64,000 bases of DNA from Ostreococcus lucimarinus (lineage: Eukaryota): the NCBI GenBank assembly GCA_000092065.1, contig CP000592.1. One strand, 5' to 3'. Below the pieces are notes generated by a model that worked only from the letters and a program-made list of their open reading frames with translations, ran no database searches and was not told the DNA's origin. The first letter of the stretch is position 1. Each line of letters opens with the position of its first letter. Below, piece after piece: positions 1 to 64,000 of this stretch. Both the position numbers and the translations under genes were made by a program.

Positions 1-497
<497 letters not shown>

Positions 498-718
498 GTT
501 TGCTCTGCGTGCGCGCCGTCGCGGTGTGCGGCGTCGCGCGCGGAATGCGTCGATGTGGCGCGTTGTTTTCACACGCCACCAGCATCGGGACATCGAGACG
601 ACGCCGGCGCGCGTTCGCGAATCCGCGAATCCGCGGGAGGCGCGCGCGAGTTCTACGATGGCGCTAAGATGTGTTGACAACTTAAGGCTCCTAATACGAA
701 AGGGCACGTCGACGGCGC

Positions 719-1989
719 TCACGCGCCGTCGACGGCGTCGTCGCCGAGGGCGGCCTCGGGCGGCTTGGTCTTGCCGGAGACTTCCTGCGCTAAAATCGAA
801 GCCAAGTACTTGCCGTGCTCTTCGATGGCGGTTTGTAAGCGACGCTGCGCGATGAGCTGGTCGTGGAGCTGCTTTTGCATCTCGAGCTGTTTCAGCAAAG
901 CGTGGCCGACGTGAGGCATGTCTTCGATGAGTTCCGCGCTGACGACGGCGGCGGCGGCCTCGTCCGACAACGTCGCGGCGGGCTTGAGCGCTTGGGCTAA
1001 AATTGCGTCCAAGGCATGGATTTTACCCTCCGATCCCAGCGTTTTGGCCTTCATCGCGGAGGTGCTATTCAAGAGCTCGGACAACTGCGCCGTCGTCACC
1101 GGCGTCGACGGCGGATCGCTCGATAAACCACTACCCATCGGCGCCGCGCTCGCGACGTCCAAACCCATCAAATCTGCCTCGCTCGCCCGCTGTTTCATCT
1201 CCGCCTGCTGTTGCACGCGCGCGCGTTTTATCATCGCGCGTCTCTCGCGATCAGCCTCGGCGTCGAGCTCGGCGCCTCGCGACCCGCCGGCGCCCTCCTG
1301 TAACCTATACTTTTGCAAGTGCGACTTGATGTGTTGAATAGTCATCCCGCTCATGGCCATGATATGCATGATGCCTTTCGGCGTCGCCAGCTCCAACCCC
1401 CCCAACTGATTCACGGCGTTGATAAACTCTCTGTGCAACTCCGGCGTCCATCGCAAGCGCGCGCCGCCTCGACCGTTCCTCCCCCGCGTCGCGTTTCCCT
1501 CCTTCCCTCGTCCCGCGTTCGCCTTCGCGCGCTTCTCCTGCCCCGACGTCGACGCCCGCGCGTCCCCGCTCGCCCTCGCTCGCTTCCTCCCCCCCCCCCG
1601 GCCGTCGTTCGCCCGCGTCCCGTCCCTCGCGTCGTCGTCGTCCTCCGCCGCGTCCTCGCCGAGCGCGTCCTCGTCCTCGACCCTCCCGCTCGTCGCGCCG
1701 CGCACGATGACGTCGTCCAACCAATCCTACGATCGCGATTCGCGTCTCGCGCGTCAGTCGTTCGTCGCCCGCTCTCGATCGCGCGCCGTCGTCGTCGTCG
1801 TCGTCGTCGTCGCCTCGACCTCGGTCGCGTCGTCGGTCCATCGCGTCGCGTCGCGCTTTCGTCGTCGCGCGCGCGCGTCGTCGGGCGCGTCGTCGCGCGC
1901 ACCAGCGTGTCGTCGACCGCGCCGTCGAGCGCGCCGTCGCCGGCGCCGGCGAGGCCCTCGAACAGGGGCCAGAACCGTTCGTCCGCCAT
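719..1989 (-). CDS. MYB-CC (GARP/SHAQKYF-class) transcription factor, PSR1/PHR1-like. Exon 2 is 1726..719. Proposed exon 1 is 1989..1903 ([29 protein letters not shown]) and the proposed intron is 1727..1902.
   Basis: The protein contains [21 protein letters not shown]...HLQKYRL (a SHLQKYR-type Myb domain) followed by a coiled coil with LHEQLE-like [21 protein letters not shown]. The listed ORF starts at TTG (1720), so there is no ATG before the Myb domain. The codon immediately upstream of the ORF is an in-frame TAG that coincides with an AG acceptor, and a GACTGACGC branch motif lies 24 nt upstream of it. An upstream ATG at 1989 and a CTG|GTGCGCG donor at 1902 give an in-frame join. Confidence 0.6.
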
Positions 1990-2234
1990 GTGCGGAATAT
2001 TCGTCGCCGGGCGCGCGCCGCGATCGATCGCGATTCGCGTTCGCGAACCTCGAGTCGAGGGTCGCGAACGACGCGCGACCCTCGTCGCGAGCGTCGATCG
2101 CGATCGATCGCGATCGATCGCGCGGCGCGCGATCGGGGCGACGTGATCTATGTGTGACTGTTTGTGCGTATGCGGTCGGTCGGACCCGGCGACGGCGAAC
2201 GCCGGCGCGCGTCCTCGCGCCATCGCGCGACGCG

Positions 2235-5200
2235 ATGGAGCGCGCGATCGCGGCGTCGCGCGAGGACGCGCGCGCGCACGCGCTGGCGGCGTCCAGGGGC
2301 GACGCGCGCGCGGCCGTGCGCGCGTGCGTGAGCGCGACGGAGCGATTGGCGATCGGCGCGCGCGCGGGACGCGCGGCGCGAGGGCGACGGCGACGGCGCG
2401 ACGGCGACGGGGGAGGGCGCGCGCGCGGCGACCGGGATGGGGCGCGCGAGGGCGCGGACGCGAGGGGCGACGCGTCGGCGTCGGCGTCGAGGTCGAGCGA
2501 CGAAGATGACGACGACGACGACGACGACGAAGACGACGACGACGACGACGAGCGCGAACGAATCCTCGCGGACGTGTGCGCGTGGGTGAAGCGCGCGCGC
2601 GCGGAGATCGGGTTGGACGCGTTTCGGTTCGAAAGCGCGGCGGGCGCGCGCGAGGCGGCGGCGGAGGCGCTTTCGGAGGATGATTTGGACGACGCGTTGG
2701 CGCAGGTGGAGTACGCGTCCGACGGGTGGGAGACGGCGCCGGACGATCGAAGTCAACGCGCGTCCGCGGGCGGGTCGCGCGCGAAACAGTCGTGCGCGGT
2801 GGTGAGTGATGTGTTCAGTCAACTCGCGGGCGGCAGAGGCGGCGGAGGCGACGAGGATGAGGAAGTCGACGCGGGCGCGAGGGCGGACGAAGACGGCCGA
2901 GTCACGGATGGGGAGGAAGATTTCGCGGGCGGGACGCAAGCGTTTGAAGATTTCGACGACGACGACGAACCGGTCGTTGGAACGCAAGCGCTGGAAGATA
3001 TCGAGGCCGATTTCATCGGTGGCACGCAAGTCGTGGAATCACCGATGAAGCGCGCGTCGCCGACTGGGCTGAAACTCTCGGCGTCGCCGCTGACGCTTCC
3101 AAGGACGAAGAAGTCGAGCGAGCGAGCGAGCGAGGCACCGTCGATCCCGGCGGCACCGACGTCGCTGTGGGCGGTGGCGTCGAACACGCCGCCCGAAGAG
3201 CGGGCGCGCCGCGAGAGGGTAGGACACACGCGCGGATTAGTGGACAGAGCCTCGGTGCCGCGCGCGAACGCCGACACGCAACCGACGATGGGCGTCGAGG
3301 ACGCAGACGAGGGCGACGACGACGACGCGCGCGAAAACGATGGAACCACCCTGCTTTCGACTTTCAACGATTCAAAGCGCGTCGATTGCACGCCCATCGA
3401 TGCGATGACTGAGCAGCCGAGTAAGCCCCCGACGCTGAAGCGACCCGGGGCGATGCGGGCGCCGACGCACGAGCACTCGTCCATGGTGACGGCGTCGGCG
3501 CGACCACTGGGCTCGATCGGCTCCGAACACGGCGAAGTCATGGGCGTCGCGCGCACGGCGATCGAGGCCGTCAAGCGCGCGCGTGCGAAAATGAATGAAC
3601 CTCTCGGGTTGGATATGTCGATGCCGCAGTGCGACGACGATTCGCAGCTCGTCGACGACGACGCGGACGACGTCGTCGAGGCGACACCAATGGCGGCCGA
3701 GGGAGAGGACGACGCTTTGGTCGGAGACGGGCCGGAATCGGCACCGAGCTCACCAGACATCGGCATGCTCTATTCACAGCGACCGATGAACGACGACGAC
3801 GAGGACGTCGCCGACGTCGCGTCGCCGCAGCGACCGCACACCCAACACTCGCAGTCGCCGTTCAAGAGACAGTTGATCCATTCGCTCGCCCCGCCCATGT
3901 CACAGCCCGAGGTGGAGTCGCCTCGCAGTAGAATCATGCTTTCGCAGCACCAATGGCGTCAGCCGAGGCGTCGAGCCCCACCGCCACCTAGATTTGACGA
4001 AGAAACTCCGTCAAAGCGGTATAAAATCATCGACGACGACTTGTCGCAGTCGATGACGCAAGGGACGCAAGACGAACCCGCGAGTCAGGGTGAATTCGTG
4101 GATTGCAGTCAGCGAGAAAACGAAGGTGGTCTGATTCGACCGAGGATATCGAGTTTACCCGCGCCGACGGTTGTCAACCGAACCACCGCGGCGAGCGGCT
4201 GTCGCATCGTCGCGCCTTCTCCTTCCGAGAAGACGCCGTCCAAGGACGAAATAGAACGGCCATTGCCGCCGCTCGGGTGTCCAAAGTGTCGTCACGCCGT
4301 GAAAGGGTGCGGGCGATGCCGGACGATACGCGAAAACGCAAAGAATGGTATTTGGCCGAGCGGGCGCGGAAGATCAAAAAAGTCTTCGGTGGATTCCGCG
4401 AGCGCGGCGTCAGCGTCGAAATCAAGCGCTCGACGCGCGACGCACTCGGCGTCAAAAACACCTGCGTCCAAAACGCCGATGTCCAAAACGCCGATGTCCA
4501 AGCGTACGAAGACCGCGGCTGGGAAGGAAAACAAGCCAAACAAGCGCTCGTCGGCGAAGATGTTCGCGTCGCTTCATTTCCTCTTGTCCGGCCTCGGCAA
4601 AGTTGGCACCGCGACGAAGGATATCATCAAAGCGCACGGAGGCACGGTATTGAGCGAACCTTCTTCGGACATATCGGTGAACTCGGTCATCGTCGTCACA
4701 CCTACGATGGGACGAACGATGAAATGCCTCTACGGCATCGCCGCGGGCGCGCGATTCGCCACGCCGGCTTGGGTCGAGGCGTGCGCGGACGAAGGTCGAA
4801 TGATTCAAATCGACGAGCCCCTCGATGCCGAAGGAAATCCTAGAGAACATCATCGCGCGTGCTTGGGTAAGCTCTTCCGCGACGTGAAGGCCGCCATCAC
4901 GGGCAACGAAGGGTTCGTTAAAGACTTCACCTCGCTCCTGTCGCACGCCGGCGCGACGCTCGAGCGCAACCCGCAAACAGACGATCGATTCGATTACCTC
5001 ATAACTCAGAGCGGTGAAAACCCCCACTCGGCTTGGATTCGAGCGTCGAAGCGACTGGGCGTACCGTGCGTGCGTCACGAGTGGCTCGTTGACTCTATTC
5101 TAGCCGGCGAGTTGCTGGACGTCGCGGCGTACGCCACGCTCGCCTCGCCGCCGAACGCGCGCGCGTCGATTCCCCCCCACTCTTCCTTATCCGACGCCTC

Positions 5201-5243
5201 GCGAGAGCGCGCGAATCTTCGAAGAAAATCAACCAGATACTAG
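2235..5243 (+). CDS. Large low-complexity nuclear protein with tandem C-terminal BRCT domains (DNA-damage-response type). The ORF extends 5' to 1419, but that N-terminus overlaps the MYB gene; the first plausible ATG is at 2235.
   Basis: The C-terminal ~200 aa (FLLSGLGKVGTATKDIIKAHGGTVL...VTPTMGRTMKCLYGIAAGARFATPAWVEAC and ...HEWLVDSILAGELLDV) have the BRCT-repeat pattern. The upstream part has long poly-D/E and Ser-rich tracts. Confidence 0.55.
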   Translation: MERAIAASREDARAHALAASRGDARAAVRACVSATERLAIGARAGRAARGRRRRRDGDGGGRARGDRDGAREGADARGDASASASRSSDEDDDDDDDDEDDDDDDERERILADVCAWVKRARAEIGLDAFRFESAAGAREAAAEALSEDDLDDALAQVEYASDGWETAPDDRSQRASAGGSRAKQSCAVVSDVFSQLAGGRGGGGDEDEEVDAGARADEDGRVTDGEEDFAGGTQAFEDFDDDDEPVVGTQALEDIEADFIGGTQVVESPMKRASPTGLKLSASPLTLPRTKKSSERASEAPSIPAAPTSLWAVASNTPPEERARRERVGHTRGLVDRASVPRANADTQPTMGVEDADEGDDDDARENDGTTLLSTFNDSKRVDCTPIDAMTEQPSKPPTLKRPGAMRAPTHEHSSMVTASARPLGSIGSEHGEVMGVARTAIEAVKRARAKMNEPLGLDMSMPQCDDDSQLVDDDADDVVEATPMAAEGEDDALVGDGPESAPSSPDIGMLYSQRPMNDDDEDVADVASPQRPHTQHSQSPFKRQLIHSLAPPMSQPEVESPRSRIMLSQHQWRQPRRRAPPPPRFDEETPSKRYKIIDDDLSQSMTQGTQDEPASQGEFVDCSQRENEGGLIRPRISSLPAPTVVNRTTAASGCRIVAPSPSEKTPSKDEIERPLPPLGCPKCRHAVKGCGRCRTIRENAKNGIWPSGRGRSKKSSVDSASAASASKSSARRATHSASKTPASKTPMSKTPMSKRTKTAAGKENKPNKRSSAKMFASLHFLLSGLGKVGTATKDIIKAHGGTVLSEPSSDISVNSVIVVTPTMGRTMKCLYGIAAGARFATPAWVEACADEGRMIQIDEPLDAEGNPREHHRACLGKLFRDVKAAITGNEGFVKDFTSLLSHAGATLERNPQTDDRFDYLITQSGENPHSAWIRASKRLGVPCVRHEWLVDSILAGELLDVAAYATLASPPNARASIPPHSSLSDASRERANLRRKSTRY

Positions 5244-5496
5244 CATTGTAGCACCGCGCACCGTCGCCATTCACCGTCGTCTCGACCGCCGCGCGTCCCG
5301 GTCGGCTCGCGCGTCCCCGCGTCCCAATCGCCGCGCCGCGCCGCACACCCCGCCGCGTTCTGGACGCGCCGACGCCCGTCGCCGGTCGCGGCGTGCGCTG
5401 TAGACACTCCCACACGCGCGCTCGCGCGATCCGGGCCGCGGCGCGCGCCAACGCGCGTCGATACCGCGCGCAGACGAAAACCAACCGCTTCGGGAC

Positions 5497-6420
5497 ATGT
5501 TTCAAAATTCGAAACTTCCCGCGTACGCGCACGTCTACACGCGCTTCAGCATGAACTTAAACCAGCCCCTGGACTTCGCCGCGAAACTGGCGACGTGCGT
5601 CGTGCTGTGGGAGATCCCGCGCGCGCTGTCGAGCGCGATGGTGCGTAAGACGTACGGCGCGACGACGAGGGAAGAGGAGAAACGCTTCGTCGCGGCGGCG
5701 CCGGCGTACGTAATGTCGACGCTGCACGCGCTCGTCGTCGCCACCGCGGGGCTGAAAATCGGGTACATCACGGTGATGTTGCCGAACGCGAACGATCGGT
5801 ACTACTTGCACGCGAAAACCGCGTTCAAGCTGGCGGATTTGAAATTTATCGAGCGGTGGAATTGGGCATTCTGCGGGTACATGTTCGGCGACTTGTTGCA
5901 CGTCTTAAAGGAGTACCCGCGGCTCGGCAAGATGGACATGGTGGTGCATCACGCGTGTTTCATCGCGTGTTCGCTGCTCGCCGGCCACTCGCAGACGATG
6001 ATGCTACCGTTTTCGTGGTTGCTGTTGGGCGAGTACTCCACGCCGATTTTGTGCGCGCGTTGGTTGATTCAACAGTTGACGTACGAGTTGAAGAGCGACG
6101 TCGTCGTGCGATGGGCGCGCGCGTGTGGATACACGGGCGACGCCGTGAGCTCAGTGACGAATGCTGGGAAACAACTGGAATTTGGCTGCAGCGTCGGGTT
6201 CATGATCGTCTTCTTTCTCGTTCGCATCGTGGCGTACACCGGAGGATTCGCGAGCATGCTCGCGGCGTGGCGAGGCGGCGTCCTCGACCCGATCCCGAAA
6301 TCCGTCACCAACACCCTATTCGTCCTCGTCGCGTGCGGGGCGGGATTAAATTATTACTGGTTTTCGATCATGGTTCGCAAAGCCCTGCGCGGGCCGCCGA
6401 AACCGAAGAAAGATGAATAG
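5497..6420 (+). CDS. TLC-domain (TRAM/LAG1/CLN8-like) multi-pass membrane protein, paralog 1
   Basis: ATG at 5497. Multiple TM segments. TLC-like core DMVVHHACFIACSLLAGHSQTMMLPFSWLLLGEYSTPILCARW. C-terminal KKDE-like ER retrieval tail (PPKPKKDE). Confidence 0.55.
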   Translation: MFQNSKLPAYAHVYTRFSMNLNQPLDFAAKLATCVVLWEIPRALSSAMVRKTYGATTREEEKRFVAAAPAYVMSTLHALVVATAGLKIGYITVMLPNANDRYYLHAKTAFKLADLKFIERWNWAFCGYMFGDLLHVLKEYPRLGKMDMVVHHACFIACSLLAGHSQTMMLPFSWLLLGEYSTPILCARWLIQQLTYELKSDVVVRWARACGYTGDAVSSVTNAGKQLEFGCSVGFMIVFFLVRIVAYTGGFASMLAAWRGGVLDPIPKSVTNTLFVLVACGAGLNYYWFSIMVRKALRGPPKPKKDE

Positions 6421-6916
6421 CGGACAAGTGGCGCAAACCATCCGCCGCGTCGACGCGCGCCCGTCTCGGTCGCATCACTCTTAGCACGATTTCATAGTAC
6501 ATACATCATCACAACAAAACAAGTAACATTCACGACGAATCCACGACGACACGCACCACATCGCGCGACCGTCTCGCGGTCACATCACCGAAAGCGCGAC
6601 GGCGCCCCCCGCGCCCGGCCGATTGAAGCCACTGTCCCCTTCCACGTAAATCCATCCTCGCTTCCATCCGACGCAGCACAAAACGATGAGCGCGAACCCG
6701 ACGCAGCCGAACACCGCGCCGAGGGTCTCGCTCGTCGTCGTCGCCGTCGTCGCCATGTCCGTCGCCGTGTGCCGAGTCAACTCGACTTTAAATTTCAAAT
6801 ATCTTCGACGCTTCATAATCCCGCGCGCGCGCGCGCGCCGCGCGAGCGCGCGCCGCGCGAGCATGTTCCGACGATCGCCCGCGCCGCGTCGCGCGCGCTA
6901 CGCCGGGCCACGCGCG

Positions 6917-7795
6917 ATGAATCCCGCGGAGAATCCGATGGATTTTTTGAAAAAGTTGCTCGTCGCGGTGCTCGTGTGGGAACTCGTGCGGTTCGTCATC
7001 GCGCGCATCGCGCTCGTCGTGCTGCCGAAGCGCGATGATGAAGACGAAGAGACCGCGCGGGTGCGGTTCGAAGCGCCGAAGCAGTACACGGGCGCGGTGC
7101 ACGCGCTGGTGGTGAGCGCGCTGGCGGCGAAGCTGTTGCGCGCAGTCGTCGCGCTGGACGAAGCGGCGGATATGTATTACATTCGCGGTGCGGGGATCGG
7201 GATGGATGATGGGACGAGAGACTTGTTGGAACTCACGAATTGGTTGTTCTTGGGGTACTTGGTGCAAGACACGACGCACATCGTGCGGAATTTTCCGAGG
7301 ATGGGCAAAGCGGACATGTTGGCGCACCACTGCGTGTTCATGGTGGCGTCTATTTTGTCCGGTGCATCGCAGACTATGATGCTGCCGTTCTGCTGGTTGT
7401 TGCTCGGTGAAGCGTCGACACCGCTGCTGACGCTTCGCTGGACGATTCAAAGCGCGGCGTATTCGCTCGAGAGCGAAAAGGTGGTCAAGGTGGCCAAGGC
7501 GTTTGGATTCAAGGGCGAACGCGTGAGCTCGCCTAAAAACGCTGGAAAGCAGTTGGAGTTTTTCGCCGGTCTCATGCTCGTTTTCACGTTTTTCCTCGCG
7601 CGAGTGGTGACGTATAGCTTAGGTTACACCCACATGCTTTGGGTGCGACACAAGGGCATCATCGACGCGGTGCCAGCGAGCGTCGCGCTGCCGCTCAACG
7701 TCCTCGTCGGCGCCGGCGCCGGTTTAAACGCGCATTGGTTCGGCATCATGATCCGCAAGGCTATCAAAGGGCCGCCCAAGCCGAAAGAGGCGTAG
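6917..7795 (+). CDS. TLC-domain membrane protein, paralog 2 (tandem duplicate of 5497..6420). The ORF extends 5' to 6686, but that part is probably 5' leader.
   Basis: About 55-60% identity to the upstream paralog over the core (DMLAHHCVFMVASILSGASQTMMLPFCWLLLGEASTPLLTLRW; AGKQLEF; GPPKPKEA tail). The in-frame ATG at 6917 gives a length comparable to paralog 1. Confidence 0.55.
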   Translation: MNPAENPMDFLKKLLVAVLVWELVRFVIARIALVVLPKRDDEDEETARVRFEAPKQYTGAVHALVVSALAAKLLRAVVALDEAADMYYIRGAGIGMDDGTRDLLELTNWLFLGYLVQDTTHIVRNFPRMGKADMLAHHCVFMVASILSGASQTMMLPFCWLLLGEASTPLLTLRWTIQSAAYSLESEKVVKVAKAFGFKGERVSSPKNAGKQLEFFAGLMLVFTFFLARVVTYSLGYTHMLWVRHKGIIDAVPASVALPLNVLVGAGAGLNAHWFGIMIRKAIKGPPKPKEA

Positions 7796-8051
7796 CATTC
7801 AAGATATACGAGATACACGAAGCGTAACGCTCGCGCGCGCGACTCAAACTTTTGCGGTAATGTACACTCTAACCGCGCCCCAACGCCGAACGTCACATCC
7901 CGTCGCATGTCAACCGCGTTCCCACCGCGCACGCCCGGTGGTGCGCTGACGTATTGTCTCGCCCTAGGACTCGGTTACGCCGCGTTCACGTCCACGCGCG
8001 AGCGCATGCGGCGCGAATAACGTAAAAAGTGTCCCCAAGTGTCAGCACGCG

Positions 8052-8939
8052 ATGGGCGGCGCGAAATCCGCCACGGTGACGATTTCGCCGGGCGTTGAGA
8101 TGCCGACGGTGGCGTTTGGGACGTTTAAGCTTCGCGGCGACGCGTGCCGCGACGCCGTGCGGGAGGCGCTGATGGTGGGCTTTCGCGCCGTCGACACGGC
8201 GAGTTGTTACCGCAACGAAGACGCCGTCGCGGACGCGTTGAAGAGCGCGCCGAGAAACGTTTGTGACGAAACGTGGATTACGACGAAATTAGCGCCGGAT
8301 GAGATGACGAGCGAAGAGGCGACAAATCGCGCGATCGATGGGATGGTGGCGCGGTTGGGACGGGCGCCGGATTTGTTGCTCGTCCACTGGCCTGGACGAT
8401 CGAAGGCGGCGCCCGAGAGCGACGCGCACGGTGAAGCGCGCAAAAGGACGTGGCGATGCATGGAAAACGCGTTAAGAAATCACAAGTGCCGCGCGATCGG
8501 GACTTCAAACTACGAGATCGCGCACATGCGCGAATTGCTGTCGTATTGCGACGTTCCGCCGGCGGTGAATCAAATCGAGATCCATCCGGCGTACCCGAAC
8601 ACCGAAGTCCGCGCGTACTGCGCGTCTCTCGTGCCTCGCGTGCACACGGTTGGATACTCACCGCTCGGTGTCGGTGAGTTGCTCGATCATCCAAGCGTGC
8701 GGGCGTTTGCCGACGCCATCGGTCTCGCCCCGGCGCCTGCGCTGATTCGATGGACGCTCTCAAACGATTGCTCCGTCGTCGTCAAATCCAGCTCGCGCGC
8801 GCACACCGAGGAAAACCTCACCGCCCTCTCCTCCACGCACACCGACGACGATACCATCGCACATCACGCCGCCATCCTCGAGCGCGCGTTCTCGAGTCAT
8901 CACAAAAAGTTTTGTTGGGATCCGCGCGTCGTGCGCTGA
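8052..8939 (+). CDS. Aldo-keto reductase family oxidoreductase
   Basis: AKR signatures are present: VAFGTFKL, DTASCYRNE, LLLVHWPG, AIGTSNYEIAHMRELL, QIEIHPAYP, IRWTLSNDCSVVVKSS. Confidence 0.8.
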   Translation: MGGAKSATVTISPGVEMPTVAFGTFKLRGDACRDAVREALMVGFRAVDTASCYRNEDAVADALKSAPRNVCDETWITTKLAPDEMTSEEATNRAIDGMVARLGRAPDLLLVHWPGRSKAAPESDAHGEARKRTWRCMENALRNHKCRAIGTSNYEIAHMRELLSYCDVPPAVNQIEIHPAYPNTEVRAYCASLVPRVHTVGYSPLGVGELLDHPSVRAFADAIGLAPAPALIRWTLSNDCSVVVKSSSRAHTEENLTALSSTHTDDDTIAHHAAILERAFSSHHKKFCWDPRVVR

Positions 8940-9012
8940 TCGACGACGGCGTCGTCGTTCGCCTCGGCGCGAGACGACGCGCCCGCACTCTCCGACGCGC
9001 GCGCGCTCGAAC

Positions 9013-9735
9013 ATGCCTCCCAAAGATCCAAGCAAAAACAATTACGCCATTCTCTACGGCAAGTCCGCCGCTGGCGCGCAGTGCAAAGCGGGATCGAAGT
9101 GCTCAAACGAGACGTCGCCCGGGAAAATCATCCTCGGGCAACTGCGCTGGGACTCGAAGAGCGACAGATTCTCCGCGTCGTATCATCTCGGGTGCGTGAG
9201 CGAACAATCCGCCTTAAACTACCTCGAAAAATGGCGTCTGGAGCACCCGGGAGAAGAAGACGCGGGCGCGGTGGATGACTTTCCGGGTTTGAAAGAGTTG
9301 AAGGACGAGCACGTCGACGACGTCAAGGCGTGTCTGGAAAATTTGCTTCTCGGCGACGGCGTCGACGCGGAACAACGCGAGTGGTTGGAGACGGTGAGCG
9401 GCGGCGACGTCGCCGCGGCGAAGAAAAAGGCACCGGCCAAGAAAAAACCGGCGCCGAAGAAGAAACCGGCGCCGAAGAAGAAAACTACCAAGGCGAAAGA
9501 GCCCGCGAAGAAGCGCAAGGCGCCGGCCAAGAAATCGGCGCCGGCCAAGAAGAAACCCGCGGCCAAGAAGAAGAAGAAAGTCGAGGAAGAAGAAGCTGAA
9601 GACGACGAAGCCGAGGAAGAAGAAGAGATCGAGGAAGAAGAAGCCGAAGCCGAGGACGCCGAGGACGCCGAGGAAGAAGAAGATGAAGACGAAGAAGACG
9701 AAGAAGAGGCTGAAATCGCCTCGCCGCCGGCGTAA
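9013..9735 (+). CDS. PARP-type zinc-finger (zf-PARP-like) protein with a histone-H1-like Lys/Ala/Pro repeat region and an acidic tail
   Basis: The N-terminus YAILYGKSAAGAQCKAGSKC...ILGQLRWDS...SYHLGC matches the zf-PARP layout (YxxEYAKSxRAxC..C...LR....WYHxxC). This is followed by (KKKPAPKKK)n/AKKxAPAKK repeats and a poly-E/D tail. Confidence 0.5.
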   Translation: MPPKDPSKNNYAILYGKSAAGAQCKAGSKCSNETSPGKIILGQLRWDSKSDRFSASYHLGCVSEQSALNYLEKWRLEHPGEEDAGAVDDFPGLKELKDEHVDDVKACLENLLLGDGVDAEQREWLETVSGGDVAAAKKKAPAKKKPAPKKKPAPKKKTTKAKEPAKKRKAPAKKSAPAKKKPAAKKKKKVEEEEAEDDEAEEEEEIEEEEAEAEDAEDAEEEEDEDEEDEEEAEIASPPA

Positions 9736-10031
9736 TTCGCCTCGTTAGCTCCGCGCTCGCGCGCCGCGCGACTCCCCGCCGCTCTCGCCATCTTTACGCC
9801 GGCGATTCACTTCATCGGGCACCACGTTTGATTTCATTTTTGTGAGATGCGCACGCGCGCGCGCGAGCGCTTCGCCGACCGAAGCGACGTAGGGTTCACG
9901 CGCGCTGTTCAAACCCTCGCTCTTCGATCGGATCGCGCGCGTCACACCGCGCCGCGCGCCCGTCTCGCGCGTGAACCGCCCGCACGCTCGAGAGCGCGCA
10001 CGCACGAACGCGCCGCGCGAACGCACGCGCG

Positions 10032-10904
10032 ATGTCCGCCGACGCCGACGCCGAACAGTCGCTCGATGACTTTGACCCCACGCTGAAGAAGAAGAAGACG
10101 AAGAAGAAGGTCGCGCTCGATCTCGATCTCGACGGCGACGGCGACGGCGACGCGGGCGACGTCGCGGACGGCGTCGATAAATTGACCCTGGACGCGGACG
10201 ATGGAGAGTTCGGGAAGAAGAAGAAGAAGAAGAAGGACAAGACGGCGGACGAGGGCGAGGACTTGGACGCGGAGTTCGGGACGAAGAAGAAGAAGAAGAG
10301 CTCGAAAAAGAAGACGGTGGAGCTGGAGGACGGAGAAGAGGCAGACGTGTACGCTGGTGAGGGACGAGATGGGACGAACACGGGGAGCGGAACGTCGTGG
10401 GATGGTACGACGCGGGATTACCATTACGACGAAATGTTGGGACGCGTGTTTGGCATTTTGAGGGAAAAGAATCCGCAGTTGAGCGAAAAATCGAAGACGA
10501 TCATCAAGCCGCCGCAGGTGCTGAGAGAAGGGACAAAAAAGACGGTATTTGCGAACTTGATGGAGATTTGTAACGCGATGCATCGACCGAGTGAACACGT
10601 GACGCAGTACTTGTTGGCCGAGCTGGGGACGAGCGGAACGTTGGACGGACAACAGCGTTTGGTGCTCAAGGGAAGGTTTTTGCCCAAGGTTTTCGAGGGC
10701 GTGTTGCGGCATTACTTCATCGATTACGTCATTTGCAATATGTGCAAATCTTCGGATACGCAGTTGGTGAAGGAGCAGTCGTCCCGTTTGTCGTATTGCC
10801 GATGCCAAGCGTGCGGTGCGTCGCGTTCAGTAGGATCGATCGCCAGCGGCTTCCGCGCCGTCGGAAAGGGCGAACGACGCAAAGCGAGAAACGCCACGGG
10901 CTAG
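10032..10904 (+). CDS. EIF2B: Translation initiation factor eIF2 beta subunit
   Basis: N-terminal poly-Lys K-boxes (KKKKTKKK, KKKKKKKDK, KKKKKSSKKK) and a conserved core (RVFGILREKNP, KTVFANLMEICNAMHR, HVTQYLLAELGTSGTLD). C-terminal C2-C2 finger CNMCKSSDT...CRCQAC. Confidence 0.85.
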   Translation: MSADADAEQSLDDFDPTLKKKKTKKKVALDLDLDGDGDGDAGDVADGVDKLTLDADDGEFGKKKKKKKDKTADEGEDLDAEFGTKKKKKSSKKKTVELEDGEEADVYAGEGRDGTNTGSGTSWDGTTRDYHYDEMLGRVFGILREKNPQLSEKSKTIIKPPQVLREGTKKTVFANLMEICNAMHRPSEHVTQYLLAELGTSGTLDGQQRLVLKGRFLPKVFEGVLRHYFIDYVICNMCKSSDTQLVKEQSSRLSYCRCQACGASRSVGSIASGFRAVGKGERRKARNATG

Positions 10905-10970
10905 TGATGATGTTGAACATTGTTTCCTTTTTCTCAATACAAATCTAACGAACAGAATCTAAAACGTTTT

Positions 10971-13900
10971 CTATTCGACGTCCTCCTTTAAGTCGCACCC
11001 AGCTTGGCTCTTCTCCGAGTCCGGGTTCATCGCGCACTTCCACTGAGCGTCGTCGCTGAGCGTGTCCATGTAAGTTTGCGGTACAATGCGCCACTTTTGG
11101 CACGAGTCGCATTGAATCCAAGACGTCTTTGGTTTTGGCTTCGGCGGCGATTTGGCATTTTGCGATCGTGGCGCCGAGGACCCTTTGCGTACGATCGGCG
11201 CCGCACCCCAGCGGACTGTTTGCATCGCGACTTGTAAAATTTCCTTGTTGCCGTCGTCGTAAACGACCTCGTGCTCGCCAGATTCTGGTCTGAAACCCTC
11301 GACGGTGCCGTAATAGAAGCACTCGTCGCCGGGCCAGAAGACTTCGATTTCACGCTTGACACACTTTGTGCCCAAGACTTCTCCGATGGATTTGAGAAGC
11401 TTGCTCACTGAGTCGCCGAATTTGAAGTCGGCGTCGAGAGCGCGGACGGATTGACGCCACTTCTTCGCCGTACCCTTGCCGCTGAGACGCTCGAACTCTG
11501 TGGCGGGAATTGTGAGCTCGTCGACGATGCACCGCTCTCGCTCACGACGCATGACGCAGTATCGCACCATTTCTTCGCCGCGCTTGCCTCCCGGAAGTAA
11601 AACGCCTCGCATACCGCCGCAGCCGATGGGAATCGGCTTCAGAGCAAATATGAGGCCGCCTTCGGCATCCGGCACCTTGACCGATTCGGGGCCGCCGAAT
11701 GGTTCCCACATCTTCGGTAACCATCTTATGGTGGCCAAGGGAAGATGAATCTTCTCTAATTCCTCCTTGCCAAAGTACTGAATTTCGTGCGAACCAGAGA
11801 CGTCGTCAAAGCTCACAATCTTCGCGGGGAAAAATTGCATGGCGGTCCCGTGCGGGAGAATGTCCACATTGTTACCGATCGCGCCGCGACCAATAGCAAG
11901 TCCGCGCTCTGCAAGATAATGAATGATGGGATTACCCTTCATCTCGCCGGCACCGTTGTATTTCACCTCTTCTTGCCAGTGACCCTTGCGCTTGGCGAGT
12001 TTCATGAATTCTTCCATCGTCATCTCGCTCGTCGATTTCTTCTTGGCATCTGTGTGCAGCACGACAAGATGACCACCAGTCAAGACACCTTCGAGTCCAC
12101 CACACACGATGGGCACAGCGCTTCCTCGAACGACGCACGGCGCCTCGAGTTCGAGCTTGAACTCAGCCGCCGCCATCTCTGCCATCTTTGCCGCGCTGTG
12201 CTTGGACCGCGGCTTCTTCTTTGATACTGTAAACTCTTCATCTTCGTCATCTTCGTCACCTTCGGAGTCATATTCGGATTCGGATTCTATTTCGTCTTCG
12301 GAATCAAAGTCATCGTCATCGTCATCATCATCCTCGTCCACCTCGGCGAACTTTTTCTTCGCCTTGTTCGCGGCAGCACGTTTGACGATCTTACCTCCCT
12401 TCTTCGGGGTCTCATCCTTGCCTTTCTTTCCCTTGGCTTTAGTCTTCGCCTTGGCCTTCGCCTTGGCCTTCGCCTTGGCCTTTGCGGCATCTTCCTTCGC
12501 TTTGGCTTCCTTTTCCGCGGCGTCCTTTTCGGCTTGCTTCGCTTGTTCGAGCCTCGCTTCGACCAATTCCATCGCCGCGAGCTCGTCAGGATCCGGACCA
12601 GCTTGCAAGTAAAGTTTACTATCCTCGGGTAATTTCGTCGTGATCGACAACTTGGGGATGTAAGGCTCGTTGAATTTGAGTAACTCGTCGCATGCTATTC
12701 CGACTTGCGCCGAAATCTGCTCGAGCGTCATCTTTTCGCTGAGAACGAAGACACGATAGCCGTTGGACACCATTTCGGACGATACGACGGCCGCCGCACG
12801 ACCGCGTTTGCCACTCTCCTTCTCCGACTTTTCGCTCGGCTTTCGACCGGCTTTTTCCTTGGAGGGCTCAAGGCGAGTAGGAAGACCGTCGGGCCATCGA
12901 GTTTGTTGCAGGCAGAAGTACACCCACTCGCGGTTACCGTCGTTGTACAGGATTTCGTGCTCGCCCGAATCAGACTTGTAATCGATAACTTCGCCGGGGT
13001 AGTACTGCTCAATTTCTGGGAACCACATCTCGAGGCAACGGCCGATGACACTTTCGCGGTACACCATGCCTTCATCGCGCAAGAACTTTCCAATTGGCGG
13101 ACCTCGCTTGCTGTCGTCCGTGATCTCGCGAGCTGGAATGTCGACGCCGAGTCGAATGGATTGACGCCATTTGCGAGTGGAACCGCGACCTCCCAATCTC
13201 TCGAATTCAACCGCCGGTACGACGTGCTTCTTGCCTTCAGAATCCATAAACTCGACGCTTTCATCGCCGCGTTTAACACCCGGGCGCAAGAAACCATCAA
13301 GATCACCGCATTGAACTTTAACCTCTTGCTCGTTGAGGACAAACTGCGAAGACGTGGCCCGAGATTGTTTCGGGGCTTCTTGCGACAGCTCGCCCTTTGG
13401 CTTCGGTGGCACCTTGGCCTTGGCGGATAATCGAAGCGACGCAAGCTCAACGTTTTCGGGAAATTTGTGATGAAGTTCAAGATCCAAAGCACCGTCGCGT
13501 TCAAGTGAAATAACGCCGAGCGTGAAACCTAAATCCTCACCCAAATCCGACGTCCAGCGCGTCCGCATATCCGTCAATAACTGCGACCCGGCGTGGCCGC
13601 GCGCGATTCTCACCTTGAGCATCATCGCAGGACAATGTTCACCGGTCTTTGTCGCGCCGACCAAGTCCAAACCGCGGAGAATAGCGTTCTTAATGGCATC
13701 AAGCGAACTCTTGGAGATTTTGCCGCCATGCACTGCAGGGATGGGCGGGGGTGCGCCTCGACGTGCCGGAGCGCGATCGCCCGTCGTAAGATCGGCGGCG
13801 AGGAACGAGTCGGAGGGCATACCGTCGCCACGACGCGCAGTTCGTGCGTTACGTTCAGCCGCACGAATGCGTTCTTCTTCGTCAACTTTTGCCGCCTTCT

Positions 13901-16900
13901 TGGCTTGGTCTTCTGCTTGCTTACGCGAAGCCGCGATCTTCTTTTCCAAAAGCGGGCGGACGCGTTTGAACATCTCCGTGACAATTTCGTCGCGTTCAGA
14001 CGGCAAGAGATCCTTTTGACGCAATCCTTTGAGACCGCGGCCGAGAACACTGACCTCGCCTTCGTTGAGCATCTGAGAGGCACCGGGTAAGCCCATCGCA
14101 ACCGCAGCTAAGGCTGCTTCGCGATCTTCTTGAACGCGCTTGATTCGCTCGTCTTCCGTCATCTCATCGAGAGTCTTGCGCGGCGGCGGCGCGAGCCAAA
14201 GTCGCGTACCCTCGAGTAAGTACGTACCCTTACCGTAGAACGCACCCGGCACCCAACCCGTGTTCCAGTCGATGATATCTTTCCAGTCGACGTTGTGCAT
14301 TTCAGACACGGCCGCGACGTTTTCTCCATTTCTGGTGTAGTAACACAACACGCCGCGCATCTCCAACAACTCACCCGGTTGCGGTTCGATCAATTCATCG
14401 GATGCCTTCGATTTCTTCTTTTTCTTACCACCCTTCTTCGGTCCTTCGTTGCGAAGCAAGAACTGAACGAGATCGGTGAACGTTGCGTGCGCCAACGGTT
14501 TGGTGCGCGTGCCGTTCTCCACCGGAAGCTCGAGCTCGGCATCGCGGTCCTCAATCCAGTGATCGGTAATGGCGACTTTCTTGCCGATTGACCAGCCCTC
14601 AGCAGTTTTACCGTACTCTTCTGCGATATGCGTCGAAGCCCACTTGGAGCACTCCTTGTCGCAGTGAATGAAGCACGCTTGCGCCGGGTGGTTTTGGCCC
14701 AAGTCTTGAAATCGCTTGCACTTGCCGATGATTTCTGCGGTGTTCGGCAAGTGATCTTCGCAGAAAGCTCTCGGACATGCTTCGCAACGGAAAAGGATAC
14801 CACCTACTGCCGCCGCCTTGCGGCCGCATTCGTGGCACGAGTGATGCGGGCAAGACCACCGATGGTATCGCGTGATATCCTTGATTGTGATCCCTATGCA
14901 GTCTGGGTGCACCGAGACCGGACACAAGTCGCAACACACGATTTCACCTCCATCCCAGCACGACTGACACACTGAACTATGACCGTAATCTCTCCCCGCG
15001 ATTTGAGATCGCGGCTTCTTCGACTCCGGGCCAGTTTTTACCTTGGTTCGAGCTTCGCGCGCGTGCACAGACGGTTCGCCATCCTCCATGTTGTAATTGT
15101 TCGCCTTGAGCACAGTGTGCCCGTCGATTTCAATCGTCGTCTTCGTTCGAGAACGCTTACCCATCATAACGTTGGCGTTGAACTCTGCAGCGATGTCTTT
15201 GACTGATTTGTACTTGTTAGCCTTGGCTTCGCTCACAGCGTCGGCGCTCACGCCCATGTCGTTGGCGATCGCCTCGGGAAGCATGAAGGTGGAGATGGGC
15301 GCCGCTTCAGCCTTGCCTTCGATGTAGTCTTCGGCGGTCGTCACATCGGTTTGGAGGTCACCGAGCTTTTTACGTCGCTTTTCGCCCGCGGGTGTGCGGT
15401 CCATGAGAATGTCCAATTCCTCATCGGTTGGAGGATCGCCGCTCGCTTTACTGAAGACGGCGTCAACTCCAAATCGTAACATGGCGTACAAATCGTTCCT
15501 ATCGAGGTTATCCGATTGTTCTGCAGCCTTCGTGGAACCTCGTGAAACCATTTGATCCAAGAAAAGCTTCTTCTCCGCGCGCTGCGTCATGCGCTCTTCG
15601 ACAGTACCCGCAGTGACAAGTCGGTAAATGTGCACCATCTTCTTCTGACCGATGCGGTGCACGCGAGCCATCGCTTGAAGATCCACTTGAGGGTTCCAAT
15701 CGCTATCGAACAAGATGCACGTGTCCGCAGTCTGAAGGTTTACACCTAAACCACCGGCACGGGTGGAGAGCAAGAACGCAAACATGGGTGAATCTGGACG
15801 GTTGAAGGCGGCGATGTCGATGGAACGCTGCACGCGATTCGTCGACCCGTCCAAACGAGCGTAGGTGTACCCTCTCAAAGTCAAGAAATCTTGTAAGATG
15901 TCGAGCATGGAAGTAAACTGTGAGAACAACACCACTCTATGTCCGCCTTCTTTTAACTTTTGCAACATTCTGTCGAGCACGGCGAGTTTACCAGACGCCG
16001 AGATGAGATCCTCGATCGGCACGCCATCTTCGGGCACGTCAGTACCGGTGAACAAAAACGGATGATTGCAGCACTTTCGCAATTGCATCAACAACGAATT
16101 GAGCTTTTGGAAGTTATCCGCACCACCTTCGCCTTTGGTCGCCTTTTCGAGCGACTGCAAAGCCGTCGCTTCCCGAAGCAAGAGTCGTCGATACCAAAAC
16201 GTCTGTGCCTCGGACAACGGGCACATAATCTTCGTCTCTGTCTTTGGTGGAAGCGACACTTCAACCTCACCCTTGACGCGGCGTAAAATGAATGGACGCA
16301 TCAGAAAGTGTGCTTTTTCCAGTAAGTTTGAGTCAACCTTGTGTTCTGAGGTGTTCAAATTGAACGCCTTATCGAATGGTTCGCTTGACGTGAAGACGTC
16401 GGGATGCAAAAAGGAAAGAATGGCGTACAGCTCGTGCAAGTTGTTTTGGATAGGCGTACCAGTCAACAGAAGCGTGTGTTGACGTTTGATGCGCTTTAGC
16501 ACTTGATGCGCCGCCGTTTCTTCGTTCTTCACGCGATGACCTTCGTCAAGAATCAAGCAACGCCACATGACCTTTTGTGTCAACGTCACGTTGAACGCCG
16601 GGTTACACGCCATCTCGTACGTCGTCACGGCGACGTCGTAGGATTCGGTGTTCGGCACCACTTCTTTTCGCAAACGAACACGTTCATTTTCGTCGCCGGA
16701 ATGCAAGCGCACGACGCGGAACGACGGCGCCCATTTTTGCAACTCGTCCATCCATGACGAGAGCACGGAGAGCGGGCACACGACCAAGTGCGGTCCGTTG
16801 GCGTGACGCATCTCCTTTATGCACGCCAAGAACGAAATCGACTGTAACGTTTTACCTAAACCCATCTCATCCGCCAAGATGCACGAGCATCCTTGATCGT

Positions 16901-17606
16901 ACATTCCGACGTTCCATCGCAAACCTTCCAATTGATACTCGCGCAACACCGCCTTGATCATCGCGGGTTGGTTCTCCACGGGCATGAGCACTTTTTGCGG
17001 ACCTTTCTGCGACGCCTCGTACGCTTCGGCGCGATCGAGGATGGCGTTTTTCACCTGTGGCGTGATGAACGGGTCCAAGGCCTTCATCTGCGCCTGTAAG
17101 TACTTGGACCGACGCATGTGCGCGTCCTCAATCGCTTTGGAAATTTCTCGATTATTCTTCGCGCACTTGACCTCCTCATCCGTCGCCACCTTCGGCACTC
17201 TGGGCTTCTTTCGCACGTACTGTCTGCGGACCTTGGTCGGTTCAAACACGTACTGCGTTCGCCCCGCCTCTTCCTCTGTCCCATCCTCTCCCGCCCCGAG
17301 CTCCTTGTCGAACACGCTCGGCTCGCCCTCGGTCAACGAGTAATTATTCGACCTCAACACCGGCTCCCCATCGATCATGATCACCCGCGCTTTCGTCTTC
17401 CGTCCGCTCCTTCGCGCCCCCAACGCCTCCGCGAGCACATCCGGCGGTATCTCGTTCGCCCAATCCGCTTCCCGCTCTCGTTTCGTCGTCGTCTCGCCGC
17501 CTCGCGCCCCGACCGCCGTCCCCGGAAGTCCATCGCTCGTCCCCCCTCCCTCCGTCTTCACCGCCGCGTTCGCCCCCCCCCCGCGATCACTCTCCGCGCG
17601 CATCAT
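10971..17606 (-). CDS. 2211-aa SNF2-family chromatin-remodelling ATPase fused to a PHD-like finger, three SAND (KDWK) domains, Tudor/agenet-like domains and a C-terminal zf-CW finger
   Basis: SNF2_N: LREYQLEGLRWNVGMYDQGCSCILADEMGLGKTLQSI...LILDEGHRVKNEETA...LLLTGTPIQNNLHELYAILSFL. Helicase_C: LDGSTNRVQRSIDIAAFN...LLSTRAGGLGVNLQTADTCILFDSDWNPQVDLQAMARVHRIGQKK. PHD-like: CQSCWDGGEIVCCDLCPVSVHPDC...CPHHSCHECG. Three SAND-like units: GxLxPGxKRG...EFERLxGxG..KWRQSxR. Tudor-like units: (W/F)PGxxYYGxV...SGEHEVVYDDGNxE. Terminal zf-CW: WIQCDSCQKWRIVP. Poly-KA and acidic linkers. Confidence 0.85.
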   Translation of the reverse strand: MMRAESDRGGGANAAVKTEGGGTSDGLPGTAVGARGGETTTKREREADWANEIPPDVLAEALGARRSGRKTKARVIMIDGEPVLRSNNYSLTEGEPSVFDKELGAGEDGTEEEAGRTQYVFEPTKVRRQYVRKKPRVPKVATDEEVKCAKNNREISKAIEDAHMRRSKYLQAQMKALDPFITPQVKNAILDRAEAYEASQKGPQKVLMPVENQPAMIKAVLREYQLEGLRWNVGMYDQGCSCILADEMGLGKTLQSISFLACIKEMRHANGPHLVVCPLSVLSSWMDELQKWAPSFRVVRLHSGDENERVRLRKEVVPNTESYDVAVTTYEMACNPAFNVTLTQKVMWRCLILDEGHRVKNEETAAHQVLKRIKRQHTLLLTGTPIQNNLHELYAILSFLHPDVFTSSEPFDKAFNLNTSEHKVDSNLLEKAHFLMRPFILRRVKGEVEVSLPPKTETKIMCPLSEAQTFWYRRLLLREATALQSLEKATKGEGGADNFQKLNSLLMQLRKCCNHPFLFTGTDVPEDGVPIEDLISASGKLAVLDRMLQKLKEGGHRVVLFSQFTSMLDILQDFLTLRGYTYARLDGSTNRVQRSIDIAAFNRPDSPMFAFLLSTRAGGLGVNLQTADTCILFDSDWNPQVDLQAMARVHRIGQKKMVHIYRLVTAGTVEERMTQRAEKKLFLDQMVSRGSTKAAEQSDNLDRNDLYAMLRFGVDAVFSKASGDPPTDEELDILMDRTPAGEKRRKKLGDLQTDVTTAEDYIEGKAEAAPISTFMLPEAIANDMGVSADAVSEAKANKYKSVKDIAAEFNANVMMGKRSRTKTTIEIDGHTVLKANNYNMEDGEPSVHAREARTKVKTGPESKKPRSQIAGRDYGHSSVCQSCWDGGEIVCCDLCPVSVHPDCIGITIKDITRYHRWSCPHHSCHECGRKAAAVGGILFRCEACPRAFCEDHLPNTAEIIGKCKRFQDLGQNHPAQACFIHCDKECSKWASTHIAEEYGKTAEGWSIGKKVAITDHWIEDRDAELELPVENGTRTKPLAHATFTDLVQFLLRNEGPKKGGKKKKKSKASDELIEPQPGELLEMRGVLCYYTRNGENVAAVSEMHNVDWKDIIDWNTGWVPGAFYGKGTYLLEGTRLWLAPPPRKTLDEMTEDERIKRVQEDREAALAAVAMGLPGASQMLNEGEVSVLGRGLKGLRQKDLLPSERDEIVTEMFKRVRPLLEKKIAASRKQAEDQAKKAAKVDEEERIRAAERNARTARRGDGMPSDSFLAADLTTGDRAPARRGAPPPIPAVHGGKISKSSLDAIKNAILRGLDLVGATKTGEHCPAMMLKVRIARGHAGSQLLTDMRTRWTSDLGEDLGFTLGVISLERDGALDLELHHKFPENVELASLRLSAKAKVPPKPKGELSQEAPKQSRATSSQFVLNEQEVKVQCGDLDGFLRPGVKRGDESVEFMDSEGKKHVVPAVEFERLGGRGSTRKWRQSIRLGVDIPAREITDDSKRGPPIGKFLRDEGMVYRESVIGRCLEMWFPEIEQYYPGEVIDYKSDSGEHEILYNDGNREWVYFCLQQTRWPDGLPTRLEPSKEKAGRKPSEKSEKESGKRGRAAAVVSSEMVSNGYRVFVLSEKMTLEQISAQVGIACDELLKFNEPYIPKLSITTKLPEDSKLYLQAGPDPDELAAMELVEARLEQAKQAEKDAAEKEAKAKEDAAKAKAKAKAKAKAKTKAKGKKGKDETPKKGGKIVKRAAANKAKKKFAEVDEDDDDDDDDFDSEDEIESESEYDSEGDEDDEDEEFTVSKKKPRSKHSAAKMAEMAAAEFKLELEAPCVVRGSAVPIVCGGLEGVLTGGHLVVLHTDAKKKSTSEMTMEEFMKLAKRKGHWQEEVKYNGAGEMKGNPIIHYLAERGLAIGRGAIGNNVDILPHGTAMQFFPAKIVSFDDVSGSHEIQYFGKEELEKIHLPLATIRWLPKMWEPFGGPESVKVPDAEGGLIFALKPIPIGCGGMRGVLLPGGKRGEEMVRYCVMRRERERCIVDELTIPATEFERLSGKGTAKKWRQSVRALDADFKFGDSVSKLLKSIGEVLGTKCVKREIEVFWPGDECFYYGTVEGFRPESGEHEVVYDDGNKEILQVAMQTVRWGAAPIVRKGSSAPRSQNAKSPPKPKPKTSWIQCDSCQKWRIVPQTYMDTLSDDAQWKCAMNPDSEKSQAGCDLKEDVE

Positions 17607-18110
17607 CCTCCCGCGCTTCCGAGACGTCCCGATTCGCGCTCACGCGCGAATTCGCGCGCAAGATGCGTCGAACGCGCGCGTCGCGAGATCAACCCTCGCG
17701 CGCGGTCGCGGCGTCGGACCGGTCGGTCGTCGCGTCGCGTCGACGCGTCGCGGCGGCGCGTCGCGTCGAGGCGCGCGCGCGTCGAGGCGCGCGCGCGCGC
17801 GGATTCCGAGCCGTTCGTCGAGCGTCGGCGCGGCGGCGCGGCGTCGTCGACGTGTGCCGCGACGATCGCGCGGCGACGGGGCGCGCGCCGCGCGCGCGAT
17901 GCCGCGGTGATTTTGATCGAATTCGTATGTGGTTTTATACGACTTTGTGGAAACGTTGTCTCTGAGTTATACATGACTGAATGTGCATACACGTATGTCC
18001 GAAATACGACGGCACGATAAAACCAACCTTCGCAACACCCTTCACTCGACGGCTTCACTCGACGACGCCGAGCGACGCCGAGGGACGCGCGAACGCGGAC
18101 GAACGCGGAC

Positions 18111-20255
18111 ATGACGACCGACGCGCGCGGTGAACGCGCGGCGCTGCTCGGACGCGACGTCTCGTCGACGCCGCGCGCGAACGCGGACGCGGCGGTGTTG
18201 GACGTCGAGCGCGGCGACGACGGCGCGGGACGCCGCGACGGACGCGCGCGCGGCGGGCGACGGGTGGCGGTCGTCGTCGCGGCGGCGCTCGCGGCGACGG
18301 CGGTGACGATCGGGGCGGTGCGAGGGACGGCGGGCGCGGGAGGGGCGGCGGCGCTCGGATCGAAGCCGACGGCGTCGGCGAAGGCTCTGAGAAACGCGCG
18401 GATCGCCGCGGCGGCGAAGGCGGCGGAGGAAGCGGAGGCGGAGAGACAAAGACTGCTGAATGAGGCGCATCCGGGACGGGAGCAGCGCATGGAACACCGG
18501 GCGGCGCGACGCGCGGCGGTGGAGAAGGCGGCGAAGCGGAACGAAGTCGTCGACGTCGAACGCTCGGCGGTCGCGGAGGAAGAAGGCGGCGACGCGGACA
18601 ACGCCACGCTCGTCGTCGACGGTACGTTCGTTGATGCGGACAACGCCACGCTCGTCGTCGGTGATGCGATCGCGGATAACTCCACGATCGCCGCCGGCGA
18701 AGAGACGAGCGAAGTCGCGGCTTTGGGTGCGCAGCACCACGCGCGCCCGGCGCATCACGTGAACTCTGCCAAGGCGCGGAACGAGAGAATAGCAGCCGCG
18801 GCCAAGCGAGCGCAGGAAGCGCTCGCTGCCAAGGAAGCGGAACTCAACAAGGAGCATCCGAAACGCGAGCAACGTGTGGCGCATAGAAAGCAGCAACGCG
18901 CGAAAGCGGCGATTTCAGCTGTTACCGATGTGGGAGGAACGGCGGCGACGGGCAGTACCGAATCCGCACTCCCGACGAACACTCCAAAGATTTACATCAT
19001 CTCCGACACCCAGCCGGGCGAAGAACTTGAAAACGCCAAGAGTGCGCAAGCGTACGTGGCCAACCTGTTCGAGACATACGCTGGTATGGACTCGAGTGAG
19101 GCCGCTAAGGTCGCTAGTATCGAAGAAGAGACGTTTCCGGCGCGCTGGCCGGATACGCTCGAGACAGCCAAGGTGGCGATGATGGGGATGACTGAAGGCG
19201 ACGACGTGCGCTTTCCCGTTAAGGACGTGCAAGCCACGCTGGCTGACAAAGATCAACACTGCGTCGGGGAAGCGTGTAAGCTGGGTCTGCAGAAGCACCT
19301 CGGCTCCATGTTATCGCACATGGCTGTCTGGAAAAAGGCGCTCGACTCTGGCGCCGACTCGTTTGTCGTTTGGGAGTCCACAGCCTTGGCGAAGCACGCC
19401 GTTAGCCCGCTCGATTACGCCGAGCTCGAGAGTGAGCTTCCGGAAAACACCGACATGGTGTTTCTCGAGCCTGATTACCTGAGCCCGGGGCAGTTCGTGA
19501 AGAAGATCAAGTCGAGCGCGACCGGCACGTGGGGAGAGCACACGCACGGCGCCGAGGAGTGCGTGAACCAATCTTCGTCGGTGTACTTGTACAAGCACAA
19601 CCATATGTGCGGCGGCGTCGGCACTAGCGCTCTGATGTTCACGAAACGGGGCGCGCAGAGACTTCGAGATTACGTCGCGACGAATGGAGCCGGGATGATC
19701 AGCACCTGGTTAAATTCCAAGTGCATCGCAAAGCACGCCGACGGTTTGAATTTCAACTGCTACATCGCGCAAACGAAGAAGCTCGATAAATCAATGCTCG
19801 GTGGTGTCGTCCCGACTTGGTATGACGATGAACGCGTCGTCAGCGAGTCCGTACCGCAACCCGACATCGATGAAATGGACTTCAACCCCAAAAAGTTCAA
19901 CCAGTTGGGTTGCGCGCGCGGCGGCCGCGCCTTTGCCGAAACCGCCGCCTGGTTGCCCATCAGCGCTGACCACACCGTTGATTCCGAGCGCGTCGTCAGC
20001 AACTGTATGATGGCGTCTATAGCCACGAGTATGGGTTACACCATCGATCCGTGCGCCGTGGACTTGCCCTTGCGCCAATCCGATTTAAACGCGCAGTCGG
20101 ACGCCCTCCAGCGGCGCGCGCGGGCTGCGAAAGCCGACGGCGCCTCCGTCGCCAGCCTCTCCTTGGCGCTCAGCGACGACGCCAAGGCGTACTTATTCGA
20201 AAGCGACAACGACGTTCCGTACGGTAACCTCGAAGACGTCGCTTCTTCCTTTTAA
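18111..20255 (+). CDS. Type-II membrane glycosyltransferase-like protein (GT25-like catalytic region) with a duplicated ~50-aa coiled-coil stem module
   Basis: N-terminal signal anchor (VAVVVAAALAATAVTIGAV). Repeated modules ARNARIAAAAK...EAHPGREQRMEHR and ARNERIAAAAK...KEHPKREQRVAHR. C-terminal domain with HLGSMLSHMAVWKKALDSGADSFVVWESTA resembling the GT25 GCxLSHxxxW motif. Cys-rich. Confidence 0.4.
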   Translation: MTTDARGERAALLGRDVSSTPRANADAAVLDVERGDDGAGRRDGRARGGRRVAVVVAAALAATAVTIGAVRGTAGAGGAAALGSKPTASAKALRNARIAAAAKAAEEAEAERQRLLNEAHPGREQRMEHRAARRAAVEKAAKRNEVVDVERSAVAEEEGGDADNATLVVDGTFVDADNATLVVGDAIADNSTIAAGEETSEVAALGAQHHARPAHHVNSAKARNERIAAAAKRAQEALAAKEAELNKEHPKREQRVAHRKQQRAKAAISAVTDVGGTAATGSTESALPTNTPKIYIISDTQPGEELENAKSAQAYVANLFETYAGMDSSEAAKVASIEEETFPARWPDTLETAKVAMMGMTEGDDVRFPVKDVQATLADKDQHCVGEACKLGLQKHLGSMLSHMAVWKKALDSGADSFVVWESTALAKHAVSPLDYAELESELPENTDMVFLEPDYLSPGQFVKKIKSSATGTWGEHTHGAEECVNQSSSVYLYKHNHMCGGVGTSALMFTKRGAQRLRDYVATNGAGMISTWLNSKCIAKHADGLNFNCYIAQTKKLDKSMLGGVVPTWYDDERVVSESVPQPDIDEMDFNPKKFNQLGCARGGRAFAETAAWLPISADHTVDSERVVSNCMMASIATSMGYTIDPCAVDLPLRQSDLNAQSDALQRRARAAKADGASVASLSLALSDDAKAYLFESDNDVPYGNLEDVASSF

Positions 20256-20720
20256 CGCGTCCTTTTAACGCCATCCTTGTAACGCGCATGTTTGCACATT
20301 TTGCGAGTCTCGAAATTTCTCGATCTCTTCGTCCCCGAAGGCGCCACCCACGGCTCGGTAACTGTCGGCACCGTTCCGCACACGCTCGCGCTCGCGCTCG
20401 CGCGCACGGTGCGTCACTCGTCGCGCGCGCGCGCTCGACGATGAAACGCACATCGCTCGATCGATCGACCGCGTGCCGACGCGCGAAACCGCTCGACGAC
20501 GCGATCTCGAGCGCGCGAACGACGACGACGACGATCGCGAGAATTCTCGAGAATCGACGCGCGCGACGCGATGTCGCGCGCGGTGCGACCGCGCTCGAGA
20601 GGCGACGAAGGAGACTGACGAAAGCGCTCGATCGGCGGCGGTGCGTAGGATCTGAAGATCGACGCACGCGCGCGCGCGCGAGCACCCGAACGATTGTTTG
20701 ATTTTCGCGCGACTCAGCGC

Positions 20721-21569
20721 ATGGGCGGTTGGCACGGCGCGGAGACGCACGGCGGCGGCGGGTTTCGAGAGACGCGAGGGGAGACGCATCAACCCACGGC
20801 GATGCAAGTGGAGTATCGCGAACATCGAGAGACGCATCACCGCGAAGAAGGCTCGCGGGAACGGACGGCGCCGCGAGAACGAGAGCCGGCGGCTTTTCCC
20901 ACAAAGCCGCCGTACGTCGCGTTCGTCGGAAACTTTCCGTTTGAGGCGACGCAGGATGAGGTGTTGAAGGCGTGCGGGGCGACGCCAGAGGCAGTAAACG
21001 TCCGCGCGATGACGGATAGGAGTCAGACGAAAGTTCGAGGGTACTTTGTGGAGTTTCCAGACGCGGACAGTCTTCGCGAAGCGTTGAAGGCAGACGGCTT
21101 CGTCATGGGCGAACGCCCGTTGCGCGTCAACGTCGCGGATGAGCGGAAGTCGATGGACAGAGGACGAAGAAGTTCTACCGATCGCGGGCAACGTCGAAAC
21201 TCGCATCGCGAGGATCAGTGGACGTCTGTGGGCAACGCCGCGCCGGTGCCGAAAATCGTCGAGCCGGCCGCGGAGCGTCCCAAATTGGTGCTCAAACCGC
21301 GAAGCATCGAGAGGGACTCCGGAGAGCCTCCGATCGCCGTCGGTTCTGCGTCTATATTCGGTGGCGCTAAACCAGTGGACACGAGCAAAATTCTCGCCGA
21401 GGTTGAGAAGAAGATTGACGCCGAGTTGCACCGCGAACCGGCAAAGCTTCCGACGCCGAAGCACGAGAAAAAAGTGCACACTCCCGTGCTCAAGATTCAA
21501 GAAGAAGTCGTGACGCGCGTGGAGAACACTAACGTCTTCTCTCTTTTGTCCATCGAGGATGACGAATGA
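20721..21569 (+). CDS. eIF4H/eIF4B-like RRM translation initiation factor
   Basis: The track ORF starts at TTG 20694; the first ATG is at 20721. The RRM PPYVAFVGNFPFEATQDEV...VRGYFVEFPDADSLREALKADGFVMGERPLRVNVADERK and downstream ERPKLVLKPRS...ASIFGGAKP are collinear with human eIF4H. Confidence 0.75.
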   Translation: MGGWHGAETHGGGGFRETRGETHQPTAMQVEYREHRETHHREEGSRERTAPREREPAAFPTKPPYVAFVGNFPFEATQDEVLKACGATPEAVNVRAMTDRSQTKVRGYFVEFPDADSLREALKADGFVMGERPLRVNVADERKSMDRGRRSSTDRGQRRNSHREDQWTSVGNAAPVPKIVEPAAERPKLVLKPRSIERDSGEPPIAVGSASIFGGAKPVDTSKILAEVEKKIDAELHREPAKLPTPKHEKKVHTPVLKIQEEVVTRVENTNVFSLLSIEDDE

Positions 21570-21642
21570 TGTAACGTATGTCGATTTTCCACGGATTTGT
21601 AACATTTCAACAAGGCAAACAACGCAGCTTCTGTCTATGGCA

Positions 21643-23103
21643 CTATGGCACAATGGCGTTACCAACTCGATCGTACGCCGGCTCTTCGATTTCTTTGCGC
21701 GAAAAGTACGATTGACGTGGCATACACCCTCGCGACTTCTTCAAAAATTCGACAACGTCTTTAGTTCTCGCTAGCTCTCGCAAATATGGTATCGCGTTGA
21801 GCAACTCGTTGTCGTTGGGGTTGTCAATGAAACTCGAAATAGGGAACGCGTTCTGCGGATGAAACGCGTATGAATAAGGTGAGTTATCCACGATGACCGT
21901 TTGCGATAGATCTCGGCCTAAAGACGTCAAATCTTTGACGTAGTTGCCCTGAAACGCGTAACAGTGTCGACGGAACAACCGCCAACGAACCGTCTTCTCG
22001 ACGTCCAGTAAATCCATCACTGGATTCGCGTACTTCGGTAAACTGGCCGTGAACACGACAATTTCCCAGTCTTTCGAAACTTCGCGCATGAACAAATCCA
22101 CCCACGGGCGCTTCAACACGTACACGTCGGTCATCTTGCCGTCGATTTCAACCGGCACGATGAAATCGCTTCTCATCACGGGCTTAAAGCTCGAATGCAC
22201 CAGCGTTTCGTCCAAGTCGAGCACTAAACACGGTTTATACTTGGTTGCCCCATCACGCAGATTGTAAATCTCCTTCGTCGCGTACTTGCCCCAGCGCGAC
22301 GCGTCGCACGCGCAGTCCGGCTCGCCGATGAACGGGTCGCCTTCGTGCAACACGAACCCATCTTCCAAGCACGCCCTCGGCTGCGCCACGCACGGCACGC
22401 ACGACACTGTCGTCGTCTGATGCACCACACTCGCCGCGCTCTCAGCGCACTCGAGCTCGCTCTCCGTCGTCGACTTTGGCGCGACGCAGCATCGCAGATA
22501 CGCCACGAGCGCCCCCCACGTCGTCGTCCGTCGACTCCCTCCCCCATCTCCCTCCATCTCCGCCGCATCGAGCGCCGATTTCACTTCCACCGCATCACCG
22601 CTCGCATCGTCGACGTCGTCCCTCATACCTCCCGTCCCTTTCTCGCTCGACGTCGCCTCGCCGTCCAGCATTCGCGCGATCTGCTCCGCGTCGCTCGCCC
22701 GCCCGCTCCGCCTCCCTCCCCGCCGCCCGAACGCCCCGCCCGCGCGATTTCCCGACGATTCCGAGCTCGACCGTCCGCCTCGTCGCGGGCTGAACGGCTC
22801 CCCTCGCCCCGGCGTCGCGTCATCCGACGACGAAGACGTTTCCGACTCATCATCGGGTGTTCGCGGAGACTTTCTCCCATCGCGCGTCTTCACCGCGTTC
22901 AGCGGCGTTCGCGGCGACGGCGCGGAGTCGTCGTCGTCGACCGCATCGCGCGCCTCCTCCGCGCCGTCCCGCGCGCGCAGGATCGGCTCGCGCGCGTCGT
23001 AACTCGAGTTGGACGCGTGTCTCCGATGGTGATGCGGCCGATGATCTTTCCGACGCCGCCGCTCGCGCGCGCCGGTCTCGCGCGTCGCGTCCGCGCCCGG
23101 CAT
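21643..23103 (-). CDS. CTD small phosphatase-like (FCP1/NIF-homology domain, HAD family) protein with a long low-complexity N-terminus
   Basis: KPCLVLDLDETLVHSSFKP...YVLKRPWVDLFMREVSKDWEIVVFTASLPKYANPVMDLLD...TVIVDNSPYSYAFHPQNAFPISSF (DxDxT catalytic motif, NIF domain). Confidence 0.8.
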   Translation of the reverse strand: MPGADATRETGARERRRRKDHRPHHHRRHASNSSYDAREPILRARDGAEEARDAVDDDDSAPSPRTPLNAVKTRDGRKSPRTPDDESETSSSSDDATPGRGEPFSPRRGGRSSSESSGNRAGGAFGRRGGRRSGRASDAEQIARMLDGEATSSEKGTGGMRDDVDDASGDAVEVKSALDAAEMEGDGGGSRRTTTWGALVAYLRCCVAPKSTTESELECAESAASVVHQTTTVSCVPCVAQPRACLEDGFVLHEGDPFIGEPDCACDASRWGKYATKEIYNLRDGATKYKPCLVLDLDETLVHSSFKPVMRSDFIVPVEIDGKMTDVYVLKRPWVDLFMREVSKDWEIVVFTASLPKYANPVMDLLDVEKTVRWRLFRRHCYAFQGNYVKDLTSLGRDLSQTVIVDNSPYSYAFHPQNAFPISSFIDNPNDNELLNAIPYLRELARTKDVVEFLKKSRGCMPRQSYFSRKEIEEPAYDRVGNAIVP

Positions 23104-23201
23104 CGCGCGACGCGGCGTCTCGCGCGTCGCGCGCGCGGCGTCGCGCCTCGAGCGCGCGCGCGGGTGATGTCGCGGCGCGATGTGCGACGTCGGGCGTCAT
23201 C

Positions 23202-24554
23202 ATGCGGCGCGTCGGCGCGATCGCGCCGGCGACGACGCGCGTCGCGCTGCGCGCGCTCAAGCGTCGGCGGTGTCTCGCGCCGCGTCGCGCGTCGACGCGC
23301 GCGCGCGGAGACGCGGTCTCGGACGCGCGCGAGGGCGACGATGATTCGGACGCGCGACGGTTACGAAACGGCGGCGGCGACGAAACGTTCCGCGAGCGCG
23401 TCGCGCGCGGACAGCTGTGGCTGGCGCCGCTGACGAAGGGAGGAAACGCGCCGTTCCGACGGTTGTGCGCGAGCGAATTCGGGGCGGAGGTCGTGGTGAG
23501 CGAGATGGCGTTCGCGCGATTTCTCGCGAAGGGGGCGAGGGTGGAACGCGCGCGGGTGCGGCGACACGAGGGCGACGCTGGCGATTGTTTCGGGGCGCAG
23601 ATCGCGACGAACGCCATTGAGGAGGGCGTGAACGCGGCGTTGATCGCGTCGGGGGAGTTTGGCGCGGATTTCGTGGACTTGAATTGCGGATGTCCGATTC
23701 ACGAGACGTGGAAGCGCGGGCTCGGCGCGGCGCTGTTGAAAAAGCCGGCGAAATTGGAGCGGTTGGTGGAGGGGATCGCGAGTCGGATCGACGTGCCGTT
23801 GACGGTGAAGATTCGACTTGGGATCGATTCGTCGTCGCAGGCGCGGAGAATCGCGGAGGGGTTGGAAAATGCGGGGGCGAGCGCCGTCGTCGTGCACGGT
23901 CGGACGAAGGAGCAGCGGTACACCAAGGCGGCGGATTACGACGTGATTCGAGACATCGTTCGGGAACGAAACATTCCAATCATAGGCAACGGCGACGTGT
24001 TGACGTGGTACGATGCGCGCGATCGAATGGAGCACTCTGGAGTGGCTGCGATGATGGTCGGTCGAGGGGCGTTGATCAAGCCGTGGATATTCAAAGAGTA
24101 TCGCGAGCGCAAGTGCTGGAATCCAACCGTGGAACAGCGCGTGGGGGTGTATTACACGCTGCGTAATTACATGCGGGAAGGCTTCGGGGACGACGAACTG
24201 GGTAAGCGACGGTTTGATGAGTTTTTTCCGTGGCATCTAGGCTTTTTTTGTCGATACCGCCCGCTGCCCGAAGACGTCTTCGGCGGCAGGCCGCTCGACG
24301 ATCCGCTCCTCCAATCGCGTCTCGGGTTCGCGGTCGACGGTGAGGTCGAAGACAACTTACCCATTATTGAGCGTCTGTTGCGATGCGAGAGCGAAGACGC
24401 GCATCTCGCCATTTCAGAAGTTTTGTGGAGCGCCGACTCAGTCGGAGACGCCATGGATAAATTGGAAACCATCGCAAAGGCGTCGCTCGAAGGTTGGCGC
24501 GCGCAAGTCGCCGCCGGCGATCGCGGTGCGCACACGGACACGATTCGCGGCTAG
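23202..24554 (+). CDS. DUS3: tRNA-dihydrouridine synthase, DUS3-like. The ORF extends to 22857, but that stretch is antisense to the CTD-phosphatase CDS. The proposed ATG is at 23202, with an Arg-rich presequence-like N-terminus.
   Basis: LWLAPLTKGGNAPFRRLCASEFGAEVVVSEM...DLNCGCP...LTVKIRLG...VVVHGRTKEQRYTKAADYD...IGNGDV are Dus-family flavoenzyme motifs. No CCCH fingers are visible upstream. Confidence 0.8.
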   Translation: MRRVGAIAPATTRVALRALKRRRCLAPRRASTRARGDAVSDAREGDDDSDARRLRNGGGDETFRERVARGQLWLAPLTKGGNAPFRRLCASEFGAEVVVSEMAFARFLAKGARVERARVRRHEGDAGDCFGAQIATNAIEEGVNAALIASGEFGADFVDLNCGCPIHETWKRGLGAALLKKPAKLERLVEGIASRIDVPLTVKIRLGIDSSSQARRIAEGLENAGASAVVVHGRTKEQRYTKAADYDVIRDIVRERNIPIIGNGDVLTWYDARDRMEHSGVAAMMVGRGALIKPWIFKEYRERKCWNPTVEQRVGVYYTLRNYMREGFGDDELGKRRFDEFFPWHLGFFCRYRPLPEDVFGGRPLDDPLLQSRLGFAVDGEVEDNLPIIERLLRCESEDAHLAISEVLWSADSVGDAMDKLETIAKASLEGWRAQVAAGDRGAHTDTIRG

Positions 24555-24614
24555 TCGGTTTCCTTTTTGTACTATTAAAACTATAAAGCTATATTCTGCT
24601 AATTCTGTGCTCAT

Positions 24615-26981
24615 CTAAGAAAGGTGCATCGTGATCTCGGGCGCCAACTTTCGAGAAAGCGCCGGCAACGCCTCCCGCCAACCCCCTTCGACGGCGAGTC
24701 GATCGACCATCGCTTGATCGAGCAGGGACTGCGTGTTCTCATCATGGCTGAACGGTTGGGACATAGAGCGCATGAACGTCCGCGCGACTTGCATGGCCAT
24801 GTCCGTGGACAAGTTCAGTACCTCTTCGCGCAAGTGCGTGGTGATCCATCCCGGCAGCTTTCCGCGCTTGTCCTGCGAGTTGTATCGTTTGTCCGCAAAA
24901 ACCATGAGACCGTAATCTTTTTTCGAGCGGATGACTCGCCCGACGCACTGCGCCGCTTGCCTCACCGCATCAAACGCTAAAAAGTCGCTCTCTTTGATTT
25001 GGAACGTCTCTCGCAAATACTCGAGTCGCGCGCGCAAGATGCGCGAGAGCGTGTACTGATACGGTACGCCGTACATGACGACGGCGCGGCCGTAGTGCCG
25101 ATCGAAATCGATCCCTTCCGCAACTTTTCCGCGCGCGACAGAGAGGAAAATCGCGCCCCGGCCGCAGTTACACGCGCGTCGGTAATTGTCGAGCGCCAAA
25201 GACGTCTCAACCACGTCGGTGGTTTCGATGAAGACGAGTTTGTGTTGCATGATTTCTCGCAAAATTCCCGTCTCGTGCCACTTGCTCACGATGTTTTCCA
25301 TGTAAGAATACGATACGAAAAAAGCGACAATGCCGTCGGGAACGGTTTGCGCGAGACCAATCAAGATTCGCCCGTAATTTTGAATCACGTTCGGATCGTC
25401 GCGCATGTCAAACTTCGTCGACACGGCTTGCTGATCCGCCCCACGAGTGATCACCATCGGACACAAGCAATCGCGCGTAAGCGTCATTGCTAAACTCCGT
25501 ACGCTCACAGGATTGAACCCAAGAAGTTTTGGGTACAAATCAATCGGACTCAACGTTCCAGACGTGATGAACACGGACTGGAAACGCTCAAACACGGGCT
25601 TGATGGCGAGCGACGCGTCCAAGCACGCGAGTTGCAACACTGGATCCGGAATGTTTGGATAACGCTCATCGTAAGGCTCGAGAATCAGCGCAAAGCCGTT
25701 TGAGTACGTCCCAACCAACGCGGCAAAGTTTGCCACCAAAGATAGCGCGTTGAATTCGTCCATGTCCACGACTTCGAGCGTCTTCAACAGGCTCGTCAAG
25801 CGGTCGTAGCAAAACTTCAACGTCTTCCCGTCTATTCCCGCGTTCGCGGCGCAGTGCTGCAAAAACGCCGTCGGTGTTTCTTGTTCCACCTGCGTCGATC
25901 GTAATCGCATATTGAGGTACTCAACGAATCGTTTCAACACCGCGACGAAGTGCTCGGCCCGTCGAATGTTCCCCGGCACGGCTTCGCGCAAAATATCATC
26001 CGGAATAATCGGGTTCATCAACACGTCTTCGCCACCGCCTCGCGCTAACACGCCTTGCTGCGCCAGCCCGTTCACCAAGCGCTCGTACTCTTGACGAAGC
26101 CGCCGCTCGTCGGTTTGTTTCGCCCTGTCTATGCGCGTGTTCAACGACGTAATCGACCGCCCCGCGTTTTCCAACGTCTGCTGGCGAAGATTCACACTCA
26201 ACGCCTCGATGCACACGTTATCGATGTTGTGCGCTTCGTCGAACACTACGATACACTCCTTTTCCAACGAACTCGACACCAAGCTTGCCACCTTCGGGTC
26301 GAGCATATACTGATAGTTGTACACCACGACGTTGGCGAACGAAATCATATTCCTCGCCAAAAAATACGGACACCACTTCTTCGTTCGCCCGAACGCGCGC
26401 AAATCGTGCAAGGTGTACACCCCCGGAGGCAACACCGCCTTCTCTCCCGCGCTCTCAAAATCCTCAAAAAATTCGCAACAGTTCCCTTCGCCCCCGTCCT
26501 CCACGTTTTCGTTTTCGCTCGCCCCTCGCGCCTCCCGTTCCAACCGTTTCTCTCGCACCCAGCTCGCCGTCAACCGTCGGCACTTCCCATCCACGCTCTC
26601 CCTCGACCCCTCGTCCACGACTCGCGGATTCACGCACATGTTCTTCCTCGACGACAGCCCGAGCGCCAGCATCGCCGCGACGTCCTCGCCCGCTCGCGCC
26701 GCTATGAATCGTTCCAACGTCCGGCACTCCGCCAGCACCTTCTCCATCTCCGGCACCGTGCGCGTGCAGTATATCAGTTTCCCACACTCCGGGTGCGCGA
26801 TCTGATAGCTCACGCACAGCGACAGCACGGTGATCGTCTTCCCCGTCCCCGTGGGCATCTCGATCGCGCCGTGCCCGCGCGCGTCGAGCGAGCGCTTGAA
26901 CTCGGTCATCATCGCCAGCTGCTCGGGGTATATCTGGGGATACGGGAAGAACACGCGCAGGCCCTCGAGGTTGAAGTCCAT
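24615..26981 (-). CDS. ERCC2: TFIIH helicase XPD/ERCC2 (Rad3 family 5'-3' DNA helicase)
   Basis: MDFNLEGLRVFFPYPQIYPEQLAMM...MPTGTGKT...VVFDEAHNIDNVCIEALS...Fe-S Cys cluster...C-terminal HD2 motifs. Collinear with XPD from the N-terminus. Confidence 0.9.
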   Translation of the reverse strand: MDFNLEGLRVFFPYPQIYPEQLAMMTEFKRSLDARGHGAIEMPTGTGKTITVLSLCVSYQIAHPECGKLIYCTRTVPEMEKVLAECRTLERFIAARAGEDVAAMLALGLSSRKNMCVNPRVVDEGSRESVDGKCRRLTASWVREKRLEREARGASENENVEDGGEGNCCEFFEDFESAGEKAVLPPGVYTLHDLRAFGRTKKWCPYFLARNMISFANVVVYNYQYMLDPKVASLVSSSLEKECIVVFDEAHNIDNVCIEALSVNLRQQTLENAGRSITSLNTRIDRAKQTDERRLRQEYERLVNGLAQQGVLARGGGEDVLMNPIIPDDILREAVPGNIRRAEHFVAVLKRFVEYLNMRLRSTQVEQETPTAFLQHCAANAGIDGKTLKFCYDRLTSLLKTLEVVDMDEFNALSLVANFAALVGTYSNGFALILEPYDERYPNIPDPVLQLACLDASLAIKPVFERFQSVFITSGTLSPIDLYPKLLGFNPVSVRSLAMTLTRDCLCPMVITRGADQQAVSTKFDMRDDPNVIQNYGRILIGLAQTVPDGIVAFFVSYSYMENIVSKWHETGILREIMQHKLVFIETTDVVETSLALDNYRRACNCGRGAIFLSVARGKVAEGIDFDRHYGRAVVMYGVPYQYTLSRILRARLEYLRETFQIKESDFLAFDAVRQAAQCVGRVIRSKKDYGLMVFADKRYNSQDKRGKLPGWITTHLREEVLNLSTDMAMQVARTFMRSMSQPFSHDENTQSLLDQAMVDRLAVEGGWREALPALSRKLAPEITMHLS

Positions 26982-27433
26982 GACGGCGCGAGCGCGCGCG
27001 CGGGCGTCGAGGAATGACGCGGAATTCGCCCAGAAGCGAGAAGCGCCGGCGACACTTCGACACGCGCGACGCGCGCGATCGTCGACGCGCGGTCGCGTCG
27101 ACGCGCGACGACGCGCTCGGGACGCGCGACGATCGCGCGCGCGCGCGAACGCGCGACGCGAGCGAACGACGCGGCGGCGTGCGCGTTTGAGAGATGCGTT
27201 TGACTGCGCAACTGTCGGGACATTCGGTGTCGCGCGCGCGCGCGAAATGCGGCGCGCGTGATGCGCGCGAGCGCGCGAGCGCGCGGTGCGTCGGCGCGGG
27301 AAGCGGGAGCGCGCGTCTTGGACGCGGGCGAGGCGCTCGATCGACGTCGATGGTCGTCGAGGCGCGAGGGAAGGCGACGGGGCGCGAGGGCGACGCGCCT
27401 CGGACGCGCGAACGAGCGCGGAAGGGCTCGCGG

Positions 27434-28693
27434 ATGGTCATCGCGCGCGCCGCGGGCGAAGGCGTGAAGGTGGAGTCGGTGAAAAAACCGCGATTGCCCG
27501 CGCTGGACAGCGTGCGGTTCTTTTTGATCACGTACATCTCGGTCGGGCACTTTATCGCGTGCGCGACGAAGAACGCGCTCGCGCTCGCGGCGTTTTCGCA
27601 AGTCAACGTCGTCGTCGGAGCGTTTTTCGTGCTCAGTGGGTACGTCGCGGCGTACACGACGACGGAGCTGGGCAAGTACGAAGCGCAGACGGGGCGATTA
27701 CGCCCGACTCCAAAGTATTTCGTCAGTCGCGTGATGGGGTTTTATCCGCTGTACTTTGTCGTCAACTGCGTCTTCGCGCCGATGTTTTTTTATGCGGATT
27801 CGTTTTACAACGGGCCGTTGACGGCCGCTGTGCACGGTTTCATGACGTTTACTCTCACCCAAGCGTGGTTCCCCATGCACGCCGAGCTTTGGAACGCGCC
27901 GACGTGGTTTTTGAGCGCGTTCACGTTTGCCTTGGCGGCGATGCCGTTCGCGTTGCCGAGCGTGGCGCGCTTCAAGCGCGAGCACTTGCATTCGGTGTTC
28001 AAGGTGCTGATAATCGTGTCTCTCTTGGCGAAGATCGCGTACTCCTACGATCTCAACGCATGGGGCTTCATGGAAGGCATGATGTCCGCGAAGACGCACC
28101 CAAACTGGCTGTACTTTAACTCGGTGCGATTTTCACCCTTCAACGCTTTGATCGACGTCTTACTCGGCGCCGTCGCCGCGCGAACCGTCATGGTGGACAG
28201 CGCCGAGGGCGAGTCCGTGCCGAAGCAAAACAAACTTTTGGCGTGCTCGGCGACGCCGTTGGTGGCCATGGTGGCGTTTCTAGCCGCTCGCGCGCTCGGC
28301 GTCGTCGCAGTCAACGACGCGTTATCGAGGACAATTTTCACCGTTTTGTTCTCCGCGTTCGCCGTCAACGTACACCGAGAGACGGTGCGCGAGGGCGGTG
28401 AGGGGTCTTTGGTCTCGAAGATTCTTTCGCTAAAACCTTTGGTGTACCTCGGAACGATTTCGTTCCCGATTTACATCTTACACGGTCCCATCGGTCAGGT
28501 GTTTTACAAGCGCGTCGTGGCGACGAAACTCTTCGGCAAGGTTTTCACCCAGTACCCGCAATTTTTCCCAATCTACCTCCTCATCGTTCTCGTCGCCGCC
28601 ATGCTGACGCACGAGTTTTTCATTAAGAATAAAAAAGTGCAAGAGCTCAGTAAAGCGGTGAGCGACAAAGCCACGGCGGCGTTGACGGATTAA
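27434..28693 (+). CDS. Acyltransferase-3 family (OafA/NolL-like) multi-pass membrane O-acyltransferase. The ORF extends to 27194, but that part overlaps an antisense low-complexity region.
   Basis: N-terminal RLPALDSVRFFLITYISVGHF matches the acyltransferase_3 signature (R..LD.LR...V...H). About 10 predicted TM helices. Conserved C-terminal FPIYILHGPI. Confidence 0.55.
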   Translation: MVIARAAGEGVKVESVKKPRLPALDSVRFFLITYISVGHFIACATKNALALAAFSQVNVVVGAFFVLSGYVAAYTTTELGKYEAQTGRLRPTPKYFVSRVMGFYPLYFVVNCVFAPMFFYADSFYNGPLTAAVHGFMTFTLTQAWFPMHAELWNAPTWFLSAFTFALAAMPFALPSVARFKREHLHSVFKVLIIVSLLAKIAYSYDLNAWGFMEGMMSAKTHPNWLYFNSVRFSPFNALIDVLLGAVAARTVMVDSAEGESVPKQNKLLACSATPLVAMVAFLAARALGVVAVNDALSRTIFTVLFSAFAVNVHRETVREGGEGSLVSKILSLKPLVYLGTISFPIYILHGPIGQVFYKRVVATKLFGKVFTQYPQFFPIYLLIVLVAAMLTHEFFIKNKKVQELSKAVSDKATAALTD

Positions 28694-28894
28694 CGGCGAA
28701 AATCGTGTAAAACAATTTATCGAGACGACTTTTGTCTTTCATAAAAACGCTATCACCTCTTTTTTATATGCCTAGAGTGTTTCTTATCGGTTTCAAGCGA
28801 ACGCGATCTAACGCGAACGCTCCCCCGGGTCTCACGACGCCCTCAAAGAGCGCGCTGACCAGCACCCACGTCAACTTCGTCGCGAGGACGAAAT

Positions 28895-29565
28895 TTATTC
28901 TTCCTCGTTGTCGTCCGCGATGTTGAAGTATCTCAACTCGTACACGTTGCGTTCCTTGTTGGACGCAATCACGCGCAACCAATCACGAACGTTGTGCTTC
29001 TTGAGGTACTTCTTCGTGAGGTACTTCATGTAGCGCTTGCTCATCGCGACTTCGCTCGTCACCGTCACCTTCGTCTTGTCGCTCGACACGCTCACCGCCT
29101 CGCCGAGCGCGCCCGCCTTACCACCAACCTTGATACGATCGGTGAGGAACGCGGTGAACGAACCAATCTCCATAATCTTGTCCTCGACCTATTCGCATCA
29201 AAGAATATCGCATCGTCAGTCATCGTCCCTCGTCGTCGTCTCGAGTCGCGCGTTCGCCGCTCGCCCTGTATTTTAGGGTTTCACACGCACCGGCTTCGCG
29301 CAGTCGATGACAAAGGTGGAAACCTTCTTCTTCGTGTCTACGCCCGCGAAAACATCCCACGCATCGTCAGTCGTCTCTCCAACTCGCTTCACTCGCGCGC
29401 ATCCGCGTTCCCACGACGCGCGGCGGCGACGACGATCCATCCCGCCGATCGACCCATCGCGCGTCGGTCGCGCCCGCGCGCCGTTTCTCGACGCCGCGCC
29501 GCGCCGTCGTCGCGTTCGACGCGCCGTCGTCGCGGCGAGAATATCGTTCGCACCTTTCGGGGCCA
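28895..29565 (-). CDS. RPL22: Ribosomal protein L22e (eL22), three exons: 29565..29553 (MAPK+G), 29337..29291 and 29188..28895, with introns of 215 nt and 102 nt.
   Basis: Exon 3 encodes [29 protein letters not shown]...[39 protein letters not shown] (near-identical to plant eL22). Exon 2 encodes [16 protein letters not shown], ending at a CCG|GTGCGTGTGAA donor. Exon 1 is ATGGCCCCGAAAG followed by a GTGCGAAC donor. Both introns carry GACTGACGATG 26-32 nt before the TAG acceptor. The splice phases give a continuous eL22 sequence. Confidence 0.8.
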
Positions 29566-29743
29566 TGATGTCGTCGACGGGCGCTGTCGCGCGCTTCAAA
29601 GAGGCGTCGCGCGACGGCGCGGTCGCCGCGGTCGATGCGTCTGTCGTCCGTGTGTGACTCGAGACCGCACCGGACCAATCAACCACCGCGCGCGCCTCGG
29701 CGCCGCGCGCGTTCCCTCACACGACGACGCCGACGCGCGCGCG

Positions 29744-30062
29744 ATGGACGCGGCGACGGACGCGGACGCGGGTGCGATCGATCGACGCGACGCGCGCGCG
29801 CGGGCGAACGCGCGAACGCGCGAACGAACGACTGACGGCTGACACGTCGTCGACGACAGAGCGCCCGCCGCCGAGCCAAGACGCGCAGGACGCGCGCGAT
29901 GAGGCCTCGGCGAAGGTGTACCTCGAAACTCACGTCACGAGCGTCCTGCACGACGCCCTGGTGGCGCTCAACGCCGCGCGCCCGGCGGACCCGCTCGCGT
30001 GGCTCGGCGAGTACCTCTTAAAAGAATCCGCCGCGCGAAAGGCGAAAGCCGACGCCGCGTGA
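29744..30062 (+). CDS. DPY30: DPY-30 domain protein (COMPASS DPY30-like), two exons: 29744..29771 and 29860..30062, with an 88-nt intron.
   Basis: The C-terminus AKVYLETHVTSVLHDALVALNAARPADPLAWLGEYLLKES is a Dpy-30 dimerisation motif. The track ORF starts at GTG 29772 with no in-frame ATG. Exon 1 is ATG...GCGG followed by a GTGCGATCG donor. The intron has GAACGACTGACGG and a GACGACAG acceptor. The join is in frame (MDAATDADA-E-RPPPSQ...). Confidence 0.7.
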
Positions 30063-30273
30063 GCGCGCGTAGTGAGTGTAACGCACATCGCATCGAATTG
30101 AATGGCAAAATGGAAAAATGGAAACCTGTCCACGACGGGGCGTCCATACTACCGGGACGGGGCGTCCCGCATGCGCGGCGAAAAAAAGTGCGCTCGGACT
30201 CGCGAGCGCGCGCGAGCGTCGTCAGCGCGCGGACGTACCGCTTCGGCGCGATGTCAACGACAACCGTTCGCCC

Positions 30274-30281
30274 AAAAAAAA
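30274..30281 (-). terminator. RNA polymerase III terminator (T8 on the tRNA strand) 24 nt downstream of tRNA-Arg
   Basis: A run of eight A on the plus strand (eight T on the minus strand) lies immediately 3' of the tRNA trailer. Confidence 0.6.
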
Positions 30282-30304
30282 GATGCGTTTAGATGTCCAC
30301 TAGA

Positions 30305-30405
30305 TGTCCACGACGGGGCTCGAACCCGCGGCCTTTTGATGACTCGCGCGTCGCTCGCGCGCTTCGCGTAGAAGTCAAACTATCTTCCAACTGATATACG
30401 TGGAC
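30305..30405 (-). tRNA. tRNA-Arg(UCU) gene with a 28-nt intron after position 37
   Basis: Minus-strand fold: acceptor GTCCACG/CGTGGAC, D-arm TATC-AGTTGGAA-GATA, anticodon stem TTTGA/TCAAA, loop CT-TCT-A with an intron (CGCGAAGCGCGCGAGCGACGCGCGAGTC) before A38, variable loop AGGCC, T-arm GCGGG-TTCGAGC-CCCGT, discriminator A. No encoded CCA. Confidence 0.85.
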
Positions 30406-30694
30406 CGACCTGGGGATTGAACCCGTATCAAACAGAACGTCGACCTAGGTAATTTTACCCAAAGCCGAGTCGCGATAACCGACGCGGGGCGTTTTCGGTT
30501 TATGTACGACGGCGTCGGCGCGCGTCGCGCGCGCGACGCGCGCGCGCGCTCGACACCCGTCGACGCGCGGTCGACGCGCGCGCGCGCGACCGAAGCGACG
30601 CGTCGCGCGCGAGACAGAAGCGACGACTCGCGCGCGCGGTCGATCTCGAAACCGTCGAAGCGCGTCGAATCGAATCGAATCGAACGAGACAACG

Positions 30695-31987
30695 ATGGGT
30701 GTTGACGCGTCCGACGACGCGACGTCGCGCGCGCGACGCGTCTCGACGACGTCGACGAGCGAGCGACGCGGGACGGTGATGATGTCCATCGCGGTGATGG
30801 CGGTGTCGAGCCTGATGACGCTCGGGATCAAACGAGGGGTCGAGGGACGGGGATCTTCCGCGTTCGCGACGCCGTTCAAAGCCGCGCTCGGGCAGCGGAT
30901 GAAGCACTCGACGTGGGACGAAAGTAATCAGCACGACGGTGGGAACGCCGCGGACGATGGATTTGTGTCGTACGAGCAACAGCGAGATTTCGAAGGACGC
31001 GAGTGGGCGTGGGAAAAGAGGATATCTTGCGATGGTCACGAGGCGTTGGATTTCGACGTCGACGCCGTCGAGGAGGGGCGCAAGGCGCTTTGGCGGAACG
31101 CGTCGTTTTCGTTCCAGTTTTGGCGCACGCCTCGCTCGCGACACTTTCAGCTGTACGAGCAAGAAAACATACGCAATGCATTTTGCAAGGCGGGACAGTA
31201 TCAGGTGAACATCGTGACGATGATGGACCACGCGGATTCGTGCGAGTTCGCGCGCGCGCACTACGACAAGGGCGCCGAACAGTTTCCCAAGGATGCAAGT
31301 CAACATCTCGGGCGGGGCGCGTTTTATTGCGCCACTCGATCGATTTCGAATTTCCCTTACAAACTCATGGCGGTATGCGGCGCTCGATCGATGATAGAGT
31401 TCAATCGCGTGGAGAACCTTGCCGCCGCCGTAAGGGGTGGCCAGTCCAACGCCGATTACAGCTTTCTGAACGCCTACTACGCCGACCCCGAGGATTTCGA
31501 AATCTCTTTGATTAATCATCGCATTTTCGACCCACAATTGAATCGCGCGTATCCTACGCAATTCCGTATGGGTTGTTACAAAGATGGCGCGGTCCGGCGT
31601 GCCAATAATTGTCAAGACGGAACGGCGTTTGAGCCGCGGCGCGTCATCTCAACGCGTCTGATGGGCGGCACGGTGGCTGCCGTTGTGAAGATTGGCTACG
31701 GTTATAGTCATTTGACCCGTCGCTGGGTTCCTCTTCAAGGTCAAGGCGAGCGTTGGTCGCTCGATGACGATGGACTGGTGGTGGAGAGAAGGAGAAAGAG
31801 GGCGAAAGGGTGCGTATGCCCGAGCGACGAGGAAGCCATGACGCAAATGGCGCACCACGATGCTTTCAAGCATTTTCTCGCTTTTGAGGAAAACGCTGAC
31901 CGAACCATAGGCACAACGAAAATGCACGAGTACGGCTCGTGTCATTGGGTAGACTTCGGACGAACGAAGAGGAAACTCGTGGATTGA
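30695..31987 (+). CDS. Hypothetical type-II membrane/secreted protein (no recognisable domain) with AT-richer composition than its neighbours
   Basis: ATG at 30695. N-terminal hydrophobic anchor MMSIAVMAVSSLMTLGI. Diverse, aromatic-rich composition typical of real coding sequence (W/Y/F/C rich). The antisense ORF 30500..31615 is Arg-rich low-complexity and is rejected. Confidence 0.45.
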   Translation: MGVDASDDATSRARRVSTTSTSERRGTVMMSIAVMAVSSLMTLGIKRGVEGRGSSAFATPFKAALGQRMKHSTWDESNQHDGGNAADDGFVSYEQQRDFEGREWAWEKRISCDGHEALDFDVDAVEEGRKALWRNASFSFQFWRTPRSRHFQLYEQENIRNAFCKAGQYQVNIVTMMDHADSCEFARAHYDKGAEQFPKDASQHLGRGAFYCATRSISNFPYKLMAVCGARSMIEFNRVENLAAAVRGGQSNADYSFLNAYYADPEDFEISLINHRIFDPQLNRAYPTQFRMGCYKDGAVRRANNCQDGTAFEPRRVISTRLMGGTVAAVVKIGYGYSHLTRRWVPLQGQGERWSLDDDGLVVERRRKRAKGCVCPSDEEAMTQMAHHDAFKHFLAFEENADRTIGTTKMHEYGSCHWVDFGRTKRKLVD

Positions 31988-32025
31988 TTTTAGCCGTAGG
32001 TAGTATTAATGAAATTTCGATGTTG

Positions 32026-35000
32026 TCACCCAGTGTTTTGCATCCCGGCTGCGATGCCCTTCATCGTGATTTTTAAAACGTCGTTCACCGCGCCCTTGTA
32101 ATTGTAATCTTGGAACGGGTAACCCTCGAGCAAGGTGATCTTGACTTTTTGCATGCTTAGCTTATCGCCATCTTCTTCATTTTCAAGCGCGCGAGCGGCG
32201 ATGAGATATCGCACTTGACACACGTTGAGCGGCGTGATGTACAGCGACCGCTTGTGAAGTTTGTGAGCGAGCTTTTTATGCACCTGAACCGCCTCGTTCG
32301 CCTCGACTTTTTCTGGTTTGGCGAGCAAACCGATATGCTCGGAGACGGCGAGGATGCAATCGATGCTTTCTTGAAGCTCGCCGCGCAGACTGGCGCCGAA
32401 GTCGTGCAATTTTGGATCGACAAGGGCTCTTTCGTAATACGCCACGACGACGGGATCCGCCTTGGCGAGCACCATCTCCACTAAATCGATCGTCACCTCA
32501 AAGAAAGGCCAACTTTTGTACATGTCCCTCAGCGTTTCCAGTTCGCCTTCGTCGATCAAGCGTCTGAATGATGTGGAAATTCCGAGCCAGACTGGCAAGT
32601 GGAATCGCGACTGCGTCCACGCGAAAATCCACGGAATTGCTCGAAGAGCGGTGACGCCCGCACTCGGTTTACGCTTGGCCGGTCGAGAACCGATGTTGAG
32701 CGATCCAAGCTCGGCTCCAGGCGTGGCCTGTGCAAAGTATCCGACGAAATCAGGGGTTTCGAACACAGTCTTACGATAATGCGCGCATGAGTATTCGCTC
32801 ATTCTATCCATGACTCGGCGCCATTCATCGCGAGGATGCGCCGGCGGCTTCAACGTGTGCTCCAGAACGGACGCCGTGTACAAATCCAGAGTGTGAAAAC
32901 AGTTTTCTTTTTCACCGAAGTCGGTTTCGATCACTTCTCCTTGCACGGTGACTCTGATGCTACCATTCACAGTGCCTGGAGGCTGAGACAACATGGCAAT
33001 GTGCGCTGGACCTCCCCCGCGACCTACGGTGCCTCCGCGACCGTGAAACAGGGTGAGCGCAACGTCAAACTCCTTCCCTGCCGCCACGACGCGTTCTTGA
33101 CCATCGTACAGCGCCCATGCTGCAGCCATGCGACCAGCGTCTTTTCCACTATCCGAATACCCGATCATAACCTCTTGGAATCCCGCGATGTGGTCGTGAT
33201 ACCACTTCACGGAGAAGAGCTGGCGCAACACGCGCGGGGCGTCGTTCAGATCGTCGAGTCGCTCAAAGAGCGGTGCAACGCGAAGAAGATCCTGTTTGCG
33301 ACAGCCACACTCGCGCTGTAATAATACAACTGCCAAAACATCGCTGGCACTTGTCGCCATGGATATAACGTACGTTCCGAGGGCACCCGGGCACGTTTGT
33401 TGCAAGTGCGCAATCATCTTACACGTGTCCAGGACTTCTCGAACGTCGTCCGAGCATTCGAGGTCGGAAGGTAAAAGTGGCCGCTTGCTCTCAAGCTCGC
33501 GTGTCAGGAACTCAATTTTCTGTTCCTCACTCCATTCGAGGTACGATCCGAGGCCGATGTACCTGGTCACCGCGTCCAAAGCCTCGGCGTGGCGATCAGA
33601 TTCTTGCCGGATATCGAGTTTGACCAGCCCCAACCCAAAGCACTGCACTTGGCGAATGACGTCGAGAAGATAGGCGTTGGCAATTTGAGCGTCACCGACT
33701 TCGATGAGAGACTCGTAGCACACCACCAAGGGTGCGAACAGTTCGTCCTTGGAACGAATGATAGTCTCGTCGTTCATGTCGATGTTGACGTCGTTGTCCG
33801 CGATGCAACGCTGCAACGCCTCTCGCGTGTTGTAAAGCTTGTCTCGAAGTTCAGCCAAGATGACGCGGTAAGGCTCGTGCTCGGGAATGGCCTTCCAAAA
33901 GTCATCGTAGTTTCGCTTCTTGCGCTCTTCGAAGATCGTAAAGTTGTCCGTTTCCGAGTTCTCCAAGATGTCCTTTGCCAACGCCTTGACGGCGTCGTTG
34001 CATCGCCACATGGACAAATCGAAAATCAGACGCTGAATCGCTCGGAAGAGTAGGTTAACCCCTTGCACACGGGCCAAGAGAACGACGTCGCGCGTACATG
34101 ATGCCGTGACGTATGGGTTGCCGTCACGATCACCACCCATCCACGACCCGAACGTAACGATGGATCTGTCGAGCGGCAAACGAGGGCATCCGTTTGCCAA
34201 GAGCGACGTGTCCACGCGACGCATGAAAGTTGGGATGCCATCCCAGATGGTTTGCTGAAAGTACGTCAGACCCGCGCGCATTTCGTCTTGAGGCTTCGGT
34301 GGCGTGCGGCGGATCTCATCTGTGCGCCACGCCGAGGCGACCTTCGATCGAATCTCGTCCAAAACTTCTGCACGCTCGTATCGCGAAAGGCGAAATCGTT
34401 GCAGCTGCAACAGCTTTTCACGAATTATTCCGAAAGATTTCAACATCGACCGTCTCAAGGCTTGCGTGGGGTGGGCGGTGAGCACTAAATCAACGTGCTG
34501 CACCGCTAAAGCGCTGTAGATTTCCTCCGTCGACTTCCCGGCTCGAAGCAAACCTTTAATCGCGCCGTTCGTCGTCTTTGCCGGCCCTCGCGGAATATCG
34601 TCCAAACGTCTGTGTCTTTCCTCCATCGCGTTCGCCACTTGCTCGGAAATATTGTGCAGATTCAACAGATTCGAGTACGCCGACGCGAACTGCAACGATT
34701 CATCCACTTCCATCGTCTCCAACATCGCCTGCATCGCGTCGAAATCCTTCGGGTCGTGCGAGCTGCCAAACTTTTCGCTCGCCTCGTACACGCTCTTCAA
34801 CTGCCCCAAAAACTTATCTCCCGCCGTCTCCCTCACCACGGCGAAGAAGATCGTCCGAAGCAGTTCATCACACTCCTCAATCACGTCGTGCGCGTTGAAC
34901 TCCTTCGTCTCTCCCCTACCGCTCAGATAACTCGACGACCGCGCCAGGGCGTCCAGCGCCTCGCCCTCCTCGCTCGCGAACAACGACCCCGTCCGTTTAT

Positions 35001-35049
35001 GCGACGTTATCTTCGCCTTATCCTTCCCACTGAACACCGCCTTCAACAT
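32026..35049 (-). CDS. PPC: Phosphoenolpyruvate carboxylase. The ORF extends to 35337, but the probable start is ATG 35049.
   Basis: VDLVLTAHPTQ, FHGRGGTVGRGGGP, MIGYSDSGKDAGRMAAAWALY, GSRPAKRKPSAG...IPWIFAWTQSRFHLPVWLG, C-terminal ...MQNTG. All are PEPC hallmarks. The N-terminal HKRTGSLF looks like a regulatory phosphorylation site. Confidence 0.9.
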   Translation of the reverse strand: MLKAVFSGKDKAKITSHKRTGSLFASEEGEALDALARSSSYLSGRGETKEFNAHDVIEECDELLRTIFFAVVRETAGDKFLGQLKSVYEASEKFGSSHDPKDFDAMQAMLETMEVDESLQFASAYSNLLNLHNISEQVANAMEERHRRLDDIPRGPAKTTNGAIKGLLRAGKSTEEIYSALAVQHVDLVLTAHPTQALRRSMLKSFGIIREKLLQLQRFRLSRYERAEVLDEIRSKVASAWRTDEIRRTPPKPQDEMRAGLTYFQQTIWDGIPTFMRRVDTSLLANGCPRLPLDRSIVTFGSWMGGDRDGNPYVTASCTRDVVLLARVQGVNLLFRAIQRLIFDLSMWRCNDAVKALAKDILENSETDNFTIFEERKKRNYDDFWKAIPEHEPYRVILAELRDKLYNTREALQRCIADNDVNIDMNDETIIRSKDELFAPLVVCYESLIEVGDAQIANAYLLDVIRQVQCFGLGLVKLDIRQESDRHAEALDAVTRYIGLGSYLEWSEEQKIEFLTRELESKRPLLPSDLECSDDVREVLDTCKMIAHLQQTCPGALGTYVISMATSASDVLAVVLLQRECGCRKQDLLRVAPLFERLDDLNDAPRVLRQLFSVKWYHDHIAGFQEVMIGYSDSGKDAGRMAAAWALYDGQERVVAAGKEFDVALTLFHGRGGTVGRGGGPAHIAMLSQPPGTVNGSIRVTVQGEVIETDFGEKENCFHTLDLYTASVLEHTLKPPAHPRDEWRRVMDRMSEYSCAHYRKTVFETPDFVGYFAQATPGAELGSLNIGSRPAKRKPSAGVTALRAIPWIFAWTQSRFHLPVWLGISTSFRRLIDEGELETLRDMYKSWPFFEVTIDLVEMVLAKADPVVVAYYERALVDPKLHDFGASLRGELQESIDCILAVSEHIGLLAKPEKVEANEAVQVHKKLAHKLHKRSLYITPLNVCQVRYLIAARALENEEDGDKLSMQKVKITLLEGYPFQDYNYKGAVNDVLKITMKGIAAGMQNTG

Positions 35050-35453
35050 CGCGCGTTTCTTTATCGCCTCCCTCGTCTCCGGTATCGCTCGCGCGTCGTC
35101 CCTCGCGCTCGGCGCGTCGTCCCTCGCCGTCCGAAGTCCCGCCTTCGCGTCGTTCGGTCCCTCGCGTTCGCGTCTCTTTCCTTTCCTTCGCCCGTCGCTT
35201 TCTCGCTCGTTCGGTCGTCCGTCGTTCGGTGCGTCGCGCGCGTCCGTCACCGGTCGCGCGTCGCGTCGAAGCGCGTCGCCGCGCCGTCGTGTGCGCGCGA
35301 TCGTCGGCGGTTGGCGTCGGCGGGCGCGCTCGCACACGCGGGTGTTTTCTAGGGTCTAGGGCATCGCGCTGGGCGTCCCGCCGCGGCGCGCGTGGACGAC
35401 GCGGCGGAGCGCGACGCGACGACGACGACGACGACGCGACGACGACGACGGTG

Positions 35454-36971
35454 ATGTCGCTCTCGACGCGCGCGACGCCGACGCCGACGCGCGCGAACGC
35501 GAACGCGAACGCGAACGCGAACGCGCGACGAAAAAGCGACGCGCGAGGACGAGGACGAAGGCGCGACGTCGCGCGCGGCGCGGCGAGCGATGAACCGAAA
35601 AAGCTGTGGGGCGGACGATTCAGCGAGGCGCAGGACCCGCTGATGGAGAAGTTTAACGAATCGCTGTCGTTCGATCGACGGATGTGGCGAGAGGACGTGG
35701 AGGGTTCGGTCGGGTACGCGCGGGCGCTGGCGAGGGCGAGGGTGATCACGAACGACGAGAGGGACGCGCTGATCGATGGATTGGGCGAGGTGGGAAAGGA
35801 GTGGGAGCGCGGGGCGTTCGCGGCGAAGGCTGGGGACGAGGACATACACACCGCGAATGAACGGCGGTTGACGGAACTCATCGGAGACGTCGCGGGGAAG
35901 TTGCACACCGGACGGTCGAGAAACGATCAAGTGGCGACGGATACGCGCATGTGGTTGCGCGGGGAGTTGCTTAGGATTCGAGCGCACCTGAGGACGTTGA
36001 TTGAGATCGCGGTCGATCGCGCCGAGCGCGAGGTGGACGTGGTCATGCCCGGGTTTACGCACTTGCAGAGCGCGCAGACGGTGCGATGGTCGCATTGGTT
36101 GCTTTCGCACGCCGCGGCTTGGCAGCGAGACGATCAGAGGTTGGGAGACATGATTAAACGCGTGAACGTCATGCCTCTCGGTTCGGGGGCGTTGGCGGGG
36201 AACCCGTTCGGCATCGATCGTCAACTGTTGGCCAAGGATTTGGGTTTCGACGGCGTGTGCCCGAATTCCATGGACGCCGTGAGCGATCGCGATTACATCG
36301 CCGAGGCGAGCTTTTGGGCGTCGATGACGGCCACGCACCTGTCTCGATGGAGTGAAGATTTGATCGTGTACTGCTCGCAGCAGTTTGGTATGGTGAAGTG
36401 TTCGGACGCGTACTCCACCGGCTCCTCCCTGATGCCGCAAAAGAAGAACCCGGACGCGTTGGAGCTCTTGCGCGGCAAGAGCGGCACGCAAATTGGTTCG
36501 CTCATGGCAGTCTTAGCCACCATCAAGGGCACGCCCACGACGTACAACAAAGATCTTCAAGAGGTCTGGCACGCCATGTACTACACCGTGGATAATATGA
36601 GCGATTCGTTACAAATCGCCGCCGGCTGCTTGGCGACGCTCAAAATTTACCCCGACGCTATGGAACGCGGTTTGTGCGCGGAAATGCTCGCCACCGATCT
36701 CGCCGAGTATCTCGTTCGCAAGGGTGTACCATTTCGCGAGACTCATCACATCTCCGGCGCCGCCGTCAAGCTCAGCGAAGACCGCGGCGTACCGCTTTCC
36801 TCATTAACCGTCGACGACTTGAAGCCCCTCTGCGCCGCCTTCGACGCCGACGTCGCCGAGGTTTGGTCGTACGAGAAATCCGCCGAGTCCCGCGACACCG
36901 AGGGCGGCACCTCGCGTCGCAGCGTTCTCGAGCAGTGCGCCAAGCTTCGCGCGTACCTCGCCGCCAACTAA
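35454..36971 (+). CDS. ARGH: Argininosuccinate lyase. The ORF extends to 35229, but the probable start is ATG 35454, with an Ala/Asn-rich presequence.
   Basis: LWGGRFSEAQDPLMEKFNESLSFD..., GFTHLQSAQTVRWSHWLLSH, GSSLMPQKKNPDALELLRGK (fumarate-lyase signature). Confidence 0.9.
   Translation: MSLSTRATPTPTRANANANANANARRKSDARGRGRRRDVARGAASDEPKKLWGGRFSEAQDPLMEKFNESLSFDRRMWREDVEGSVGYARALARARVITNDERDALIDGLGEVGKEWERGAFAAKAGDEDIHTANERRLTELIGDVAGKLHTGRSRNDQVATDTRMWLRGELLRIRAHLRTLIEIAVDRAEREVDVVMPGFTHLQSAQTVRWSHWLLSHAAAWQRDDQRLGDMIKRVNVMPLGSGALAGNPFGIDRQLLAKDLGFDGVCPNSMDAVSDRDYIAEASFWASMTATHLSRWSEDLIVYCSQQFGMVKCSDAYSTGSSLMPQKKNPDALELLRGKSGTQIGSLMAVLATIKGTPTTYNKDLQEVWHAMYYTVDNMSDSLQIAAGCLATLKIYPDAMERGLCAEMLATDLAEYLVRKGVPFRETHHISGAAVKLSEDRGVPLSSLTVDDLKPLCAAFDADVAEVWSYEKSAESRDTEGGTSRRSVLEQCAKLRAYLAAN
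35470..35505. repeat. (GCGAAC)6 hexanucleotide microsatellite inside the ASL presequence (encodes ANANANANANAN)
   Basis: Perfect tandem hexamer repeats. Confidence 0.8.
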
Positions 36972-37052
36972 TGCGTTGTCATTCAATCCGAGCGCCTTCG
37001 TTCGAGCGTCGCCGACGCCGCGCCAACCACCCGCCGCACTGCGCGCCGCGCC

Positions 37053-38060
37053 ATGCCTCGCGATCGCCTCCGTTCGCCCCGCGCGCTCGCCGCGCTCGCG
37101 TGCGTCATCGCGCTCGCGCGCGCGCGCGCCCGCGCCGACGCGAAAGTGCTCAACGACGACGCATTCGTCGGCGACGACGCGCCTCGTTACGTCGTGCGCG
37201 TCCCGAAAGATCCACTCGACGTCAGCCCCATCGCGCCGCATCGACGCGTGCCCATGACGGCGCACGACGGGAAGAAGTACGTGTGCACGATACCGCTCGG
37301 CGCGACCGGTGACGGCGAGGACGACGGCGAGGACGATGGTGCGCTCGAGACGGCGCTGGGCGGGACGCGCGAAGACGCGGAGACGCCAAAGGCGACGCGG
37401 TTGGAGGACATCGAACGCGCGCGCACGGTGGACGAACACCTGCGACCGCTCGAGGGACGATGCTTTTATTATGGCAATGGCGATTGGTGGACGTACGAGC
37501 TGTGTTATAAGACGCGAGTCGAACAGTTCCATCGAGAGGGGACGACGAGGGTGAATTCGTACTCGCTTGGAAAGTTTGACGAGGCGGCGACGATGGAGTT
37601 GGGGAGCGAAAGAGCGGCGACGATGGGCGATGGTGCGGAAGCAGGCGTAGATAGTGGGAAGTTGGCGCTGGAGAATCAGCGCTATCACGCGCACGCGTTC
37701 ACAGATGGGACGAAATGTGAAGATGTCGGCGCGGCGTACAGCGAGACGCGGCGCACGAGCGAGGTGCGCTTCGTGTGCGCCGAGGACGGTAGCGAAGGAT
37801 TGAGTGGAGTGGAAGAGCCGGCGACGTGTAGATATGTGTTGACTTTTAGAACGCCTCTGGCGTGCAAAGCGAAAGATTTAAGGCCGAAGCGGCCGGACGT
37901 GGAACAAATCACGTGCGCGCTCGTCGAGGACGACGCCGCCGACGAAACGGCGGCGCGCAACGGTGGAGAAAACCCCGAGCCCGCGACGAACGCCGCCGAG
38001 AGCGCCGGGGCTGACGCGCAAACGTCCACCGCGAGCGCGCAATCGCGCGAAGAGCTTTAG
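37053..38060 (+). CDS. OS-9/Yos9-like ER lectin with a mannose-6-phosphate receptor homology (MRH) domain
   Basis: Signal peptide (RALAALACVIALARARA). MRH core KKYVCTI...GRCFYYGNGDWWTYELCYKTRVEQFH...CEDVG...RFVCAEDG...CRYVLTFRTPLAC, with the conserved Cys pattern. Confidence 0.7.
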   Translation: MPRDRLRSPRALAALACVIALARARARADAKVLNDDAFVGDDAPRYVVRVPKDPLDVSPIAPHRRVPMTAHDGKKYVCTIPLGATGDGEDDGEDDGALETALGGTREDAETPKATRLEDIERARTVDEHLRPLEGRCFYYGNGDWWTYELCYKTRVEQFHREGTTRVNSYSLGKFDEAATMELGSERAATMGDGAEAGVDSGKLALENQRYHAHAFTDGTKCEDVGAAYSETRRTSEVRFVCAEDGSEGLSGVEEPATCRYVLTFRTPLACKAKDLRPKRPDVEQITCALVEDDAADETAARNGGENPEPATNAAESAGADAQTSTASAQSREEL

Positions 38061-38243
38061 CGCGTAGAATCTGTTGTAACTTCTGCGTTCCACATCGACG
38101 AAAGCGACGTCGGCCGCGCGCATCACAGCGAGCCGCGGGGCTGACGGAAGAGCGTTGGCGCGGCTGCCGGAAAACCGCGTCGCGCGCGACGAAATCGCGA
38201 AAACGAACACGACTCGCGAGGCGCGACGCGTTCGCGCGTCGAG

Positions 38244-41114
38244 ATGTCCGACGACGCGCGTGCGACGGCGCAAGATGTCGACTCGGAACGATCTGGCGGC
38301 GACCGCGCCGACCGCGCGTTCTCGCGCGTTTCTAGCGTGCAGAGCGTGGAATCGTGCGATGAGACACACGCGTGTCGCCCCGAGAGCTCGGGCGCGGGCG
38401 CGCCGGCGGTGAGAGCGCATTTGGATGTTGGCGCTCGCGGCGGCGCGGTTTTGAAACGTCGCGGCGGCGTCGTGGAAACGATTCGCTCACTCATGCGCGT
38501 CCGACGATTCGCGGACGCGCTTGAATTGATAAATCGCTCACAGTGTTCGGCGCTGGGCGGAGAGGCGGGAGCGCTGGCGCTGAGAGGCGAGTGTTACGAG
38601 GGTATCGGCGCGGCGCCGGATGCGTTTCGTGCGTACGACTCTTCGCGCGGATTAGACATCGGGAATCCTGACGCGTGGTGCGGCTTGGCGCGCCTGGCGC
38701 ACGCCTCGGGGGCGTATACGGACGCGGTGAATTGCTTCCGCGCTGCGCGCGATGCGTACGCACGAATCGGTATGACGAAAGAAGCAGAGGAGGCAGAGAA
38801 AAAGTTAGCCGCGGCTTGGACGGATCTGGGGACGACGTACAAGGCGAACGGAGAATCTAAGCGCGCGATGGAGACGTACGCGGAGATCATAGCGGCCGTA
38901 CCGCATCACGCTGCGGCGGCGTATTACAATATGGGCGTGTCTCTCGTGGAGTGTGGACGATTGGTCGAGGCGGAGAGCGCTTATCGAAGCTCCATCGCGC
39001 TCGATTCGTCAAGAGCTGAGGCGTACTGCAACATCGGCGTCGTCTTCAAGATGACGAATCGCATAGATGACGCGCTTGACGCGTGTGAAAAATGTCTGCG
39101 CATATCGCCCGATTTCGACCTTGGGAAGAAGAACTTGTCGCTCGTCCTCACGGATCAAGGGACGGAGCTAAAGAAGAAGAATTTGCTCGCCGATGCCATT
39201 GCGACATACGAGCGAGCGCTTTCATACGACACGACCAACGTTGAGGCGTACTACAACCTCGGTGTGGCGTGCGCGGAAGCTGAAGAGTACGATCGTGCTA
39301 TCATTGCGTACGAAAACGCGGGACGTTTAAGGCCGCAGTGCGCGGAAATTTGGAACAACGCCGGGGTCTTGTACAAGGAAAGAGGTAATGACGCTCGCGC
39401 TATGGACTACTACCGCCGCGCCGTCGCGTGCAATCCCAACTTTGCTCAACCTCTCAATAACCTGGGCGTATTACACACGATGACTGGCGAGGCGCAGCAA
39501 GCTTTGGAGACGCTCCAGCGCGCAGTGACGGTGGATCCATCGTATGCGGTGGCGCACAACAATTTAGGCGTCTTGTTGCGGGACACGGGAGACATCGAGC
39601 ACGCGTGTGAGTCGTACAGAGAATGCATTCGAAACTCTCCGAACGATCGTCATGCCGAACAGAACTACTTGCTCGCGCTCAATTACGTGCGCCAAGGCGA
39701 AGAACCAGACGTTTGTGAGGCGCACGCGACGTGGGGGACGCGGTTTGTGAAACTCGCAGGCCCGCCGCTTAAGGCTCGAAGGGCAGTTCGTTCGGACAGT
39801 GGTGCTGGAACGCCAGGGCGAAGAAAGCTCGTCGTCGGCTACGTCTCTCCTGATATGTACACGCACTCGGTGAGTTATTTCGCAGCTGCGCCTTTTCGTT
39901 CGCACGATAAGGAGAGCGTCAAGCTTGTGGTGTACAACGTGTCGAAATTTTGCGATGCGCAGACCGAGCGCCTTCGGAAGTTCACGTTGGAATCCGGAGG
40001 CGAGTGGCGCGATTGCGCGTCTCTTGATGAGCGTGAACTCGCCGAGTGCATTCGAGGTGACTGTGTGGACGTTCTCGTTGAGCTTACCGGGCACACGGCG
40101 AACAATCGCCTCGGCACGCTCGCGCTCGAGCCGGCGCCAGTTCAGATCACGTGGATTGGCTATCCGAACAGCACGGGAATGCGATCGATCCACTATCGCA
40201 TCACCGACAAAGTCTGTGATCCGCTGGACACTAAACAGACGTTCACGGAACAGCTCGTTCGTATACCGTCACCGCATTCGTTCCTTTGCTACACCCCGAA
40301 TCCCGAGGCACCACAGCAAGTTTCGGACGCGCCGTGCGCAAGTCAGGGCTTTGTCACGTTTGGGTGCTTCAATACCATGGCCAAAGTCACCGCCGACGTC
40401 CGAGTGGCTTGGAGTCAGATCTTGCTCGCCACTCCCGGAAGTCGCTTGTACTTCAAGTCGAAAGCTTTCGCGTGCGAAGTTATTCGCCAACGCTTTTTGT
40501 CGCAAATGTCTGCGTTGGGAGTAGACAACTGGCGAATCGACTGCGTTCCGCTCGAGCGCGAGACATCCTCGCACCTCGCCATGTACGATCGCGTCGATAT
40601 CGCTCTAGACACCTTCCCATACGCTGGCACGACGACGACATGCGAGTCCCTCCACATGGGCGTGCCCGTTCTGACGCTCGCCGGCGCGTGTCACGCGCAC
40701 AACGTGGGCAAGTCGTTGATGACCGCTGTTGGTCTCGAAAGGTTCGTTGCGAAAGATGTGATTGAGTACGTGCGAATTGCTTCGTCGTATGGCAATAAGA
40801 TGGATGAGATTCGTGAGCTTCGACGGGGTTTGCGAGAGAAATTGCTGCGCTCGCCCCTGTGTGACGCCGCCGGTTTCACACAATCTCTCGAGGTCATCTA
40901 TCGCAACTTGTGGCAACGATGGTGTGATGAAAAAGCGAGAGAGAGCGATGATGATGAAGACGAACGAAGCGATGAAGATGACGACGATAACGGCCAGTGC
41001 GGTTCAGTCGACGACTCGAAGGGCGATTCGAATCAGGACACGGCGGAACAATACGAAGGAGACGAGAGCGCCGGAGAGTTTTCCTCGAAACTCATAGATA
41101 CATTAGAGATTTGA
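38244..41114 (+). CDS. TPR-repeat GT41 glycosyltransferase (O-GlcNAc transferase / SPINDLY-like)
   Basis: About 11 TPR repeats (AYYNMGVSLVECGRLVEAESAYRSSIALD...) followed by a GT41 catalytic region: GYVSPDMYTHSVSYF, VTFGCFNTMAKVT, LDTFPYAGTTTTCESLHMGVPVLTLAG. Acidic tail. Confidence 0.8.
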   Translation: MSDDARATAQDVDSERSGGDRADRAFSRVSSVQSVESCDETHACRPESSGAGAPAVRAHLDVGARGGAVLKRRGGVVETIRSLMRVRRFADALELINRSQCSALGGEAGALALRGECYEGIGAAPDAFRAYDSSRGLDIGNPDAWCGLARLAHASGAYTDAVNCFRAARDAYARIGMTKEAEEAEKKLAAAWTDLGTTYKANGESKRAMETYAEIIAAVPHHAAAAYYNMGVSLVECGRLVEAESAYRSSIALDSSRAEAYCNIGVVFKMTNRIDDALDACEKCLRISPDFDLGKKNLSLVLTDQGTELKKKNLLADAIATYERALSYDTTNVEAYYNLGVACAEAEEYDRAIIAYENAGRLRPQCAEIWNNAGVLYKERGNDARAMDYYRRAVACNPNFAQPLNNLGVLHTMTGEAQQALETLQRAVTVDPSYAVAHNNLGVLLRDTGDIEHACESYRECIRNSPNDRHAEQNYLLALNYVRQGEEPDVCEAHATWGTRFVKLAGPPLKARRAVRSDSGAGTPGRRKLVVGYVSPDMYTHSVSYFAAAPFRSHDKESVKLVVYNVSKFCDAQTERLRKFTLESGGEWRDCASLDERELAECIRGDCVDVLVELTGHTANNRLGTLALEPAPVQITWIGYPNSTGMRSIHYRITDKVCDPLDTKQTFTEQLVRIPSPHSFLCYTPNPEAPQQVSDAPCASQGFVTFGCFNTMAKVTADVRVAWSQILLATPGSRLYFKSKAFACEVIRQRFLSQMSALGVDNWRIDCVPLERETSSHLAMYDRVDIALDTFPYAGTTTTCESLHMGVPVLTLAGACHAHNVGKSLMTAVGLERFVAKDVIEYVRIASSYGNKMDEIRELRRGLREKLLRSPLCDAAGFTQSLEVIYRNLWQRWCDEKARESDDDEDERSDEDDDDNGQCGSVDDSKGDSNQDTAEQYEGDESAGEFSSKLIDTLEI

Positions 41115-41240
41115 GCGACACATTGTCGCTAGTTGTCAATTTAAAGAAACACGTGTTGATTGAATGAGTGTGAAAATAATGTTGTCGCTTATTAAGAAGC
41201 TTCTACTGCTCTAATGTTTTGTGTTCGCGCGCAACGCTTC

Positions 41241-43426
41241 TTACAAGGAGAACGCTTCGGGATCGGGCGCGGCCGCGCCGCCGGCAGCCTTCGTCTTCTT
41301 CTTAGGGATTTCAGTGATGACCGCTTGCGTCGTGAGCACCATACCCGCGATGGAACAAGAGTTTTGCACGCCAGAGCGGGTGACCTTCTTCGGGTCGAGA
41401 ACGCCCTTATCAATCAAGTCACCGTACTCGCCAGTCATGGCGTCGTAACCAAAGTTGAATTCGCCATCCATGACGTGTTGCACAATCACATCACCTTCCG
41501 CGCCAGCGTTGTTGCCGATGAGTCTGCACGGAGCCAGAAGCGCCTTTTGAACGATTTCCGCGCCCAAGCGTTCCTCGGCGTTAGTGAGGGTCGGCTTGAA
41601 TTCGTCGATCATCTTGCTCAAGTGCACCAAAGCGGCGCCACCACCCGGGACGATGCCTTCCTCGACCGCGGCAAAAGTGGCGTTCTTGGCATCTTCAATA
41701 CGAAGCTTGCGTTCTTCTAATTCAGTTTCGGTCGCGGCGCCAACCTTAATGACGGCAACACCACCGGCGAGCTTGGCGATGCGTTCGGAAAGCTTTTGGG
41801 TATCGTACACGGAATCCGTCTCCGCGAGCTCTTGCTTGAGTTGAGCCACGCGAAGGTCGATGTCTTCCTTGGACGCACCATCAGCAATCATGGTGGTCGT
41901 CGTTTGCGCGATGGAAACCTTACGGGCGTAGCCGAGGCAGTCCATGTTCGCGCGCGCGACGCTGAGACCGAGATCCTTGGCGATGTATTGAGCGCCAGTG
42001 ACGATGGCGATGTCTTGCAACAAGGCCTTACGACGCTCACCGAAACCCGGCGCCTTGATGGCGGCCACCTTAAGCACGCCGCGCATCTTGTTGACCACCA
42101 AAGTGGCGAGCGCTTCGCCCGTGATGTCTTCGGCGATGATCAAGAGCGGCGGGGACCCCGCTTGGGACACCTCTTCCAAAAGTGGCACGAGCACTTGAAC
42201 TTGTTCAATCTTCTCGTCCGTGATCAAAACGCGACAGCCTTCAAATTCAACCATCAAGCGTTCGTCGTCGTTGACGAATTGCGGAGAAATGTAACCGCGA
42301 TCGATTTCCATGCCCTCCTCGACTTCGACAACGGTTTCCAAACCGGTGCCGTTTTCGATGGACAAGACGCCATCCGGGCCAACCTTTTCGATGGCTTCGG
42401 CAATCATGTCACCGATGGAGACATCGTTACCCGCGGAGATGGAAGCGACGGCACGGATATCTTGCTGGTTGCGCACCGGAATCGTGAGCTCGTCGAGCTT
42501 TTGACGGCAGAATTCAGACGTCTTGTCGATGCCGCGCTTCACCGTCACCGGGTTGGCGCCCGCGGCGACAGATTGCAAGCCGTACTTGATCATCTCACGC
42601 GCGAGCACGGACGCAGTCGTCGTGCCATCGCCTGCAGAGTCATTCGTTCGCCCTGCGACTTCCTTGATGAGCTGCGCACCGGCGTTCTCCACCGGATCCG
42701 GTAATTCGATGGCGCGCGCAATGGTCACTCCGTCGTTAATCACTTGCGGCATCCCAAACTTTTCCTCGAGCACCACGTTTCTCCCGCGAGGACCGAGCGT
42801 CACCCCGACCGCATCCGCCAATTTATCGATTCCAGCTTGAATCTTGCGTCGAGAACTCATGTCAAACGTGATATCCTTCGCCTCGGCGCGAACCATCGCG
42901 ACGCGGCGGCGGCCGCCACCGCGTCGACTCTGCTTCGCCGTTAGCGCCGACGTCTGCGCGCGTCATCAATCATCAATCATCATCGTCAGTCGGCGTCATC
43001 GCTCGCGCACTATTCTTCACCACCACGCTCGACGCCGTTCGCGCCCGTCGCGCCCTTCGCGCGCCGTCGCGTCGACGGCTTCGCACCCCAGCCGTCCGAC
43101 GGCGGCGAGGCGCCCCTCGCGCGCGCCTCCTCCCGCGCCCACGCACGCGCGTCCTCGCGCGTCGCCGTCACCGCGCCGTCGCGCGATCCAACGCGCGAAA
43201 ATTTTCTCATCCAGACGCCGCGTCGCGCGCGCGTCGCGCGCGTCGCGTCCCCCCGTCGTCGTCGTCGTCGCGCGCGATGCCGGACGACCCTGGAAGAATC
43301 TTCCGAAGCGCGTCGTCATCGTCGCGCGGCGTCGCGCATCACCGTCGCGCGGCGTCGCAGTCGCGCGTCGACGATGGGGGCTATATTCACACGCACCGTG
43401 AGCGATCGCGAGGTGAGAGACATCAT
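41241..43426 (-). CDS. CPN60A: Chloroplast chaperonin 60 alpha (Cpn60-alpha / RuBisCO-binding protein alpha). Exon 1 is 43426..43397, a 443-nt intron spans 42954..43396, and exon 2 is 42953..41241.
   Basis: The mature region [40 protein letters not shown]...[16 protein letters not shown]...[12 protein letters not shown] is group-I chaperonin, closest to plastid Cpn60-alpha. The ORF begins directly at the mature N-terminus, with in-frame TGA TGA 22 codons upstream, so the transit peptide must come from an upstream exon. Exon 1 is ATGATGTCTCTCACCTCGCGATCGCTCACG followed by GTGCGTGTGAATATAG. The intron has CGACTGACGATG 29 nt before the CGCGCAG acceptor. The join gives [33 protein letters not shown]|EAKDI..., an S/T/R-rich transit peptide with a VRA processing motif. 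Confidence 0.8.
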
Positions 43427-43696
43427 CTTGTGCGCGCGAGAGCGGGCGCGGACGCGTCTCGGAATGCGGCTTCGCGCGCGCCTTCGGGGCGAAAACCTGA
43501 AAAATTCCGCGCCTTTACGTACGTAGAACGCGCGAGATTCGCCCATTTATCATGACCGCGCGAGCGACGTACACGACGAGTCTTAAGACCGTGTAGGCGA
43601 GCGCTGCACGCGGTGCGATTTCGCGCCGACGGCCGGCGCCGACGCGGCGACGCGACGACGCGGGGACGCGACGACGCGACGCGACGCGCGCGCGAC

Positions 43697-44659
43697 ATGG
43701 CGCGCGGACGCCAGGGCGCGGGACGCGGGCGCGGCGCGCGCGGGCGCGGGCGCGGGCGCGGCGACGCGAAGAGCGTCTTGCCCGATTGGGCGCGCGGTGG
43801 GAAAGGATTCTGTTCGTGCGTCGACGCCGGGTGCGCGCGACGCCACGAAGACGACGACGACGACGACGACGACGCGTCGAGCGCGCCGACGCGGTTCCCG
43901 GTGCCGCTGGCGATGTGGGACCTGGCGCAGTGCGATCCGAAGCGGTGCAGCGGAAGGAAGCTGGCGAGGCTCGGGTGCCTGCGCGAGCTGCGCGTGCAGC
44001 AGCGGTGGGCGGGCGTGGCGCTGACGCCGAACGCGACGGAGACGATCTCGCCGAAAGATTACGAGGTTTTGAACGCAAACGGGTTGGCGGTCGTGGATTG
44101 TTCGTGGAATCGATTGGATGACGTGCCGTTTCAGCGATTGCACAGCGCGGCGCCGAGACTGTTGCCTTGGTTGGTGGCGGCGAATCCGGTGAATTACGGC
44201 AAGCCGTGTAAGCTGACGTGCGCCGAGGCGCTGGCGGGCGGACTGTACATCGCGGGGTATCGCGATGCCGCGGAAGCGCTGATGAATAAGTTCAAATGGG
44301 GACACGGATTCATTTCTCTCAATCGCGAGCTGTTGGAGTCGTACATGCAGTGCCGCACGAGCGAGGAAGTCATCGAGACGCAAAACAAGTGGTTAACGCT
44401 CGGGGGACCGGAGGCGGCGCCGAGACGGGACATGATGCCACCGAGCGAGAGTGAGAGCGATGGTGAGGACGACGATGAGAGCGAAGACGATTTACCACCG
44501 CTCGAAAGGAATTTCAATCGGTCCAGAAACGCGATCGAGCGCTCGGGAAACAACTTTCGCAATAAACTCGCCGAAGAAGAGGATGAATCATCCGAAGAAT
44601 CTGAAGACAGCGATGACGAGGAAACGGAAGAGTTGACGAAACGAGTGGCTGAGTTGTAG
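43697..44659 (+). CDS. TSR3: TSR3 ribosome-biogenesis protein (18S rRNA aminocarboxypropyltransferase). The ORF extends to 43613.
   Basis: FPVPLAMWDLAQCDPKRCSGRKLARLGCLREL...VVDCSWNRLDDVPF...PWLVAANPVNYGKPCKLTCAEALA...KFKWGHGFISLN match the Tsr3/DUF367 plus RLI-N-like layout. Acidic C-terminus. Confidence 0.75.
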   Translation: MARGRQGAGRGRGARGRGRGRGDAKSVLPDWARGGKGFCSCVDAGCARRHEDDDDDDDDASSAPTRFPVPLAMWDLAQCDPKRCSGRKLARLGCLRELRVQQRWAGVALTPNATETISPKDYEVLNANGLAVVDCSWNRLDDVPFQRLHSAAPRLLPWLVAANPVNYGKPCKLTCAEALAGGLYIAGYRDAAEALMNKFKWGHGFISLNRELLESYMQCRTSEEVIETQNKWLTLGGPEAAPRRDMMPPSESESDGEDDDESEDDLPPLERNFNRSRNAIERSGNNFRNKLAEEEDESSEESEDSDDEETEELTKRVAEL

Positions 44660-44734
44660 ATTAACGTAGTAGTCGGTAGCGTGCCAGTAGTGTTTGTACA
44701 GTTCGTATTTCACATAGTTCAGTATTCGGGCGAT

Positions 44735-45370
44735 TCAGCATTCAGGCGACTCGGTCATTCGGCATTCGGGCGACAGGACGATAATAGGCAACGAGAGCGT
44801 AATTTGGTCGCCTGCGAGTCGCCGAGTGTCCTCAAGAATGTCAATTGTGTCCTCAAGAATGTCAATTGTGTTAGCATGTCGTGCTCGTGCTTCTTCTTGT
44901 TCTTGTTGTTCTTCTCGTCGTTCGTGTTGTTCCGACGCCGCCTCGTCGGGCGAGGGCGTCGGCGTCGGCTCGTCCTCGTGTCGGCGGCGGCATGCGCGAA
45001 GATGATTCGCGAATCCGGCGGCACGCTTCCCGATAAAACCACAATGCGGGCACACCAACGATTGCGATTTCTTGTGCGTCGACGCGAGGGGCTGATTTGC
45101 CGACAACGTCTTCAACTTTTTCATCTTTCGTGCTCTGTAAATTCGACTGTATTCATTCTTTTTCAACCGCTTTCGCTCTTTTCGTTCTGTATCGTCGCTT
45201 CCCTCCGTCGTGCTCGCGCTCTCGTAATATTTCACGTCTGCGCGACTACGGCGACGTTCGTCGATCTCTGGCGGAGGATACCCAGGTTCCAAGGCTTCGA
45301 GAATGGTGTCGATCTGAACGATGTCGTCGTCGACATCCTTGGGACTCAGGCACAAATCAAATCGTGGCAC
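44735..45370 (-). CDS. Hypothetical K/E-rich protein with a single C2H2-like zinc finger. The start is unresolved and the region is compositionally AT-richer.
   Basis: VCPHCGFIGKRAAGFANHLRAC has C2H2-type spacing. The ORF begins at GTG with no ATG for about 80 codons. It contains a 22-bp tandem duplication (TIDILEDTIDILEDT). Local GC is about 52%, against about 66% elsewhere. Confidence 0.3.
   Translation of the reverse strand: MPRFDLCLSPKDVDDDIVQIDTILEALEPGYPPPEIDERRRSRADVKYYESASTTEGSDDTERKERKRLKKNEYSRIYRARKMKKLKTLSANQPLASTHKKSQSLVCPHCGFIGKRAAGFANHLRACRRRHEDEPTPTPSPDEAASEQHERREEQQEQEEARARHANTIDILEDTIDILEDTRRLAGDQITLSLPIIVLSPECRMTESPEC
44836..44879. repeat. 22-bp perfect tandem duplication (GTCCTCAAGAATGTCAATTGTG x2) inside a hypothetical CDS
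   Basis: A direct repeat read from the sequence. It yields TIDILEDTIDILEDT in the minus-strand ORF. Confidence 0.8.
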
Positions 45371-45688
45371 GCGTGCGGTAACGCTGTAGAGAGCGTTTTG
45401 TTTTTTGATCGATCCTACGGCACCGCAGTACTGTGGTTGGTCAGTTCCTGAACGTTTGTGTGTGCGCGCGCACTACCTTGCCAGCACCCTGTTGTATCGA
45501 GCCGTCCTCTTTAAACACCGTCAATTGCGAGCGAATGAAACCGGGATAGATGGTTCTATCGATCAAGCGCTCGAGCTCGCGGCCGACGGTGCGACGGCGG
45601 GTCGCCATGAAGAGATGAAGAGAAAGAGAGAGAGTCGAAGTATGAAGATTGCGCGGTTTGGACGATTCTCGTTACACGTGGGTTTCTT

Positions 45689-46903
45689 CTAAATCAAGTC
45701 GGCCACGTTCATGGGCATTTCGTCGATTTGCGTGGAATAGTACTGTTCGATATCTCTGAGCGCACGCACGTCGTCTGCCTTGACGAAGTTGATAGCGACG
45801 CCCTTGCGTCCGTATCGCCCCGAGCGACCGATGCGATGGATGTAGTTTTCACGGTTGCCCGGAAGATCATAGTTGATGACTAAAGACACTTGTTGAACGT
45901 CGATACCGCGCGCCCAGACGTCGGTTGTGATCAATACGCGCGTCGTACCGCCTCGGAACTCGTTCATGATTTCCTCGCGCTCCTTTTGAGGCATGTCGCC
46001 GTGCATGGCGGAGACTGTGAAGTTGTTCTGTCGCATTTTCTCCGTGAGCCAATCCACCTTCTTCTTCGTGTTGCAAAAGATCACCGCTTGCGTGATCGTC
46101 AGCGTGTCGTACAAATCGCAAAGCGTGTCGAACTTCCATTCCTCGCGTTCGACGGCGACGAAGAACTGCTTAATACCTTCAAGCGTTAATTCGTCGCGCT
46201 TGACCAAGATGCGCATCGGATCCGTCATAAACTTGCTCGTCATCTCCAACACTTCGTTCGGCAGCGTGGCGCTCACCAACACCACCTGCGTTTCCGGCGG
46301 CAAGTATCTATACACATCGTAAATCTGTTCCTTGAACCCTTTATTCAACATTTCATCCGCCTCGTCGAGGACCAAAATCTTAATCCCGCGCGTGCGTAAA
46401 TTCCGCCGCTTTATCATATCGAACACCCGTCCCGGCGTCCCACTGACGATGTGACAGCCGTAATCTAATTTACGAATGTCATCCCCGATCGACCGTCCCC
46501 CGATGCACGCGTGCACTTGCACGTTCATAAAATTCCCCAGCGACAGCGCCGTCTTCTCCGTCTGCACCGCCAACTCTCGCGTCGGCGACAGCACCAATCC
46601 CTGCACCTCCCTCGATGTCGTGTCCAACATCTGACACAGCGCCAGCGATATCATCGACGTCTTCCCCGTCCCGCTCTGCGCCTGCGCGATCACGTCCCGT
46701 CCGGATATTATCGGCACCACCGCTCGCTGTTGAATCGCGCTCGGCTTTTCGAACCCGTACGAGTACAGCCCGCGCAGCAAATCCTCACGAATTCCCATCG
46801 CGTCGAACGTCGCGCGCGGTTCGATCCCTTCCGACGTCTCGAACGATATCTTTTCATCCGCGTCGTAGCTCGTCGCGGTTCGCTTGCCCGCGTCTTTCGC
46901 CAT
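45689..46903 (-). CDS. EIF4A3: DEAD-box RNA helicase eIF4A-III (exon-junction-complex helicase). The ORF extends to 47437, but the start is ATG 46903.
   Basis: [54 protein letters not shown] (VLDEADEML), SAT (VLVSATLP), [23 protein letters not shown]. Closest to eIF4A3 rather than eIF4A1 by the N-terminal signature. Confidence 0.85.
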
Positions 46904-46999
46904 CGCGCGCGCTCGCCGCCGTCGATTCGCCGCCGCCGACGCCGCCGTCGACGGAACGATTCGCGCGCGGTCCGACCGCGCGCGCGCGACGGTGACGAC

Positions 47000-47033
<34 letters not shown>

Positions 47034-47213
47034 CTCGCGTCGGTCGCGACGCTCGAGCACGCGAGCGCGAATGCGGCGCGCGATGCGCGCGAATGCGCGA
47101 CCTCGAGGTCTTCGGCGATGTCGACGCATTGAGACGCGCGCGCGAGTCGGTGCGCGACGCGCTCGAGCGGCGCGCGCGCCGTCGACGCGCGCGCGCAGCG
47201 CCTATCGGTCGTC

Positions 47214-50200
47214 ATGGCGCCCGCGTGGCACGGGCCGTACTGCGTGAGCGTCGTCGCCGTCATGTTCATCGCGCTGCTGAAAAATGTCGCGGGGCCGGAC
47301 GTGTTGATGCTCGGCGCGCTCGCGCTCGAGCTCGCGGCTTCGATCGTGGACCTGGGCGAGGGATTGAAGGGGTTCAGCAATAAAGGCTTGCTCACCGTCG
47401 CGTGCTTGTTCGTCGTGGCGGCGGGGATATCGAACACGGGCGCGCTGGACTATTACATGAGCAAAGCCTTGGGGACGCCGAAGAGCGCGGCGGACGCGCA
47501 GCTGCGGTTGATGGTGCCGATCGCGGTGGTGAGCGCGTTTTTGAATAATACGCCGGTGGTGGCGATCATGATACCGATCGTGCAGAAGTGGTCGCGGAAG
47601 TGTAAGATTTCGTCGGCGCAGTTGTTCATACCGCTGTCGTTTAGCTCGATTTTAGGCGGCACGTGCACGCTGATCGGGACGTCGACGAATTTGGTCGTCG
47701 ATGGCATGCGACGGGAGCGATATCCCAATGAACGCGCGCTCGGGTTGTTTGAGCTGTCGAAGTTTGGCGTGCCGGTGTTGCTGAGCGGGTTGGCGTACAT
47801 GCTCATCGCGGCGCCGGCATTGCTGCCGGGCGGCGCGCGAGACGGCAATCGCGCGGGGGGGCAAGACATGGATATGGACGATTTAACCGTAGGTGCAGTC
47901 GTTCCGCGTGGTTCACCCGTCGTGGACGCCGAAGTCGCTGTCTTGCGCGGGTTGAATGGGTTGTATCTCGTCAGCGTGCAGCGAGGCGACATGCTGATGC
48001 GCGCAGTACAACCAGATTTCATTCTCGAGGTTGGTGACATCTTGATCTTCACCGGTCTCGTCGATCGCATAGGGGAAGTGTGTAAAACACACGGCTTGGT
48101 GCCGCTCACGCACGAAGTGGAGGAGAAAATGTTAGAAGAGAAGAGGAATTCGTTCGACGATTATCGCAAGACCAATGAACGCTCAGGTGAAAACGCCGAA
48201 AGCACGGTGACGTTTCCTCCGCGCGCGAGGACGCCCTCGCTCACTGGTCAGTCGCAGGACGACAGTGGTATTCGAGGCGTTGCGTGGATGCATCGGGAGT
48301 CGAGAAAAGATGGGCGAGCGAGTATAGAGTTGCACACGTACGAAAAGATGCTTCGCAAGTTCAAGTCGAGCGGCAACGACGAAGACGCCGACGGGAGCGC
48401 GAGCGATAAAGCCGCCACATCACCGCCGAGCGAGCAGAGAACGCAAAGTGGACGCGCAAGTTTAGATTACAACTTCAAGCACGGTGAGCGTCGACGACAA
48501 TTAAGCGACGATATGCGTGAGCATGACTATTTCACTCAGTCGGTTGAGGTCATTCGCGCTCGCATACTCGAAAACTCTCCGCTCGTCGGCACAACGCCAT
48601 CGGAGTGCAAGTTTAGGCACAAATTTAAAGCGTCCATAATGGCGGTGCAGAGTATGGGCGAGAAATCAGGGACAGGGAACGACGTCCGCCGAGGGCATCT
48701 CGGGACGACGATTTTCCGAGCCAACGATATTCTTATGCTTCATGTCTCTCAAGAGAGCCCACTTCTGGTGCAAAAGCAAGAACGTGAAGCTGCGTCAGCG
48801 GAAAACTCGCGACGTGGACTTCCTTCGCCAGGTTCGCGACGGAATTTGTCCTTGGATGCCATCGAGGCGTCGACGTACACGTGCGGGAACGATTTGGAGG
48901 TTTTGCTCACCGACGCGAAGACCGAACTTAACTTTAACGAGTTTGCCATTCCCATGCGCGTCGTGAGTGGAGGGGCGTTGGATGGCAAAACCATCAGAGG
49001 CGTTGATCTGGCGAACGTGCCGGGTTTATTTTGCACGGCAATTCAATCGAACGCGAGCAGCGAAATGCGCATACCGGACGCCGAGACAATTCTTAATGGT
49101 GAAGATATTTTGTGGTTTGCGGGCGATATGAACGGTATGCAGACGCTTCGACGCATTCCTGGGTTAGTTTCGCAAGAAAATCAAGTGGAAAAGCTCAAGC
49201 ACGTCCGTAAAACTGATCGAAGATTAGTGCAAGCCGTGATATCACAAGGGAGCTCGCTCGTGGGGAGATGCGTCCGTGACACGCACTTCAGAACGCGTTA
49301 CGACGCCGTCATCATCGCTGTCCAACGCAGTGGAGGGCGTATACAGGCGAGAATCGGCGATATCGTACTCGAAGCGGGCGACGTTTTGCTCCTGGACACG
49401 TCGACGAGTTTTTTGCTTGATCATAAGTCGGATCCGACGTTTGCGCTCATCTCTGAAATCGAAGACTCCGCTCCGCCGCAATTCGACAAGCTTCTTCCTT
49501 CTCTCGGCACAGCAGTAGTGATGATAGCTGTTTTTGTCGCCGGTGCGCTCGATCTCTTCGTCGCCGCGTTACTGGCTTCGGGCGTCATGCTCGCCACGGG
49601 ATGTCTGACACAGGAGCAGGCGCGCGCGGCGGTCAAATGGGACGTCATTGTCACGATAGCTGCCGCGTTCGGAATTTCCGCGGCGATGGAGCAAAGTGGT
49701 GTCGCTGCCGGGATTGCATCGACGCTCGTGAGCGCCGGCAACGGCATGGGTACTGGGAAGCCGGGAATTCTCGTCGCCGTCTACCTCGCCACAGTTGTGT
49801 TGTGCAACATCGTCGGTAACAACGCCGCCGCCGCGCTCATGTACCCCATCGCCGCTGGCGCTGCGGAAAAGCAAGGGATTGATAACGTTCAGATGAGCTA
49901 CTTGCTCATGCTTGCCGCTTCGGCATCGTTCATGTCTCCATTTGGTTACCAAACCAACTTGATGGTGTACGGTCCAGGCGGCTACGTTTTCGCCAATTTC
50001 CTCAAGTTCGGCGCACCGATGCAAGTAGTTCAGCTGATCGTCTCTGTTTCTGTTGTTCTACTCGACAGCAAGTGGTGGATCGGGTGGATCGTGGGTTTCG
50101 GCGCCATCCTCACGATTTACCTAACGCGTCTCGTCGTGCCAATTATACGCAAACGGCGAGACGCCGCGCGCGGCGGCTCGACCGATTCGCGGCTCGACCC

Positions 50201-50219
50201 CATTCAGGAAGTTCTGTGA
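47214..50219 (+). CDS. SLT-type Na+/sulfate co-transporter: a DASS/SLC13-like permease with a duplicated transporter half and central TrkA-C (RCK_C) domains
   Basis: Transporter halves at N- and C-termini ([23 protein letters not shown]...; ...[26 protein letters not shown]). Two TrkA-C-like units ([31 protein letters not shown]...GDILIFTG...; ...[36 protein letters not shown]...GDVLLLD). The architecture matches Chlamydomonas SLT1/2/3. Confidence 0.7.
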
Positions 50220-50439
50220 CCGACGCGAACAGCGACACCACCCACTCGTAGAGCGTCCGTCGCGATATTTAAGAACGATAAACGACTGTACAATAACCAC
50301 ATCCGCACGCTCTTTCTACCGACGAATCGCATCCGCGCATCGTTTCGCGAGCGTCACGGGCGACGCGCGTCTCCGTCCTCACCCACCGCACCTCGAGGCC
50401 TCACTCACCCTCGCGCGTTTCTCGCAGCGGATTCCCGCC

Positions 50440-52101
50440 ATGACGGATAGCGCAGTCATTCTCCATCGCGTCGCTCTGAACGCGGCGTTCATCGCCGTCG
50501 GCTACGCGCTGCGCGCGCTGAAAATACTTACCCTCGAAGATGGCAAAACCGTCTTTCGCTTTGCCACGAACGTGACGCTTCCAGCGCTGTTACTGTACGT
50601 CATGACGCGCGCGAGCGCGGTGGGCGCGTCCAGTGGATTGAGTGCGACCGTATCCACGGTGAGCGCGATCATTCCCGCGTGCTCGTTGCTCGTGGGCGTG
50701 GGATGTTCGTTCGGGGCGTACCTCGCGTATCGCAAGTCGCCGGCGCGCGCGAGAGGGTTAGCCGTCGGGAGCGCGACGGGGGTGAATTTAGGAATGTTTG
50801 CGTACCCGTTCGTGGAAGCGATATGGGGGGTGCCTGGTCTGGCGCTATGCGCGATGTGGGACGCTCCGAACGCGGTGGTGGTGTTCGGCGCGGCGAAGGC
50901 TATTTTCGCCGCCGAGCAAAAGCACGGCGACGCGTCTCGAGCCGTGCACGACGACGGCGGGATTTACGACGGGGAGTGGTTAGATAAGAAAAAGCACGGG
51001 TACGGGTGTTACAAGTACCCGAGCGGGGCGACGTACGAAGGGCAGTGGAAGAATAACGTCAAGGATGGCTTGGGGGTGTACACGTACGGCAAGGGCGGTT
51101 CGTACGCCGGCGAGTTCAAGCGCGGTCGGTTCGACGGGACGGGGATTCGCGTGCTGCGCACGGGCGCTGTCAAGGCGGGATTATGGGAAGACAACGAGTT
51201 TGTCGAGGCTACGACGGTAAAGGATTGCGAAGGGACGATTGCGGCGACGAACGCGGCGGTATCGACGGCTCGCAAAGCCGCCGAGGCGAGCAACCTCACG
51301 ATGAAGGATTTATTTTGGAAGGTGGCGAAATTTCCACCGGTGATCGCGGTGACATTGGCCAGTATGATGAACTTCACTGGTATTGCACTCCCTCAGACTG
51401 CTTCGCAGCTCGTCGTGCCGCTGGCGAACGCGAATAACCCGATCGTGTTGCTCACGCTCGGCGTCCTTTTCAAGCCAGCGATGGACCGAATGCAAGTGCA
51501 AGCGGTGGCTAAATTTATCGGCGTGAAATACGGTCTTGGGTTGCTATCGGCGGCGGTATGTACATTATTCATTCCACAAAGTTTCGCGCTCGCGCGAGGC
51601 GTCATAGCCGCGCTGTGCGTGATGCCTGTGCCGTCCATCGTCATGCAATACTCGGCCGAGCACGAAAACGACGGCCAACTTGCGGCGGCGATTGTCTTGA
51701 GCTCGCAAGCCATGACGCTCGTTTTGATCTGTTGTTTCGCCGTCGTCGCGCCGTACATCGTGAGTATTGATAAATTCGTGTTTTCGGGCGCCCTTCTTGC
51801 TGGCGCCGTTGCCGTGGGCGTAGCGAGCGCCGTCGGCGTCCTGGCGTTGAAGCCGTCTCGGGTAGACAAGGCGAAGAGTCCGGGCGTGGCGGTGGCACCG
51901 ACGGCGAGCATGCGATCGACATCCCCACGAAACATCGCTCATCGGCGACAACGGCGCGATGTTACGGTAAACATCGCCGTTAATGCCCCTCTTCGTGCGC
52001 TGACTGCTCGAGGTTCTTCCTTTACGTCGGCGAAGCGGTCGGCGCCGCAAGCGCCTTTGCGAGCGGCTCTGAGCGGCGGTGTAAAATTAGTAGGATTGTG
52101 A
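50440..52101 (+). CDS. Auxin-efflux-carrier family (Mem_trans, PIN/PILS-like) membrane transporter with three MORN repeats inserted in the central cytosolic loop
   Basis: N-terminal (VALNAAFIAVGYALRALKILT...TNVTLPALLLYVM) and C-terminal (NPIVLLTLGVLFKPA...AIVLSSQAMTLVLICC) 5-TM halves typical of Mem_trans. Central GGIYDGEWLDKKKHGYGCYKYPSGATYEGQWKNNVKDGLGVYTYGKGGSYAGEFKRGRFDGTG are MORN repeats. Confidence 0.6.
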   Translation: MTDSAVILHRVALNAAFIAVGYALRALKILTLEDGKTVFRFATNVTLPALLLYVMTRASAVGASSGLSATVSTVSAIIPACSLLVGVGCSFGAYLAYRKSPARARGLAVGSATGVNLGMFAYPFVEAIWGVPGLALCAMWDAPNAVVVFGAAKAIFAAEQKHGDASRAVHDDGGIYDGEWLDKKKHGYGCYKYPSGATYEGQWKNNVKDGLGVYTYGKGGSYAGEFKRGRFDGTGIRVLRTGAVKAGLWEDNEFVEATTVKDCEGTIAATNAAVSTARKAAEASNLTMKDLFWKVAKFPPVIAVTLASMMNFTGIALPQTASQLVVPLANANNPIVLLTLGVLFKPAMDRMQVQAVAKFIGVKYGLGLLSAAVCTLFIPQSFALARGVIAALCVMPVPSIVMQYSAEHENDGQLAAAIVLSSQAMTLVLICCFAVVAPYIVSIDKFVFSGALLAGAVAVGVASAVGVLALKPSRVDKAKSPGVAVAPTASMRSTSPRNIAHRRQRRDVTVNIAVNAPLRALTARGSSFTSAKRSAPQAPLRAALSGGVKLVGL

Positions 52102-52210
52102 TCGCGCACTCGAAGTATAAATAGATTGATAGTGCTTTTTATTGACATCACACGTTACGTAAGTTCGTGGGATTTTCAAAACTGCTATTGGAAAACTCGC
52201 GCGCCTTTAC

Positions 52211-53231
52211 TCAACTTTCTGCAGTCATGGTTTCGGCTTCCTCGCGAATCGTGCTGTACAGCGCGGAAGACAAGTAACGCTCGCCAAAGGACGGGAACAC
52301 CGTCGTGATGAGCTTACCAGCGTTCTCCGGGCGCTTGGCGAGCTGAATCGCCGCCGCGGCCGCGGCACCGGAGGAGATACCGACCATCAAACCTTCTTGC
52401 AACGCGAGCTCCTTGGCCATCGATATGGCGTCGTCGCTCGCGATTTGCACAACTTCGTCGATGACGTCCATGTCCAAAATACCCGGGATAAAGCCCGCAC
52501 CGATGCCTTGAATCTTATGCGGACCCGGTCCACCGCCCGAGAGCACGGGAGACTCCGTCGGCTCGACGGCGACAATCTTAATGTTCGGGTTCTTGCTCTT
52601 CAAGTAGCGACCGGTGCCGGTGATGGTGCCGCCAGTCCCGACGCCCGCGACAAAGATATCGATCTGTCCCGCGGTGTCTTCCCAAATCTCCGGTCCCGTG
52701 GTTTCAAAATGTACCTTCGGGTTAGCCGGGTTTTCAAACTGTTGCAGCACGTACGAGTTCGGCGTCTTGGCGGCGATTTCCTCCGCCTTTTGCACCGCTC
52801 CCTTCATCCCTTTCGCCGGGTCCGTCAACACCAAATTCGCCCCAAACGCCTTCAACAGAATCCGTCGCTCGAGGCTCATCGATGCCGGCATCGTAAGCGT
52901 AAGCTTATACCCCTTCGCCGCCGCGATGAAGGCCAATCCGATGCCGGTGTTCCCGCTCGTCGGTTCCACGAGCGTCGTCTTCCCCGGCGTAATCTTCCCC
53001 TCTTCCTCCGCCGCCGCGATCATGCTCCATCCGATGCGATCCTTCACGCTGCAGCACGGTTCCATTATCTCGAGTTTCGCCGCAATCTCCGCCCCGCATC
53101 CCTCCGACGTCTTATTCAAGTACACCATCGGCGTGCATCCCACGAGTTGCGTCACGTTGTCCGCGATGTTTACGTTTCCCGCTCGCGTCGTCGTTCGCGT
53201 TCGCGTCTTCCGCGTCGTCCGCGTCGTCTTC

Positions 53232-53268
<37 letters not shown>

Positions 53269-53299
53269 TCGTCATCGCGCGCACCATCGAGATGGCCAT
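52211..53299 (-). CDS. CYSK: Cysteine synthase / O-acetylserine(thiol)lyase with a Thr-rich N-terminal presequence. A 5'UTR intron is proposed at 53326..53441.
   Basis: PLP-enzyme motifs: [50 protein letters not shown]-terminal poly-Thr is encoded by an (ACG)n tract. Upstream on the minus strand, a GTGCGTGCG donor, a GACGACTGACGAAAG branch and a TCTCGCAG acceptor lie 26 nt before the ATG. Confidence 0.9.
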
Positions 53300-53618
53300 C
53301 GCGGCGTTCGATCCGTGTCGAGGTCCTGCGAGACGATCGCCGAATCGTCGCGGCTTTCGTCAGTCGTCGCTCGCTCGGTGCTCCGCGGTGCGTCGTACGC
53401 GTCGTCCGCGTCGACGATCCGATCGACGTCGCGCACGCACCGTCGCGCGTCGGCGTGTGCGAACGACGGAATCGTCGCGCGAGAGACGCCGACCCGGCGG
53501 CGACCGCGCGCGAGGACGCGCTCAACCCTAGTCTAAGGTTTTCCTTGGAAGGTTTTCTTGCGAATGCGCGGCGGCGCGAAGGGCGCGGCGACCGAGGCGC
53601 GTGACGATGAAAACGGAC

Positions 53619-56600
53619 CTACGAGCGCGGACGCGCGGCGGTGCGAACGCAGATGCGGGTGTGGTCGTCGTACGCGATGACGCGATGGGCGTGGTCGGGG
53701 AGGGGTGGCGAGGCGCGGACGGCGAACTCGGCGACGCGACGACGACGCTCGAGGCGAAGCGCCAAGTACGCGCGCTCGGCGGGGGATTGGCAGTCGGTGT
53801 ACACGACGTGGAGGGATGAGGCCGGGATATCGCGAGCGCGGATGGTTTCGCACGCGTCGGCGGCGGTGAGGAGGCGGGAAATGAGATCCGGGGGGGCGTC
53901 GGGAAGCCTGGCGCGCGCGGACGCCGCGCGAAACGTCGCGCGCTCGGCGACTTGGAGCGAGGCGAAGACGAAATCGTACTCGTCCAGCGTCAACGGCTCG
54001 GTGCGCGCGAAAAAGTGCGAGCACGTGTCGATTGCTGTTTTGATCGATTCGTGCGTCTCCGCCGGTGCTCGCGCTGATGCTTCCTCCGACGACGTGAGCC
54101 ACCACGACGACAAAATAGCCGCCGTCGCCGCGCACGCGCATCGCGCGGCGACGTCGAAGAGCGCGGTGGCTGGGATCGTCTCGAGATAATGCATCGCTTT
54201 CTCGCCCTCAACGATCGGATCAAACAGAGGGTGCTGTTTATGCGCCGGCACGCGCGGCGCGCGCGTCCATAGCTCGAGCCACGTGTTTCCGTCGCGGCGC
54301 ATTCTGTCGCTCAAGCGTCCGCTCGATTCGTCTGTTTGTTCTTCTCCGGCGCCGGAGACGATCCAATCTTTGGGAGAGTGCCAACGCACGAAATCTTCAA
54401 ACACCGCGCGTGGATTCGCGGCTTTGAACGCGGACATATCGGACACGAGCGAATCGCTTTGAATGCGTTGTCGCGCGGCGCGACCCTCGTCGTCGTCTCC
54501 GAACGCTCGAAGCGCCGCTTCGCGCTCCGCCAACGCGTCCTCCGTCATGCACGGTGCTTCTTGCGTGATCGGCGCGCGAATGAACGCATGCGGTGCGTTC
54601 AACAAACGAATTTTCAGTGTCTCTGAGACCCCTTCCGCGCGGCTGTCGTCGCCGTCTTCGGGCGACAAATCTTCCTCGGCGCTCGCGTACTCGTCCGACT
54701 TCGCCGTCGTCGCGCTCTCGCTCCCGCTCATCGCTCTCTCGAGCGCTGCGCTCGAAAGCTCAACGTCGCCACTCAACAGCGCGTTTAAATCTAATTCATC
54801 GTCCACGGGATGACGCATTCTCGTCGACGTCGAGCTCGTGGTTTTGAGCAAACGATCGAACTCGTCACCACGTGGCGAGTCGGCGGATCTCGGCTGCGCG
54901 CCGTCGCTCGCTCGCGTCGACGCGTGCAACTCGGCGTCGCTCTTCGCGTTCCTTCGCGCGATGCATTGATTAAGCATCTGCAATTTTTGGTAAACTATGC
55001 ATGCGCCGTGATCGATGCCTAGAATTTCATCGCGCACGACGCCTGGAACGAGTCGTCCCCGTTCCCAGTATTCGCGTCGCAACTCGCGAGCGAAAGCGTT
55101 CCACGAATGCGCCACCGCGCGCGGATTTTTCAACGAGCAGCACGCGTGAAGGGCGAAACGGGCAAGGATAGAATTGGCAGGCGCCGTTTTGTACGGTTCA
55201 CGAAACGACTCTTGCGTCACCAACGCCGTCGTCGCGAAGGACGTAAAGATATCACGCGTCACCCCTCGAGCCGTTTCGTCGTTCGGTATGTGAGGCGTCT
55301 GGTATCCGCGCTCGACCCAAAACTCCGCGCTCGCCAAAGTCATCGTGTCCAATGCCCCCGTCACATCTTCGACATCTTCTCCACGAATGATCTCCGCGCT
55401 CTCGATGAGCGAGAATATCGCCTCGCTCATCGATGACGTGTCGCTCGAAATGACGGCGTCGTCCTCCTCGCCTCGATCTCGCGCCGCTTGCGTGAGGTCG
55501 CCCCGCAAACGCCAAATCGGCGCGTCTTCGACGTCGAGATCGGAGAATGTGACGCAATCTAAGCGCACATCGAGCCAGAGCGCGTCCACCTCTAACGTCC
55601 GCCACGGATCCTCCGCGTGTACCCATGCAGCCCAAGGACAATCGTCGTCCCACTCGTCGACGCGCAAACCGAAATCGTCGTCGTCGCTCTCGTCTTCAAT
55701 TTCAGACGTCATCGGCGATGTCGTAGCCTTTGCGCGCGTGAACTCGCGCGTGATGCGCGCTGAAACAATCGAACTTTCCAAGGCTTTCGTTTCCGCGTCG
55801 ATATCTGCCGTAGATGGGTTCGAGCGACGCGTCTCGCGAACGCTTCTGTAAAACGCGTTCACGCACCCCGCGAAAGTTCGCGCCGTTACCTCCTCGCGCG
55901 AACTAAAACGCGTGAACCTTGTGACGTCGGTTTCACAAACCGCATCGTCGTTATCATCACCCGCGCACACGTCCGCGGAAAAATCGCGCTCGTAAAAACC
56001 TCGCGGGGTCGCCACCGCCACGGCGCCGCCGACGCGAAGCGCCGACATCGCCAACGCGAACGCGGATCGCACCGTCAGGGCCTCGTCCTCGTCCACGAAC
56101 TGCCCCGCCCCGCTCGCGCTCATCGGACGGACTAAAATCACGCACGCACAATCGAAAAACGTGACGTAATCGAACCCATCCACCGTTCGTTTCCTCGCGT
56201 CGTACTCGGACGAAGCGCGCGCTCCGTCGCGTCCGGCGTCGCGCGCGAGCTCGAGCAAACTCTTCCCTCGCAGCGTCTCCCACGCGCGTCCGCGTCTGAG
56301 CCGTTCGACATCAACGTACATCTCGCACCCGTACGCCTCTTTCCGCCAGTGCAAGCCGTGTTCGCGAAACTCGCGTCGAAACGCCGCCGCCGCGCTCGCG
56401 CGCGTCGAAACCGTCGCCGCGTCCTCGTCCAACCACTCCCGCAGCGTCGTCTCCGCGTCCCGCGCCAGCGTCTCGAACGGCGTCGCGCACGAGTAATCCT
56501 CGTGCGCGACGACGCGACCGTCGTCCGAGCCATCGTCGTCGTCGCGCGGCGCGTCGTCGTCGTCGCGCGCGCGTCCCTCGCGCAAAGTCTCGCGCGCATC

Positions 56601-56681
56601 CTTCGAGCGTCGCGTCGCGTCGTCGACGTTCGCGCGTCGCGCGTCGACGTCGACGCCGGTCGCGCGCGCGTCGCTCGCCAT
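53619..56681 (-). CDS. Large conserved protein, probably a Rab3 GTPase-activating protein catalytic-subunit (RAB3GAP1) homolog
   Basis: ATG at 56681. Motifs recalled from RAB3GAP1: N-terminal FDYVTFF...LTVRSAFALAMSALRVGGAVAVATP (cf. LLLSSxxIALGNTGCQVP) and MSAFKAANPRAVFEDFVRWHSPKDW (cf. FKAANPGC.LEDFVRW.SP.DW). The antisense ORFs are low-complexity. Confidence 0.45.
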   Translation of the reverse strand: MASDARATGVDVDARRANVDDATRRSKDARETLREGRARDDDDAPRDDDDGSDDGRVVAHEDYSCATPFETLARDAETTLREWLDEDAATVSTRASAAAAFRREFREHGLHWRKEAYGCEMYVDVERLRRGRAWETLRGKSLLELARDAGRDGARASSEYDARKRTVDGFDYVTFFDCACVILVRPMSASGAGQFVDEDEALTVRSAFALAMSALRVGGAVAVATPRGFYERDFSADVCAGDDNDDAVCETDVTRFTRFSSREEVTARTFAGCVNAFYRSVRETRRSNPSTADIDAETKALESSIVSARITREFTRAKATTSPMTSEIEDESDDDDFGLRVDEWDDDCPWAAWVHAEDPWRTLEVDALWLDVRLDCVTFSDLDVEDAPIWRLRGDLTQAARDRGEEDDAVISSDTSSMSEAIFSLIESAEIIRGEDVEDVTGALDTMTLASAEFWVERGYQTPHIPNDETARGVTRDIFTSFATTALVTQESFREPYKTAPANSILARFALHACCSLKNPRAVAHSWNAFARELRREYWERGRLVPGVVRDEILGIDHGACIVYQKLQMLNQCIARRNAKSDAELHASTRASDGAQPRSADSPRGDEFDRLLKTTSSTSTRMRHPVDDELDLNALLSGDVELSSAALERAMSGSESATTAKSDEYASAEEDLSPEDGDDSRAEGVSETLKIRLLNAPHAFIRAPITQEAPCMTEDALAEREAALRAFGDDDEGRAARQRIQSDSLVSDMSAFKAANPRAVFEDFVRWHSPKDWIVSGAGEEQTDESSGRLSDRMRRDGNTWLELWTRAPRVPAHKQHPLFDPIVEGEKAMHYLETIPATALFDVAARCACAATAAILSSWWLTSSEEASARAPAETHESIKTAIDTCSHFFARTEPLTLDEYDFVFASLQVAERATFRAASARARLPDAPPDLISRLLTAADACETIRARDIPASSLHVVYTDCQSPAERAYLALRLERRRRVAEFAVRASPPLPDHAHRVIAYDDHTRICVRTAARPRS

Positions 56682-56767
56682 CGCGCGCCGCGCCGCGCGC
56701 GCGGACGCGCGACGCGACGTCGCGCGCGACGGCGTGACGATTTGTGTCGCGTCACTCGCCGTCGCGC

Positions 56768-57268
56768 ATGCGCGGCGTCGTCGCCGCCCTCCTGGACCGC
56801 GTCCCGGACCGCGTCCCGCGAACGCACGCGCGCTTTTTCGACGTCGCGAACGCGTGCGCGTGCGCGGCGTGGATCGTCCTCGCGCGCGACGCGCTGCGCG
56901 AGAAGAGATCGGCGCGCGCGAGACGTTTCGTCGTCGACGGCGCGGTCGCGACGCTGTGCGCGGCGTACGCGTGGTTGCTCGTCGCGTGCGTCGCGAAGGG
57001 AGTCGACGCGCGCGCGTCGTTCGGCTCGCTCGCGGGCGTGCGCGCGCTGTTCGAGCGCGACGACGCGTTGCTCGCGGGGTGGTTGCACTTTTTAGCCTTT
57101 GACGCGCGCGTGGCGGATTGGTTGATTGACGAAGAACGCGCGCGGGGGGTGCCGCGAATGTGCACGGCGTGCGTCACGCTGCCGTTGACGTTCGCGTGCG
57201 GGCCCGTGGGGTACGCGTGGAGCGCGTGCGCGCGAAAAGTGTTGGCGCGCGAAACGCGAAGACGATGA
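56768..57268 (+). CDS. ABA4-like (DUF4281) small membrane protein. The track ORF starts at GTG 56744; the first ATG is at 56768.
   Basis: Four TM segments. LAGWLHFLAFDARVADWLIDEERARGVP matches the DUF4281/ABA4 signature (WLHYLAFDLFVGRWI). Confidence 0.45.
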   Translation: MRGVVAALLDRVPDRVPRTHARFFDVANACACAAWIVLARDALREKRSARARRFVVDGAVATLCAAYAWLLVACVAKGVDARASFGSLAGVRALFERDDALLAGWLHFLAFDARVADWLIDEERARGVPRMCTACVTLPLTFACGPVGYAWSACARKVLARETRRR

Positions 57269-58068
57269 CGGCGCGCGCGAGCGCGCTCGGCGCGGCGTAC
57301 GCGTGCGCGGCGGCGCTTTGCGGGATGATGATCGTGTGGATCGCGCGCGCGCCGGGGAGCTGCGCGCCGGCGTACCTGAGCGCGATGAAGGATGCGTCGT
57401 TTCGCGAGGCGAGCGACCGCGCGGTGCCGAGAACGTTGTTGACAAAGTATCAGACGAATTTCGCGGTGTGCGCGACGCACGTGCTGCCGGCGAGCGCGTG
57501 GTGCGCGATCGCGCCGTTTCAAATTCACCCGACGGCGCGAAAGCGGTTTCCGAAGGCACACCGAATCGCGGGGCGAGTGTTCTTCGCGTTGTCGGCGGCG
57601 ATGACGTACGGGTACGGCGTCATTCACGCGCGAGATTTACACTTTCACGCGAACGATTTCCCATCGCTCAAACGCGAGGAATGCGTGTCATTTTGGTTTG
57701 ATTACGGCAAGATTCCAGGATTGTCGTTCGTGCGCATCGAGCATCTCGGTGCGGCGTGGTTCGCGTTCACCGCGTGCGCGGCGTACGCCGCCGTCGCGTT
57801 TCCGCCGCGAAATTTCGCCGCGCACCGCGCGTGGACGTGGCGTCACGTCGCCGCCGGTCTCTCCGTCGCCCTCCAGCGCGTCTTCATCGCGCTCCACCAC
57901 GTCTACTTCAACGCCGCGCACGGATTCGGCCACGCCCACGGCGTGCCAGAGCTCCAGAAGCCCATCTTCGCGGACTCTTTAATCTTCGGCGTCGTCGTCG
58001 CCGTCGTCGCGTGCGAATCGTGCGTCGCGCTCGCGCGTCCGCCGCGCGACCGGGCGAAAAAGTCTTGA
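57265..58068 (+). CDS. Multi-pass membrane protein, DUF2306-like. It overlaps the stop of the upstream ORF by ATGA.
   Basis: ATG 57265 is embedded in the stop of the 56768..57268 ORF, in a different frame. Motifs: AHRIAGRVFFALSAAMTYGYGV (HRxxGRxY-type), His-rich ALHHVYFNAAHGFGHAHG, 5-6 TM helices. Confidence 0.4.
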   Translation: MTARASALGAAYACAAALCGMMIVWIARAPGSCAPAYLSAMKDASFREASDRAVPRTLLTKYQTNFAVCATHVLPASAWCAIAPFQIHPTARKRFPKAHRIAGRVFFALSAAMTYGYGVIHARDLHFHANDFPSLKREECVSFWFDYGKIPGLSFVRIEHLGAAWFAFTACAAYAAVAFPPRNFAAHRAWTWRHVAAGLSVALQRVFIALHHVYFNAAHGFGHAHGVPELQKPIFADSLIFGVVVAVVACESCVALARPPRDRAKKS

Positions 58069-58190
58069 CGCGTGTATCACGATTACGAAAAAGTCTTGAC
58101 GCGTAAACATTACGATGACGATGACGATACGATTACGAAAAAGTCTTGACGCGTAAACATTACGATGACGATTACGATGACGTTCGCGAC
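58057..58190. repeat. AT-rich minisatellite, about three copies of a ~44-bp unit (ACGATTACGAAAAAGTCTTGACGCGTAAACATTACGATGACGAT)
   Basis: Direct tandem copies are visible at 58057-58105, 58106-58149 and 58150-58190, in the intergenic/3'UTR space between the convergent genes ending at 58068 (+) and 58269 (-). Confidence 0.7.
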
Positions 58191-58268
58191 GCGCGCGCGT
58201 CCGCGCGTCCGCGCTCGAACTCGAATCCGAGGCGGACGTCCAACCTCCGCGGTGCCCGGTGCCCGGTT

Positions 58269-58553
58269 TCACGTCCCCGACGATTTCCCGACGCACCAGC
58301 ACGCCGACGCCGCGACCGCCATCGCCGCGCTTTTGAGCGCCGAGACCGCCGACATCGTCGCCCCCCACGACTGCAACAGCGCGAACGCGCCGCCCGCCGG
58401 TACGAGGCCGCCGTAGAACGCGGACTGCGCCGTCGCCGCGAGCGATCCCGCGGCGACGCCCGCCTGCGTGAATCCCACGAGCGCGAGCGCGGATTTCAAC
58501 GCCGCGCCGGCGCTCGCGGCACCGACGGCGACGGCGATGAGCGCGTGTAACAT
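58269..58553 (-). CDS. Small Gly/Ala-rich membrane protein, Ifi-6-16 (IFI6/IFI27/ISG12)-family-like. The ORF extends to 58691.
   Basis: MLHALIAVAVGAASAGAALKSALALVGFTQAGVAAGSLAATAQSAFYGGLVPAGGAFALLQSWGA resembles the AGFTSAGIAAGSxAA...GGxVAAGSLVATLQSxGA core of the Ifi-6-16 family. Confidence 0.4.
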   Translation of the reverse strand: MLHALIAVAVGAASAGAALKSALALVGFTQAGVAAGSLAATAQSAFYGGLVPAGGAFALLQSWGATMSAVSALKSAAMAVAASACWCVGKSSGT

Positions 58554-58770
58554 CGAGCGATCGCACGCGAGGCGCGCCTTCCGTGAAATCGTCGCGCGCG
58601 CGCGTCTTCCGTAAAACCGTCGTCGCTCGCGTCGCGCGCGCCGATCTCGCGACGCGGGCGACAAAAATTCACCCCCGATTGGCGACATCAAAAATCACCC
58701 CCGATTGGCGACATCGCGACGGCCCCGCGCGGTGCTCGACCTCGCCCGCGCACTCGTCGACGCTCGGCCC

Positions 58771-59079
58771 ATGCCCGTGCGCATACGCCTCGCGCGCGTC
58801 GGCGCGAGGAACGCGCCGCGCTACCGCGTCTTCGTCGCGGACTCGCGCGCGCCCAGAGACGGGAAACACATCGAAATCGTCGGACACTACGACCCGATCG
58901 CGCAGAGGGATGGACACAAGCACGTCGGGTTGAACATTGAACGCATCAAGTATTGGTTGTCCGTCGGCGCGCAGCCGAGCGAGACGGTGGCGAGGTTGTT
59001 AGGGCAAGCGGGCGTGATTCCAGCGCTGCCGAGGCGAGGCAGCGCGGCGTCGAGAGGGTTCGCGGCGAGCGGAGGGTGA
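58771..59079 (+). CDS. RPS16: Organellar (bacterial-type) ribosomal protein S16
   Basis: The track ORF starts at TTG 58705; the first ATG at 58771 gives [44 protein letters not shown]...[21 protein letters not shown], collinear with bS16. Confidence 0.75.
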
Positions 59080-59220
59080 CGCGCGAACCGCGGAGAGACG
59101 CGAAGACGAGACGTAGCTCGGTAGACGGAGTAGAATCATAGACGCTAGAGAAGTGACGAAACATGAAAATATCTTCACAAAATCATCAGCGAGCGCTAGG
59201 GGTGTGCGCGCGTTCGCTCG

Positions 59221-61500
59221 CTACGACGGCGGCGCGCCGCCGGTGTCGTGCGCGACGCGAAGGCGAGTCTCGAGTCGCTCGGCGTCCTCGCCGCACGTGT
59301 CGAGCAAAGCGTCGCCGTTGAACACCTTGGTGGTGGCGACGACGAAATTGCATCCGCATTCCTTGGTCTTGGCTAAGTGACGCAGGCACGCGATCTCGGC
59401 GTGGGTGACGCCGCCGATGAAGAAAACGAGAACGGTGGGTTTAGGCCAGAGCTCATCCTTGCCGTCGAGCGGGGCGGCTTTCTCGCGACGCTTGTTGAAC
59501 TCGCGATAACTCGCCTTGGTGTTCGTCGCGCGTCCATAGTCGTTCTCCGTCTGCGTGTACTCGAACGTGTCTCCGGGTAAATGCTTCAGCACGTCCTCTC
59601 CGGTGTTGTTCGGGGCGATGGTCTTCCACGGCCCTCGCGTCGCCGCCTCGGCGATGCGACAGCTGAGCGGCGCGTAGCCCGACGAAGAGTAGGCAAACGT
59701 GATGTCTTTCGGCTCTTCGGAGCCATCGACACCGTCGGCGACGAGTTTGAGTGGCTTTCGCACCTGAGCGAAACCTCTCGGCCGTTTCTTCGCCGCTTCA
59801 CGATCGACAAACAAAGCCGCGGTTTCGAGCGCGAGGAGCTTGAGCATAATCTCCGGTCCAAACGCGTTGAACATGTCGGAGAATAGCTTTTCGTGTACTT
59901 TCGGCGGAAATCCGTTGAAACATATGCACGCGAGCACGATCATGCGTAAACACGGCACGGCTTCGTCGCCGCGGTAAATCATCGTCTCGATGTGCTCGAT
60001 GACTTTCTTCAAATCTTCCCCTTCCACGCACAAACGCTCGCACTCGAGGCGGTCTTGGAACCAAATCTTCTTCGTGCAGTCGATCAAGTACTTGGCGAGC
60101 GTGGCGTGCAAATCTAAGCCCGTGCCCCCGATGTTGGCTTTAATCTTCTTCACGAAATCGCCGATTTCGCTCACGTGTTGATCCTCGACGTTGGACCCCT
60201 TAATCGCGGCGTAATCCTCCTTAATCGCCGTCGCGAGGTCGCGAATGACGTTGCACGCTCGCCCAAAGTTCAAATCGCGAATTTCATCAAACAACTTGTC
60301 GGTGTTGTTGAGTTTTGGCCGCATCGCGATCTCGCCAGCCTTGTGCGCTCGCGCGCGAACGGGCATCTTGCCTCGTTGCTCCTCCGGCAGATTCGCTTCC
60401 GCCTCTCTCGCCTTTCTTTCCCTCGTCTCCTCGTCTTCAAACGCGCGTTTGGGAATCGCTACCGCGCCTTTTTCGATGCCTAAAATCTCATCGATCAACC
60501 CCTCGTACGTGAGCTGCGTGCACAGCGGGGTCACCATGTCCACGTCTCGATCGATCAAAACTATCATATCTATCAGAGAATCTCCATCAACGCCCGGTTC
60601 GACGTGCTCGGGTTCGTCGTCCGCCTGTCCGCCGAGACGAAGCTCGAGCATCAACTGCGCGACTTTGTGCGCGATTTCGCCCTTTCCCTTGACGACGTGC
60701 GCGAGGCCGGTGACGTCGCGCTGAAGCTTGTGCAACGCCGCGGCGACGTAATACGTGCACGCGTGCCACTCCTCGGTGACGATTTCGCTGTAGCACTCCG
60801 GATACTCGAGCGTGAAAACGTCCGGTTCCACGGGAATCAAGTGCGCGTCGCACGACGTCATCTCCACGTATTCGAGCGCGTGCAACTCTCGCAGCGCGTC
60901 TTCGCACATCGCCGTCGCGCGCGGCACGCACACGACGCACATCTTCGGCAGCGGCGGCACTTCTGAAAACGCATCCATCGCCGCGTCACCGCTCGCCCGG
61001 TCCCTACTCGCGCTCTCGCTCTTCCCCATCGCCCCGCTCGCGACGCGCGTCAACAGACTCGCCGCCGCGTCTCTCGCGCTCGTTTTCGTTCGGTTCGCGT
61101 TCGCCGCTCTTCGCGCGCGCTCGCGCAGCGCGCGCTCCCGGCGATCTCGCACCCCCCGGACGTGCTCCGCGATCGTCACCATCGCGCTCAACTGCGGACG
61201 CACCGCGAACGCGACCGCGTCCGCGTCGTCCTCCGCCGGCAGCTCGCCCCGCGGCTCCAACGCGTAAAACCTCCGCACGCGCGCCTCGTCTCGCAATCGC
61301 CGCGCGACGTCCCGCGTGCACCGCACGAGTCCATTCGCGACGGCGCCGTCCATCGCCAGCGCGACGGCGCCGTCGCCGCCGCGCCTCGACAGCGACGCGA
61401 TCGCCGTCACCAGGGCGTCGCGATTGCGCGCGTCGAGCGTCGACGCGATGGCGCTCGCGGAGAGCTCGGACAGCACGCGCGTCGACGCGTGAGACGTCAT
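59221..61500 (-). CDS. VPS33: Sec1/Munc18-family protein, VPS33-like. The ORF extends to 62214, but that part is antisense to RRP6 and low-complexity; the start is ATG 61500.
   Basis: N-terminus ...LVRCTRDVARRLRDEARVRRFYALEPRGELP...AVAFAVRPQLSAMVTIAEHV parallels the VPS33 N-terminus (FFVRPRLELMDIIAENV). C-terminus PTVLVFFIGGVTHAEIACLRHLAK is the Sec1-family hallmark. Confidence 0.7.
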   Translation of the reverse strand: MTSHASTRVLSELSASAIASTLDARNRDALVTAIASLSRRGGDGAVALAMDGAVANGLVRCTRDVARRLRDEARVRRFYALEPRGELPAEDDADAVAFAVRPQLSAMVTIAEHVRGVRDRRERALRERARRAANANRTKTSARDAAASLLTRVASGAMGKSESASRDRASGDAAMDAFSEVPPLPKMCVVCVPRATAMCEDALRELHALEYVEMTSCDAHLIPVEPDVFTLEYPECYSEIVTEEWHACTYYVAAALHKLQRDVTGLAHVVKGKGEIAHKVAQLMLELRLGGQADDEPEHVEPGVDGDSLIDMIVLIDRDVDMVTPLCTQLTYEGLIDEILGIEKGAVAIPKRAFEDEETRERKAREAEANLPEEQRGKMPVRARAHKAGEIAMRPKLNNTDKLFDEIRDLNFGRACNVIRDLATAIKEDYAAIKGSNVEDQHVSEIGDFVKKIKANIGGTGLDLHATLAKYLIDCTKKIWFQDRLECERLCVEGEDLKKVIEHIETMIYRGDEAVPCLRMIVLACICFNGFPPKVHEKLFSDMFNAFGPEIMLKLLALETAALFVDREAAKKRPRGFAQVRKPLKLVADGVDGSEEPKDITFAYSSSGYAPLSCRIAEAATRGPWKTIAPNNTGEDVLKHLPGDTFEYTQTENDYGRATNTKASYREFNKRREKAAPLDGKDELWPKPTVLVFFIGGVTHAEIACLRHLAKTKECGCNFVVATTKVFNGDALLDTCGEDAERLETRLRVAHDTGGAPPS

Positions 61501-61684
61501 CGCGCGCGCGCTCGACGACGGTCCGCGCGCGCGCGCGTCGCGATGCCGTCGCGAGTGATGACGGGCGGCGGCGCGCGGTCGCGCGACGGCACTCGTCGCC
61601 GCGCGCGCGCGTCGATCGCGTCGATCGCGGCGACGCGCGCGACGATCGATCCGCGTCCCGAACGCGCGCGCGTCGCGGCCGCCG

Positions 61685-64000
61685 ATGGACGGCGCGCGCG
61701 CCGGCGGCGGCGGCGGCGGCGGCGCCGAGGTCGTCGAGCGATTGCGACGCGCCGTCGAGGCGAGCGCGCGCGCGCGTCGACAGGGCGAGGGCGGATCGCG
61801 CGCGCTGACGGAATCGAGCGCGGCGCGCCTGCGCGCGGTGCGGAGGAAGATGGCGCGCGCGACGGCGGCGCTCGTCGGCGGCGGCTGGGACGCGCGCGCG
61901 CGAGACGACGACGGCGAAGAAGAAGAAGAAGAAGAAGAAGAAGCGTCGGATTCGGCGTCGGATGCGGCGGCGGACGCGGAGGAGAGGTTTCGCGACGTGC
62001 GAGACGCGATCGACGCGCGGTGCGATGCGATCGACGCGGCGGTGATGGAGGCGCGAGGGGACGGGGACGGCGACGGCGACGGCGACTGGGACGAAGGCGC
62101 GGCGACGACGACGGCGACGAAGAGACGAACGACGCGACACGACGCCACGCTCGCGAGACCGCAGGAATCGTTCGAAGACGCGGTGGATAATCGAAGGGAA
62201 AACGTCGCGCACAATGGTTCGCGGAAACCGGTCGGGTACGAGAGTTACGAGGCGTTCGCGACGTTCGCGAAGCGGCGCGACGAGTATCCGGAATTTATTC
62301 TCCGAAGCGGACCGGCGACGCTGCCGACGCCCATGGACGAAGACCACGCGCTCCAAGTCGTGGAGACGGTGGATGCGTTGGAAGAGCTCGCGGCGCACTT
62401 GGAAGAGTGCAAAGAGTTCGCGGTCGATCTCGAGCATCACTCGTATCGGTCGTTTAAGGGATTTACGTGTTTGATGCAAATAAGCACGCGCGAGAGAGAT
62501 TTCGTCGTCGACGTCTTGGCGCTTCGCTCGCACGTGCGCGACGCGCTCGGGAAGGCGTTCGCGGACGCTGATAAGCTCAAAGTGATGCACGGCGCCGATA
62601 ACGACGTGCAGTGGCTTCAAAAAGATTTCGGAATGTTCGTCTCGTGCTTGTTCGACACCGGTCAAGCCGCTCGCGTGCTCGAGTTGCCGAGCAAAGGTTT
62701 GGCGTACCTGCTGCACCACTACTGCGGTATCAAGGCAAACAAGCGGTTTCAGCTCGCTGATTGGCGTCTGCGTCCGCTGACGAAAGAGATGGTGGAGTAC
62801 GCGCGCGGAGACACCCATCACTTGTTGTACGTGCACGACAGGTTGAAGGAGGCGCTTCGCGCGCGCTCGGAAGATTCAATCGCCGAGACGCTCGCGCGCA
62901 GTCGCGACGTGTGCTTTAAACGATACGTCCCGCCCTCGTTTGACGACGGCGCGTATTACGAAGATTTGCTCAAGACGGATAACTTGAAGGAGCTGAGCGA
63001 GCCGCAGTTGGCCGTGTACGCGGCGTTGTTCGACTGGCGCGATCGCGCGGCGCGAGACGCGGACGAAAGTTTGGGGTACGTCTTGCCCCGCGCGCTCATG
63101 CTTCGCTTGGCGCTCACGGTGCCGTCTACAACGCGCGCACTTTTGGCGGAATGTCGCGGCGAAGCACCGCTCGTGGCGAAACATGCCGCGCAAGTGGCGG
63201 ATTTGATTTCTCGCGCGCACGCCGTCGGCGCGCCGAGTTTCAAGCCAAACGGCGCGGAGGCGCCGGAGGGCGCCGTCCCTGAAGTCGTCGTCGCCGCGCG
63301 ACCCGCTGTCGAACGCGACGCGCTCACGAACGAGCTCACGTCGACCGCGGCGGCGCTCCCAGCGCAAGAGCGCGTCTTGGCACCCGTATCCGCGGCGGCG
63401 ACGACGACGAAGCGCAAGCGCGGATCGATGGCGTCGCTCATGGGAGGCGCGAAGTCATCCCACGCGAGCGCGTCGACGATGATTCCGATGGCGCAAATAT
63501 TCGACGTGTGGGGCAACGATGCGGAACCCGCAGTCGCGCCGCCGGTGAACGACTCGACGATCGCCGTGGATGCGGCGACGACGAACGCCGCGTCCAAGGC
63601 GTCTGAACGCGTCGTCGAACGTCGCGCGGCTCGAGAGGAAATCGAGCTTCCGGGAGGCGTTCGCGTTCCGGCACCCTTGCGTAAGGTGGACAAACACTTG
63701 CCATTTGTCATACCCACCAACGAGATGTCGCGCGCGGATGAAGCCGCGAGCGCGCGCGCCGAACTTGCAGCGCGGCGCGCCGAGACGATGCGCGGTTACG
63801 AAAGCACCGATAGCGACGACGATGAAGACGAAATCACAGAGGAGATGAAGAGAGATGCGCAAGATTTTGATTTGGACGCATCACGTAAAACGTTCGCGTC
63901 GCTCGCGAAGGAAAAGTTTGGCATGACCGGCACAGATTTGCTCTTTAAACCGATCGAAGTCGAAAAGAAGCGGGGCTTCAATCAGCGCTTCAAGGCGGCG
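61685..64000 (+). CDS. RRP6: Exosome 3'-5' exoribonuclease RRP6/EXOSC10 (PMC2NT + DEDDy exonuclease + HRDC). Partial: it continues past the window end and is absent from the supplied ORF track.
   Basis: In the frame with no stop through 64000: ATG 61685 (after TGA TGA at 61553-61558). PMC2NT-like N-terminus. Exonuclease motifs FAVDLEHHSYRSFKGFTCLMQISTRERDFVVDVLALR, HGADNDVQWLQKDFG, YARGDTHHLLYVHDRLK. HRDC-like LAVYAALFDWRDRAARDADESLGYVLPRALMLRLA. Poly-G and poly-E tracts. Confidence 0.85.
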   Translation, partial: MDGARAGGGGGGGAEVVERLRRAVEASARARRQGEGGSRALTESSAARLRAVRRKMARATAALVGGGWDARARDDDGEEEEEEEEEASDSASDAAADAEERFRDVRDAIDARCDAIDAAVMEARGDGDGDGDGDWDEGAATTTATKRRTTRHDATLARPQESFEDAVDNRRENVAHNGSRKPVGYESYEAFATFAKRRDEYPEFILRSGPATLPTPMDEDHALQVVETVDALEELAAHLEECKEFAVDLEHHSYRSFKGFTCLMQISTRERDFVVDVLALRSHVRDALGKAFADADKLKVMHGADNDVQWLQKDFGMFVSCLFDTGQAARVLELPSKGLAYLLHHYCGIKANKRFQLADWRLRPLTKEMVEYARGDTHHLLYVHDRLKEALRARSEDSIAETLARSRDVCFKRYVPPSFDDGAYYEDLLKTDNLKELSEPQLAVYAALFDWRDRAARDADESLGYVLPRALMLRLALTVPSTTRALLAECRGEAPLVAKHAAQVADLISRAHAVGAPSFKPNGAEAPEGAVPEVVVAARPAVERDALTNELTSTAAALPAQERVLAPVSAAATTTKRKRGSMASLMGGAKSSHASASTMIPMAQIFDVWGNDAEPAVAPPVNDSTIAVDAATTNAASKASERVVERRAAREEIELPGGVRVPAPLRKVDKHLPFVIPTNEMSRADEAASARAELAARRAETMRGYESTDSDDDEDEITEEMKRDAQDFDLDASRKTFASLAKEKFGMTGTDLLFKPIEVEKKRGFNQRFKAA

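Follow-up and report, generated by a model that had tools for sequence, protein, structure and literature searches.

Introns with near-uniform splice signals in a stretch of the Ostreococcus lucimarinus genome are very probably ordinary spliceosomal introns of the species' constrained-signal class

The introns that share donor and branch signals in a 64,000-nucleotide stretch of Ostreococcus lucimarinus DNA, referred to here as the window, are very probably ordinary U2-type spliceosomal introns of the constrained-signal class, which occurs genome-wide in this species except in the intron-rich half of chromosome 2. The uniformity of their donors and branch sites, recovered here from raw sequence, is a rediscovery of a published property of the genome. 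What is new is at the level of curation only, and consists of a 13-nt first exon of the eL22 (RPL22) gene, a first exon of CPN60A, and two probable leader introns. An earlier note on this DNA had described seven such introns as reminiscent of an introner-like or recently propagated family, a suggestion that our results do not support.

The window contains an open reading frame (41241..42896, minus strand) whose 551-aa product is 100% identical to XP_001420863.1, the 'chaperonin 60 alpha chain, chloroplast' of O. lucimarinus CCE9901. Its GC content is 54-69% throughout, and the syntenic locus in O. tauri lies on CAID01000012.2. Because of these three observations, the window lies outside the atypical low-GC, intron-dense part of chromosome 2. 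Four long metagenome contigs (L001-L004) matched the window with 99.6-99.9% identity, and the source is therefore an abundant marine picoalga.

Motif counts in the window were compared with those expected from dinucleotide-preserving shuffles of the same sequence. The 9-mer GACTGACGA occurred 7 times, against 1.23 expected, and the 8-mer GACTGACG occurred 9 times, against 4.09 expected. The 3' module GACTGACG-N19-29-YAG was observed 8 times against 0.65 expected, a count that was reached in none of 100 shuffles. The bare 7-mer ACTGACG was not enriched in the window by the same measure (11 observed, 10.9 expected). The signal thus comes from the longer motif together with its spacing, and the 7-mer by itself does not carry it. 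The eight module matches corresponded to the seven introns described previously and to an eighth, at 20409..20648 on the plus strand, and every one of them was located at the 5' end of a gene, in sense orientation and preceded by a consensus donor.

All eight introns began with GT[G/A]CG. Seven had GTGCG and one, the ARF intron, had GTACG, which agrees with the donors previously proposed for the first seven, and GTGCGTG was present in three of the eight. Each intron contained GACTGACG, with the branch A located 24-34 nt from the 3' end, and ended in a YAG acceptor. The common branch motif that had been claimed for the seven introns therefore holds for the 8-mer and for this spacing, but the exact 9-mer GACTGACGA was found in only five of the seven, and in six of all eight, the exceptions being the MYB intron, which has GACTGACGC, and the DPY30 intron, which has GACTGACGG. 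A polypyrimidine tract was absent from all eight, the pyrimidine fraction being 0.38-0.48, and the intron lengths were 88, 102, 115, 176, 216, 240, 365 and 443 nt. The 11-mer GTGCGTGTGAA, said to begin both eL22 intron 2 and the CPN60A intron, was indeed present at 29280..29290 and 43386..43396, in both cases as the donor. With one mismatch permitted, it had 2 matches in the window versus 1.63 expected. We rejected it as a sign of common origin, since the donor consensus of the species accounts for 7 of the 11 bases and the interiors of the two introns do not align.

Two other occurrences of these signals were observed. A match to GACTGACGA/GACTGACG at ~27720-27721 on the minus strand lies antisense within an acyltransferase ORF, and is probably a chance occurrence rather than an intron. 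A possible further short intron, of the form GTGCGC...AACTGACC...GTAG, was seen at ~45415..45473 on the minus strand, in a small gene downstream of an eIF4A-like helicase; this candidate gave no in-frame join to the downstream 211-aa ORF.

The same signals have been reported from a much larger sample. Irimia & Roy (PLoS Genet 4:e1000148; PMC2483917) analysed 560 EST-confirmed introns of O. lucimarinus. Among the EST-confirmed introns outside chromosome 2, ACTGAC was present in 87.2% and GACTGACG in 66.5%, and the 5' splice sites were strong (4.8 bits), with an 'atypical consensus GTGCGTG' (PMC2483917). The genome-wide motif frequencies given here are these literature figures, and our own counts are those of the window.

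For CPN60A, removal of the intron was observed in RNA. An RNA contig of 1837 nt (L005; Logan, SRR33975898) aligned to 43428..43397 and then to 42954..41171 with 99.94% identity. It joins 43397 to 42953, with the intron at 42954..43396 removed exactly, and is thus not collinear with the genome across an interval for which splicing had been predicted. The intron (minus strand; 443 nt, phase 0) has the donor GTGCGTGTGAA, the branch sequence GACTGACGA with its branch A 32 nt from the 3' end, and the acceptor GCAG. The exon 1 that precedes it (43397..43426, minus strand) is 30 nt long, encodes 10 residues and is missing from the GenBank model XP_001420863.1, which starts with MVRAEAK. The predicted 580-aa product had an exact match on the RNA contig. 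Exon 1 and the 5' part of exon 2 together encode a 29-aa, Ser/Thr/Arg-rich N-terminal extension, which is predicted to be a plastid presequence.

The eL22 gene, on the minus strand, was resolved into three exons. Exon 1 (29554..29566), read from the sequence, is a 13-nt micro-exon, ATGGCCCCGAAAG, encoding MAPK and the first base of an Asp codon; exon 2 (29291..29337; 47 nt) supplies the rest of this codon and 15 further residues; and exon 3 (28895..29188) includes the stop codon. Intron 1 (29338..29553; 216 nt, phase 1), which had been placed correctly except that its upper coordinate was given as 29552, has the donor GTGCGA, the branch sequence GACTGACGA with its branch A 29 nt from the 3' end, and the acceptor GTAG. 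Intron 2 (29189..29290; 102 nt, phase 0) has the donor GTGCGTGTGAA, the same branch sequence with its branch A 27 nt from the 3' end, and the acceptor ATAG. A telobox-like sequence, AAACCCTAAAA, was also noted within intron 2. In the exon 3 region, metagenome gene callers match Pfam Ribosomal_L22e on a 92-aa ORF. The spliced product of 117 aa aligned over its full length with green-algal and plant eL22; a search of the protein collection for the exact 117-aa product gave no match.

The GenBank entry for this protein, XP_001420861.1, is marked 'partial' and comprises 111 aa starting with KKKVSTF; intron 2 is spliced in it and exon 1 is missing. The view that first exons had been mis-annotated was therefore correct both here and for CPN60A. 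In a transcript from O. 'lucimarinus' P0186 (MMETSP Transcript_6477), intron 2 was removed and intron 1 was retained, so that this RNA agrees with the predicted splicing for the second intron but not for the first.

Evidence on eL22 intron 1 came from related lineages. The O. tauri protein, XP_022840140.1, begins MAPKDNKKK, and in its gene (L010 10001..10671) one intron follows nt 13 and another follows the 47-nt exon 2. A third lineage (L011) has the same exon/intron structure as the window. In transcripts of a sister lineage (L006-L009), both introns were spliced out and exon 1 was identical, ATGGCCCCGAAAG. The 13-nt exon 1 was common to O. tauri (L010), L011, L015 and the spliced transcript L006. 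A 28-mer spanning the exon 1-exon 2 junction was not found in JGI metagenome contigs, nor was a same-species transcript with intron 1 spliced. From these comparisons, eL22 intron 1 appears to be spliced in O. lucimarinus as well. The eL22 exons of the window, O. tauri (L010) and L011 were 81-89% identical, and both intron positions were the same in all three. Across these lineages the intron interiors were at or near the shuffled baseline (for example, 0.60 versus 0.56 and 0.36 versus 0.34), the highest identity being 0.67 versus 0.59 in shuffles, for intron 1 of O. lucimarinus and O. tauri. The eL22 introns are thus old, and have kept their positions and, of their sequence, only the signals.

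Three further genes gave similar results. The DPY30-like gene (plus strand) has an exon 1 of 28 nt (29744..29771), encoding MDAATDADA plus one base, and an 88-nt, phase 1 intron (29772..29859) with the donor GTGCGA, the branch sequence GACTGACGG followed by a second CTGAC, a branch A 24 nt from the 3' end, and the acceptor ACAG. Exon 2 (29860..30062) encodes the Dpy-30 domain (PF05186) and the stop codon, and it has no in-frame ATG, consistent with the earlier reading of this ORF as one that does not start with ATG. The spliced 76-aa product is exactly XP_001420704.1, and the intron is already present in the GenBank model. A 5' intron of the form GTGCGT...GACTGACGA...GCAG is likewise present in Dpy-30 of O. 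tauri. In the gene for a SHAQKYF-class MYB protein, an intron at 1727..1902 (minus strand; 176 nt, phase 0) has the donor GTGCGC, the branch sequence GACTGACGC with its branch A 27 nt from the 3' end, and the acceptor GTAG, and its removal gives a 364-aa product that is exactly XP_001420857.1. For both genes, the splicing status in GenBank was deduced from these exact protein matches.

The ARF1 intron (minus strand; 365 nt, phase 0) lies between Met22 and Val23, and has the donor GTACGT, the branch sequence GACTGACGA with its branch A 32 nt from the 3' end, and the acceptor GCAG. Its coordinates are 67..431, and not 57..431 as first proposed. Joining across 431/66 gives a 44-aa N-terminus (22+22) that aligned without gaps with the ARF1 chain 3aq4_A, residues 4-47, at E = 9e-20. 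The proposal that spliceosomal introns conceal short first exons is borne out by the RNA contig for CPN60A, the transcript for eL22 intron 2, the GenBank proteins for DPY30 and MYB, and homology for ARF.

The two remaining module matches are putative introns in 5' leaders. In the gene for plastidic cysteine synthase (CysK), a putative intron of 115 nt occupies 53326..53440 on the minus strand and stops 26 nt short of the ATG; its upper coordinate had been given as 53441. It has the donor GTGCGT, the branch sequence GACTGACGA, in which the branch A is 34 nt from the 3' end, and the acceptor GCAG. Each intron had been held to restore an ATG or a transit peptide, which is so for CPN60A, eL22 and DPY30, for example, but not for CysK, where an intron in the leader restores neither. 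The second putative leader intron, 20409..20648 on the plus strand (240 nt; donor GTGCGT, branch sequence GACTGACGA, branch A 30 nt from the 3' end, acceptor GTAG), precedes the ATG, at 20722, of an RRM-domain gene that by eye looks eIF4B/4H-like. The O. tauri CysK gene has GTGCGT...GCTGAC...GCAG upstream of its ATG, and the O. tauri ortholog of the RRM gene has a leader intron with the branch sequence ACTGACG. The motif and these O. tauri counterparts suggest that both leader introns are spliced.

It is possible, though unlikely, that some of the module matches are never spliced, and that those in the CysK and RRM leaders, and conceivably eL22 intron 1, are chance or regulatory motifs in 5' leaders. 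We found no O. lucimarinus transcript that splices either leader or eL22 intron 1, the MMETSP transcript retains the latter, and one GACTGACGA match, that at 27720 (minus), is antisense in a coding ORF and evidently not an intron. However, only 0.65 matches to the full 3' module are expected by chance per window, while all eight of those observed were sense matches at gene 5' ends with a donor upstream. Equivalent signals were found at the same places in O. tauri for eL22, CysK and the RRM gene, and in the sister-lineage transcripts eL22 intron 1 has been removed directly after an identical exon of 13 nt.

Retention of eL22 intron 1 was also seen elsewhere. Three contigs from metagenome samples, belonging to another Ostreococcus lineage (L015-L017), keep intron 1 and are without intron 2. 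All three start 35-50 nt upstream of the eL22 ATG, which gives them the appearance of transcripts; alternatively, they could be genomic DNA from a lineage that has lost intron 2. When retained, the 216 nt of O. lucimarinus intron 1 are open in frame, and the intron of the other lineage has an early stop and an internal ATG, from which a restart would give an almost full-length eL22. In yeast, RPL22 is subject to an autoregulatory loop. By analogy, intron 1 could be part of such a loop in Ostreococcus, but we consider it improbable that it is a regulated, frequently retained intron. No excess RNA structure was detected in eL22 intron 1 or in any other of the 13 introns folded (MFE z of -1.5 to +1.0).

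The likeness of the introns at their ends raises the question of common descent. We compared the interiors of the eight introns, each shortened by 12 nt on the 5' side and 45 nt on the 3' side, in 28 pairwise Smith-Waterman alignments against shuffles. For 27 of the 28 pairs, the scores could not be told apart from those of shuffled controls, with z from -1.1 to +1.6. The single remaining pair had a z of 3.15, but this was a comparison of 45 nt with 31 nt, and its score only equaled the shuffle maximum.

An ancient burst of an introner-type element in the ancestor of Ostreococcus, after which the interiors diverged and only the selected signals stayed alike, seems to us very unlikely. Interiors are saturated at the present divergence, and intron content does vary between congeners: the XPD gene of O. 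tauri contains an intron of 96 nt, carrying AGACTGACGAG, which the O. lucimarinus ortholog lacks. Such a burst is nevertheless unnecessary, as strict spliceosomal requirements lead to a like picture in the intron-poor genomes of many unrelated lineages (PMC2483917). Less likely still, to the point of being hardly tenable, is the suggestion that a single element, mobile or recently propagated, gave rise to the introns by copying, with donor and branch alike by descent, as in Micromonas and in fungal introner-like elements; although the intron ends are uniform, two introns start with the same 11-mer GTGCGTGTGAA, and introner elements are known in the related genus Micromonas (PMC4540971), 27 of the 28 interior pairs show no similarity above shuffles, the lengths spread five-fold (88-443 nt), five of the eight introns (both of eL22 and those of Dpy-30, CysK and the RRM gene, which were the ones compared) have O. 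tauri counterparts, those of eL22 are placed identically in three lineages that have diverged from one another, where their interiors are near the shuffled baseline, and the identical motifs are present in most EST-confirmed introns outside chromosome 2, where they have been published as the splice consensus (PMC2483917).

Two other intron classes were tried and rejected. U12-type introns have the donor [A/G]TATCCTT and the branch sequence TCCTTAAC 10-15 nt from the acceptor, and the introns of the window have GT[G/A]CG donors and GACTGACG at 24-34 nt. The short introns of Ostreococcus chromosome 2 are 40-65 bp long, and their signals for splicing and branching are weak or atypical (PMC2367439, PMC2483917); those described here are 88-443 nt long, with strong consensus signals.

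An ordinary set of constrained-signal introns would account for the observations as follows. In an intron-poor genome, with introns clustered at gene 5' ends, recognition would proceed through near-invariant core signals, namely a GTGCGTG-like donor and a GACTGACG branch sequence at 24-34 nt from a YAG, with no polypyrimidine tract. From established knowledge, the core of GACTGACG, CTGAC, would be the canonical CTRAY box, in which pairing with U2 snRNA bulges the A. Because every intron has to meet one strict requirement, unrelated introns come to be alike at their ends, and this likeness would then reflect convergence on a signal rather than shared ancestry. The short first exons would be a by-product of the 5' bias of the introns. 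Since gene finders easily overlook first exons as short as these (13, 28 and 30 nt in eL22, DPY30 and CPN60A, respectively), eL22 is 'partial' and Cpn60-alpha is without its presequence in GenBank.

The biological weight of these findings is small, as the motifs were published in 2008 and exemplify, in textbook fashion, how strict splicing signals are where introns are few. Their practical value is in curation. The 3' module GACTGACG-N19-29-YAG flagged only plausible introns in the window, and with 8 matches against 0.65 expected, we judge the earlier proposal to look for missed first exons by means of the motif to be sound. RNA-seq-based re-annotation, reportedly used for the O. tauri v2 gene models, achieves the same as such a motif search.

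Among known systems, the introners of Micromonas and the fungal introner-like elements resemble the introns of the window in being spliceosomal, in having canonical splice sites and in the likeness of their copies, and Micromonas belongs to a related algal order. However, introners are described (Worden et al. 2009, as cited; Simmons et al. 2015, PMC4540971) as alignable over their whole length, with many near-identical copies and clade-specific insertions, whereas the introns of the window share only splice signals, vary five-fold in length and include the positionally conserved eL22 pair. Within the Mamiellales, five members have been found to use GYGCGY donors, each with a U1 snRNA that carries the standard pairing sequence, so that U1 is standard despite the +4C of the donor (bioRxiv 10.1101/2022.06.08.495308). 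An Rfam search of the whole window returned one tRNA and no snRNA.

A further likeness is to the introns of hemiascomycete yeasts, which also reside in intron-poor genomes, with a near-invariant donor and branch, a constrained distance from branch to acceptor and a concentration at gene 5' ends (PMC2483917). These yeast introns are enriched in ribosomal-protein genes, are 5'-biased and follow short first exons. As in O. lucimarinus, where Lanier et al. 2008 found that intron presence correlates with higher expression (PMC2367439), the same correlation is seen in the yeasts (PMC2483917; PMC2367439). The signals themselves differ, being GTATGT and TACTAAC in yeast and GTGCGTG and GACTGAC in O. 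lucimarinus. Relative to the 2007 GenBank annotation, the window adds two gene-model corrections, exon 1 of eL22 and exon 1 of CPN60A. The constrained-signal class of Irimia & Roy (PMC2483917) comes from the same organism and has the same motifs, and where introns are few in that genome, its 3' structure is strong and uniform. All eight introns of the window fit this class, and nothing essential differs from it, the 9-mer of the earlier note being the published 8-mer plus one base, which is A in six of the eight.

The eL22 (RPL22) gene, on the minus strand, was found with intron 1 kept and intron 2 missing in P0186, a MMETSP transcript of O. 'lucimarinus', as well as in three metagenome-sample contigs from another Ostreococcus lineage (L015, L016 and L017), whose 5' ends all lie 35-50 nt upstream of the eL22 ATG. 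In O. lucimarinus the retained intron 1 (29338..29553, -) is 216 nt long and open in frame. Its counterpart in L015 (61..286) has a TGA at once, plus an internal ATG that restarts eL22 as MIIADVDNKKK. RNA structure above expectation was sought in eL22 intron 1 and was not found. The presence of intron 1 in these sequences may reflect regulated retention; alternatively, the three contigs may be genomic DNA from a lineage that had lost eL22 intron 2.

A telobox-like motif (AAACCCTA / TAGGGTT) was observed just within eL22 intron 2 (29274..29280, -), and another copy lies upstream of the leader of the plastidic cysteine synthase gene, CysK (53524..53530, +). Counterparts occupy matching places in eL22 intron 2 of a third lineage (AAAACCCTAG, L011 ~1066) and upstream of CysK in O. 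tauri (CTAGGGTT, L014 ~2205). With a further copy at 9890..9896 (-), the window holds three matches versus 0.81 expected, which is only a weak enrichment.

Read-through of introns was also seen in gene predictions. On metagenome contigs L001-L003, prokaryotic gene callers began translation at the GTG within the DPY30 donor site (GTGCGA), so that the 96-aa protein they predicted (29772..30062, +) runs straight on across the intron. Comparable artefacts are present in public protein collections for eL22 (P0195, P0033) and Cpn60 (P0137).

Other possible introns were noted in the window. Rfam reported a tRNA at 30305..30405 (-) with 53.4 bits; because this match spans 101 nt against a 71-position model, the tRNA probably contains an intron. 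ARAGORN reported no tRNA over the window. A candidate intron of ~59 nt (45415..45473, -; GTGCGC...AACTGACC...CCGTAG) is preceded by a first exon of 45 codons, whose ATG is at 45608; this arrangement lies shortly after the stop codon of an eIF4A-like helicase. No in-frame splice to the ORF that follows (44735..45370) could be made.

Comparison with O. tauri revealed a presence/absence difference between congeners in an XPD-type helicase gene. The O. tauri gene (L010 12675..15164) carries a 96-nt intron (GTGGGT...AGACTGACGAG...AAG), placed after ...VYPEQ, whereas the O. lucimarinus ortholog (24615..26981, -; MDFNLEGLRVFFPYPQIYPEQLAMM...) is intronless. Among Ostreococcus micro first exons, the one annotated for O. 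tauri Dpy-30 (L010 8725..8729, -) is an extreme case, with just 4 coding bases, ATGG, followed by a GTGCGT donor. In O. lucimarinus the divergently transcribed eL22 and DPY30 genes are separated by an ATG-to-ATG gap of only 177 nt (29567..29743), whereas in O. tauri an additional annotated 349-aa gene (L010 8838..9887) lies between them.
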